DNA of 63,883 nt, filler included, from Asterionella formosa (taxonomy: Eukaryota): NCBI GenBank assembly GCA_002256025.1. It is 12 parts of 12 records of this genome, joined end to end, with 100 filler letters (N's around TTAATTAATTAA, not from the genome) between each part and the next. Parts side by side here need not be neighbours in the genome. Positions count along the whole stretch, not along the records: positions 33,703 to 57,850 come from NKIB01002293.1; 11 more parts are not named here. One strand, given 5' to 3'. Shown one piece after another: positions 1-63,883 of the stretch; the stretch's first letter is position 1; each line of letters begins with the position of its first letter. The position numbers and the translations under genes were made by a program. A model generated the notes under the pieces. That model was not told the origin of the DNA. It made no database searches and was given only the letters and a program-made list of their open reading frames with translations.

Positions 1-755
1 CAGAAGATGATAGTGGATGGTCATGTGGGCCATTTACAATTGTGAAAGTATTGGAAACTCTAATGCAACTAGAAAGGAATGGCAAAACCAAATTTCTTGG
101 CAACCGGGCACAATTCTGTTTGGAGACGGAGTCCTGGAAAGCTTTAAAACGTCAGGTGGTAGCAACAGATCGAACAGACGATTTGTTATCTGTTTGTTAT
201 CTGTTACATCTGACCCACCAACCAAGTCAACATACTTTCATCTTGGAACAGTTTGGCCTCAAGTGACAACAACAAACATTCGTGAGGATATGTTTCAGTA
301 GGAAATAATTGTTTGTATCGACAATATTTTGAGCTCCTATTTAGATTTAAAAATGTTGAACGAAGTATTTGGACGACTTCCTTGCAACTCTTCTTTCAAG
401 AAGGATGAAGTTGTCTACGTAAAATCCATGATACAACAAAGTAATGACAAACTTGCTCCCTTCAAATGGTATAATCATGCACCTATTGGCCGAATTTCTG
501 GATGCATCAAAATTGACAAAAAGTTGAAAGAAAATTTTGTTTCTGATGATAGCCCTTCTGGAATCAAATTGAAAAAGTTTACAGACTCATATCGAACTGC
601 AGTTGAAAAGTGGAGAAGAAAAATTTCGGACGAAACGAGCGAGAAGGACCATCTTAGATTTCTTTGGGAGTGAAAAAGAACAAATAATGCATGGACCATT
701 GGGATCATCCAATCTAATCATTCCTTAGGAAATTTTAGTTTGTGAAAACATTCTA
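1..755 (+). pseudogene. Degenerate transposon-associated ORF fragment: C-terminal part of a Ulp1/C48-like cysteine protease gene; paralog of 63106-63857
   Basis: Starts EDDSGWSCGPFTIVKVLE, which resembles the Q-x-D-x-x-x-CG-x-F catalytic Cys motif. The frame is broken by frameshifts, and the sequence is closely similar to 63106-63857. Confidence 0.5.
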
Positions 756-821
756 ATAACTTACCTAGTATGTGAAACTATAAATATTATCACTATTATT
801 TATATTATTCTTGTATATTTA

Positions 822-1473
822 TCAACGTTGTTCGCTTGCTAGTTTTTGGTCCCACCCAATTGATTTCCATAACTGACGTGGAGGCATGGCAACATAAAAA
901 TTATCATTCTGTATCTGTTCCAAAACTTCTTGCGTTTTCAGAGCTTTCCTTGATTCCTGTGGTTTCAAAGCAGGAACAACAAATGCTGCCGAAAGTAGGT
1001 TATGAAATTCATCAACGCTCAATTCAGTTGTATCATTGCATAGGGTGGTGTCTCCTCTTGCAAAAAACATACGTTTATGAATTTTCAATTCAGTTTAACT
1101 TTTCAAGGAAAGAATACAGGCTAAGAGAATGGTTGTTGTGTTGGAGAAAATAACATTTCCCCAAAGAAGTATTTTTGCCGGAACTGTGTAGGAACTTGAT
1201 TCATCTCCTTTCTCTCAGTTCACTTCAACCCATTCAAACCATTCATGACCAGAGATTCCTGCATTTGAATCATTATTCCATTTCGGATGGCATCTGAAAA
1301 CAGTAGTTTGGCCGAGAGAGTTACTTTCAATTTTAACATGATAATAAAATCAATCCTTACAATGGAAACAGGCCCAACCCCATCTTCAAGACTTTTTATT
1401 TTTGCTATTTCTATTGCTTAATTCGCAATGCTCTTTACGTAGTTGGCCCCCTTCGGTAAATCAGGATGAACCA
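822..1473 (-). mobile_element. Degenerate Plavaka-like (CMC/CACTA-related) transposase, C-terminal region
   Basis: Manual translation gives VFRCHPKWNN...HEWFEWVEVN*...VPAKILLWG...AAFVVP...MPPRQLW, resembling the FRxHP..WxDW..PA(K/R) C-terminal motif of Plavaka-type transposases. In-frame stops are present. Confidence 0.55.
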
Positions 1474-1573
1474 NNNNNNNNNNNNNNNNNNNNNNNNNNN
1501 NNNNNNNNNNNNNNNNNTTAATTAATTAANNNNNNNNNNNNNNNNNNNNNNNNNNNNNNNNNNNNNNNNNNNN
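1474..1573. other. Artificial contig linker N44-TTAATTAATTAA-N44
   Basis: The identical 100-bp block, with stops in all six frames, also occurs at 25743, 27316, 28889, 30461, 32031, 33603, 57851, 59423, 60995 and 62567. Confidence 0.98.
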
Positions 1574-2034
1574 GGTTTTTTAACTATGCTGAAAATAGTG
1601 GATTTTACCGGGCTAACTCGTTTATTTGGCCTAGTAAAAAAACCGAAGTTCCTTTCTGCAGTTTCTCGCCGAAAGTTAACTTCTGGGGCCATATGAAGAT
1701 TACCTATGTACTTAACTCTTCTTCAAACCCTGCCAACGTTGAGCTATCGTCGTCCAAAAATTCGACAATATCGGCCTTTTCAACGGTCACCCAAACGTCG
1801 GAATCAGAATCTCTAGTCGCCGAAACGTCATCATCGGAATGGTAGTCTTGTGCTAAAATTTGTAGTCGTAAAATCTCGTGTACAAAAAGTTCCAATGTAA
1901 TTGCCCGCTGTAATAATCATATTCTGATTGGTTATCCTTACATCCGTTCGATTGGCACGGTTTGCGAGGTCGTGCAATCCCACGCCGGCCACACTGGATA
2001 CACATGAAGCATTTTCTTGGGTGTTGGCCGATCC

Positions 2035-2137
2035 TACCCGTAAACCGGTATCCGTACGGAGTAGGAATATCGAGTACCGGGTAGGTTTACCCGTATACCG
2101 GAATCCGTACGGAGTAGGAATACCGAGTACCGGGTAG
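2035..2137. repeat. Two-copy ~53-bp tandem repeat
   Basis: tacccgtaaaccggtatccgtacggagtaggaatatcgagtaccgggtag is repeated at 2035 and 2088 with about 3 substitutions. Confidence 0.85.
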
Positions 2138-2450
2138 ACCTACCGGTTCCAGGTAACTGATCATCATTCGTCATAGTAAATGGTAGTGCACGCTAACCAG
2201 TACCTTAGTACCGATAGTTTGCACATTCAAATATATTTTGCAGCCGCCGGGTCGTGCATGTGAAACATATTTATGATACGAGTAGGTGTACTATCGGTAG
2301 AGTAGCAATGTAAAACATTCATCGATGAAGAATCTATCTTTACATATTTTATGCATTTGAAATGGAATCTATATACGTACGCGCAAATTTCCACTCATTT
2401 TAATTTTTCAAACGGAATCATTGATATTCAAATTAGCACATAAAAGTTCT

Positions 2451-2530
2451 TAGTTCCAGGGAATTTCGGCAACCCTATGCAATATTTTAATTTCTGCCTA
2501 GGGGTTCAAATGCAGGAACCTTAATGTGGG
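2451..2530. repeat. Dispersed repeat fragment (second copy at ~12146-12228)
   Basis: tagttcca(a/g)ggaatttcggcaa..ccta...tgccta..g..tt..aatg...gaacctt is shared by the two sites. Confidence 0.6.
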
Positions 2531-3193
2531 ATAAAGATAGGTACACTTTTAGTTTCAGCATAATTACCGCAACTTGCAAGGTATGTAGGTACCAGCTACC
2601 ATTAGGGAGTACGAGGTACATGGTTTATACCGTACCTACCTGTTACCACAACATACGTTTGGAGCTATAATAATACGTGGTACCGGTGCGCTCCGTAGAG
2701 CAACCAATACCCGGTATATTGTTATAACAAACCATCTTCAAACATTTTTTCGTCTTCTCTCTGCATGATAAGCTTCCGCTGGGCGGTCAAGGAAAATGGG
2801 CGCGCCATTTAAAAGAAAATTATCATGAGAGCCATGATATTTATATATCTTTGTACCAGGTACTCATACCGGAATATATGTACATACCGGTAGCCGATCT
2901 CAGAAAAAGTGGTTTACAATACATGGTAAAATCGTCGTCAGGGAAACTATGACAACACTACCGGTATCTTACAGTAGCAGTATTACCGGAAGTTCACATT
3001 TTTTGGTTTATGCATTCATAAAATCTGTCGGACAAAAAGATGGTTTTTTGACAAGCTAAACAATTGTTGAGCTTTTGCCTACATACATAAATTGAATTCT
3101 GGCAACTGATTCCTTGATAACTGCACTACTCCTGAGAACAAACCATAATCCATAGACCCTTCGTTGCCTGCAGGGAACACAAAAGAGGATGAA

Positions 3194-6100
3194 ATGGAGG
3201 CCTCGTCCAAGCTCGACAACGAAACAGGGAATGACCTGTCCGCCACGGACAACTCCATTGCCGTTGGCCGCATGGTAAATGTTAAAGCCCGCACGTGGCC
3301 TGGAATCAACAAGCCAGGCGGAATCGCGAAAGTCACCAAAGTTCACGTTAATGCTGACTCCTTCGCCTGCATAGATGTTAGATATACACTAGGGGGCGGA
3401 GAAACAAAGATCCCCATTGAGTACGTTGCATTGGCTCCAGAGTACGAAAGATTTCACGAGAACAAAAAGTTACGGGACCGATCCGTTATTCTAGGTCGTT
3501 GTAAACGATGCGGATCCTTACGAACAGATTGCAACTTTTGTGATTGGGCGGTGGAACCGCAAATCCACGGGGAAGGACGAGAGAAACGAAAGAGAAGGAG
3601 GAAACCTGAACCTATGCGATCGCAGCTTCGGTTTGAGCTCTCTTCTTCATCTTCAGATGAAAATATTTTGCGATTGATGCAAAAGCGACGAGGAGATTCA
3701 AAAAATCGCCTAGAGTTCGATTCCTCTTCCGGTTCGTCTGACAATTACGTGGTGGCTAAAATCATCGACCGAAATCGTCGCCGTCAACGAGGTCAAGAAC
3801 CAGAAATCAACCGAATTGCTAGTCCAGAACCGAGGCGACAAATATTTGATGGAACTTCTGCTTCAAGACAACTCCGTGGCAAGGACGATGAAATCCACCA
3901 TTCCACACCACTTGCACGTGAAACTGACGAACTAGACATCACCTCACACTCTAGTTCTGGCGGTGAATTTGTTGGGACTCAAGACTTGTCACCGTTGAAA
4001 AATTCCCAGACCATTATTCACTATAATTCAACTCCAGAAAATTCACCTACTGCTAGCACCACTTTCCCCGATTCGCCAAACCAAAATGATTTGGAAGGTT
4101 TCATTCAACCAGAAGGAGCTGCGGATCAATTACCAGAAGATATTGTCGACCTTACCTGCGGCTTGTCGCTTTTGGAGCTTCCAATATTTTTTGAGGAACA
4201 CCTCGAACGACTCCGTGATTGTATATCCGATGGACGCGTAGAATTGGCCAATCTGAAAAGACAACGGAAGGATGGAAATGATGGAATCGATTTTGAGAAG
4301 AAGAGTGCTACCTTGTTCGATGCGCTCGTTGCTCAACTTCTTCGCAACTGTCGAGACCAATGTCGAATCGCTCTTCTGAAAATGAATCGACTTTACCGAA
4401 AGGAGAAAGCGAACTTAAGTAAATCTCAGCGAAAGCAGCTGCGGATGGATGCTAGGGATTTGGCATTGGATCGTGTGTCAGAAGAAGCGGAGGATCTAGT
4501 GCGCGAGGCGCGGCAGGTTTATCACAGTTTCTTACTGAGTCGGCAAGAAAAAGAGGACGAGGATATGAGTTTCGGTGATGACGACCGTTCAAGTGAGAAT
4601 TCAGGAGTCGAAATGGTGATTAGCGATGAAATCGAAAATTTGGGGGCGACAACTGTTGTAGTGCCCGACGCGTTTGATCCTCACATGCATGCGAGAAGAG
4701 TAAAGAAAAAGGAATTGCGATATAACAGAAGACATTCCAGGCCGCAGAACTCGAATAAACGACTTGGACTGTCTCGTTACTCAAAAGAAAGAAGCGGAAA
4801 AGAATTTTCTACTGGAAATGTAATGGTCATTTCGGGTCTTCAACTGGAGCGAGCACGAAACGGCTTCCCCGACGATGAAAACACGCATCAAAAGAGAATG
4901 AAAAACTATTCATTTAAATATTCACCTCAACTAGACGATCGTCATAGCTTCACAGCTGATCTTGGGGCACAAATGTCTCGACAATACACATCAAGGGTGC
5001 CTCGAGAATCCAGGCGCAAAGACATCTCCGTCGTCAACAGAATGGAAGCTTTTCTGAAAGCCAACCCTTCCGATTTCGACGAAAGAAGTTTTCAGCTCTC
5101 AGATGACAATCCTTTTGATTTGAAAGGAAACGATCACCGATTGTCACGAGCACAAACGCACCCGTCCGAAACTAGATCCCTGAGGCGTAGACATGAGCAA
5201 CCATCGAGTATTCAATCACCTTGTCTGCTATCTCGAGAATCTTTTACGAAGTCCCTCTACCAGAATATGACGGCGTTCACTTCCGACGCCAGTACCTCGC
5301 ATGGACCAATTTCTCACTCCCAAGATACCCAATTGCTTCACTCAAAGGCAGACCCAGTAATTCTCATGCAGAAGCTCACAGAGCTCTGCAATCTTGCGGA
5401 CTCAAATACACTTCTCCGCCCGCAGACGCTTCGCGCCTTTCAGTTAGTAGTTGAGATATACCAGGTGATAGGAATCCGAACGTTGCAAGAAGTCATTGCT
5501 ACTGAACCTGAATTGCTTCCCATTCATGAAACATTGCTATTGGCGACGTTTCGATTATTGGGAACTGGCTCACAAATGGCATTGGTATTGGAAGATGGCA
5601 TTGTTTTTAAGTTGTTCACGGAGAGTAATCCTTCATCATTCATTGCATCAATTACTCTTCAGCTTCTAGACTCCTGGTATGCAGTGCTTCATCCTGTTGC
5701 TTGGGCCATGGAAAAGAAAGGAGGAGACCAATCGTCAGTCACGAACACCTTACAAGAAATTTGCAAAGGACTACGGAAAATAACTTCAGGGATATCCTTA
5801 GGAGCATTCCTCCTGCTTAACAAGTTCAGCATTCAGCAGTGGAGAAAGTCTGTCAATACCATGTGCTTTGTATCATCCGTTGACCCTCAGCAATTCAAAA
5901 AGCTGCTTCAAACAGGCATTAGTGGCGACGATTCAATGCCTTCGCGCTTATCCATTTTCGGGGAGCACGTTCCCCGTCACGAAATTGAGTTGATCTGGAC
6001 AATCCTTGGTCTCTTCGCCGGTACATCTATCCACCACAATGATTCTCAGTCCCATTGGCGATTGGCAAAACTACTCTTCACGTCTAAAACAGGTGTGCTC

Positions 6101-9100
6101 TCAGAAAAAGCAATGGAAAATCAAATGGTTGGGATATTCCCTAGCGAAGAGCATCTTCTGGCATGTGAGACTGAGCTTTGTTACTTTCGTACTCTCTTAT
6201 CTTCAAATGCTTTGGATCCGCTCCCTCAAACCGATGGATTTTTCAGAGATCTTATTCGCAGCAGTTTGATTCTTCACTCGAAAGCCAGCGCCGTGTTTCG
6301 ATCGACAACTGACGTTAACATTGACGAGCAATATTTGTTGTGGTCTCAATCTGATCCCATTAGATGCGATGCTCGAATAGGAAGTGAAGGTAGCATAATA
6401 AATCTTTTGTGCTTGGATCCCCAAATCACTATAGAGCAGATATGCCACAAACTCATCAACTCATACTCTGCCCAACTTCCATCAAAACGAGCTCGATTGT
6501 CTAGATTTTTCAAAATGATGCAATTATTGGGATCAGAATTGAGACGAATGGCTTACGAAGTCGAGAACAATCCGGTCCATGCTGTTCATGGAGACACCTT
6601 CGCAAACGCTTTTGGAGTAAACAGAATCGCCGAAAGGGACGTTTCTCCGTGTTCACTTGTACTGATCGAAAGTGCAGCGAACATGACAGTCTGCTTAACG
6701 AAGGCGATGCTCTACCAGCAAAGAAAATCAGGAATCAATATCTTCGACCCTTTCCCTTTTAACCGATCCCTTGCGGAAGAGCTGTGGGACGCTATCGCCG
6801 ATGCTGAAATGAAAGTGAGGCGGTTGGATATGGATAGACCAGAAATGGTTGCAATTCGCCCTTACATGGGAAGTTCACTAAGATTGAACTCAGCTTCGAG
6901 AATAATGTCAAATTTGGTTCTCTTCGATGGTAAGGGAATAGAGGACCAGTCACTCGAATCAGCGACAAATCTGACTACTTTCGAGGTAGACGCTCACTGT
7001 CTAGAGTTCGCTGTTTCTTGTTTTCTTGTATGTATGAATTGTGCATGTTCAAAACTTCACAACATGGGCGAACACTTTGCTCAACCATCTGAGGAAGAAG
7101 AATCTTTGGCCCTTCTTCATCGTCTTGCGTCATTGATTTCATCAATTCTTTTGCAAGTGCGTTCTCAAGTTGTTGCATCCGCTGGAGCTCAAATTCCATA
7201 CGAAATCGTAAGAAAATTAGCTGACATGTGTTTCCGCATTTCTCAATCCTGTCTCGAATCCGTTGTCAAGATTTCAATCATCCATAACCTAGGCGACACA
7301 GCCTTCAGATCCTGTCTTACAATGGTTCGCCATTGCGTGACGCTCTCAATAATCCACTTCCAGGACGGAGCTCCACCGAACGAGGTGCGAAGTCAACGTC
7401 AAACTGGGCAAAGCCCTAATATTGACTCAAGCGGGGAAGATTTTCTCGGGGACTTAGATGACTCAGCATTTCTGGATATTTGCGTTGCAGGAGACGAAAT
7501 GACAGCAAACTCAATCTATTCAGGCTCTCGCCTTTATTCAGCAACATTTAGTTTCCTAGCAAACCTGCTCGTTGCAGCAAAGGTAAGAATACTAAACGTT
7601 CTATCTTCTTGAAATACACACAACCTCACAATCTCTTTAGCCCTCTTGTCGTTTCCTATTGACGTCCATTTCAAATCTATCAACATCGGCGAGTTCAGCA
7701 GGGAAGATTCTAATCTCACGTCAGTCCGGGGCGATTTGTTCCTGTCTGGCTGCACTCTCAACTCTCTTGTCAGCGGATACAACGACGATCGATCAATTCC
7801 TTTGTTCTATCAATGCAGGAATTCACAAAGATGAGAATGACTGCTTATACTTGAAATCTGTTGAGCAATGCTTCTATTCAGAGATTTGCCGTCTTGCTGC
7901 TGCCCATCAAGCATGTGAGAAATTCATTAATCAACATAGGGAAGAAGCCCTTTGCTCGTTCTTTGCTGCGGCATTCGATTCTGCAGCCATCGAGCGCTTC
8001 CCTTCCTGTAATCTAGAAAGATTCAAGAAATTATCGGGTCAACGCGGCTACGAAAAGGAAAAGCTTCGACTTCAGCAGTCTAACCGATTGGGAGGAATGG
8101 GGCATGTTATTTGTAGGAAATCGGAGGAGGTGGACGAGGCTGGACCAATATACAATGCCAACAATATCTGGGCCTTCAGCAAACACTTGGGTACAATTTT
8201 TTGCAAATCTGAGAGCGTGGGTTGGAAGGAGATTGGCCAACTACTATCCAACGCTCAATTCATTGATGCTTCGATCTCGTTGAGTAACATCCAATGCTTG
8301 GAGAGAGAAGTTCTACTACGAATCAAATTGAGTTGTTCTTTCCTTCTTTCAACCAGCATCACTGATTACCAACAAGACGTATGGATTGACTTTGATAAGA
8401 TCAACATTGCCTTAGTTTCATACTGCAGCATGAACTTGGTGGCGATAGCTGAGGGCCTGGATTATCAAAGTAGAGCAATCAGCAGCATTGATTGCAATTT
8501 GGAGAAGCCCTTGCATACACATAAGGGGGCCAAATTGGCTACATTGCAGACTTGCTACTCTGAATTGACAATATGTGTGCTGTGTGCAACGTGCTGTCGG
8601 ATGAAAAGCCAATCTGATTTATTCCGGAACTTTGCCAATGATATTAGAAATGGCTTCCTTGGTCCTCTTTTAAGTCATGGCACGTTCGATGTTTACCAGG
8701 GCCTCCAACGGTTAGCTAACAAGTACCAGAACAATACCAGTATGTCACAAAAGAAATTCCTTACTCTTGGCAACGACTTGGTTTCCTCGTGCCTACGTCG
8801 AAGCAGAGAATATGTTTTGAGCATCTGTTTGAGCTCGAATCCTGCTGGCTCAGTCGCCCTTTTTTCGGTTTTGGGGAATACTCGGCTCGGATGTTGCGTT
8901 GACGATGCGGCAGTAATGATTGCAAATTCCTTCTTTCCGAGAAGGAGAAGGGTCGCTATTTCTGTTGACGGTAGTAGCGGCATCTTGTCGCACGATGTAG
9001 ACAAGGTGCTTAGTATGCTTGATCAACTCTGTGTCGAAACGAGCTCATTTCTACAGTTGTTGCATTTTGTAACCGGAAAAGTCATTGCTCCGAAGTTGCA

Positions 9101-9809
9101 AAGTGATGGACTAGCCCAAAAAGTCAAGACTGGAACACTGCAAGTCTTAGACCACATATTTCGCATGGCCCGTGATGACATGATGCTTGTATTTCCAGCT
9201 GACTTGCTGTGTCGCCTTGCCAAGAGCCTCTGGGTGCTGGTTAAGGACACGATTTCATCGGAAATGATGGACGAAAATCTCCTTGCCACTTCCTTAAAGT
9301 GTTCAAGCCGCCTTTTGAACCAACGCAAAATAAATGAAACCAATTCACACCATTTTCATGAAAGAACAGTGCTGTCGTGGAGTTCTGATGTATCCAAGCA
9401 GTACCGCCGAGAGGGAACGCAGTTTGATGAAACCACGGATCATGTTGTGCTTCACACATGTTTCTTTTCTGCCTTTGCTGAAGCACTGCATGCTGTCTCC
9501 ATATTTATTAAAAATTCAATAGAAGGCAGTCGCAATTTGAATGAACTTTTGAAGGCCATCATCGGAGAAGTTGTCTCGTCAGGTGATGAGATCATCACAC
9601 TTGTTGAATCATCTCGTAAACTGAATCATCTCGAGAAATTGTTGTTTTTTGACAAGGAGAATTCGAGCCCATTGATCAAGAATGTCTACATCAAACCCAA
9701 AGCTATTGTCAACCCAGTTTCGTCGTGTAAGGAATGGATTCCAAGCGCTCACCTTTGCAGATCAGCGAAGGACTTCATTGCAGTCTTTACGACACAGTGT
9801 ACAACTTAA
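3194..9809 (+). CDS. Large (~2180 aa) uncharacterised protein, two exons join(3194..7582,7641..9809); N-terminal Tudor-like motif, long helical C-terminus
   Basis: Two long ORFs are joined in frame by a 58-bp GTAAGA...TTTAG intron (phase 0). The N-terminal motif is VNVKARTWPGINKPGG...VRYTLGG. The start codon is uncertain. Confidence 0.85.
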
Positions 9810-9933
9810 TTTTATGATATTTCTTTATTTCCTAGTAGTGACGAACCTCATGAATGAAGAAGCGAATAAGGCAACTCTATGCATTGGCAAAAGCTTCTAA
9901 GCATCCACCTTGACTGTGCCTCTACCAACCTTT

Positions 9934-11331
9934 TTAGCCAGTGTAATTTCCATTCTTGTCATAGTCTGATCCATATAAGACTTCGTCCTCCATGACAAGT
10001 CGAGTTATTTGTTCATGCCGTTGTTGTCGGTAAGTTGCATTCAAGAAAAAGATTGGTTTGTTACCCACTGTTCCGGTGTACCCCCCAGAGAAGACTCCCC
10101 TTGTTTCTGGAGAACGGTGAGCTTGTATAGGGAGTTTCTTGACACAGCGAACCAGAACATCCAAGTCGTATTCTAATTGCCCCAAATGTTTCTTGAAAGC
10201 GAGGTGATCAGGATGAGCAAAGTATCTGTACTTGCTTCGAAGTACTTGCAGACTATCGAAGAAGTTATGGAAGTGATAGGCGATTCCCCAAATCTCTTCC
10301 TGCTTTCCATTATAACTCCCTGGTTTGTCGCGCCAGTGACCAGGTTCGCCACTGTCACCAGGGTTTATTCTCATGTCAGCTCCATTGTATAGTGGAAAGC
10401 GTCCACTCTTCCGGATCTCTTCGCTAAAGTCTTCAACACTTTGACCACCGTATTCTTTTGTTCGTGCCCCATACTTTCGCTTAAATGCCCTTTTAGGTAT
10501 AATGCGTTCAGTAGAATCTCCAACCCCTTCGATGCACTGGCCTGAAACCATATCTGGGTGAAACCATGGCTTATGTTTGATGCATTCTGGCGAGGACTCA
10601 AATGAAATGGTTGCAGCCACAAGTTTGGGTTTTTGGCATGTTTGACCAGGAGCAAACTGCGGAATGTCACACACTTGCGCAGCCCGAAGAAAATCTCTAG
10701 AAAACACTTCGTCGATATCCGCCATGATGCCAACATCGTGTTCGGTCATCCCTTCTTTCACCCACCTGTCCACAATGGATACACGTTGAGTACATTCCCG
10801 ATTCATTTCAAGTAGTTCTTTCTCGTCTTCTAGCCAATAGTCGACGAAAATGTTTGTGTTCTTTCCAAATAATTTCTCCTCCATCAATTTCTTCCAAGCC
10901 GGGGACCCTTCATGAAATCTCATGGTGCGAGGAGTAGCCATGTGCGTCGTGTTGCTTTCCACCAAGGCAACTACGTGGTACACATCATATGCCTCGGTCG
11001 CATGCGCCAGGAACACATCCCAGTGTTCATCGGCAATCATGGTCCCAAAAAAGAGCCTGCGGGGCGTTTTGGCCATGGCAGCATTGTAGGTGTAGCCGTA
11101 CCGCTTGCATCGGTCCGCGTCGTTGTCGCCGTCGATCTTGTCGTACTCGTCCTGAAATAACGAAGGAACTTGGTACAATGGAAGGGAGGGCTGATTTGAT
11201 GCTTCAAACTGAGCTGCACTGTTTGTTAAACGCAACAACGCCAGTCTGCCGCCCAGGCCTGCTGGTGTGTTGTCGCTGAGCCGGAATTCGAACACAAGGA
11301 ACCCAATCACCTGGATTGCTCCAAACGCCAC
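9934..11331 (-). CDS. Glycosyltransferase family 17-like (MGAT3/GnT-III-like) type II membrane protein; 5' end unresolved
   Basis: Motifs VVALVESNTTH, E..QR and DVGIMADIDEVFS (DxD) resemble GT17, and there is an N-terminal hydrophobic anchor. No in-frame ATG precedes the anchor. Confidence 0.7.
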   Translation of the reverse strand: MAFGAIQVIGFLVFEFRLSDNTPAGLGGRLALLRLTNSAAQFEASNQPSLPLYQVPSLFQDEYDKIDGDNDADRCKRYGYTYNAAMAKTPRRLFFGTMIADEHWDVFLAHATEAYDVYHVVALVESNTTHMATPRTMRFHEGSPAWKKLMEEKLFGKNTNIFVDYWLEDEKELLEMNRECTQRVSIVDRWVKEGMTEHDVGIMADIDEVFSRDFLRAAQVCDIPQFAPGQTCQKPKLVAATISFESSPECIKHKPWFHPDMVSGQCIEGVGDSTERIIPKRAFKRKYGARTKEYGGQSVEDFSEEIRKSGRFPLYNGADMRINPGDSGEPGHWRDKPGSYNGKQEEIWGIAYHFHNFFDSLQVLRSKYRYFAHPDHLAFKKHLGQLEYDLDVLVRCVKKLPIQAHRSPETRGVFSGGYTGTVGNKPIFFLNATYRQQRHEQITRLVMEDEVLYGSDYDKNGNYTG

Positions 11332-11539
11332 TAATGGCGCATTTCTTCATATACTTTAGACGATGCACATTTCAAAACAACCAAGTTATGACAAGATTTA
11401 ACACTTTCACAGTATGCGACACTCTACACTACGGCAATCTGTATGTCAAACCAACTGCCATATTAATTAATAGTCCATTGACATTTTTAAAATGACTCTT
11501 TTGTTTCATGATTACTACTGATCCAGTTGGTGACTACAT

Positions 11540-11698
11540 ACAACTAGAAATCTGCCGACAATGACCAGAAGTTGCTGACAACGACTAGAAGTCGCTGACA
11601 ACGTCTGGAAGTCGCTGACAACAATAAGAAGTTGCTGACAACGACTAGAATCTGCTGACAACGACTAGAAATTGCTGACTTCGACTAGAAGTTACTGA
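11540..11698. repeat. 20-bp minisatellite, ~8 units, consensus ACAACGACTAGAAGTTGCTG
   Basis: Tandem units are directly visible; the same family occurs at 46666-46757. Confidence 0.9.
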
Positions 11699-13191
11699 TT
11701 GGTGAATTCCATTAGTAAACCGTCTTCCAGTTGCTGAATACCATAACTAGTAGTAGTACGTGAACACGATTTCGATGATCAGAGCAAGACTTGGATCTAA
11801 TGATTGATAATTTAACATTATAGAAATTCACTTAAGAGAGTTTGGAATGGAAAGCCAGCTAGTAGGCATGGGATGAGTCATTGGGAGTGAGGAGTTGAAC
11901 CTGAATAAGTGTGCATAAAACATGCGCTACAGGGCCTTCCAGGTACCAGATGGCGAACAAGGTCACTCGTCGTATACTAGGTATACAACTAAAAGAGATT
12001 CAGTTCTTACTAAGAAGGTTGATAAGAGGGTTGAACAATGGGTAACAAATGAAACCTGAGCACTTGATGATGACAAATTTATAATTTACCATAATTATGA
12101 GACAGAAGCCCAGAAGGACTGTTAACATAATATAACATCATATGCTAGTTCCAAGGAATTTCGGCAAGCCTACCCAATTCAATTATTTTTGCCTATAGTT
12201 TTGAATGAATGAACCTTTTTGGTGAGTGAAAGGCTAACCGGATGTACGAACTATTGACAACATAGTGCGTTTGATGTTACAGTACCTGGTACTTGGTACT
12301 CCCACCCCCTTGTACAGTAAGATTAGAATTCAGCGAGGTCGACAAGGTGCAAACAAGTTTTCGGATAGTGTCTACGCCGATTGATGAATATTTTACCTAT
12401 CAAATCATGTTGAGTTTCTTCAAGTTACCAGGTACCAGGTAAACTACCGACCTGTGTTTGCAATTAATTCCCTCCTCCTGGTTAACAAATCCGAACCACA
12501 CTATGGACGATAGCACCTCTGAGGTCAATATATCTGCCGGGAAAGGGAAGCCCTCAAGACATTCATGCCTTCATGATGACAACCTACTTAAAGCTAAATA
12601 CAATTTGGTCCGCGCATTGAATTCTCGGAGTATTTATAAGTGTCGGCATGTACCGGTACCAGGTACCTGGTACCAGGGAATCAAAATGCGTACTGTAGTC
12701 ATTTAGGTTTCCTCATAGTAAAGCTTGATAAATTTCAGATAGAGCAGGTACCATGTGGAGTACTTATGCCAGGGTACCTGTTGATACCATAAAATTAGAT
12801 CACCGATATCATTCCGGTGCATCTATGTATGCATATGATGATGACTTGCATAAATGATAATTACATATGCCCCTAGCAACGAAGAAGCCAAACGGGATTT
12901 GAAAAGTGTGACCTCCTGACCAATTGAACGGTAACATGTACCTGAATAATCAAATCGTTTCTCACTTTGCTTGTTGCACACAAATCGCCAGCTTCTAGAA
13001 GGAAAGAAAGCAAGGAGTCATCAAACCGTACTTAAACCATACTCAGATTATTTCCCAGTCTCGATTCTCCCTTTCAACTTTATTGTCGACGCTGACTTCG
13101 CGACATTGTGAAAGTAACGAGGGACGACTCTTGGCTGGCTCGATACTAAAGGTCCAGCAATTCAAACGAGCCATTATTCTGATTCACGGAA

Positions 13192-13905
13192 ATGGTCAAA
13201 AGGAAGGAGCGCGTGCAACTCCCTTTGCTGGGGGAATCGATAGAGTTTGGCAATGATGTTCTCAGAATGCATCCGCAGTCGACAAGTCCACGAGTAATTA
13301 CTCCACCTCCTCCATCACTGTCACAGGGTCCTACTATTGTTGATGAATGGCAGGAAAACTTACTGACGAACCCACTTGGTGTCACCACGATGGTAGATCT
13401 CACGCCTCTATTTTACAAAAATTCTACAGAGGGAAGTTCTTCAGATCAAATTCATTTATTTCCATCCGATGACAAGAGCCCTCACTTAGCTACGAAAAGG
13501 ACGAAAGTGGCTGGCAACTGGGATCCTTCGAGCATTGAGTTGGTCGATTCTGAAGTTGATCTCAGATATGCCACAATCAATGAGATGCTGCTGTTTTCTC
13601 GCATGGTAATGAAGTCTTCTACAACTGATTCTGCAAGCATCTGCTGTCGCCATTGTAATGGCGATGCGGTTTTTCATTGCAGCTCTCCTGCCTCTGTCTC
13701 CAATCATGTGCCCAACATAGCATGTCACTTATTGACTTGTGAAGCGAGCTCCCTTTGGCTTAAACAGCAAATTTGGAAAAACCGAAAGCATGTGAATGGA
13801 TGCAATGTTGCATATTCTGTTCTTCTCTGGAAGCGAATGCAGGAACATTGCATTTATGAAATACTTCAAAGCCAAAACGGTTGTTTTTCTAAAATAGAAC
13901 ACTAG
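13192..13905 (+). CDS. Hypothetical protein, 237 aa, with a CRHC...HLxxC putative zinc-binding motif
   Basis: Intact ATG-to-stop ORF with gene-like composition. ICCRHC...IACHLLTC resembles a Cys/His module seen in diatom hypothetical proteins. Confidence 0.65.
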   Translation: MVKRKERVQLPLLGESIEFGNDVLRMHPQSTSPRVITPPPPSLSQGPTIVDEWQENLLTNPLGVTTMVDLTPLFYKNSTEGSSSDQIHLFPSDDKSPHLATKRTKVAGNWDPSSIELVDSEVDLRYATINEMLLFSRMVMKSSTTDSASICCRHCNGDAVFHCSSPASVSNHVPNIACHLLTCEASSLWLKQQIWKNRKHVNGCNVAYSVLLWKRMQEHCIYEILQSQNGCFSKIEH

Positions 13906-13969
13906 GGATATTCATTCCGCAATATATATGTTTAATACTAAAGCCACTGGCAAAAAGATGGTTACGTAG

Positions 13970-14430
13970 TAAATTGGTACTTTTACTACACAGGAGCCGA
14001 AAAGTATCCAATTTGGAGGCATTTAGTACCCAATTTGGACTCCAAACTGGGATTTCGACAGTTTTACCGTTTTAAACCTCTATTTCCGAAATCAAAATTG
14101 GAATTTTTGCCAATTCAGTACTTTTGATACCAATTTGGCAAAAAATTCGTGAGATATTGATAACCTTAATGTAGATATTTATTTAGATTAACAGAAATAC
14201 CAATTTGGATCCAAATTGGTATTTTCGCTACCAACTTGAATCCAAATTGGTATCAATTTTATTTTAATACCAATCGGGTTTCCAACTTGCTATCTATTGT
14301 TGGCATTGGAGTTAGGGTTGGAAATGTTGCTAACAGTTTGGATCCAAATTGGTATCAATTTATTTTTACTACCATTCGGGTTTCCAAATTGGTATCTATT
14401 TTTGGCATTAGGGTCAGGGTTTGAAAGATT
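13970..14430. repeat. Array of CCAATTTGG/CCAAATTGG motifs in both orientations plus a ~100-bp tandem unit; probable transposon subterminal region
   Basis: At least 8 motif copies, a perfect palindrome TACCAATTTGGATCCAAATTGGTA at 14198-14221, and TTAGGG-like words. Confidence 0.7.
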
Positions 14431-16111
14431 GGTTTACATTATGGTTTGTCATAATAATATATTATATATTAAGAAAATTAGAATATTTTATGTTATATTA
14501 TTATGTTATTGGACTATGTAACATTGTTATTTGTGTGATATGTTTCACCAGCAGAGTTTGTGGAAGGGAAAATATCCACTTATTATTCTGGTTCTCCAAT
14601 ACGACTACATTCAATTTTGAAGCAAGAATTGGGTTTCCATTAGTGAAAATGAAGAGGACCAACACAATCAAGAAGGTGCTAATGACAACGAGGAACACCA
14701 CCAAGAATGCATTATTGAAAGTGACACAGAAACTGACGAAGACCAAGGCACCAGGAGTGGTCAGATCCAGTTTCTCTGTGAAGCAACATGATCTGATCAC
14801 TGGCTATCGATTGTCAACATTGTAGAGGCAGGAGGGTCAATCAATATTGCAAAGAAGCATTTTACTTATATAAGGCACAATGTGCAATGTGTTTCATTAT
14901 TTTGTATCCAGAAAACTGATGGTTCCAATGAACTGAAACCAAGTAAGACTACTATGCCAGCCTGGGTGAGTTACCACACCAAACAAAGTAGCAAACATAA
15001 TACAACCAATCAGAATATAAATTTGTTTCACAATTAAATTTTAATGCAAATTAGTGCCAGAGATGAAAATCCATTATAATCACTCTGATTTCTTCCATTC
15101 CATGTCTGCAAGTGCATTCTGGTGCAAGGCAGAAACTCCCAGCAACATTTGTTGCGTGACCGGTTTGTTTGTGATTCCATGTATTGAAAGCAAGGTCAGA
15201 AGCAGGAAAAATGATTCATCACTGTCTGTGAGCCTTTGTTGGTCAAATCTGTATCTAGTATCTCTGATTTACGAATCCACCTCCTCCATAAATTTGATTA
15301 ATTATTCCTGTTCCATCTTTCCATATAAATCCTCATTTCGAGAAATCCAACTCTTACCAATCAGAATATAAATAATGCAGCAGGCACTTACAATGGATTT
15401 TTTGGTAAAGGAGATTTTAAGACAAATTTTTTAGCACAAGCAAGACTACTATTCTGATGATAATGTTTTAGCACTTAGTGATTCTGATTCCAATATTTTC
15501 GAGACTGTTCTTGAAGAAATGTTCGATTTTGTGAAAGGGTGTCCAATGGTTAAAGCTCCGAGTACCGGTACCTGGTAGTGATATACCGGTACTATGTACA
15601 GTATTCTTTTTAGATGTGAAAAGTACGTGTTTGATTAAGTCTGAATCAATTTTTAGAAACCCTAGTTCGAGCTTGGGGTATAAAGGAAGCAACCGTATGT
15701 AGTAACCAAGGCAGAAAACAGGTAAAGTAGTATATAAATAGATATGCCGCACTATGCGTACTTTTTGCAAATGTATTGTCGTAACGCACCAGCATACGTA
15801 CCGGTACCAGGTTCTCCACCGTAATAACAAAGCCTGCTCGCTGATGGTCCGTCCTTCTTGCTCTCTTTTGCGATGTTGGCACAATGACGAGCGGCGCGCG
15901 GATTCGAGACTTGTGTAGCTTCTGGGTATACCGAGTAATCATGCCGGTAACAACAACAATACACACAGTATGTAATAAACAATATGATATCAGCCACTAG
16001 TATACCGGTAGTAGATAAAGAATGGAATAAATAAAAAGTACAATGACTGTGTTACGAGTACGGTAACGTGATCATTTGCTTGACGAAATTTGGCCGTGTG
16101 CTCCGCCCACC

Positions 16112-19100
16112 ATGACGACGACGCCATCTACCATTACAATCATGGCACTGTCAGCCAAAGACATGGACCTAAACGCAGAGACCATGATTAATCTATCACT
16201 GTTGGACCCTCCTCATTACGGCTGGACAGCTGGAGGAGGTATTGCAGATCTTCTCCCTCCGGTCGAGGTAAGTTCTACGAGAGGGCGTGTGACTTAAGCC
16301 GCGGCGGGCTTTGCGGTCTACCAATTGCTCATTCTCTCCTTCCGTTACTTGGTTATTAGAGAGCGAGGCGAAAAGCGACTCGAGAAGCCTTCTTGAAGAA
16401 AATGAGGCGGAAAGAAAGAATTGACACCAAAAAGCTGGACAAGGTGGAAGCCGCAAGCGCACCGGGCAACGCCGTGTCCGAGACATTGGACACGGATCTC
16501 ATAGCAGTGGCCTCCGTTGCTGCGTCACCAGCAGATCAAGACAATTCAAAGACTTCTTCCGCAAATCCTGCTGAGAACTTTCTGTCAGAGACACGATTAG
16601 CTCCAAGCGATGCAACAACTGGGGGAAATCCGGAACAAATTGCGCCATCAGCCTTTCACTCTGCTGCTCATACTTTAGCCGGTAGCTCATCTGCAACTGA
16701 CATGGCAGTAGCTAATAAAATCAGCTCATCTCAATATACAAATACTCCTACTCGCTTCGAGAATCCCCTGATGGTCAATCCAGCATTTGCCCCTGTTCTG
16801 ATCCAAGGACATGAACTTTATGGACTCGATTCGGTTCAAGATAATTCTGGCCACACAACATTCGACAGCAATAATCCATACTGTGGACAAGGTATAAGTA
16901 CAGTGAATACTTTCAATTCAACTCTCGCTCCTCAACTTGAAGAAATGCCGGCTCCCCAAGCTGTTACAACGCCCGCGCCTCAATCTGTTACGGCGCTCAC
17001 ACCCATTGCTGGTTTGACTACTGGGATACAATCACCAACGAATGAATCAAAGCAACCTGTAGCTCTAACAATTTCTGCAATCGACGAAGAAGGTGTGGTA
17101 GACATGTACACATACCACCGGGGAAGGGAAGGAAGTGAACCTAGGGATGCTGAAACGGGTGAACTTATATGTGACGTTGGACCGACCGACTCGACCTTTG
17201 GATGGGACCAGAAGTGTTTGTCGACTGCCGTCACAGTATCATTTCCACTAGGAGAAGGCGACGAAGATTTTTATTACTACAAGGAAGTCATTGAGTGGGA
17301 CTTGACTGATCCAAGAGCACCGACCGCTATGGCTTTCGCGGCGAATGTGGCCCATGAATATGGACTCAATTTCGGACAAACGATGGATTTGGCAACCGAC
17401 ATTCAAAAGCAACTTGACGAATTCTTAGAAAACTTGACAATCTATGTAACCCCAATGACCATGAAAGATCCCAATGAACGAGAACGAGGGAAGCTGCCAA
17501 CAAGTTCTCGTCGGCTTCAGCTCTATGGTGTCCCTGTTCCAGTTGTTGAAGGTGGTCTCCCACTGCCAACCAAGCAAAAGCAACGAGCAGTAGCAACTAC
17601 ACGAGCACCAACTCCAGCTCCAGTAAATCAACCTAAGCCACCAAGTATCCGAAAGCTAAATGAAGGAGACGATGATTTCAATATCCGAACTGATGGTCCG
17701 TACCGAGCAGAAGTGATGAAACGAGCGAGACTGGCATCTATGAATGATATTGAGAAAATAGCGAGATCCAACGGTGATAATGTGGTTGGGTTTTTGGAAG
17801 AAAGAACCAACTGGCATTGTCACATTTGCCACAGTAGAAAACCCATTTCTGCATTGTTTGCTTGCGGAACTTCAACACACTCATATTGTGACACGCATTG
17901 CCGCGATCGTTTAGGATTCTCAATTGCTAAGCCCGAGTTCCGGCCCGTAACGTTGGATCATTGTCCAATCTGCTGTTTACGCTGTGAATGCACAAAGTGT
18001 CAACGGCGCCTTAATGCTGTTGCTGTCGAGTTCAGAAAGCAATGTATTTCACAAGGTGTAGCCAATCCAGAAGAAGCCGACTTTGACAATATTCTCCTTT
18101 ACACAGCTGGTCGTGGAGGTGGAGGTGGTGGAGGAGGAGGCGGTGGCGGGACTGTAAAGAAACCTACAATCGCACGAGTGAATAAAACCAGTGGTTTTAA
18201 ACTGAATAAGAAAAAGGCCAAGATTCCCTTCCGTGACTTCCCTCGTGAAGTGTGCGCTTCCGTGGACTTGGATCCCGGAACAGCAACTGATTATCTGACA
18301 GTGTTTTCATCGGAGGGTTCTTTTTTACACAAGGATCCTTGTATTGCAGCAACTGAAATCGAAACCAAGAAGGAATTTGAAGACGATGAATCGAATCTAC
18401 AAGAAGACGGTAGCGTTGACTATTGCCTAATTTGTCGTAAACCTGGCGATCTTCTCTGTTGTGACCGCTGTCCTCGGGCTTATCACATTAAGTGTATTGG
18501 AGACAGTGTTGATCCCCCCGATGGACGATGGGAGTGTCATGAATGTTTGAAAGAAAAAGCAGGGCTGGAACAGGATCTTGTCGACGGAAGGTCATATTTA
18601 CACAATGGTGGACACACTTCTATCGAGAAAATCACTGCATCATTAGTCAATTTTTCAAATAGTGTCGGTTTTATTGAAAGCCATCAAATTCTTTCAATGA
18701 TTCACGAGATGCTGTCGAAACTGATCGACTATGAGTTCGGATTCATTTTCCGCGCACCAGTAGATTGCAAATTTGTCCCCACCTACAGGAAGATTGTAAA
18801 GAAACCCATGGACTTGGGAACAATTTCTTCGAGACTCGAAAATGGGTATTACCCCAGAAAATACTTGAATGCCAAACTTTCTTGGGATGATATCATTGCT
18901 GCTGTATTAGAGGACATCGAGCTTGTATGGCATAATTGTTTTACTTTCAATCTCGAAGGTAGTGCAGTTTATAAAATGGCTGAAGTGCAGCGTCGCAGGT
19001 ATCTTGAAATGCGTCGACGAAGCTTCGATCATCTTCTTAGCGATGCTGTGAAGACTCGGGTCAATCAATTTGTTTCCGCGTGCGAGGTGGATCGTGCTAA

Positions 19101-20400
19101 AGATGCACCGGTACCAAAGGAAAAAACACCCCAACCAAGTGTTCCTAGCAAATACAAGATTGAAGTAAAGGTATCATATGGTGGTAATCGGCGAATTGTG
19201 GCTATATTAGACCCCGACTCAGGAATGTTGGCAAAACTGTATTCTTCACAAAAATCAGCGTTTATTGCTGCCAATTTTTTACAAAAAATTGGACACACTC
19301 CAGAATGGGAACCGCTCAATGAGTTCCCTTTGAAGAGTTACATTAAAAGCAGTACTCACGATCCCTCCCAACTCCTCTTTGGATACAGGTGGCTCTTGTT
19401 TGATGACTTGCAAGCTGGTTCGGTTGTTTTCGGAAAGGCGCCAAGCAATCTAAAGAGTTTGCTACAGGATGGAAAAGTGTTCAAGAGAGATTGTCCTTTA
19501 GGTTTCGTTGAGATGTTTGATGGTTTCTCCTTCTATATCTTTATTTCAATTGAAGAAGCACTTTGTTTCAGCGGTCTCCCACGAGCAGTTCCTATAGATC
19601 AAATTCGTTCACGGTTCTGTGAGATGCCGCCAGGCGAATGGAAATCAATAGTTGGTTTCAACTGGAGACGAATAGCGCCCGAAAGCGGCAATAGTCAAGG
19701 CGAGACTGCTGCAAACGAGACCACTACCGGTGTGGGATCAGAAAAGGAAGAAGTCATTGTGAAGAAAGATTCAATCACGGGAAGGAAGCTTCTTGGTTTC
19801 AAGACTATTGCTGCTGCTCACAAGGACTGGATAGGCTGTTGTTTGAATTCTCCCATGTTTCATCAACCATGGAACACGAGCATGGAAGAATTTTCTTCCA
19901 AGTTTCTGGACAAAGATGGCCATGTGGATGGTATTACCTGGCAGTCTATGATGATTGAGCAGTTCACACGTGAACCAAACGAGACCGCCCAAGTAGAAAT
20001 TGAATCACCTGAAAATCCGGAGAAGGAACGTATCCCGATCGATTCGAACACCGAAAATGCGTTGAAATCACCCCCTTCATCAATAGCAGCGACGAATAGG
20101 GAACGATTGCTGGGTGCCAACGAAACAACGACTGTGGAAAGGGTCCACAGTATCGTTGAAGCCAGAACGGTCGATGCTATCATCGCTTTGGATGTTCATC
20201 CTCAAGAGACTCCCCCAAATTTGACGAATACACATGCGGAAGATGATTTAATGCATTTTTCAAAGGAGCTGGGGTCTAGAATTGTGATGCACGAACCGTC
20301 GAAATCGACTTGCTTGAAACGGCCCCTTGAAACAAACGATGATGACTTTCCCTCGAAGAAAGCAACGATCCTGGTAACTTTGGAGTCCGCGACTAATTAA
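16112..20400 (+). CDS. Multidomain chromatin reader (~1400 aa): SNF5-like repeat, zf-4CXXC_R1-like finger, poly-Gly, PHD finger, bromodomain; join(16112..16267,16360..20400)
   Basis: Phase-0 intron GTAAGT...TTAG. Motifs: EVIEWDLTD..AFAANVAHEYGL (SNF5-like); CHICH...YCDTHC...CPICCLRCECTKC; CLICRKPGDLLCCDRCPRAYHIKC...WECHEC (PHD); FRAPVD..YRKIVKKPMDLGTI...NCFTFN (bromodomain). Confidence 0.9.
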
Positions 20401-20590
20401 TTAAATAGGTTTGGCGATTGTCATTTGTATTTGGTTGATTACAAGTATGTAGTATTGAACCCGGTGAAGCTTTTCTACTTGCCAGCAAACAGAAAGTTGA
20501 AAAACAAATCTTATCCTATTAGTTTAGTTGCATGCAGTTGACTGAAATGACAGGCCAAGCCAAGCCTTTTCCAAGACACCAAAATATAAT

Positions 20591-21881
<1,291 letters not shown>

Positions 21882-22884
21882 GGTGGAAACAGGGTACCTG
21901 ATTTCAAATGAGAATGTGTGGGAGGGGGGCACAAGAGGATCTTTGTGGTCTGCTATTATGATGATATCACTTGCTCGTTCCAAATACCGTACAGTACTGG
22001 TATCTGGTACAGTAGACTACTTATCATAATTTTTTACATTCTTGAGAAGAAAGTCAGCGATCGACAGGATTTACGTACAGGTGCCGGTACTAATATACCG
22101 CCCTCATATGCACTTGCGGTATGACATCATCATCCACCGAATTCTTCCTCCTTGTTCGCCACTGGTGACTTTACTCCTGATTCCTATTTGACTCGTGACC
22201 ACATAGCTTAATGTACTATCGCAATGACGTCAGAGGAATGCGATCTATTACATTGCAAAGAATCCGAACCATCGCTCCACACCACACACATCCAAGCAAC
22301 GGCTCTATCTTTGTGACGTCATACACATATATAGCATACGGTATATNNNNNNNNNNNNNNNNNNNNNNNNNNNNNNNNNNNNNNNNNNNNNNNNNNNNNN
22401 NNNNNNNNNNNNNNNNNNNNNNNNNNNNNNNNNNNNNNNNNNNNNNNNNNNNNNNNNNNNNNNNNNNNNNNNNNNNNNNNNNNNNNNNNNNNNNNNNNNN
22501 NNNNNNNNNNNNNNNNNNNNNNNNNNNNNNNNNNNNNNNNNNNNNNNNNNNNNNNNNNNNNNNNNNNNNNNNNNNNNNNNNNNNNNNNNNNNNNNNNNNN
22601 NNNNNNNNNNNNNNNNNNNNNNNNNNNNNNNNNNNNNNNNNNNNNNNNNNNNNNNNNNNNNNNNNNNNNNNNNNNNNNNNNNNNNNNNNNNNNNNNNNNN
22701 NNNNNNNNNNNNNNNNNNNNNNNNNNNNNNNNNNNNNNNNNNNNNNNNNNNNNNNNNNNNNNNNNNNNNNNNNNNNNNNNNNNNNNNNNNNNNNNNNNNN
22801 NNNNNNNNNNNNNNNNNNNNNNNNNCCTCCACCACCTCGCTCGAAAACAACACCCTGTTGTGACCAACGAAATCCATAGCTACC

Positions 22885-24876
<1,992 letters not shown>

Positions 24877-26465
24877 ATTCGGGTGTTTTGAAACAGCAAG
24901 TTTTGTTTTCTTCAACAGTACAGTTATTCAAGATTATCCGAAGGAGTTGTGCTTTTTTGCTTTCATTTAAAATTCTTTAACACAGTAGGTTATTCCTACT
25001 GATCCTAAATATTAGAAGGTCGTTTGGGAAATAGAGTCTAGAGGGGCGAACCACCATAAAATAAAGTCTTGATAATGCCTGTTGCCCCACTCTGATGTTT
25101 TGTATTTATTAGTGTACAACTTCAGGTAGACTCCTAATACCAGGGGTAGTACATCCGGTGGCCTCTTTAATGCAGTTTGACCACATTAACATACCAGTAT
25201 GAGTGCACAATATGACAACATTGTGTAAGGAGTTTGCTACGTAGTATTCGGTTGCAGTTTCGACACTTCATTTTACACACTTTCGAACATCCGGAAATAT
25301 GTATAGGAAGGCTGGTGGTACCTGAGGATGGTTGTTCAGAAGACCCATCATCATTGAAAAAACATACAAGTTTAGGATATGGATAGCTACCCAGTCTGTT
25401 TGATGGTTTGTCTTGATACTCGTATGTAGCTAGGGACAATGTATTGCCTACTCCCTCCTGTTGGAGTGTACAGCATGTCTACCAGGTGGAGTACCTGTTG
25501 TCCTGGTGTACCCCTGTCAATGATACAAGGGACCTATTCCATCACTTACCAAGACACAGTACCAGGTAGAGGCCATTCTGATTGGAGTATCGCTTAGTGT
25601 GTACAGTATATACCCAAGCATCACATTGCGTCCCGTTTTCGTCATCAACAAGAAGCTGTAAATACATTGCTTTCCTACAATCGTTATGAACAACGGTACA
25701 TACCGGGAAGCCAAAGCATACCAGTACGCTATAACGTTTGTANNNNNNNNNNNNNNNNNNNNNNNNNNNNNNNNNNNNNNNNNNNNTTAATTAATTAANN
25801 NNNNNNNNNNNNNNNNNNNNNNNNNNNNNNNNNNNNNNNNNNGAGTCTTTTCTGATTGAAAATTACTGGTATGCAGCAGCAAAACATGCCTACGCTGTCT
25901 ACAAGAACGTTTTCACACGTTCAAATTCCGTTTCCAATTTTTTGGCGACAGTTGAAAAAGCCGATCGGGTCGACTTTTTGGAGTACGATTGCTCTACATC
26001 TACGGGGTTTCATGAAGATAAAATAAATATCCGTGCGTTGATTGTCAAGAATATACCATAGCGTCAATGGCTACAACGAGTCACAAGGACTGTGGACTCG
26101 ACTATAGTCCAATGAGTCAAATGGTGCATTCCTATGTCAAGAAGCTTGCTAATGAGATTGATGTCTTAGATCAATCAGAAGAAGGCTTACATCAACGAAA
26201 AGGGAACACGAAGAACCGTTAATCGAAGACTAATGAATGGATGGAAAATTTAGTTTTAGTTTAAGCTTATAATTAAGAAACAGTGAGAATTGGCTGACAG
26301 AGTAAGGTCAATAGCAAAAACTAGCATGAAGGCTAGCAGCAGAAAGACGACAACAATACTAGTGGTACAACAGGTAATATCTACGTAAGAGGAAACCCGT
26401 CAGACAGGAAGGAGTATGAGACCTTTTAACACACTATAAAGCACAGCTTTGAAGGCCACAGGCTA

Positions 26466-27030
26466 CTCAGGAACAATGATGGGAAGAAGTGACAAAGACA
26501 CGTCAGTGAGGTTGCCGATGTTCGATGGGCAAGATGCTAAATGGCACACGTGGAAAGTGAAGCTTCTTGCATACACGTGCTACAAGAACTTTCAAGGAAT
26601 ACTTAACAGTGATAAACTACCAAGAGGAGAGAAAGACCAAAAGGGTGATACCATTGTGTTGTCAGATGCTGATGAGAGACTCATCCGAAGGAGCAACACA
26701 GTTGCTTACGCAAGTTTAATAATGGCATGCCAGAGTGGGCCATTCAGACACGTAGATAATACAAGAAGTGCCAAGTTTCCTAACGGCAATGCTAAAGAAG
26801 CATGGGACAAGCTCATTTCTATGTATGAGTCAGGCAATATGGCAAACATCATTGCCTTGTCCCACCAATGGATGAAGTGCACTCTAGGGGAAAACAAGAA
26901 CCCCGACAGCTGGTATGTGGAGTTGGACTGTACCTGGGAATGATTGGGAAATACGAGCTCCGCCATTTTGGATGGTGCCTATGTGGCACACATGATCAAC
27001 AACCTACCGGAAAGCTACAAGAATTTGCTT
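26466..27030 (+). mobile_element. Degenerate Ty1/Copia gag fragment
   Basis: LPMFDGQDAKWHTWK...AYASLIMAC...GNAKEAWDKL...PDSWY...*...HMINNLPESY resembles Copia gag (UBN2-type). There is an in-frame stop at 26941 and the fragment is truncated. Confidence 0.8.
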
Positions 27031-27415
27031 GGTAGTACCACATTATGTCTAAAGTGACGTATTTATGCTACTTTTTAAAAAATTATGTTACTTTTTTGAA
27101 ATATTATGTTATTTTTTCCCTAATTTATTCGGGTTGAACAAAAATTTATTTCACTTATCGAATAATTATGTGATCACACCAATAATTATGTGTGTTCGTG
27201 ACAATAAATGTTGACCAACTAGCCATCGTGACAGTATAAAAGCGAAATTATGCTGCTCCGCCGCAATATTATGCTGCTTTCACCATATAATGAAAGAAAG
27301 AGTTGCCAATTCCGANNNNNNNNNNNNNNNNNNNNNNNNNNNNNNNNNNNNNNNNNNNNTTAATTAATTAANNNNNNNNNNNNNNNNNNNNNNNNNNNNN
27401 NNNNNNNNNNNNNNN

Positions 27416-28888
27416 AAAGTATAGAATGGGTGTTAGTCGAGTTCTCTCATTATTGAATTCCGATATATTTGACATAACCCCAACTCTATATATATCTGTA
27501 TCGATGTGCAGGATTGCTCACTCTCCCACACTTGAGGGAAAACCTTTTACCTATGAAAAGGTTTGATACGACGAATATTAATTCGTTCGGTAATATGCAT
27601 AGTGCGTTGAAAAGTAACTGTACCATTGGCATGTACTTGAATAATAGTATAAGGACCTCGTCCACGATCATCCAAAGTAGTAGGATTATCCAATAATATT
27701 AAAATCTCGTCACCCACTTTGTAATCATAAGATCGACGACGGAAATTTGCACGACGTAAACGTTCGTCAATTATCACCTGTCGACGTTGATGTATTAATT
27801 GTAAATCTGTAATCAAAGGAATATTTAATATCATATCACGTTGGAAAACCCATGCTCCTGGTGAAATACGTAATATACTATGAATAGTAGCTCGAGCTGC
27901 ATATGACGCAGCTGCAAAACATGTATCCACAATATTTTGGGCTTGAAATTCATTGATTGGAGGATGAGCCTTTAACATAACTCGTAGACTATTGCTGATA
28001 GATTGATGGAAACGTTCACAGATAGCATTTGCTTGTGGATTCTTTACTGTGGTAGTCACATCTTTGATTCCATTCAATACTAACATGTGTAAGAAAGGAG
28101 CACCAGTAAATTCACCTCCATTGTCATGTATACAACGTTCTGGACGGGGATATCTGGCTAACCAATCATTTTCAAATTTCATTGCAATATATTCTGATGT
28201 TTTATTGATGATACGTGAAATTTCTGCTAAATTGGTGACTGTGTCAATACAAGTTAGAGCACGAAATTCAATCGTTTGAGCAGCCACTGTTATCTTCCAT
28301 GGACCAATTAGATCTACTGCGACTTCTGACCATGGTAATAATAATGCATTCCTGGGTGGAAGTTCACCAAAACCAGTACCAGGTAATTTTGTACGTTGAC
28401 ATGCTTCACATACTCTTACAATATGTTCCACTCTTGTTTTTAATATAGGGTGATAAAAATGTGTAGCAATTGTAGCATTTAATCTTGTCATACCCACATG
28501 AGCTAACATCTGATGATACCAATTAATAATAGGATCCAATAATGATGTAGGAATAGCAATACGCCAAGTATCTCCTGGGTTCTTCACAAAACATATTAAG
28601 AATATATCATGAAAATTGATAGAAGGAAATTTTAATGGATGTGTTTGTTGATTGAGAATCAATTGTATATCCAGCAATTGTCTATCATGTATTAAATGAT
28701 AATCCAGAGGATATTGAATATTGTCTGTCAAGATGGGATGATTAAGGAAACATGTAAGCAGAGGTTCATCATCTAATTCAATTGAAAAAGTAGAAGTGGA
28801 AGTTGATGTTGGAGATTTCGGTCCAATATCAATATCATCCTCCACCAAAGACTCAAGCCTCGGGAGGCGAGAGATGGAATCTGCAATA
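27416..28888 (-). mobile_element. Ty3/Gypsy retrotransposon 3' part: end of RNase H, integrase (stop at 27547), PPT and start of the 3' LTR
   Basis: ADSISR (RNase H end); zinc finger H..H...CEAC; DDE core DLIGP, HDNGGEF, NAICER; a GPY motif; then GGGAGAG followed by TGAG at 27520. Confidence 0.93.
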
Positions 28889-28988
28889 NNNNNNNNNNNN
28901 NNNNNNNNNNNNNNNNNNNNNNNNNNNNNNNNTTAATTAATTAANNNNNNNNNNNNNNNNNNNNNNNNNNNNNNNNNNNNNNNNNNNN

Positions 28989-29160
28989 CCACTCCATATC
29001 CGATTCCAGGAACAACCCCCGGGCCCACGCCCTATCCAATACCGGGACAGACCCCCGGGCCCACTCCGTATCCGATTCCAGGAACAATCCCCGGGCCCAC
29101 GCCCTATCCAATTCCGGGACAGACCCCCGGGCCCACTCCTTACCCAATTCCAGGACAAAC
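28989..29160 (+). repeat. 36-bp coding tandem repeat, ~5 units
   Basis: Units of cccactcc.tatccgattccaggaacaacccccggg alternate in T/Q variants. Confidence 0.9.
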
Positions 29161-30460
29161 AACTAGACCTACGCCACCAACATCTTCGGCACCTACACAA
29201 AGGCCAACTCCTGCTCCGATTCCAGGACAAACACCAGGACCGACACCATCCCCGTCCACTGCACCTACATTGGGGCCAACTTCTGCCCCAATTCCCGGAC
29301 AAACATCTGGCCCGATACTATCCCCATTCTCGGCACCTACAAAAGGGCCCACTCTATCCCCAAATCCAAGACAAACACCTGAACCAACTCTTGTCACGAC
29401 AGTAGGACCTACATCTGACTACACTGTAGCCCCAACGCAGATTCCAAGTAGTGCCCCAATTGTATTAGCTCCACCACAAGTGACTACAATCATGCCCAGC
29501 GCGATACCAAGTATTCAAACCGATCAACCTACTTTAACACCAAATCAAGGTCCGAGTATTGGGCCGACCTACGACCCGACAATTCATCCCACAGTAGCAA
29601 CCGACTTGAACCCATCAGCAACGCCAATAATGGAGCCAAGTTCAGCTCCTACTTCTGCACCCAGCAATGAACCCAGCCTAAGTCTACGCACTATGACTGG
29701 TGTTGTCCATGCTGACGTTGACAACAACGGGAGTGGTGATGTTCCATTGGCAGGAGTTGTTGTGGTTCTAGTTTCTGAGAATGGCACTGTTGTTGAAAGC
29801 ACCAGCACCGACTCAGACGGGAAGTTCATTTTCAAGGATGTTGTACCTGGCAAGTACACAATTATTGAGAAGAATCTTCCAGGCTACACTGATGTGAGCC
29901 CAAATGTGATCTCTGTTGATGTTTCTACAGGTGATGCAACTGGTTTGGAGTTTGTTGATGAGCTCCCTTCTTCTGCTCCAAGTGTGAGCAGTTCACCAAG
30001 CAACATGCTTCCGAAAACCATTTCTGGTGTTGTCTTTGAAGACATTGACAATGACAACAAGAAGGATAATCCTTTGGTCGGCGTTGTTCTTGTGCTCATT
30101 GACAAGGACGGAAATATCGTTGCCAACACAACTACGGACTCGAATGGGTTATTTGTGTTTGAGGGCGTTCCTCCCGGAAAGTATACTTTGGTGGAACAGA
30201 ATCCTGATGGGTACATTGATGTGACTCCAAATGTCATCAACGTTGACACCAGTAAGAGTGATATTACTGATTTGGAGATAATCGATGAGCCTTTGCGTAC
30301 AGTTAGTGGCATTGTTCTCGAGGACACTGACAACAATGATAGTGGCGATGAGCCATTGGTTGGTGTTGTATTGTTACTCCTTGATGATAATGGCAAAGTG
30401 GTGGCCAATACAACTACTGACTCGAATGGCGTGTTTACTTTCGAGAACATCGCTCCTGGA
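28989..30460 (+). CDS. Internal fragment of a large extracellular Pro/Thr-rich protein with SdrD-B/Cna-B-like repeats
   Basis: The frame is open across the whole contig. It has 12-aa repeats PTPYPIPG(T/Q)TPG and mucin-like PT/PS runs, then three repeats of SGxVxxDxDNN...PLxGVVxxL...TxTDSxGxFxF.xxxPGxY. Confidence 0.85.
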
Positions 30461-30560
30461 NNNNNNNNNNNNNNNNNNNNNNNNNNNNNNNNNNNNNNNN
30501 NNNNTTAATTAATTAANNNNNNNNNNNNNNNNNNNNNNNNNNNNNNNNNNNNNNNNNNNN

Positions 30561-30804
30561 ATGCATGTGAAGTACCACATAATTAACACTCGTACGTAGA
30601 CGAAATTTCGAAAAGTCAAATGAATTATTTGAAACATCAACTAATTCAGTCTTGCGTTCAAAATTCATTGTGAAAACTTCACATGAAGCAGTTAAAATTT
30701 CACATGAAACCGTTAAAAGTAATCTTTTTTACGTGAAGAGTGGCATTAATGCATGTGAAGTACCACATAATTAACACTCATACGTAGACGAAATTTCGAA
30801 AAGT
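30561..30804. repeat. Tandem repeat with 188-bp period
   Basis: atgcatgtgaagtaccacataattaacactc.tacgtagacgaaatttcgaaaagt occurs at 30561 and 30749. Confidence 0.8.
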
Positions 30805-30824
30805 GGCGTATTTCGCGGCTTAGT

Positions 30825-31140
30825 TGTAATCCTACTACTTCTTTGGTCAATCATGGATGAGGTCCTTATGCTGTTCTTCAATTACATTCCAATGGCACCA
30901 TCACTTTTCAACAAACTATGCATATTACAGAATGAATTGATATTCGTTGTATCAAACCTTTTCAAAGGTAAAAGGTTTTCCCTTAGTGTGGGAGAGTGAG
31001 CAATTCCACACCACATCAACACAGATGTATATAGGGTTAGAGTTATGTCATATATATCAGAACTTAATAATGAGAGAACTCAACTAATACCTATTTTATA
31101 CTTTGGTGTCAACTAAAAGAATGAGCTGCATGTCAAGATG
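30825..31140 (+). mobile_element. Decayed copy of the same Gypsy family: integrase 3' end, PPT and LTR start
   Basis: Aligns to the reverse complement of 27416-27690 and carries many CG>TG/CA changes. Confidence 0.85.
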
Positions 31141-31160
31141 AATGAAATGATAAACTCATA

Positions 31161-31681
31161 TACCTGTATAATTCAAGAGTCCTGGGAGGATTGCTGCCCC
31201 CCCCCCCCCCCAGTACATTTTTTTCGTCGTGACACCTAACTCCCAATAATTTTCTAGACATAGACAAAGTAACGTTCTGTAATTCTGTTTTTTTCTCGTT
31301 GGCACTGCTATATAAATATTTAGCTACGATTTTTCGATTACTTTGTACATATAAAACACTAGATTACGAAGGTAGTGGTTGTGAGCAGCTCGAGAATCCT
31401 GCATCATGTTGTCGCAACCTTGACCATGACAAAATACGAATTATCTCCCCGAAAATTGAGAACAACGCTTTGCCGCTTGCAACATACACACAACATAGAA
31501 AATACAATGGTGAAAGAAGTAAAGTAATAACACTAATAATGACATCGAAAATTAAGATCGCCAATAGCAACATGAAGTCGCATTTTCTTGCGAGATGAAG
31601 AACTCTCTCATTTTTCACCGGACGGACCTAGTTGCCGTATTAATAAGGTTTGAGGGGGCCAGGACACTGTATTATACGGTA
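31161..31681. mobile_element. Non-autonomous TIR element (MITE family A, Tc1/mariner-pogo-like ends)
   Basis: Ends are TA-CC(T)GTATAATTCA..GTCC..C-run and G-run..GGACACTGTATTATACGG-TA. The body is homologous to 34233-34907. Confidence 0.7.
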
Positions 31682-33068
31682 TTCAACAAATACCGGTATC
31701 ATAGTCTACTTCGTCTACCGGTACCAGGTACGGCAGATAGATACGAGTGCCGGTACTTCACTCCGTACGAGGTCCGCTACATACGCATGCACTATGAACA
31801 TGTCTATGGTCCACCTACCTGGTAGTATGTATAGTCGCGGACGAGCTGATGATGAGGAGCCACAACTTATCAATTGTTATACCGATATATGCATAAGGTA
31901 CATATATTAGTCTCATATAAACTCCTCTTTCTGTATATTGACAAAAAGTACAATGACCACATCAAGAAGCGATGATGCAACTGTTAAAGAAACGCAAACA
32001 GCATCAACTTCGAATGAACCAAACCTCGCANNNNNNNNNNNNNNNNNNNNNNNNNNNNNNNNNNNNNNNNNNNNTTAATTAATTAANNNNNNNNNNNNNN
32101 NNNNNNNNNNNNNNNNNNNNNNNNNNNNNNCTGTATCGTCATTTGCTTGTTGAAATTGTCCGTTGCCTCAAACTTGCTTGGCGTGTGCGTGCAGACACTG
32201 TCGACTGGTTTTCAATGGTATGTTGTTCTTGTATTCACTGTTGAACTTGTCCGCATCTTTGTTACCATCAATAGAGCGACGCAGACGAAGTGGGCCTCTT
32301 CATTGTTGTTTGCTCCTGAAAATGTCGGTGTCCGTGTCCGTGTCATCCTCATCAATAGAGAGACAAGTTCTTTCGTTGGAAAAATTGGTACCCGTGGTAT
32401 CATCATTCGCTCGTTGGAACCGCTGTCCGTTGCCTCAAACCTGATTAGCGTCTGAGTACCGGTATGTGCACTGTCGACTTTAGTACATTACAGGCGGAGT
32501 GACTTCGCTACTAAATTGCGTGATATAATAATATACCCTGTAGCACATCGCAGAATACATTTGCTTCCCAATCATCTCATCATGATTGATAAGATGATAC
32601 TGTGATACTATCATGATAGGGTTACATCGATGCATACATCACCAAAGTATGACACGTAATATTGAATAAAGTACATCACATAGCTATGATACAATTGATC
32701 CTAAAAATATGATGATTTTATCAAATTTTTATGATATAATTTTGATCAAAATATGATCATGTAAAAATAGTACCATGACAATAAAATACGATAAAATATG
32801 TACGCAAGTGTTACCAAGACATCATAAAAAATAAATCAAGCAATCATAAAGTATGTTAATTATTATATGTGTTTGTCGTTTAATGTATACACTTAAAGTC
32901 AACACTTAATATGATAGTATTATACAGTGGATAGGATCTAAGTATACGGATGCGTTGATATGTGCATCACTATAATATGATTTGTGACATGATGGATTGA
33001 TGCATATCACATACGGGTATCCTCAACAACCAGCCATCACGTTCATTGTTGTGTCGTCTTTCCTTGTT

Positions 33069-33290
33069 TTAGCTATATATATGCTCAGATCCGTTCTTCC
33101 ATTGCAAATCTTCCTTCAATAGGTCAAACTCGTCATCCTTGATCATTTGCCTTCCAGCGGCATCGTAGGACTGAAGCGCGTCCAGAAAGATACGCTCCTT
33201 TTCGGCTACTGTGAGACGAATGAGTTCCCCACTTTCCGGATCGACGATACAGTATTCCTTGTCAGGACTACTTTCGTTTTTGCTTGATTC
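33069..33290 (-). pseudogene. PGRL1: Truncated PGRL1 (PGR5-like 1) exon fragment
   Basis: After a CATAG acceptor it reads ESSKNESSPDKEYCIVDPESGELIRLTVAEKERIFLDALQSYDAAGRQMIKDDEFDLLKEDLQWKNGSEHIYS*. This resembles PGRL1 YC...E.EFLQALQSFY..GK.IM.NEEFDNLKEELMWEGS, but it stops before the TM helices. Confidence 0.75.
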
Positions 33291-33702
33291 CTATGGGGAA
33301 AGATGGAAGTAAGAATTTTTATTTACTCATTAATAGTTACTAACAAAATGGTTATTTGTTTTTAATCAAGTACAGCCATTTGCAAATAACCGGACGCTGG
33401 TGTCGTTTCTTTTGCTCCATCGACCGAGTCGGACAGAAGTGTCATGTTTATGACAAGTCTCTTCGTTCCAACCACTCCTCATATTCGAAACCCGTTTGAT
33501 TCGTCGTTGTGGCAAGTTTTGTTGTGTTGCGTAGGAAGTCACAAATAGGCGGGAGACATCCATCGACCAAGTCGGACAGAAGTGTCAGGTCAGTTCTTGT
33601 CANNNNNNNNNNNNNNNNNNNNNNNNNNNNNNNNNNNNNNNNNNNNTTAATTAATTAANNNNNNNNNNNNNNNNNNNNNNNNNNNNNNNNNNNNNNNNNN
33701 NN

Positions 33703-33952
33703 TATTAAATGCAAAATTAAATCCATACGAAGGCCTACGTATCCTAATATAGTAGCCATACCGGTTTACTCTACTAGTGTTTTTATGTATATAAAAGAAT
33801 CGCATTTTTAGCTAAATAATTGTGTACCAGCGCCTACGAGGGCCAGCAGAATTAACGCACGTTAATTTGTCCATGTCTAGAAAATTATTGGGTGTTTGGT
33901 ATCACCTCGAGAAAAATGTACAGGGGGGTCCGGGACACTGAAGTCTATGATA
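33703..33952 (-). mobile_element. Partial inverted copy of MITE family A
   Basis: The reverse complement matches the left end of 34233-34430 (C-run, gtacattttt, aataattttctagacat). Confidence 0.7.
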
Positions 33953-34232
33953 GTTATCCATTTTCTCTGTGTCCGGTGACACATGGTGGCTTCGTCATGA
34001 TTTACGCAATAGCTGTTTATATCGTGATCCGCTTACCCTTTAATATTAGACATCCCGGTAGGATGATAAAATAAATATTTGGAGCAAAAAAGCCCTATTG
34101 CTACTTTTTATGAAATGTTTATGATCTAGCCATAAAGTAGAGCACAGTAAGATTAAAAGAGATCAAGTATTTATTAAATATCAAAAGCATGATCATTTAC
34201 TGGCTGGGGACGCTTAGTGTATTACCAGTGGC

Positions 34233-34907
34233 TACCATATAACTCATTGTCCCAATCCCCCCCCCCCCATGTACATTTTTTCGAGGTGGCACCAAAAAAC
34301 AAACACTCAATAATTTTCTAGACATAGACAAGAAAGTAACGTGCTATAATTCTGTTGGTCCTCGTAGACACCACTGGTATATAATTATTTATCTTTGATG
34401 TTGTGATTCCTTTGTACATATTAAACACTAGAGTAGACAGGTAGCTACTGGTAGTGGTTGTAGTAACAAGCAGCCGGAGAATCCTGCATCATGTTGTCGC
34501 AACCTTGACCATGACGAAAATAAAATTATCTCCGCGAAAATTGAGAACAATGATTTGCTACTTGCTTTGTATATTAGCTAAGCATAACATAGAAAATAGA
34601 ATCGGCAAAGAAGTAAAGCAATAACACTAATAATGACAACGAAAATTGAGATTGCCGATAGCAACAATATGAAATTGCGTTTTTCTTGCAACCTGAAGGA
34701 CTTCGTTATTTTTTACTCAATGGAGAAAATGATCATATCAATGTTTATTTGAAAAATGCGTGCCATCCTGGAGAATCGATAAAGTTTACGTATGTCTATT
34801 ATAAAGGAAATCTCTTCATTTTCCTGACCCATCCCTTAAGTAAAATCAGTCAAATTCAGTCACATCAGGATACATTGGGGGGGGGCAGGACAATGAATTA
34901 TACGGTA
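34233..34907. mobile_element. MITE family A, full copy
   Basis: TIRs are taccatataactcattgtcc..C-run and G-run..ggacaatgaattatacggta. Internal sequence is homologous to 31161-31681. Confidence 0.75.
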
Positions 34908-35902
34908 TGTTTTTTTACATACAAGTGTAGAAGTATGAACGCACTCTATGTGTTGTGCATGGCTATATATGCACATGTACCCTGAATACTAACTATCTCA
35001 TAAGAAGTGCACTGGACTAACGGTACCGGTATTGCCCTTAGAAATCCATCAATTTTTAGCGGCACATACATACCGGTATTCTTATTATTACCGGTATGAT
35101 GATGTCAAGAAATCAAGAAGAGCGACGAGGAGACACATACCGGTAGTATGCATTCCACCATTGAAATTTCATCTACACTAGACTACCGGTACCTGGTACC
35201 GGTAGTATGGGCTGCATCTTGGGATGCTTTGACGACAAGTGGTAGCCTACTGCGCATTCAAGTTGGCAAAGCAACTGCCAGTCCAAGTAACATTCTGGAC
35301 ACACAGAAATTTACATACTATATAATAAGGTGAGTACCCCGGGTATCTACCGGTATGCTTGTCTTGGAACCGAATTTAAACGTGTACTGGCCGGCGGGGA
35401 TAAGAAGAGTAGAAAAAATCATGTCGTTGTGTAATGACGTACCGGTTATAAAATGCCAGCAGGAAAATACCGGCAGGCTACCGGTGTTGATAAACCCTCC
35501 GTCGGCGTACCGGTACCTGGTACTAACTGGTATAGGATTACCTGGTACCATAATCTTCATCTACATTTTTGGAAGACTATTTATTACCGGTTTATTCACC
35601 AGGTAGGAATGCCGATATGGGTGTGTACGTTTATACGAATACTTTTTTGACACGCACGCATTGGATTGGCGAACAGAAGTGTATACATATGTATTGACTT
35701 CATCCACTCCAGAGTATTACCAGGTACCCTGGTACCTTCTTGCGAGTATACAGGCATCTACGGGACCGTATATGAAATCGGGTATGGCACTGAAAACGAG
35801 CTGTCCTTCACACAAATCTTCACAGTTAAAAATCAATGGAACATACCGGCATCGTCTTTAATACAGTGTTACTTTTATTGCACTCTCAACTTCCCGCACA
35901 CC

Positions 35903-36942
35903 ATGATTCGAAGCAGCGCCTCTCTGACAGCCGATGATGTTTGTATCCCCTGTGTAGGTGCTTGAAGTGTGTACTTCGTGCAATAAAATCGATGGATGCC
36001 TTCTCACTCAGCTCGCTATATTCGTATTTGAATTCTCCAAACTGATCAGCGCGTTCGACGATCTCCAACCTGCAACACCCCAGAATGGGATGATTTGACC
36101 TTGATGGTTTGCACGATGCGTCAATGGAATCCATCGACCTTTAAAGCCAACAAGAGCGACACTTTTTTGCACCATGACGCACCTCACGACGGACCGGAAT
36201 TGATCCTTCGAGTAGACGGATTGCAACTGTGGGATACCAGCCAATCGAATAGTACAAGGATCAATTCGTTCGACAAGCGCAAGATTTGGGCGGAACTCAA
36301 GCGACCAGAGAATGACGTTGTGGAACCTGTTCGTATTCCTTGTAATGACATTCAATTGTGCCAAGGTGCAGAGGAGATGTTGTTTTTCACTCTCAAGTCG
36401 GGCGCCTACTTGGAAGTTTCCTTTTCATCACGAAATGCTCACGACGTCCTTGTGGCATTTTTGGAAGCAGCGTTGCCGCCGGAACGGATGGAGCGACACT
36501 GTAACGCGCCCACGGTGGATGGCTGCGGGACGGCAGAAAGCTTTGATGTGGAAATGCTCACTGCCAGTCGGATGCGAGAACGATTGCAAGGCGAGAGTTG
36601 GAGGGAAAAGGCGAGGCGCAAAGTAACACATGTGGTCAACCGCGTTGCGGAATGTAAGTTTAGCTGATTTTGGTGTATCAGTGATGTTACCGCGCTGGGA
36701 GGTATGGGCTCACGAACTGTTGCTCCATAGTATCTGCAGCATTTTCCGAACGGGCATGTGCTCCTTGTTACGACGAAAAATCACCCGTCAAGGAAGACGT
36801 GAAGAAGAGCGGATCTTTGCCTGCTCCTCAGTTTAACTTTCCGGATGGATTGGAAGAGTCGCCTGAGAAGGCATCAAATGATTTGGGACACTGTCAGGTT
36901 CCATCGGGAATGTCCATGGAAAATTCCGAACAGGAAATATAA
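35903..36942 (+). CDS. Hypothetical protein, three exons join(35903..35953,36050..36653,36731..36942)
   Basis: GT-AG introns join the frames consistently (phase 0 and phase 1). No family was recognised. Confidence 0.65.
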
Positions 36943-38978
36943 TGGGATTTCGTTGGACTAGGTGGCAAGAACAAACTCGTTTTGTGGAAACAATAGTACA
37001 GGCATGGACTGGGCGTAGCAATGCTGAACTTTTGATGCTTCTGAATCCTGGTTGGTCGACCCCTACTAGTCAGGGAGTGTGCCAAAGTTTGCCCACTCAG
37101 CACCTATGCGGGCTTGTCAAATGGCAGAGCATGCACGGGTCGAAATATATCTAGAATTTAGATGCAATATTGTCAGTTCCTCTTAAAATAAATCTGTTTT
37201 CCCTATAGCCAATCATCAATTTGCAAAAAGCCTACACTGCTTGTCAGGTATTATTTTAGGCAAAAATGTCCCAAATGCTGCATTGCTTTGACTTGGAGGA
37301 TCATTTGCATGCAGGAGGAGAATCATGAATCAATTTGTTCATTGATTGATATTTGTGCAAGTTTTATTAATTGCGAAAGTTATTAAAAGTAAAAACCCTT
37401 GCAAAATTAAGGCAACAGTGATGTTTGCAAGGAAATAAATGTCGCTATAAATATTTTTCACCCTCCCTGATACCTTACATGATGCCTACTAGTTGAACAA
37501 TTCAATATTCATTTTGTAAGGTTAGGTGCATGTACTATTTTTTTGAATCCTGACAGGGGTATGATCATATTACTAGATGGATTGTTTTCTCAGTATTCAT
37601 GTATAGAAACCACATGTCTCCACTTTCTCCTTTAATAAATTATTATTGTGTCGCACATTGATGTATTTTGTTTGTCACCCAACCTTCGTACCGGTATTCG
37701 CTGATAGGAATATCACACCAGTATCTTGCAAAATGATGCGTAGCAATTTTACTGTACCGATTTCACTTAGCTAACTGGTGAGCGATGAAGATGGTTTCCT
37801 TTGTGACGCTTTTTCATCATCAGTTACTACACTGTCAATATTGCTTGCCCTCGTCTTAATATCCAATTTACAGTTGCATGCAGTTCCCACAATAGTTATT
37901 ACCCAAATAGGCACTTATAAAATTCTCTTGTTTGCCAGAAAAATGTACAAACGAACTGCCAAAAAGGTTTCACACACAGTTCATTCAGTCTTGTTCTCAA
38001 CTTCAACTTTCGGTTTTCGGGTTCATCTGTAGTACCCAAGCGGGTTTTTGGTGTTCAAGTGCTCGTCATCAGGAGTGTGCAAACTCTGCCAATATAATCT
38101 TCTCCCCTTTTGCACTATACTCCAAGGTAATATTCCTAGGCATTTGTAATAACTTTCGTGTCAATGTGCATAGACTATGTTAGTACGCATTCTGTCGTAC
38201 ATACATAACACATGCATGATAAAAGCACTCGTGATACTACATTTAGTTGCATTAGTAACCTCCAGCAAGCTTGGGTGCGTGCTTTTCCCGGTGGTTTTGA
38301 CCAAACCATTTGTCCAAAAAAATCAATTAGATTACTAGATCGTAGGATGATGCTAAATAATCCAATTGGTACTTTTTTGCATTCATGTGGTCAGGGCTGA
38401 ACAAACAATTAGCTAGTTGCATGTACGTGCTAATAGCTACGTTCAGTCGTCCTTTGACGTTTCTGTGAATTTTCTGAAAATTTAGACATAAACATTGTGG
38501 CAGCACTTCTGGTATCCCTCATTGCATTCCAGAATATTAGCCAGCCATGCGCTGTGTGGTATGGAGTTAAGTGGTTCAGTGAATTTGATGGTCAGTGCAT
38601 GCCTATGATTACATACGCTAAGTGGTGTGTGTGCATATAATGGTATATATTACTAAGAATAGAGGGAACGGCTTATTGGGCAAGCACAGCATATTGTCTT
38701 TGAGCTGAGAAATTTGTGTTGTTTGATTGCTGGATTTGATTCCTTCACTCATTGCTGTTTTCCATAGTGCCACCACCAAGAAGACACCTTTCTTGCAAGG
38801 TGGTCGGGGACTCTCCTCTGCCAACACAGTAGGGAAACAAAAGTCGTGTTGGCAGGTATCAAAATGAACACTTGCCTAGAAATAGGGTAGTACAAATGAG
38901 TATATGGTAGGTACATTTAGCTAGCTAGATGCACTTCGATATAATACTTTTCTACACTATATATGAAATATAGCGGTA

Positions 38979-39345
38979 GTAGTCTTTAACTAAGTCTATA
39001 TTTATATTCTATATGGGCAACATAAGATGATATTGCGAGCGAGCCTTCTTATTTTGTAGAAGTAAAAGTCTAGGCAGAGTTGAAGTGGCGGCACATATTT
39101 AGTCTACCTTGCTGCTGGTTTTCCAAAACATATGTATGGAACTGATGGTATCTGGTAATAGTACTAGTCTTAAACTAGTCTATATATATATTCTATATGT
39201 GCAACATAAGATGATATTGCGAGCGAGTCTTCTTATTTTGTAGAAATAAAAGTCTAGGCAGAGTTGAAGTGGCGGCACATATATAGTCTACCTTGCTGGT
39301 TTTCCAAAACATATGAATGGAACTAATGGTACTAGCTAGTATCTG
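38979..39345. repeat. Two-copy ~185-bp tandem duplication
   Basis: The segment tagtct...caacataagatgatattgcgagcgag...gttttccaaaacatatg...tggta is repeated. Confidence 0.9.
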
Positions 39346-40170
39346 GTACTAGTAAAATACTAAATCAATGTTTTTACCACTGTGAAGAACCACTGAATGC
39401 TTCATAATAGCATCTTTAACTTTGATCCATTTCTGAAACTACTAGCCCCTTCATGAGCATATATCATGCTATGCAGTTGCAACCTTAGCTTTAGCTAGAT
39501 ATTCATTTATATTTTTACTTCAAAAAATTACGTAAAGAAAGGAGCATATTCGAAAAAGAAAGGCTTTGAATAGTATGGATTGGCACAAGTTTTGAATCCT
39601 CATCGGGGCTCAGTATATTCTACATTTGATGTTGTATACAAATTTTTGATATCAATTCAATTTTTTGTCTAAGAGCAGTTATTATCAGTGACTATAACAC
39701 GACGACATCAAATCGTATTTTAAAATTAGTTAGTCATATTAGTCGAGCGAATGCACCAGTACTTACCCAGCGGTATGTATGTACCAGTATTTAAATGTGA
39801 ATTGTTTGTAGGGTAGGAGTACCAAGCAAGATCCTGTATACCAGCCAGTAATCCGGCGCTACGATATATTTCAATGTATTTGTGTGTGTATGACACAGCC
39901 ATACATGCATAACAGCTGGCCACCATCACCATATCATTGCAGCCAAGCCTCGCAGTGCGGTGCTGTGCGTGATTCGAGAACCTCCCCGGATATTTCGTCT
40001 CTCCAACCGTTCGTATCAGTACCCGGTATTTGAAACGGTCAGAAATAACCCCCCCGCGCCAGACAGCGCTTCCAGTGTTCGCTACTTTTTCCAGTTATGG
40101 CAAGATCTCGGTTCCTTCCTTGTTGCATTCATTTTTGTCGTCGTCTCATCACGAAATCAATACTGCAATC

Positions 40171-40986
40171 ATGGCGTCCGATCAGATTCGACAAATGGTG
40201 AATTTCATCCTCCAGGAGGCTCATGAAAAGGCCAATGAAATTCGTGTCAAGGTAAGGAGCAAGAAAGCAACGATCCGACAGGATGCGCCGCTATCGGCAG
40301 CGTTGCGGCAATGACGGCGGACCGTTGCTCGCCAAATATCTTTTCTTTATTTTCTTCTCTTTGTATGCTAAATTTTTCGCTCTTCTTGTTTGTGTCTTTA
40401 GACGGAACATGATTTCAACTTGGAAAAGCAAACGTTGGTGCACGAAGCCAAGCTCACCGTCCAAGATGACTTTCTCAAAAAGGAAAAGGACCGTGAAGTG
40501 CAAGAGCGCATTGCTCGTTCGTCCGAAGTTGGCGAATGCCGTGTGAAGAAGATGCAGCTTCGCGATGATTTGCTGAACACTCTCATATCCGAAGCTGGTG
40601 CCAAGTGCGCTGTGGTGGCTCGCGGAAGCAATTATCCGCAATTGCTTCAGAAGCTTATTGTCCAAGCCTTGATTAAGATTGAAGAGAATGAAGTTGTTGT
40701 TTTTTGCCGTAAGGACGACGTTGCCGTTGTGTCTAAGGTCCTACCTGCGGCTGTGGAGGAGTATGTTCAGATTATGATGCGAGAGTCGACTGTGAAGTTG
40801 ACTCCTGTTGTGACCTTGAACTCTGTTCGTGATAATGATTTGGCGGAATCTACCTACGGTGGAATCATGGTGACGGCGGATTCGGGACGAATTGTCTGCG
40901 ACAATACCATGGCCTCCCGACTTGGGCTTGTCTATGAAGAGTTGCTTCCCAGCATTCGTGCTATTTTGTTCCCTGATGATCAGTAA
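40171..40986 (+). CDS. VHA-E: V-type proton ATPase subunit E; join(40171..40251,40402..40986)
   Basis: QIRQMVNFILQEAHEKANEI...EHDFNLEK...GGIMV...GRIVCDNTMASRL...LLPSIRAILF, with a phase-0 intron GTAAGG...TTTAG. Confidence 0.96.
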
Positions 40987-41710
40987 TTACTGCGTTTTGT
41001 GGTGCATGAATAGAAGGAGCCATTGAAAGAAGGAGAATCGTGCATAGTCGACATTCGTTTATCTTATATTCCCATACTTGCAAACAAATGATAAATCTAG
41101 TCATGGTGGGGTAGAGTTCTGTGTCTCCTGCACTTTAAATATACACTGGGTTTCGTTTTGACCGTTCTAAGGAATACATACCGGTAGGGATATTGCCTTC
41201 CCAACTATCGTAATCATGTTTGCCTTTTCGTAGTGAAGCACTTGTGCTTAGTATTGCGGTTACCAGGGGGGGGGGTACAACGTTTGACAATACCGTCCTC
41301 AGGCAACATACAGAACCGGTACTGTAGCAGCCTGCAGGTATATCTACGTAACGATACCTGGTACCAGTACACCCAAAAGCAACGATGTTCATCCGGGAGG
41401 TACCTGGTACAAGTACCTGGTCAGTACGGGAAACTCCTTACTTCCTCGCCATGTAGAAAATTCCTTTATGTGTATCGTGTACAGACCTTGTTTTTTTATC
41501 ATCGAAATATCATGCGAAATTCTAGTCGCGCGTACTTCTGAGAAGTTCGCGTATCGGTACTTCTTGAAAGGTACGCGCGACCATCATTTCGTCAAAGCGA
41601 ATTTGAGCTCTGATGTGGCATTAAACATCAAGGGGCAATATGAACACCTCTTGCAGTACACGGCAAGATAACATATTTACCTGGTAGTATCACACTGATA
41701 GAGTTCGAAC

Positions 41711-41832
41711 GAAAAGACCTTAAAAGACCGCAAAAGAACGTGAAGTTCGCAAAAAGCAGACCGCAAAAGAACGGAAAAACCCGGATATGTGACGTTCTTT
41801 TACGGTCTTTTACTACTTCACGTTCTTTTGCT
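41711..41832. repeat. Short motif array with direct and inverted copies of AAAAGACCGCAAAAGAACGTGAAGT
   Basis: Two to three forward copies are followed by two reverse-complement copies. Confidence 0.7.
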
Positions 41833-42199
41833 GTAATTTTGAAAAACGTGATGCGAGGTCGAGCATTTTAAATACAACACAGTTTTTGTTCGTGACTTTT
41901 CGTACATCGGAGTTTCCGTCAATTCCCCGCTATTTTATTAGCCCAGTTTACCAGTATATTGCCGTTGCGTATTTATACTAAAAGCATTAGCCGCCAACTG
42001 CATTACCGGTAGCGGTACCTGGTACCGGTAAACCATTTGCTTTCTACAGGTACTATGTAGGAAGTCTACGAGTCCCTGGTACTAGGCAACTACTATCATA
42101 CGCACATGTAATAAATAAATATTGCTACATAGCAAATTCTTACAAATCTCAAGACCAGCAAAAATCACCAATGCTCGTCGTAGTTGTCGCTACTTCACC

Positions 42200-43229
42200 A
42201 TGACAACCTCGACAACGTTTCTGGGGATCAATCCCCTTTCCTTTTCCTTTTTTATGTTTGGGTTGTTGGTTCTGTTTGTGCTGTATCTGTTACTACCAAG
42301 GGGATTGCGTGTTGGATACTTCGGGGCCTACCCGAAACGATATGCTTGGTCCGCTCGAACCAGAGCACAACGAGTAGCTGGAAGGGTGCAGCAGGTGCGT
42401 ATGTGTCTGAGCGAGTGTGCTGTTGCCACGATGATCTCTGTAGACTCACTGACTTGATGCTCGACTCTATCCCACCGCAAACAACTGAAATGACGCAACT
42501 CACATGCGCCAATCCATCGATTCCGTTTTCATGTTACAAAAATAGCCTTCCATTGGAGAAGCATCGTATGTCACGGATACGACCATGAACAATTATCGTC
42601 AACTACAAGGAATTGGTCTGGGTGCATCTCATTCGGTGGGAACGGACTGGTCCGCCATGTCGTCCACTCATCGACCTTCTATGGAGTCATCGCTCCTTCC
42701 CGGCGAACAACATCATCCACAACAACAGCAAAATGATGAGATTGTTATTTCCGCTGCCATGCAACAATTACGTGAACCAGGGGTTTTGATTGTAGCACAT
42801 GGATCACGCGGGAAGCCAAAGACTGTTCGACTGCAATTGACAGAAAATGCCATTACATGGAGAACGGAAACAAGGAAACATGCAAACAAGGCAAAAATGG
42901 GGAAACTTCATCAAGTTCCGTTGTCACACATTATGTACGTCGATGTTGGGAAACAAACCACTGCGTTGCGACGAGTGGAAAATGCAAGTGTCGCGGAAAA
43001 TTTATGCTTTTCATTATTGACCAAGGAAGGGTCCTTGGATCTGGAAGCCAATTCGGCCAGGGAACGAGATGCTTTGGTCAGTTGCTTTTCATTGGTGTTG
43101 GATGAAGTCCACGCACAAAATTGGAGAGACATTTACCGTGGACCGAGTAGTGATATGCCCAGTTCATTTGATGACTTTGATAGGGCAGAAAGTGAGGCCA
43201 TGACGGGTGTGGCAAGTACCAACGTATAA
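42200..43229 (+). CDS. Membrane-anchored PH-domain protein (PLC-type PH-like); join(42200..42394,42546..43229)
   Basis: An N-terminal TM helix is followed by GVLIVAHGSRGKPK...VDVGKQT...LCFSLL..GSLDLEA.S..ERD, a PLC/PH-like signature. The intron is phase 0. Confidence 0.8.
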
Positions 43230-43756
43230 AATGACCTAACAAGTAATGGATATGTGTTGAATGTGCTGTTCTATTTTGTTTCAAAATGACTTCGTTTTGT
43301 GCACCATATGGACACTTTTTGCTGGCACGGACTATCCAACGCAGCGAACCCTGTTTTATTCCACACGATACAACGTTTGGGGACTTCGATATGATTGTTT
43401 TAAAAGCGTTCCTCAGTTACTATGCTAGTTTTAGCGACTCACAACAACGCAGGACGGCGAAGGCGTGGTCAGGGAAACGCACCTCATACAGTATGATTTT
43501 TCTGTTGTATTTAGGGTTGATATCGCCATAAGTGACTTGTAAAATATAGTTAATTATCACGTCAGTTCAGAAAGTTCGTGTCATTCTTCTGAATAACTAA
43601 ATGTTAATAGATGATGGCTGGAGGGAAAACTATAAAGTTGCAAACTCTAGAAATTCGTCTGTATTACTTTCCTATCTGTTACGTTCTCGTGGGGATAAGG
43701 ACCATCATTAGCATGCCACATCTGCAATGGCACAACAGCAACTCCTGCGCTTCACT

Positions 43757-45287
43757 TCAAAATTCAGTCTTGGTACGGCGGCCGCTGCTACTGGAAGTCG
43801 ATTGCTTTCGTTTTTTCGGTGGTTTACCTTTGTCACGTTTCTTGACTACCGTACTCACCCATTTCGATAGATCTTCCAGTGTCATTTTTCCTTGATAGCG
43901 AGAAATATCAACAGTATCCGTGTATTTATTCTCCCCCGTACCTTTGGGGACCAACGCTACCAACAAAGGATATTTCTTCACGTGAAATTCTTTCGCCAAT
44001 CCCAAATTCTTTGCCCGTGATTCACCAAATATGAGACTGTCTCGAAATTGGTAGGAAAGGCAGTAATAGAGATTGGACGTTTCATACTTGTCAGTCAACA
44101 ATAAAATGGCACCGGCCTTTTTTGACAGCAACCTTTCCTCGACTTGGTTGACATGATTGATACCCACAATTAGAGACTGAGGCATGCTATCGGACGCGAA
44201 CTCGTACAGTGCCTTTGCTGNNNNNNNNNNNNNNNNNNNNNNNNNNNNNNNNNNNNNNNNNNNNNNNNNNNNNNNNNNNNNNNNNNNNNNNNNNNNNNNN
44301 NNNNNNNNNNNNNNNNNNNNNNNNNNNNNNNNNNNNNNNNNNNNNNNNNNNNNNNNNNNNNNNNNNNNNNNNNNNNNNNNNNNNNNNNNNNNNNNNNNNN
44401 NNNNNNNNNNNNNNNNNNNNNNNNNNNNNNNNNNNNNNNNNNNNNNNNNNNNNNNNNNNNNNNNNNNNNNNNNNNNNNNNNNNNNNNNNNNNNNNNNNNN
44501 NNNNNNNNNNNNNNNNNNNNNNNNNNNNNNNNNNNNNNNNNNNNNNNNNNNNNNNNNNNNNNNNNNNNNNNNNNNNNNNNNNNNNNNNNNNNNNNNNNNN
44601 NNNNNNNNNNNNNNNNNNNNNNNNNNNNNNNNNNNNNNNNNNNNNNNNNNNNNNNNNNNNNNNNNNNNNNNNNNNNNNNNNNNNNNNNNNNNNNNNNNNN
44701 NNNNNNNNNNNNNNNNNNNNNNNNNNNNNNNNNNNNNNNNNNNNNNNNNNNNNNNNNNNNNNNNNNNNNNNNNNNNNNNNNNNNNNNNNNNNNNNNNNNN
44801 NNNNNNNNNNNNNNNNNNNNNNNNNNNNNNNNNNNNNNNNNNNNNNNNNNNNNNNNNNNNNNNNNNNNNNNNNNNNNNNNNNNNNNNNNNNNNNNNNNNN
44901 NNNNNNNNNNNNNNNNNNNNNNNNNNNNGCGTGTTCGGGATCCATTACCTTTTCGTGCTTGTCTAATCCCTGTTTGCCATATTTGTCATATATCTTTCGT
45001 TTTTCCTAGTCGCTTAATATACTATAGGCTTCACTGACTTTAATAAATTTGGCTTCCGAAGATTCTTTTTCTTTTTCGGCTGCCTTGTCGGGATGATACT
45101 TGAGCGCCAATTTACGATACGATGATTTGATATCCTTGGGCGTGGCAGACCTTTTCAGGTTCAATATTTGATAGTAATCGTCGGCATTCGCTGATTCTCT
45201 TTTGCGTTGTTGTGTGCGGGCATACGATGGTTCGGAAGAACCCAAAAGAAGAAGGAGAAAGAAGAGGACTGCTGTCAGTCGCATCAT
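43757..45287 (-). CDS. ER-luminal DnaJ (J-domain) plus thioredoxin-like protein (ERdj3A/DNAJC16-like); spans a sequence gap and has an in-frame TAG at 45006-45008
   Basis: Signal peptide; DYYQIL...[12 protein letters not shown]...[21 protein letters not shown]; a thioredoxin-like C-terminal part; ends in KTEF (KDEL-like). Confidence 0.8.
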
Positions 45288-46665
45288 TGGATGACGAGTT
45301 CACAAACCTTGCATTCGATGGAATGAATGAGAATCCCGAGATAAAAATATGTGATTCTCAACTTTCATTCACTTGTTAATATTCTTTTTCCCGGAATGAT
45401 ATACCCGCAGCGTACAACATCGGTACATACCTGGTCTGTGTTATAAGCACATGAAGCATCGTCGAATCATGTCGAGGCACGACACATCTCACAGGATGCA
45501 CATCACGGTGACGTCGAAAGCAAGAAACGCCACGTGTCAACAAATGCTTTCTCGTTCTTACCATATGTATGTATACCAGCGAATGTATTGTTGCAGAAAT
45601 TCTACCAAGGTGCCTGGCTCAATATAAGAGGATCCTAGTTGCTATGATGTCCTATAGTTATCAAACAGTAAAAATATGTAGTCTAGCCCTTGGTATAGAA
45701 ACAAATAATGGTATATATCAATTGTAAAGTATGTTTGGAAGTGCACAGCCACTTTGAGCCTGGACAATGGAGGAGTTCATTGGGTCTCACCACTGGAGCA
45801 ACAAGAACTGGCATCGGTCTCTCACCATTATATCAAAAAAGGGTGTGCTCATGATATCATTTCGATACATGTAGCATTTCATATCGGTGTACTAGTACTA
45901 CATTCCTGTTGGCACTCACATGTATGATGTATAAAGGGGCTACCACCCATTACTACATTCCTATAGGGCATTACCAGTAGCTTTGACAGCATATTTCACA
46001 CATTTGTCGGCTTCCACCACTAGCTATGCAAATTGCCAATTTGCTATCAATCAATCCTCAGCGGAAAAATAACTTAATTCACATCTTTTGCTCTGAGTAT
46101 TCATGTTATTGTTGTAGTTGTTGCCTTTTTTGTTGTGTAGCTACTGTGAAAGAGTCAAAGCTGCTCGTAACATCATCATCACTTGAAATTTTGTGCGTCT
46201 CTAATTACATGGAAAAATATGCCATCAGCTACTTCAATTTCGTTGTCAATATTAGTGTTACTAGGATTATGTCGAGATTGATATATGTACCAAATAGGGA
46301 ATCGTCATTTGCGATTTTTGTGGAGATGTTCGGCGCTATTTTCATCATGGTCAACACTTAGACGACATCATGAGGATGAGCGAAGGATTCTCCAGGAAGG
46401 TCTGGTAGCGCACGTTCTATCCGCACCTTTCAGTTTCGACGCACTCCCAATAGATCATCTCATGCCTGCCGGACAAGATATGCCGGCTTTCCATGAAAAT
46501 TATATTCCTTAAGTAATTTAGGAAAACGTTGCTCTCATTACCCGATGACGATTTGATTGCAAAATCAGGCGCTGAATACGGCTCAGATTTGCTGACTGAT
46601 GAACGTTTTTCAACAAACCGTCTTCTAGCTTCGGAATCAACATAGGAATCCTACCTTTCTATATT

Positions 46666-46757
46666 TAGAACTTCCTGACAATGACTAGGATTTGCTGACA
46701 ATCACTAGAAAAACTGCTGACTATGACTAGAATTTGCTGAAAACGACTAGAACTTGC
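46666..46757. repeat. Second array of the 20-bp minisatellite, ~4-5 units
   Basis: Units of the form gctgacaa.gactagaa, as at 11540. Confidence 0.8.
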
Positions 46758-47822
46758 AAATGAGAATAGATTTTCTGAATGACCCTTATTCCTATGAAGT
46801 ATATACATGAACAAGCACAACCACTACCCCCTGGTAACCTTGCTAATACTACAGATACTAAGCATATGTAATGTCATATCTATTTACCCCCGGTACATGG
46901 TCACAGTCATTATCATTCCAGATGCAATAACCAACCGGGGTAGCGCTACATATACTACCTCATTTGCAATATAATACATATCATCATCTATCACATATAT
47001 AAAAGTTCTTATGTTTTGTAGCCCATTCGTACGTACTCCCCTATTTCTAGGCAAGTCTGTCATTGTGCTACTACCTGCCAACAAGACCTGTGCTTCCCTA
47101 GTTTTGATAGCATTGGTGAGTCCCCAGCCACCTTTTGTGAAAGGTGATCGTCTTAGCCGCAGTGTTACTAGGGGAACTCCGACCGCCTAGGAAGGCGGCA
47201 CAAGCTGCTTGTAGGGGGGACAAGCCACTATTTCTTGCACACCAGGCAAGACCGTGCGGAATGGTAAGGAGTGTGGGAGTCGAATCCAACAAAAATTTGT
47301 AAAAAAAATTGCGTGAATCAAAGGCAACATACTCAATCGACTGAGCCATTCCCTTAAGTATTCGTTGTTAATCTTTGTGTTATTTTAATAATTCTTTGCG
47401 ATTAAACTGTCCAGGTTGTGCTTGGTAGGGATTCTGATGGACAGATTCTTGGGCTTTGAGTATGCAAAAATGGGTTTGAAATTTGCAAGTTCCACCATCC
47501 ATGTAGAAGTGCTGATACTGTTGGCTTTAGCATACTGTTCCCGTGAACCTCAACGTTGAGAAAATATGTTATAACAAACTTCATACGTTCTGTTCTCAAT
47601 GGCATGATAGCTATGGTTGAATTGATTGACCAAAAAAATCCAGCACCTCAAGCTGTTATCCTGACCTCACCTGTGTTGGTTGACATACATGAAAATGTCA
47701 GTATTTATTTGTATTACTGGTAATTAATTAAATAATGGAGGTTGAATGCAGGTTTAAACTGTTGGTAGCTGCAGTACAGTGTACTCCGAGGAACTCATAC
47801 TCCGAGTAATTCGCCGGCCAAG

Positions 47823-48375
47823 TATGGCTGGATGCATCATGAAACTACATTGGGAAGCCATAGTAGCTACCGGTACAAAATAATTCTCGCAACCAGTACA
47901 ACATAATTTTAGCTTAAGTAAAATGTTCTATATAAATAATATACATATGTATAAAGTTTATTTACACGTGTATCTGCGATCTTGTTGTTGTTATTGTTGC
48001 ATTTTTGATGACGAACATGAAATCGAAGTCCATTGCGCAGCGATGGGTATGAAATCGTTGTTCTATCTTCATTGTAACTACTATATGACCTTATAAGAGA
48101 CATTCCTGTACAGTTTAATCCAGCTTGCCCACTATCAAGCTCAAGAGTGTGAAACCATTGGTCATGTAGGCGTAGATCTCTGTGCCCAACAAAAAATAGT
48201 TCATAAAAAAAGCAAATTGTGTGGAGGAAAGAAAGCCATTTGAAGCGGTATGGGAGGATTTTCTATTGTTGAGTAAAGCAACAGTATAATAACAACATGG
48301 TGGATGTGATTATTACACGAAAATCCAGGCGCAGAATATTATATACCATAGGTTTAGGGTTTAGGCTAATTCTGA
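47823..48375 (-). mobile_element. MITE family B, inverted and partial copy
   Basis: The reverse complement aligns to 53560-54183 and begins TATGGCTGGATGCAT. Confidence 0.8.
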
Positions 48376-48441
48376 CACCTGCTATGAATACCGGTATGTA
48401 CCGGTAGCACTGCTGATTAGAATAAAAATTTCTATAGTAAC

Positions 48442-48531
48442 TGCAAGCTGCGGTAATTATGCTCATCTAAACATTTAGCTCTTTTTATCCTAGATTAGAT
48501 TGTCTATTTAAGCAAAATGACCGCAACTTGC
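48442..48531. repeat. Small inverted repeat (mini-MITE-like)
   Basis: gcaagctgcggtaattatgct...agcaaaatgaccgcaacttgc; the same terminus occurs at ~2557-2580. Confidence 0.55.
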
Positions 48532-49333
48532 TCTTACCAGGGTACCAGGTAGTCTACCGTACCTGGAACCACTTAGGATGATTCCGATGCGGAGACCGGT
48601 AGTCTGCCAGTAATATAAGGAAATATTTACCGTATTCGCCCGCAATTCTTATTACGGGGTACCACAGGTCCTCCCAGGGTACCTGGTACCAGGTACCGGC
48701 GCCAGTACCGGGTATCTGGTTTTCTAGTTCAGATATCATCGAACTGACGTGGTCAAATCGAAAGAACCAAAGAGAAGCAATCCAAAAGACAACGATATAT
48801 ATCGCATTGACAATTTTATACAGGTATATACATACGCTACTATGTATGTATGGAAATATTACGTATTCATGTAGGTTTGTGAGGGAGAATCTATATACGC
48901 ACCGGTACATAAAATGCCACATATTGATTCAAATGAAAACAAGAATCGCCATCACATGATTCATTTGTTTGAAAACAAAAATCGCCATCACTTGTTTCAT
49001 TTGTTCTCAGTTGATCCTTGGAACAACCCTCCCTTAAATATTTTCAACACAAACAACAGGACCGTAGGGGGAATCCCCCAAAACCCGGCAAGCCACGAAT
49101 GCGAGCCCAACGACGATAGACTACCGGTATATCAAAATGCATATGTCGTCCACGTAGACATACATAGAACCGCGACAAGAGCAAGCGTCGGCAGCAATGC
49201 ATACCGATGTATCAATTATTTGGCCTACCTACCGGTATGTAGTTTTCAAACTGTTCATAAAATTAATTCTCATTAAGAAATACCGGTACATCAAGTTACC
49301 AGGTAAAGCCTATCGTCATCGACTGACGTTTAG

Positions 49334-51091
49334 ATGATGCGTTCCTCTACATTTATCTTTCTGCTTTCTGTCTCTTTTGCAGGTGCTCAGACACAGACTT
49401 CTGAGTTCTTTAATGGAGTAGACAATGACGCCTACATCAAATGGGCAAACGCTTCGACCTACTCGAACTCTGTTTTTCTCCAGTCGACCGGCGCCACCGA
49501 TGAGGAGGAAGGAGTTGCTGTCCATTGGACGCTAGACTCCAAATTCATCCATCTTGCTGTCGCTGCCCGGGCTACTGGATGGGTTGGATTCGGCATCGCA
49601 GAGAGCGGCGGAATGCTGGGTTCCGACATTGTCCTCTTTGAAGCAGAGTCAAATGCACTCACTGACTCCTACGTCCTGGATGTGGCCGGCGCTCCAATCC
49701 CAGATGACTGCCAAAACTGGGCGCTTGTCAGTTCGCAATCAGAAGGAGGTTTCCTTATTTTTGAAGCCAAGCGTCTCAAAGATACTGGCGATCCCCAAGA
49801 CAGGCCTATTAAGGACGACAGTACGCTCGACATTTCGCCCCACAATGTGATTGCAGCTTGGGGCGATACCAACACTCTCTCGTACCATGGGTCCAATGAT
49901 CGAGTACGTAGCACCATCCGTTTTGCCGGTCAAGACGCTGGCTCTGATCTCGTCACTTTTGCACGCCAAGTTGCGTCACTGTCGGATGCCTCCTTCACTG
50001 TTAGACCTATCGACTATCCAGTCAAGGCTGTAGCAACGGAATATGCCGATTTTTGCTTTTCTTCTGCAAATCTCACCTCTCTTGGTGTACCCATTGATTC
50101 TGACTTGCACATTATTGGAGCCCAACCTGTAGTTGACTCAGGCAGTGCTAAGTACGTTCATCACTTTCTTGTAACTGCATCAGTCGTTGATAACTGTGGT
50201 GACATGTCAACCTTCAATGATGTAGCTTTTGTTTGGGCACCGGGTGAGGGACCGCTTATTTTGCCTCCAAACGTGGGAGCGCTACTTGGATCACAGGGAT
50301 TCAAGGCATTCAATGTTCAAATCCACTACAACAACCCCTCACTAGACACTGGTGTCCTGGACAGCAGTGGTGTCGAATTTTTTTACACAACTCAAAAGAG
50401 GGAGTTTGACCTTGGAGTGCTTCAGCTTGGTGACCCTTTTCTGGGACTACTTGGCGTAGAGGTGGGAAATGGTTTTTCCCAACACACATTTGACTGTTCA
50501 GGTGACTGCTCTAGTGTTTCACTCAGTGAAAATGTGACAGTTTTGAGAGAGTATTTGCATATGCATATGACGGGAAGTGCCATGTACAACGCTCAAATCC
50601 GTGATGGAAAAATCATCCACAAAGGCAGTGTTGAATTTTATGACTTTAGTCAATCTGGAATGTTTTCCGTCATTCAAGAGCCCTTTGATATTCGCCCAGG
50701 TGATAGCTTTCAGACATCCTGTTTTTACAGTGCTGGAGCAAACACTACTTTTGGATTGGGCTCTGCAGATGAAATGTGCATTGCTTATCTCTTTTACTAC
50801 CCCAGACAAGTGGTGCCAGGCAGCAATGGATTCCCCTACACGTGTGCCGTTGGTTTAGGTGGTTTTTTCCCGCAATGCGAAGAAGTACTGACAAGTCGTA
50901 GTCTTGAGAGCACCAGTCAATTTAATCGATCGTTTGGGGAATCCACGAATGCAACTTGTGACACCTCTGCCTTTGCCTCCCCAAGCATTGCACCAACAAC
51001 CGGCAAGAAAAGTACATCCGGGGCACGTTGCAAATTGGCAGACATGATGTTTTTGGCTGCCACTATTGTTGGAATCGCTGTGGCTTTTTGA
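49334..51091 (+). CDS. DOMON plus copper type II ascorbate-dependent monooxygenase (DBH/MOXD1-like), secreted and probably GPI/membrane-anchored
   Basis: Signal peptide; DOMON motif GWVGFG...GGMLGSDIV; Cu ligands HH, QIHY, HMH and EMC; hydrophobic C-terminus. Confidence 0.92.
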   Translation: MMRSSTFIFLLSVSFAGAQTQTSEFFNGVDNDAYIKWANASTYSNSVFLQSTGATDEEEGVAVHWTLDSKFIHLAVAARATGWVGFGIAESGGMLGSDIVLFEAESNALTDSYVLDVAGAPIPDDCQNWALVSSQSEGGFLIFEAKRLKDTGDPQDRPIKDDSTLDISPHNVIAAWGDTNTLSYHGSNDRVRSTIRFAGQDAGSDLVTFARQVASLSDASFTVRPIDYPVKAVATEYADFCFSSANLTSLGVPIDSDLHIIGAQPVVDSGSAKYVHHFLVTASVVDNCGDMSTFNDVAFVWAPGEGPLILPPNVGALLGSQGFKAFNVQIHYNNPSLDTGVLDSSGVEFFYTTQKREFDLGVLQLGDPFLGLLGVEVGNGFSQHTFDCSGDCSSVSLSENVTVLREYLHMHMTGSAMYNAQIRDGKIIHKGSVEFYDFSQSGMFSVIQEPFDIRPGDSFQTSCFYSAGANTTFGLGSADEMCIAYLFYYPRQVVPGSNGFPYTCAVGLGGFFPQCEEVLTSRSLESTSQFNRSFGESTNATCDTSAFASPSIAPTTGKKSTSGARCKLADMMFLAATIVGIAVAF

Positions 51092-51409
51092 TTTCGGAAA
51101 ATTTAGATTGATCATTTCATGTTTAGCTTTAAAAAATTAATTATGGTGCTTTACGTTGGTAAAATATTTAAGAATGGTTCGCCCACCCTATCAATCAATA
51201 GCCGGAATACTGTTAGTCCAAAAACTAAATTAGCCTTCAAAATGTTTGTTCTGGCGTCCAGGCGCTAAAAAGGTGTGGGTGGATGCTTATGTACAATGCC
51301 ATCATCCAAAGATCTTCCTGAACTGTGGCTCTCATTACTTGCGGAAGGTGTATTGAGTTCCACTGTGAAAAATATCAAATATTTGCAGATGGCGCTTAAT
51401 CATTCATAC

Positions 51410-52785
51410 TTAATGTCGGAGTTGAACAATTTGGAACAAAGGAAAGTACAACTTTACATGCGCAAAGTAACCACCTGCCACCATATCTCCAGTAAATAAA
51501 TGGCTAACTGGTAAGACCATCATAACAACGGCAAAAGTCACAAGTGGCTTTGGATACTTCCGCACGAAATTTTCCCATCGTTCACGTCCAATAGCATACT
51601 CCATAAGAACCAGTGATCCATTCCAGCCAAAGAACAACATTGATTTTCCAAATCGCAAGAGTCTTGGTACATTCTCATCTTCATGCGAGTTGCATCGAAA
51701 CAAGAGCAACCAAACATATTCATGAAACAGACCCGATACAGCAAAGGAAACAAGGACAGCAAGGTCATTGGACCCCGAATAAAAACGAACAGGTTTGTAA
51801 ACACCCTGTTTGATACCCGTATGTATAAGTTTATTCCATCGATTGGACCAAAAATCGGATGGACTTTTTGACGCGAACAAAGGCTGGTTGGTTACTGCTT
51901 CTGTTTGACAGCCACCAATCGTTTGCATTAGGAGTGAAATGCCGTTCATGCTGAGTGACAGAGAATGCCCAACTAGTACTGCCGTGAGAAAATTGTTGCC
52001 AAGTTGGAATATACTGTAAGTGACAAAGATGCCAGTGGCTTCTTGGCCAGACAGAAAAGGTGCGTAGTTGAATGGTGCCATGAACGAATGAGCCATTGCT
52101 CCAATCACTAAATTCAAAAGATATCCCTTGATTTCTGTCCACATAGAATCCAAGGATGCCGGTAACGTCCGATTCCCAGAACTATCCAGTTTGGGCCATA
52201 GAATAAATCCATTTCGTTGCACATATAACCACAGAGATCCACTGCGGCTTGCATTTTTCGTACCGACCAGCACCCAAGCTGGAGTAAAGCCAAAAAAGCA
52301 CTCGAGGCACCGAAAAGTCATGATGGATGGCAAGCAAACAAGTCCCATACGCAAAGCCCTAGATCGTATATCCCACCATTCGATCCAGCAAAAGGGAATG
52401 ACAAGTGCAACTGGAATGACAACACCAAAGGCAATCAAACATGACATTGCTCTTGATTGTGAATGCAGAATTCCGAAGTACATCACGATAGATAGAATTA
52501 CTGAAACTGTAATTTGCAGGAGAAGAATCTTGAAGGACCCAATGCTCGAATGTTAGCTGGGAGAATACAAAATATTGCAGCCCCTGAATAGAGAACGCAC
52601 GCCACACAGCCCCATCGCGCCCAATAGAAGGACATGCACAGATAGTAACTCACCACCACAATCTGAATGTATGCCGCCACAACCGGTGGCAGCATCTGCA
52701 CTGCAAAATACTCTCCTACATTACACAAATGTATTGGGGTATTGTCATTGACTATTGAGCGCTCTGCGAAAATGGTCTCCAACAT
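51410..52785 (-). CDS. MBOAT wax-synthase-like membrane O-acyltransferase; exons 52785-52654 and 52528-51410
   Basis: Motifs PLFASKSPSDFWSNRWN and FAVSGLFHEY, with many TM segments. The intron is GTGAGT...GCTAAC...AAG, phase 0. Confidence 0.9.
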
Positions 52786-53505
52786 GGCAGCATGTGGAAT
52801 ATAGTGGGACGTTGATGGACGCCATATTTTCTCATGCTTTTAAAAAGAATGAGCAATTATTTATACCAAGGTCTGGGCTTGAGTCCAAAGTCTGATGCCA
52901 CCAAGTCAGACTTCATGCACGACAAATAAACAAGGTTATTATAGTAAAGCAGTACCGGTATTAATTAATAACCTGGTTATTATATACCAAGTCAGAAGCA
53001 CTATCGGTATACCGGTACACTATTACACAGTGATGGCCATCCATATAAACCTGATCGTTGCCATTCTTACTGGAGTACCTGGTACCAGGTAGGGCAGCTA
53101 GCTATAATAATAATTGAAAGTAAATCCCATCTTCCATCAAAATCGCAAAATAATTGTCCCAATCCGTTCCTCCTGCCCCGAAGTCATCGTAAATTGCGGA
53201 GTCATAAATCAACAAGCTGAATCTCTCCTCAGCATGACAGAAGAAGGTCGCCACACCATCTCAGAGCCATAGCGAGCCATGGCAACCGTGCAAGAAACAC
53301 GACCCATACCATCCAGGCAGTCATCAATCACATAACAATCGAGAATGAACTATGAGCAATCCAAGCGATGCGTCCAATCAATGTACCACCAAGCACTTTT
53401 CATCTATTTCACAAGCGTAGAATACTTACGTATGTTACAAACAGATGTACGACGAGAACCCCGCTTAGGGTGTACAATCGTACACCAAGCATTACAATGC
53501 TGGCT

Positions 53506-54185
53506 CGTATGGCTGGATGCAATTTTTGGGGCCACTGGGTAGACCCTGTAGGCCTAGTATTAGAATAAACCCTAAACCTATGGTATATAATATTTAGTGT
53601 TTGGATTGGCATGTTCTAATAATATCCACCATGTTGTTAGTATTATTCTGTTTTTTACTCAACAACAGAACATCCTAACACAGCACTTCAAATAGCCTTC
53701 TTTCCGCCATGAGGAGTGCTACTAGTAAACACAGGAAGCGGCACAGGACAACACAATTTGGTTTATATATGAACTATTTTGTGTTGGGCATGCAGAGGAT
53801 CCACACCTACAGCATGACCAATGGTTTCACACTCTTGAGCTTGATAGTGGGCAAGCTGGAGTTGAAACTGTACATGAATGTCTCAAATAAGGTCATATAG
53901 TAGTTGCAATGAAGATACAAAAATGTATTCAAACCCATTGCTCACAATGGACTTTGATTTCATGTTCGTGATGAATGAATGCAACAACAACAACAACAAC
54001 AACAATAACAACGAGATCATGGATGCATGTGTACATAAATTTATACATATGTATGTTATTTATATAGAACATTTTACCGGTACTTCAGCTAAATATATGT
54101 TGTACTACCGGTAGTAGCCACAGTATTCAGTACCAGTAGCTACGATGGCTACCCAATGTAGTTTCATGATGCAACCAGCCATACG
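53506..54185. mobile_element. MITE family B, full copy with TIR CGTATGGCTGGATGCA
   Basis: TIRs at 53506 and 54170-54185, an extra TIR copy at ~54237-54251, and internal (CAA)n. No clear TSD. Confidence 0.75.
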
Positions 54186-54709
54186 TCTCTGTTTTAGCTA
54201 ACCAGCATGTACAACCTGTATCATGATAGTTTCATGATGCATCCAGCCATAAAACAATAAATTGAGCAGGTGTGCACAAAAGTATGTCACTGTATGTAAC
54301 GATGTCGTAGGGGAACGACGTAAGATCATTACGATGAATGATGCAGGACAAATATGTGTTCAATCCTGCTTATTTAGGAAAGCGTCAAAGATATATTCTC
54401 CTTGAAGCAGACACATAATAATGTAGACAGTTTAGACGAACAGCCACAAATACCGTTAGTAGAACAATGATCGTACTAATCATAACCAATTCATAACAGT
54501 AGGTACCTGGTACCTGGTACAATAAGTACGGGTCTACCTGGTACCGGTAGTCTACCTACTGTAGAATGTATTAATGCTGATTCTCAGAACAACACGATTA
54601 AAAGCAAAATAACGCACTGTTCGCATATATCTAATTTGTGCTTAAATTCTTATTCAGCAACTTTGCATCTCTCTTGCCTGAACGTTTCATCTTTATTGCA
54701 GCAGCTATC

Positions 54710-55392
54710 ATGACAGTTAAAGGTGGTGGTAAGCAAGCACGTCGAACGGAATCGATCGGAAAAACGTGGACAGGCTCAGCTTCTACGCTCGTTTGTTGTC
54801 TTGGAGGAGGGGTGCGACAGATCTCACCCCTGCAGACGCATCGTCATCTGGTGGAGTTCCTGACACTGAAAGACTCCATTCGTTTTGATAGATCAGTTCA
54901 TTGACTCACTCGTGCGCTTTGTAATCGTAAATCGCTCTATTCCATCAAGAACAAGATAATCCACCCTTTGTCGCAGCCACAGTCGTGGTCGATGAACCCG
55001 AGATTGACTTGAGCCCTCCGCCATTTGTCCCTACGGCATCGGCGTCTCAAGCCAATCCTGCAAATGTCACCACCTCCACTACTGCTCCAACTCCTCAGGC
55101 AAAGACCATAACCACGACTACCTATACGACCCCACCACCCTCTGGCATGCCCGCCATTGGATTGGGCAGATTTCCATGTCAATTGACTTGTCCTTATTGC
55201 AATCATCGCATGTGCACCCGGACCCGAGACCAAGTTACTGGTTTAACAATTGCGATCATGGTCATCTTGGTGCTCCTTTTTTGGCCACTTTTCTGGTTGC
55301 CCCTTTGTATGCCCTCATGCAAGGCCACCGAGCACTATTGCGGAAATGGATCTTGCAATCGCAAGGTGGGACAAGTGGAACCTTGCAATTAA
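54710..55392 (+). CDS. LITAF-domain zinc-binding membrane protein; join(54710..54728,54950..55392)
   Basis: Pro-rich N-terminus, CPYC...hydrophobic stretch...HYCGNGSC, and a phase-1 intron GTAAGC...CAAG. Confidence 0.88.
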
Positions 55393-57436
55393 TTTAATTA
55401 GCCAAGAATATAGATTTTGCTTCGCAATGTTGATGAACAATGGAATGGTGACATCATTGTGTGTGGTGTGGTTTTAAATATATGCAAGACATGTGGTAAG
55501 GAACCAAAAGAAGCTACCAGTAGGCTCTAACAAACAAGTGAATAAACCACTTACTGGTTCTAGAGTGGCAATCCTTAATTTAGAAAATCGATTTTATTTT
55601 CCAGAGTACCAAGTATGTTCCAGCATAATATGACCATGAGTAACCGTTATACAAAAAGGTTGAATGGATACTTTTAAAGAAATTTAATTGGCAGAACAAA
55701 CAGTGCCTACATCACTGGTGCTTCTGTTTTAATCTATATTTTGTTTCATAATTGAAGTTTTGACAGAACTATGGGGAAATAGAAGGAAATCTGTTTCATG
55801 CAATGTTGAGCTACAACAATGATTTACAGATTTCAAGCATGCTGTGCATTTGAGTTTCCTGATGCATTCATGCATCACCATTTCACAAAGGGCATCTGAA
55901 TTGGATGTATAGTATAAGTTAATCATTATTCACTGACACTAGTGATACCATCTGAATTTTTTGACTTCGATGATCCCAAGTGATGAGAATGCATCTCCCC
56001 ACACCAAATTCAGGTAAAGACTCCTGTCATATGTAAATGTACCCTCGCTCGCTCCTCATGCTCAGAATCCATTGGGTAGCCTCCTATTTCATGATTTGTA
56101 TTTTGTTTACACATTCTCATTCATAATACTTTGTTTACAGCTTCTTATGGACATCATATAAGAAGCAAAGTGGCTGGCCATCTGCACACTGCCAACAATT
56201 TCCTTAGTTCATTCCACTTGATGAATGTCTTTCGTTTCCTTGAGCCGTGAAGAACAAACACGACGTAGCATCAAACTTTATTGAAAAATGCTCAGCAAGA
56301 CAATATTGTAGGAGCTGTTGCAATTGGTACATTATACAGAGCTTTAGAAAATCGGTCTACTAAACTCATCCAAAATTGAACAAGATTAATTTTTATTGAC
56401 ATGATTGTTGCAGGTGTATCTTCAATCAGCAGGCAAGAATAGGAAATGAGACTACCTAACAGCAACCAGCTACCCTGGTAATGATACCAGTCAAGTTGAT
56501 GACCCCACCAGCAGGTACCCTTGCACATCAAGCTCTTTTTATGTATGAGCTGGACTCGGATCATGCCAGGTCAGCCCTTGCATCACATTTGGCCTTGAGA
56601 CTGAACAATTGTATTCTAATTCTCTATTTTCCTCCCATTTTTTACAGATATTGACAAATTGAAGGATATCTGTCAACAGCCATCAACCAATACCTCTCTC
56701 AAGAATACTATTGAACATGTGGTCAGCATTATCAGGGATGAATATATCAGTAACCAGCTCAAGAAATGCATAGGAGTACAAGAACTTCCATTTTATCTGA
56801 AGATTTTAGATCAGCCAAAACTGGCATCATAATTTTTATAGACATTTGGAATTTCCTATGCAATCTAGCTAAACCATGATAATAGATGACTTCTTCTTCG
56901 CAGCCTGGGCCACTGATGGCACATGTGACTTCTTGGCTCATAGTAGCTATTAACTCTTGATGTGTCCTCATCATCCCTGGTATGTGGCAGTTCACAACTC
57001 TTGATGTCACCACTGTCATTACCATTGTCAGAAACTAGCTACCAATAGTTAAACAAAATTGGGAGAAAGGAATTTTATCTGTTTCTCGTGTAAGAACTAT
57101 TTACAAGGGTGATGAAGGGGTTTAAGGTGTCAACATATCTGTGGTGATATTTTATAGGTATTCACTTTTTATTCGACAGAGAATGCTACCCGTAGTGGAA
57201 GCTATGGCTGGGTGCATGATCGAAGAACATATAGTAGCTCGAGTAGGCCTGGTACAAACCAGTATTTCTAAAAATATAGCTAAATATTTTGTGCGATGAA
57301 TCTCTTGTTGTTACAACCATCACCATGTTGATTGCGCTCGGTTGGTTCCCTTTGCTTCCCTTCAGTGCCTTGTGTTTTGCGATATAGTATTAGAACCGTG
57401 ATCATAGCGCTGACCGGAAACCAAACCGCAAAACAG

Positions 57437-57850
57437 ATGACATCAAACTTTCAGTTGTTTGGACGATTTTTTTCTTTGGTGATGGCGGAGTCATCACTAC
57501 GTGGGCGCTGGATTCCGGCCGACCTCCTCATTCACTACATGAACCAAAAATTCAACATTGGAAGCGACATGCTATTGACTACGCGAACATTGATGACATA
57601 CATGAACAAGTGCTACCCTTCAATGTCCTATGATAACAATAGAATCACCATTCCAAGTGGCACAGTGGTGGACTTCTCTAGAGCCAACTGTCAAGTCAAG
57701 AGCGTCCGCTACAACCTATTCTTCTTTTCTGACCATGTTTCTCCTGCTCCTTTGTTTCCGAAGAACAGTTATGTCGCTTCTTTTCTTAAAAATAGCGTCA
57801 CAAAGCGTCTATTAGGGGGTTCAAGGCAAATTCGAACTGCAGAGGTGATG
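57437..57850 (+). CDS. 5' fragment of an unknown ORF, possibly transposon-encoded, cut by the scaffold end
   Basis: The frame MTSNFQLFGRFF... is open to the linker and lies ~230 bp downstream of a family-B-like terminus at 57203. Confidence 0.4.
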
Positions 57851-58469
57851 NNNNNNNNNNNNNNNNNNNNNNNNNNNNNNNNNNNNNNNNNNNNTTAATT
57901 AATTAANNNNNNNNNNNNNNNNNNNNNNNNNNNNNNNNNNNNNNNNNNNNTACGTAATTTAAAAGTACTATCAAATAATGTTGATTACTAATTCAACAAC
58001 CGGTATTTCACATTACATGGGAAACAAATCTCGATATGCAATCAAACAAAGCTGTTCTATCAGAATGGAATCTTCAGTCTTGAGAAGGCAGGCATTATGA
58101 GACATCTGTAAGGACATTGCAAGACGAGGAGAAGCCATTCATTCAGAAGGGGGAAATTATTCACTCTTGAACAGGCATCATTCTATGAAGTTGCAACATG
58201 AATGCATCCTCACACACTGATTTCCTTCTTGTACTTGAAATGACTTCTTCATTGACCTGCAGAGATTTTCATAATAACAGTGTGTCAGTAATGTATATGA
58301 TAGAAGTAGCAACAGCAGAAAGCAACACACAGTTCATTCCGGACCTCATTGTCCCTGCCTGTTGTCAACAACAATGCGTGAGCTGACAAGCCATACTAGC
58401 ATTTAGGTAAACAACAAGAACACACTCACCATTTAACTGTATTGCAGAGTTCTTTTATTTGAGTCGAGG

Positions 58470-58892
58470 ATTCAATTGACATTGCAGCAAACCCTTTCAT
58501 TTCAGGAGCATTCGGATGAAATACAGGATTGAGTATTGATGCTTTCTGATTCTGTGTTAATGTCATATGATAACAGGGCTCCGTAAATCATGAGTTGTTA
58601 GTGTGCCTTGGCGTGCTGTTTGTCATGCTGCCAGCTGCTGCTGTATTTATAATGAATTATTGAACAACTGGCACATAAAGATTCGCATAGTCATTCAATA
58701 ATTCATTATAAATACAACAGCAGCTGGCAGCATGACAAACAGCACGCCAAGGCACACTAGCTAACAACTCATGATTTACGGAGCCCTGTTATCATATGAC
58801 ATTAACACAGAATCAGAAAGCATCAATACTCAATCCTGGATTTCATCCGAATGCTCCTGAATTGAAAGGTTTTGCTGCAATGTCAATTGAAT
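58470..58892. repeat. Long near-perfect palindrome with ~195-bp arms and a 29-bp loop
   Basis: 58470-58664 is the reverse complement of 58694-58892 with only a few differences. Confidence 0.95.
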
Positions 58893-59266
58893 GTAGAGGA
58901 AGATCAGTGTGAGTTATCAGTAGCATTGCTCATATAGCCGTCAAAATAGCGCGGTAATCTTTCCAGAACAACTTTCATTCCGGACCTCATTGTCCCTGCC
59001 TGTTATCAACAACAATGCGTGAGCTGACAAGCCATACTAGCATTTAGATACACAACAAAAACATGTTAATCTAGCTGCTGAAGAGCCAGTAGGGGGTGAT
59101 TGGCTGTTGGCTGCATTGATTGCTTACTTTTTCATCATGCTAATTTTTGTGTGTGTGGACTCTCCTGCTGTGTGGCAAAACTTCTGGCATGGCCTGGATT
59201 CTCTCGTTGTACCACAACAACGTACTTTCTACCAGAAAAACACCGGCGCGGTCTTGCTAAATGTGA

Positions 59267-59398
59267 TGTACGGTTATGGTGGTACTATGTTTTTCCCTAT
59301 TATTTTCTGTCACAGCTCTGTAGAGGCTGCCATGTATGGTTATGGTGGTACTATGTTTATCCCTATTATTTTCTGTCGCAGCTCTGTAGAGAGGCTGT
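59267..59398. repeat. Two-copy ~65-bp tandem duplication
   Basis: atgta.ggttatggtggtactatgttt.tccctattattttctgtc.cagctctgtagag occurs twice. Confidence 0.85.
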
Positions 59399-60391
59399 GA
59401 AAGTCAAAGCGCTGTGCCCCCCNNNNNNNNNNNNNNNNNNNNNNNNNNNNNNNNNNNNNNNNNNNNTTAATTAATTAANNNNNNNNNNNNNNNNNNNNNN
59501 NNNNNNNNNNNNNNNNNNNNNNGCAAGTGTGTATGAAAGATATCAGTGTGAATGTTTTTGTAAATGTATTGTCTGCACCAATTGAACTGAACAAAACTAC
59601 TGAATGAAGAACAAAAACTACCAAAATTACCAAAACAACAAAAACAACAACATGAAATTCTATCAAGTTCGGTTTGCTCGCTGTGAAATGTTTCCTTAGA
59701 AGACACACTCGATCGTTCAAGTAACAACTGGTTTGGGACCCAGTAACCCCTACGGAGGTACGCCCTCGAGTTCAATTGTCTTCTTCTGGTCTCATCTCAC
59801 AACAGGTAGACCGTTCTAACAAACCAAATGAGGCGGCGAATTACAACAATTTATTATTATAGAGCTAAAGTCTTATGAAGCTTTTCTTTTCGTGGATGAC
59901 TATTTTGTATTATAGCAGGAGGCATAACCTTTTTTTCGGTTATGATATGACAATAACTTTGTCTTATAGAAGCTATAGAACGATTGGAGTTATTTCATTT
60001 CATTTCATTTTATCGGTATCGGTATCGGTAGTCTTGAACGAGAGCATCATCATTGGGTTTTAGGGTTTTAGACAACGAATAAAGTGAACAACACTTGTTG
60101 CGATTCAAGACCTTAGCGACCGTAACTGATTTAAAAACTGGGCACCAACAGGCTTAGTGGCAGGCAACAGGCAACAGTTTCTCACCCGCCGTACCGTGAT
60201 CTCCCAGGGAACCAACGTATAAATTAAATGTTTTCAATAAGAGGGAAAAATCCCCGAAGGCTCTTTTCCAACCAGACATGAGTTTGTTTATGTCAACGTA
60301 ATCTCCAGAGTTCAATGAATCGAGCATGCTTGCCACACCGGACCAGGCGTACAAGTATCGAATAGGCTTTTGATCGGGTAGAAAAGAAAAG

Positions 60392-60478
60392 AAATCAGAT
60401 GAAATCAGATGAGATCAGATGAGATGAAATGAGATCAAATCAGATGAAATGAGATCAAATCAGATCAGATCTGATCTC
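60392..60478. repeat. Pentamer microsatellite (ATCAG/ATGAG/ATGAA)
   Basis: Directly visible. Confidence 0.85.
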
Positions 60479-62666
60479 ACGAAATAATCATCTCGTAATT
60501 AAAATCAAAAATCATCCAATGTTCCAACTTTGAATTACATATTTGTTGAACAGTTGTTGATAGGAGGCACAGTCCTTGGACACTTCGCTACCCGATGATG
60601 GAAATATAATGGAACCATTTTGATGCAGACAATGGACAGTGGATTGTGTGGACACAAAATATCGAGAACTCTCATGGAAGCTTTTTTGCAGAGCTGATGT
60701 GACCGCGGGTGACCGCACGCTCGCGTATTCGACTTTGGTATACTACCAGGTACCGGTAGCATCAGAGCAGCTTCTGTCAAGTCGACAGGACAAGGAGGAG
60801 GAGTTAGCGCAGCAATTTGAGTGAATCGAAGAATTCATGGAAGGATTCAGACTTGTCATTGTATCGTGCATCGAGCATCGAGCATCGAGCATCTTTTGCT
60901 GGTTCAATTTGTCACACCCCGCCGCCATCAAAAGCGCCCTGTGGCTGTGGATTTTTTTTTATGCGCAATTTCAAGTGCGAATGTTGTGCAAAAANNNNNN
61001 NNNNNNNNNNNNNNNNNNNNNNNNNNNNNNNNNNNNNNTTAATTAATTAANNNNNNNNNNNNNNNNNNNNNNNNNNNNNNNNNNNNNNNNNNNNAAGATA
61101 ATATAAACTACACATGTGTTTATGGCCTTAATGAGTACAATTATATGAAAATATATTCGTATATAAATAAAATCATCTGTATTAATCTATTTATCATTGC
61201 TTCACACCTCAAAAATACCAATTTTGTTTAGTTTTTCAAATGTCTTCCCCATCAGAGAACCCAGATAAAATTATAACCAGCTCTGGCTGCACCCAGATAA
61301 AATTACTCAAATCCCGGAATGTACTTACCGGTACCCATATAAGGTAAACCTCGTACTAGTCTACTCTACTGGTACCAGGTATACCTTTTATTACCGCAAG
61401 CGTGATAATACAGTGCCTTGACATACGTGAACAAAAATTACATGCTGGTAACGTGCTCAGTAGTCTATATTTGCCACGGAGTCAGTGAACAAGAAAAGAA
61501 CACAGCCTCAAATCATCGCGACCCTCTTCTTGCTTCACCTTCATACCCTCCACCCTACTACTATACCTTAACCTTGGGCCATGGATAAACTTGGAAATGA
61601 TTTGATAGCTACCGACGGTAGGCTACTAATACTGAGCCCCTTGATTGTAGTACGCAGCACAGTTTCTTTCGTTTCACTTGAGCTTCTCACTTCTCTCCAC
61701 CACCACTTTAATCCTCGTTTCCGCCTGCCGGTTAGTTCATGGTCCGTCTGCCTAACTAACAATAGAGAAGCCATGCATAACAACGCTCTGAAAAAGACAA
61801 TGGGAAAGACTTAACATCAGTGGCAATTTCTAAATGTATCATTCCCTAGTTCTGTTGTTCTCTTGATGGGGTCATCCCGATACACACAGGGTATAGCACC
61901 TTATTACAATGCCAAAAAAATGGCCGTTTGGATGACTCGTTGACTTGGAAGGAATAGTCACCTCTCTTCTGATGGAGCAGCAGCTTAGTCCATAATTTCC
62001 CCTTACTTCCACATTTGGGTCCATTAAATGACGGGATGATTCCTGCACTCTCTCTAAATATTTGTTAAATCGGCTTGCAAATTGCCTAATTTTTGTTTCA
62101 TCCTTGTTCTTTCCCCCTTTATATTCCACCACCTGCAGCCGCTACTATCCCCCCCCCCTTTAATACCCCCAATAGTGCAAAATCATGGTGATCACTACCC
62201 ACACCACCTGCAGCCGCTACTACCCCAGACAAGCCAATCTGACATTGACAAATTCCATCGAGCAAGAAGTTTCTTACCTGGATCATTGACCAACGACCCC
62301 GCCCTCGTGACGTTCACTAGGAATACTGGGCTGACAAAAGGGATCGTTCCATGTGCAGTGGTGGAAATTGTCATTGACTGTGGCAGCGGGAATGGCAGCA
62401 TCAAAGACAATGTTCTGCACCAAAAGGATTCGACATGCTGGGCAAGTAAATTTTTCTTCTCTGCACCATTGCTTGCCAACTGTTGGCAATGAGCTGGATG
62501 ATGTGGATCAACAATCAACAACACCAGTCCGAACCGCTCTTCAGAAAAACGAAGAATTAAGGTGGTNNNNNNNNNNNNNNNNNNNNNNNNNNNNNNNNNN
62601 NNNNNNNNNNTTAATTAATTAANNNNNNNNNNNNNNNNNNNNNNNNNNNNNNNNNNNNNNNNNNNN

Positions 62667-63857
62667 TTGATCTGGACAAGAACCCAGAAAAGGGTAATAA
62701 CAAACCGTTTACATAGTACCAAGGTGATTTTCATCCACTTCATCATTACAGTAACTATGTGCTTATTGTTTATTCCAAAAGATCAGATGAGGAGGAAAAC
62801 AACCATTTTGTGCGTTATCTTTTTGCTATAAATGATGGATTGTATCAAGTCCGTGATCCAGGAAAAGATGCAAGTGTGGATGAACATTATGATCAAGTAT
62901 TTCACCTTGCCCGTAAGTACGGCACTGCATCATCCCTGGATGCACGAAACAATTGGAATTGTTATACACCGATACAGGATATATTCCACAAGAATACCAT
63001 ACACCTGAAGAAGTTGGTTTATCGGAGTCTTTCTATACTGGCACCAAAGCATGGCACCATTGCAGATCATAATGGCCACTGAACATGATTCCATGTTATT
63101 TCAACCAGAAGATGATAGTGGATGGTCATGTGGACCATTTACAATTGTGAAAGTATTGGAAAATCTATTGCAACTAGAAAGGAATGGCAAAACCAAATTT
63201 CTTGGCAACCGGACACAATTCCGTTTGGAGACGGAGTCCTCGAAAGTTTTCAAATGTCAGGTGGTGGTAGCAACTGATCGAACAAACGATTTGTTATCTG
63301 TTACATCTGACCCACCAACCAAGTCAACATACTTTCATCTTGGAACAGTTTGTCCTCAAGTGACAACGACAAACATTCGTGAGGATATGCATGTTTCAGT
63401 TGGAAATAACGGTACTTCAATTTTGTATCGACAAAATTTTGAGCTCCTATTTAGATTTAAAAATGTCGAACGAAGTATTTGGACGACTTCCTTGCAATTC
63501 ATCTTTCAAGAACGATGATGTTGTCAACGTGAAATCCATGATCCAACAAATGAATGAAAAAGTTGCTCCCTTCAGATGGTATAACCATCTACCTCTTGGC
63601 CAAATTTCCGGATGCATCAAAATTGACAAAATTTGAAAAAGTATTTGTAACTGATGATAGCCCTTGTTCTGGAATCAAATTGAAAAAGTTAACAGACTCA
63701 TATCAAACTGCAGTTGAAAAGTGGAGAAGCAAAATTTCGGATGAAACGAGAAGGACCATCTTAGGTTCTTTTGGAGTGATAAAGAACAAATAATGGACCA
63801 TTGGGATCATCCAATTTCATCATTCCTCAGAACATTTTAGTTTGTGAAAACCTTCTA
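62667..63857 (+). pseudogene. Frameshifted Ulp1/C48-like protease-containing transposon gene; paralog of 1-755
   Basis: A candidate catalytic triad is in the expected order across frameshifts: NHFVRY (His), RDPG (Asp), FQPEDDSGWSCGPF (Gln/Cys). Confidence 0.5.
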
Positions 63858-63883
63858 GAAATTTGGCCAAAAGGTGCATGATT

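Follow-up and report, generated by a model that had tools for sequence, protein, structure and literature searches.

The short insertions that distinguish repeat copies in the diatom Asterionella formosa probably mix two signatures. In class A, a fixed insert separates two copies of TA, as would be left by the excision of TA-targeting elements; in class B, which would be a separate process, a constant GC stands between two copies of a duplicated dinucleotide. Class A sites most likely represent footprints of the IS630-Tc1-mariner group, with pogo/Passer-like donors ending in CCG...CGG such as the element designated MITE A below, the excision step being read from sequence comparison. The indels, the enrichment of their motifs, the fixed inserts, the polarity of six events and the matching element ends were established directly. 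New here are a located candidate donor with matching ends, polarity from three repeat copies, negative results for foldback, and protein-based polarity for class B. A preliminary description had attributed all of the indels to one candidate undescribed process, which would insert adjacent bases in inverted form at TAC/TAG sites. The class A insert does not vary with the flank, which speaks against such a process, and class A has the form of mariner-type excision; a link to transposon excision was among the options listed there. The term "undescribed" thus fails for class A and stands as a possibility for class B.

The window, that is, the whole stretch of 63,883 nucleotides that was analyzed (assembly GCA_002256025.1), is eukaryotic and consists of 14 gap-free pieces, 11 of its joins being N-TTAATTAATTAA-N linkers. 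It codes for a triosephosphate isomerase-GAPDH fusion, a V-ATPase E subunit, and Gypsy and Copia fragments, the fusion being indicative of a stramenopile and in keeping with a diatom. The fusion gene (23090-24876, + strand) lies about 1.5 kb from a second, unfused GAPDH (20591-21560, - strand), which is transcribed divergently and shares 79% DNA identity with it. A secreted-looking protein with DOMON and copper type II monooxygenase domains in a MOXD1-like architecture is encoded at 49334-51091 (+ strand), and a proline/threonine-rich repeat protein followed by two repeated beta-sandwich-like units at 28989-30460 (+ strand). A related 20-base unit forms two arrays on separate scaffolds (11533-11718 and 46572-46780), and 21 C8 runs were counted (0.5 expected). 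For word counts, a noncoding set of 36.5 kb and a coding set of 17 rough intervals (24.4 kb) were used, and the null consisted of 100 trinucleotide-preserving shuffles of the noncoding sequence. Paralog indels came from 13 alignments with 75 gap rows, some of them redundant. Contigs from 4 of the 24 listed runs, which were mostly freshwater metagenomes among those carrying window sequence, were also aligned to the window; repeat copies dominated the resulting rows.

All five of the differences claimed in the preliminary description are present in the diatom DNA. They are listed here with the copies of MITE B, the repeat in which two of them lie.

54075..54082 (no strand): case 1, class A scar TA-CCGG-TA; TACCGGTA gained in the 53.5-kb MITE B copy
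54103..54116 (no strand): case 2, TACTACCGGTAGTA; class A scar at 54106-54113 inside TAC..GTA
39330..39341 (no strand): case 3, TA-CTAG-CTAG-TA, compound; 10-base gap in a tandem duplicate 94.5% identical
58758..58763 (no strand): case 4, class B scar TA-GC-TA; 4-base gap at 58757 in one arm of a long inverted repeat
34442..34453 (no strand): case 5, TA-GC-TA followed by CTGG-TA; 10- to 11-base gap at 34440
53510..54181 (+ strand): MITE B host copy bounded by TA, with ends TGGCTGG...CCAGCCA that do not match the scars
47822..48373 (- strand): second MITE B copy, lacking one end; the sites of cases 1 and 2 have an empty TA
161-820 of metagenome contig L002: third MITE B copy

The third MITE B copy was one of two loci recovered in a metagenome scan; the other (L001) was dropped, as it gave no BLAST match to the window. 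At the case 1 site, the inverted copy (47916 ff.) has a plain TA instead of TACCGGTA, and L002 likewise lacks the insert. At the case 2 site, both other copies read TACTGGT. The case 2 insert is real, but it starts at 54103, one base from the reported position of 54104, and the comparison with L002 resolves the supposed new 14-base palindrome into a 6-base gain plus one substitution. L002 has a gain of its own, TA to TA-CCAGG-TA (7 bases), which is absent from both window copies. By unrooted parsimony, three class A gains are thus polarized, each found in one of the three MITE B copies. Together with the three class B gains described below, these make six polarized events. The preliminary description was correct in proposing recurrent gains at TA-containing sites. 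The scar predicted for MITE B itself, TATGCATA, was not enriched in the window (3 versus 1.6 in shuffled sequence). MITE B can alternatively be read as having GG...CC ends with an AT duplication, and its right end is found once more at 54228-54252.

Cases 1 and 2, and probably part of case 5, belong to class A, and class B comprises case 4, parts of cases 3 and 5, and the further cases described below. Cases 3 and 5 are compound. Case 3, a comparison of two copies that leaves it unpolarized, could be TA-CTAG-TA plus a class B event or a copy of GGTACTAGTA about 10 bases downstream. Case 4 likewise stands unpolarized between two arms that are 97.9% identical. It lies in a nested structure (58333-59063), located midway in a 1.5-kb scaffold, in which a 90-base direct repeat (96%) encloses a 195-base inverted repeat (98%). 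For case 5, the gap exists as described and is palindromic only in part; its sequence suggests a class B scar joined to a class A scar altered by CpG decay. The insert is missing from a loose-end consensus of other copies, whose agreement was only 0.62 to 0.64, and the alignment of a third MITE A copy ends at this site and so gives no polarity there.

Word counts showed that the class A motifs are strongly over-represented. In the noncoding set, TACCGGTA was found 36 times (shuffle mean, 1.4; maximum, 5) and the 7-base form TACC(A/T)GGTA 29 times (shuffle mean, 0.6; maximum, 4), whereas the rough coding intervals hold 0 of 36 TACCGGTA and 1 of 30 TACC(A/T)GGTA. Intact class A units number about 1.8 per kb of noncoding DNA, and TACCGGTA is the most over-represented 8-mer of the window. 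Comparison with shuffled controls was among the checks proposed in the preliminary description; TACCGGTA, TACC(A/T)GGTA and the class B word TAGCTA exceeded them, while no general excess of palindromes was seen (3,612 4-base palindromes versus 3,624 expected). The insert is tied to TA, which forms the flanking pair in 36 of 37 noncoding NN-CCGG-NN words and in 29 of 31 NN-CC(A/T)GG-NN words. At isolated (nonabutting) units, C stands beside TA in 12 of 27 cases (background, 41.5%; P = 0.45), so that the proposed TAC/TAG sites reduce to TA; A was under-represented at this position (4 of 54 half-flanks versus 24.6%; P = 0.001). Other spacers support the same form: TA-spacer-TA words with C..G ends numbered 162 (68.0 in shuffles), TA-CCCGG-TA (CCG plus GG) 5 (0.5) and the CCAGGG spacer 3 (0.2), while TA-GGCC-TA occurred once (0.4). 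TA-CC(A)-G(n)-TA variants, in which n ranges from 3 to 10, occur at 41261, 46825, 25138, 46885 and 35335. The full-overlap footprint TACCGTA/TACGGTA was not enriched in the window (9 versus 7.4), which counts against the footprint reading.

Decayed versions of TACCGGTA with one mismatch were also in excess (55 versus about 9), the CpG form ranking first with 13, and one MITE B copy has TACCAGTA where another reads TACCGGTA. This excess indicates that the class A process is old as well as recurrent. Of 65 noncoding class A units, 51 have an ORF start no more than 1.2 kb downstream, compared to 37% of TA sites; this count uses rough gene models, in which a later-found DnaJ exon shifts one start in a region without units. 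By the same rough models, TAGCTA showed no upstream bias (6 of 29). Among the rows listed from the contig alignments (12 of 306 indel rows and 32 of 7,139 piece rows), none fell at a class A site. Six-base gaps at about 49.1 to 49.7 kb in contigs of runs X8 and X17 were rejected as motif polymorphism; they overlap in coding DNA.

A search for element ends yielded a candidate donor for class A.

34235..34905 (+ strand): MITE A, full copy, TA-CCATATAAC...ATTATACGG-TA, 671 bases; candidate donor of TA-CCGG-TA
31163..31679 (+ strand): MITE A, second full-ended copy, TA-CCTGTATAAT...ATTATACGG-TA, 517 bases
33751..33950 (- strand): MITE A, third copy, partial, left end decayed

The two full copies are noncoding and have terminal inverted repeats CC(G/A/T)...CGG with a TA duplication. 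When motif arrays and the inverted MITE B pair are disregarded, they score higher than any other pair among 269 candidate ends. CC and GG of these ends match the 6-base scar and the CCCGG form; two MITE A left ends begin with CCA and CCT and may be decayed CCG. Summed contig depth on MITE A in run X5 reached 13,026, a value that is not a copy number, versus about 18 for single-copy contigs. The first 11 bases of the right end of the 31.7-kb copy are identical to a Passer end of Phytophthora cambivora in supplement 3 of PMC7386202, where 10 of the first 15 of 49 stramenopile rows, all of them oomycete Passer, begin with CCG. According to passages of PMC8533490, Sailor ends also often start with CC; CCG ends alone thus do not fix the family of MITE A. 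Judged by its element ends only, MITE A would be a Passer/pogo MITE and is a likely donor. Two observations count against the footprint reading. None of 97 stop-to-stop frames of at least 75 amino acids outside the known ORFs of the window matched a DDE family, and for each of the three MITE A copies in the window there are more than 20 scars (36 intact ones and a surplus of about 46 decayed ones in total). When viral contigs were scanned with MITE A or array patterns, 0, 0, 7 and 0 loci were recovered, the 7 being without motif excess, and scans of prokaryote genomes gave 0 and 2 loci, again without motif excess. A further high-copy repeat is located at 38778-38907 (- strand) and 47020-47500. 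Its 38.9-kb copy starts with TA-CCATATAC, which resembles the left end of MITE A, and this repeat may be a second CC-ended family. A Stowaway-like end for the element at 47032 was rejected, as homology continues upstream.

In the mechanism that we propose for class A, insertion of an element would duplicate TA, and excision would cut a few bases inside each end, so that CC(G) stays on both flanks. End joining would then yield TA-CCGG-TA, either by pairing of CCG overhangs via CG or by filling in of two-base overhangs. The palindromic form of the scar would follow from the inverted-repeat ends of the element and the self-complementarity of TA; no foldback is needed. If elements return repeatedly to accessible upstream regions of genes, where the TA of an older scar can also be hit, arrays could build up, and CpG decay would convert scars to TACTGGTA or TACCAGTA. 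CCG ends by themselves cannot account for the 7-base form, which requires an additional A/T; it might derive from a sister family with CCA/CCT ends or from a nontemplated A added at a blunt end.

Arrays of such units were found, for example:

35184..35204 (no strand): array of abutting 6- and 7-base units with shared TA (6-7-6)

Comparable arrays lie at 12651, 15563, 31716, 42016, 48680, 53076, 54504, 54535 and 60744. Abutting pairs comprised 9 mixed 6/7, 5 of 7/7 and 0 of 6/6, where re-insertion simulations expect 1.2, 0.5 and 0.6, respectively. Slippage alone was rejected as the origin of the arrays, since 9 of the 14 abutting pairs are mixed and none is 6/6. A CCA-adding or independent-end model was also rejected, as CCATGG occurred 0 times, with about 6 expected from the other counts. 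The 7-base form adjoins CC/GG in 23 of 29 cases, versus 329 of 2,743 background TA sites, and clustering exceeds that of the intergenic block (29 of 50 units within 100 bases; null, 14.4). Both of these results count against the footprint reading.

For class B, the paralog alignments gave a uniform picture: in the 13 alignments, all five 4-base gaps have the form NN to NN-GC-NN, with NN being TA, AT, AT, GA and TT. Three of them were polarized with protein relatives.

63387..63392 (no strand): class B scar AT-GC-AT, frame shift in a repeated broken ORF; a gain, since P0002 (cluster of 176) is uninterrupted without it
637..642 (no strand): class B scar GA-GC-GA, a perfect 4-base tandem duplication; a gain, since P0001 is uninterrupted without it
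687..692 (no strand): class B scar AT-GC-AT; a gain, since P0001 is uninterrupted without it

The broken ORF is present in two copies (1-755 and 62667-63857) and accounts for three class B gains over some 750 bases. Its relatives P0001 and P0002 (176 members) suggest, on sequence grounds, that it is a multicopy mobile gene; neither P0001 nor P0002 matched a Pfam family, and P0002 had no Atlas look-alike. TAGCTA occurs 29 times in noncoding DNA (shuffle mean, 7.9; maximum, 14), and GC was the sole standout among 10 core classes. With tandem duplications removed, the GC core was found 25 times between TA pairs (7.2 in shuffles), 27 times between AT pairs (17.6) and 97 times between the remaining pairs (67.5). 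Direct NN-GC-NN words were raised overall (240 versus 153.5). Two contig indel rows, which were not counted, are compatible with this picture: 4 bases are left out in each, at 52917 (AT-GC-AC, one mismatch off class B) and at 47028 (TA-CG-TA, also a tandem duplication). Several nontandem 3-base paralog gaps read TA-G-TA, CA-G-CA, TT-G-TT and AA-G-AA, and TA-(C/G)-TA is in excess (132 versus 96.7 shuffled); these NN-G-NN gaps are possibly a one-ended form of class B.

In mechanistic terms, the class B process would duplicate two bases around GC, with a preference for TA but no restriction to it. The likeliest reading of class B, though a tentative one to which we give slightly less than an even chance, is that a second element, which ends in G...C and duplicates 2 bases, left it as a footprint. 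Two of the five gaps are also perfect tandem duplications, and non-TA NN-GC-NN words are mildly raised in coding DNA too (56 versus 40.5), both of which count against an element footprint. No class B donor was found in the window by end searches, which were built on TA flanks. MITE B, if read as GG...CC with an AT duplication, has TATA targets, which differ from the class B sites.

The alternative to be weighed first is that at least one of the two signatures arises without a resident element, either by TACCGGTA copying itself into nearby TA breaks or by end joining that adds GC at 2-base staggered breaks. We regard this as rather unlikely. Its more specific form, in which local templated end joining of the SD-MMEJ type multiplies the motif with no element inserting, is distinctly improbable, even though several observations are in its favor. 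Units are more clustered than local density predicts (49 of 66 have another unit no more than 60 bases away; null mean, 17.9), the 7-base form prefers the TACC context, and TACCGG pre-exists in MITE B as a template 18 to 55 bases from each of the three polarized gains, a finding that also counts against the footprint reading. Possible templates with 6-base matches exist for case 2 and for the L002 gain, and the possible source for case 3 is only 10 bases away. Passages of PMC5728401 place SD-MMEJ templates within about 30 bases; the best match for case 1 within that distance is 4 bases. Templated copying is further opposed by the lack of a TAC priming bias and by the flanks of neighboring units, which are not shared (mean of 1.25 bases for 12 near pairs versus 1.21 for 321 far pairs). 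Moreover, 9 of 27 isolated units lie more than 100 bases from any intact unit, the boundaries run exactly from TA to TA every time, and an element with matching ends is present.

The foldback, template-switch or hairpin-opening (P-nucleotide) process at TAC/TAG favored in the preliminary description is very unlikely. Class B offers some support for it: G follows the duplicated pair in all five 4-base gaps (chance, 0.36 each), changes such as ATG to ATG-CAT-G and TAG to TAG-CTA-G are readable as foldback, and the gaps are also compatible with 3 duplicated bases and one complementary base, XYG-C-XYG being raised (26 versus 13.6). However, the corresponding complementary-base pattern is not in excess after A, C or T (33 versus 28.8, 12 versus 11.2 and 28 versus 25.9), the TAGCTA excess lies mostly outside the G context (18 versus 5.4), and the inverted form NN-GC-rc(NN) is flat (164 versus 160.8). 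For class A, foldback could not produce CCGG at TTT-TA-CTT (case 1), and complementarity between the flanks of the 36 TACCGGTA sites was not in excess at any of positions 1 to 6 (8, 6, 9, 10, 9 and 8 versus permutation expectations of 10.6, 8.8, 9.7, 8.7, 9.1 and 10.0).

It is equally hard to believe that TACCGGTA is a selected transcription factor site at which the indels are incidental. The units are strongly biased to regions upstream of genes, passages of PMC3597505 rate TACCGGTA (M94) and TACATGTA (M93) as high-confidence promoter motifs, and passages of PMC3520976 set aside a Tc1 footprint as the origin of TACATGTA. Against this, a whole motif was gained in one step inside a MITE with an exact TA duplication, and motifs decay by ordinary substitution. 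Selection could nevertheless keep some scars once they have formed. An assembly or library artifact is scarcely credible, for although 54061-54118 is spanned by no independent contig among those listed, the units recur elsewhere in contigs without gaps that come from two other studies (five units at 48389-48687 in an X7 contig and three of these in an X8 contig), which partly bears out the presence of the motifs in independent libraries, the unrelated metagenome contig L002 has a gain of its own, coding DNA is spared, and motif decay is graded.

If the footprint reading is true, visits by transposons that have since left are a leading cause of small insertions in the regulatory DNA of this diatom, such visits can be counted and dated from sequence alone, and motif searches would misread scars as transcription factor sites. 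If an element-free reading is true, the commonest promoter word of this diatom is the product of an insertion process that is stereotyped and specific to the lineage, and the oomycete "promoter motifs" TACCGGTA and TACATGTA could have the same origin. Class B, for its part, disrupts reading frames in repeats.

No account of such scars in diatoms was found in the literature searched, with most subscription journals lying outside it, and passages of the supplements of PMC7386202 and PMC8533490 hold no diatom elements under six genus names. Passages of PMC4561436 assign flank-derived palindromes to hAT hairpin excision and retained ends between duplicated TA to mariner-type excision. Like the hAT (Ac/Ds) hairpin footprints and P nucleotides treated there, the present sites have short palindromes at a presumed excision site; hAT palindromes, however, are flank derived and vary with the site, whereas class A is fixed, and class B may partly fit. 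Templated end joining, as described in passages of PMC2943611 and PMC5728401, similarly produces short insertions that form direct or inverted repeats, and case 3 fits this form; the site-specific inserts and local-repeat priming that it predicts are absent at isolated TACCGGTA sites.

Closer parallels are provided by Tc1/mariner elements, whose footprints consist of the first or last 2 to 4 bases of the element between TA pairs, as in the Sleeping Beauty footprints TACAGTA/TACTGTA (both according to passages of PMC6943129). The Caenorhabditis elegans Tc1 footprint is TACATGTA (cited in passages of PMC3520976), and Stowaway re-insertion at the TA of an older footprint is described in passages of PMC1925063. 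Class A resembles such footprints in that TA is duplicated around 2 to 5 fixed bases with C first and G last; it differs in its density of about 1.8 intact units per kb of noncoding DNA and in having a 7-base form tied to TACC, and its excision would be deduced from sequence. Fish Passer leaves footprints of 0 to 4 bases and prefers the surroundings of transcription starts (passages of PMC9976928). With Passer (DD35D, pogo superfamily), the diatom sites share the TA duplication, footprints of up to 4 bases and the bias to promoter regions, and MITE A has ends CCGTATAAT as in oomycetes. Unlike Passer, MITE A is noncoding, and the window frames lack a DDE match. Finally, the Phytophthora motifs M93 and M94, described in passages of PMC3597505 and PMC3520976, offer the same palindromic 8-mer, abundant upstream of genes in a second group of stramenopiles with CCG-ended Passer; M93 TACATGTA and M94 TACCGGTA were interpreted there as transcription factor sites, unlike the reading of excision footprints that we propose for the diatom.
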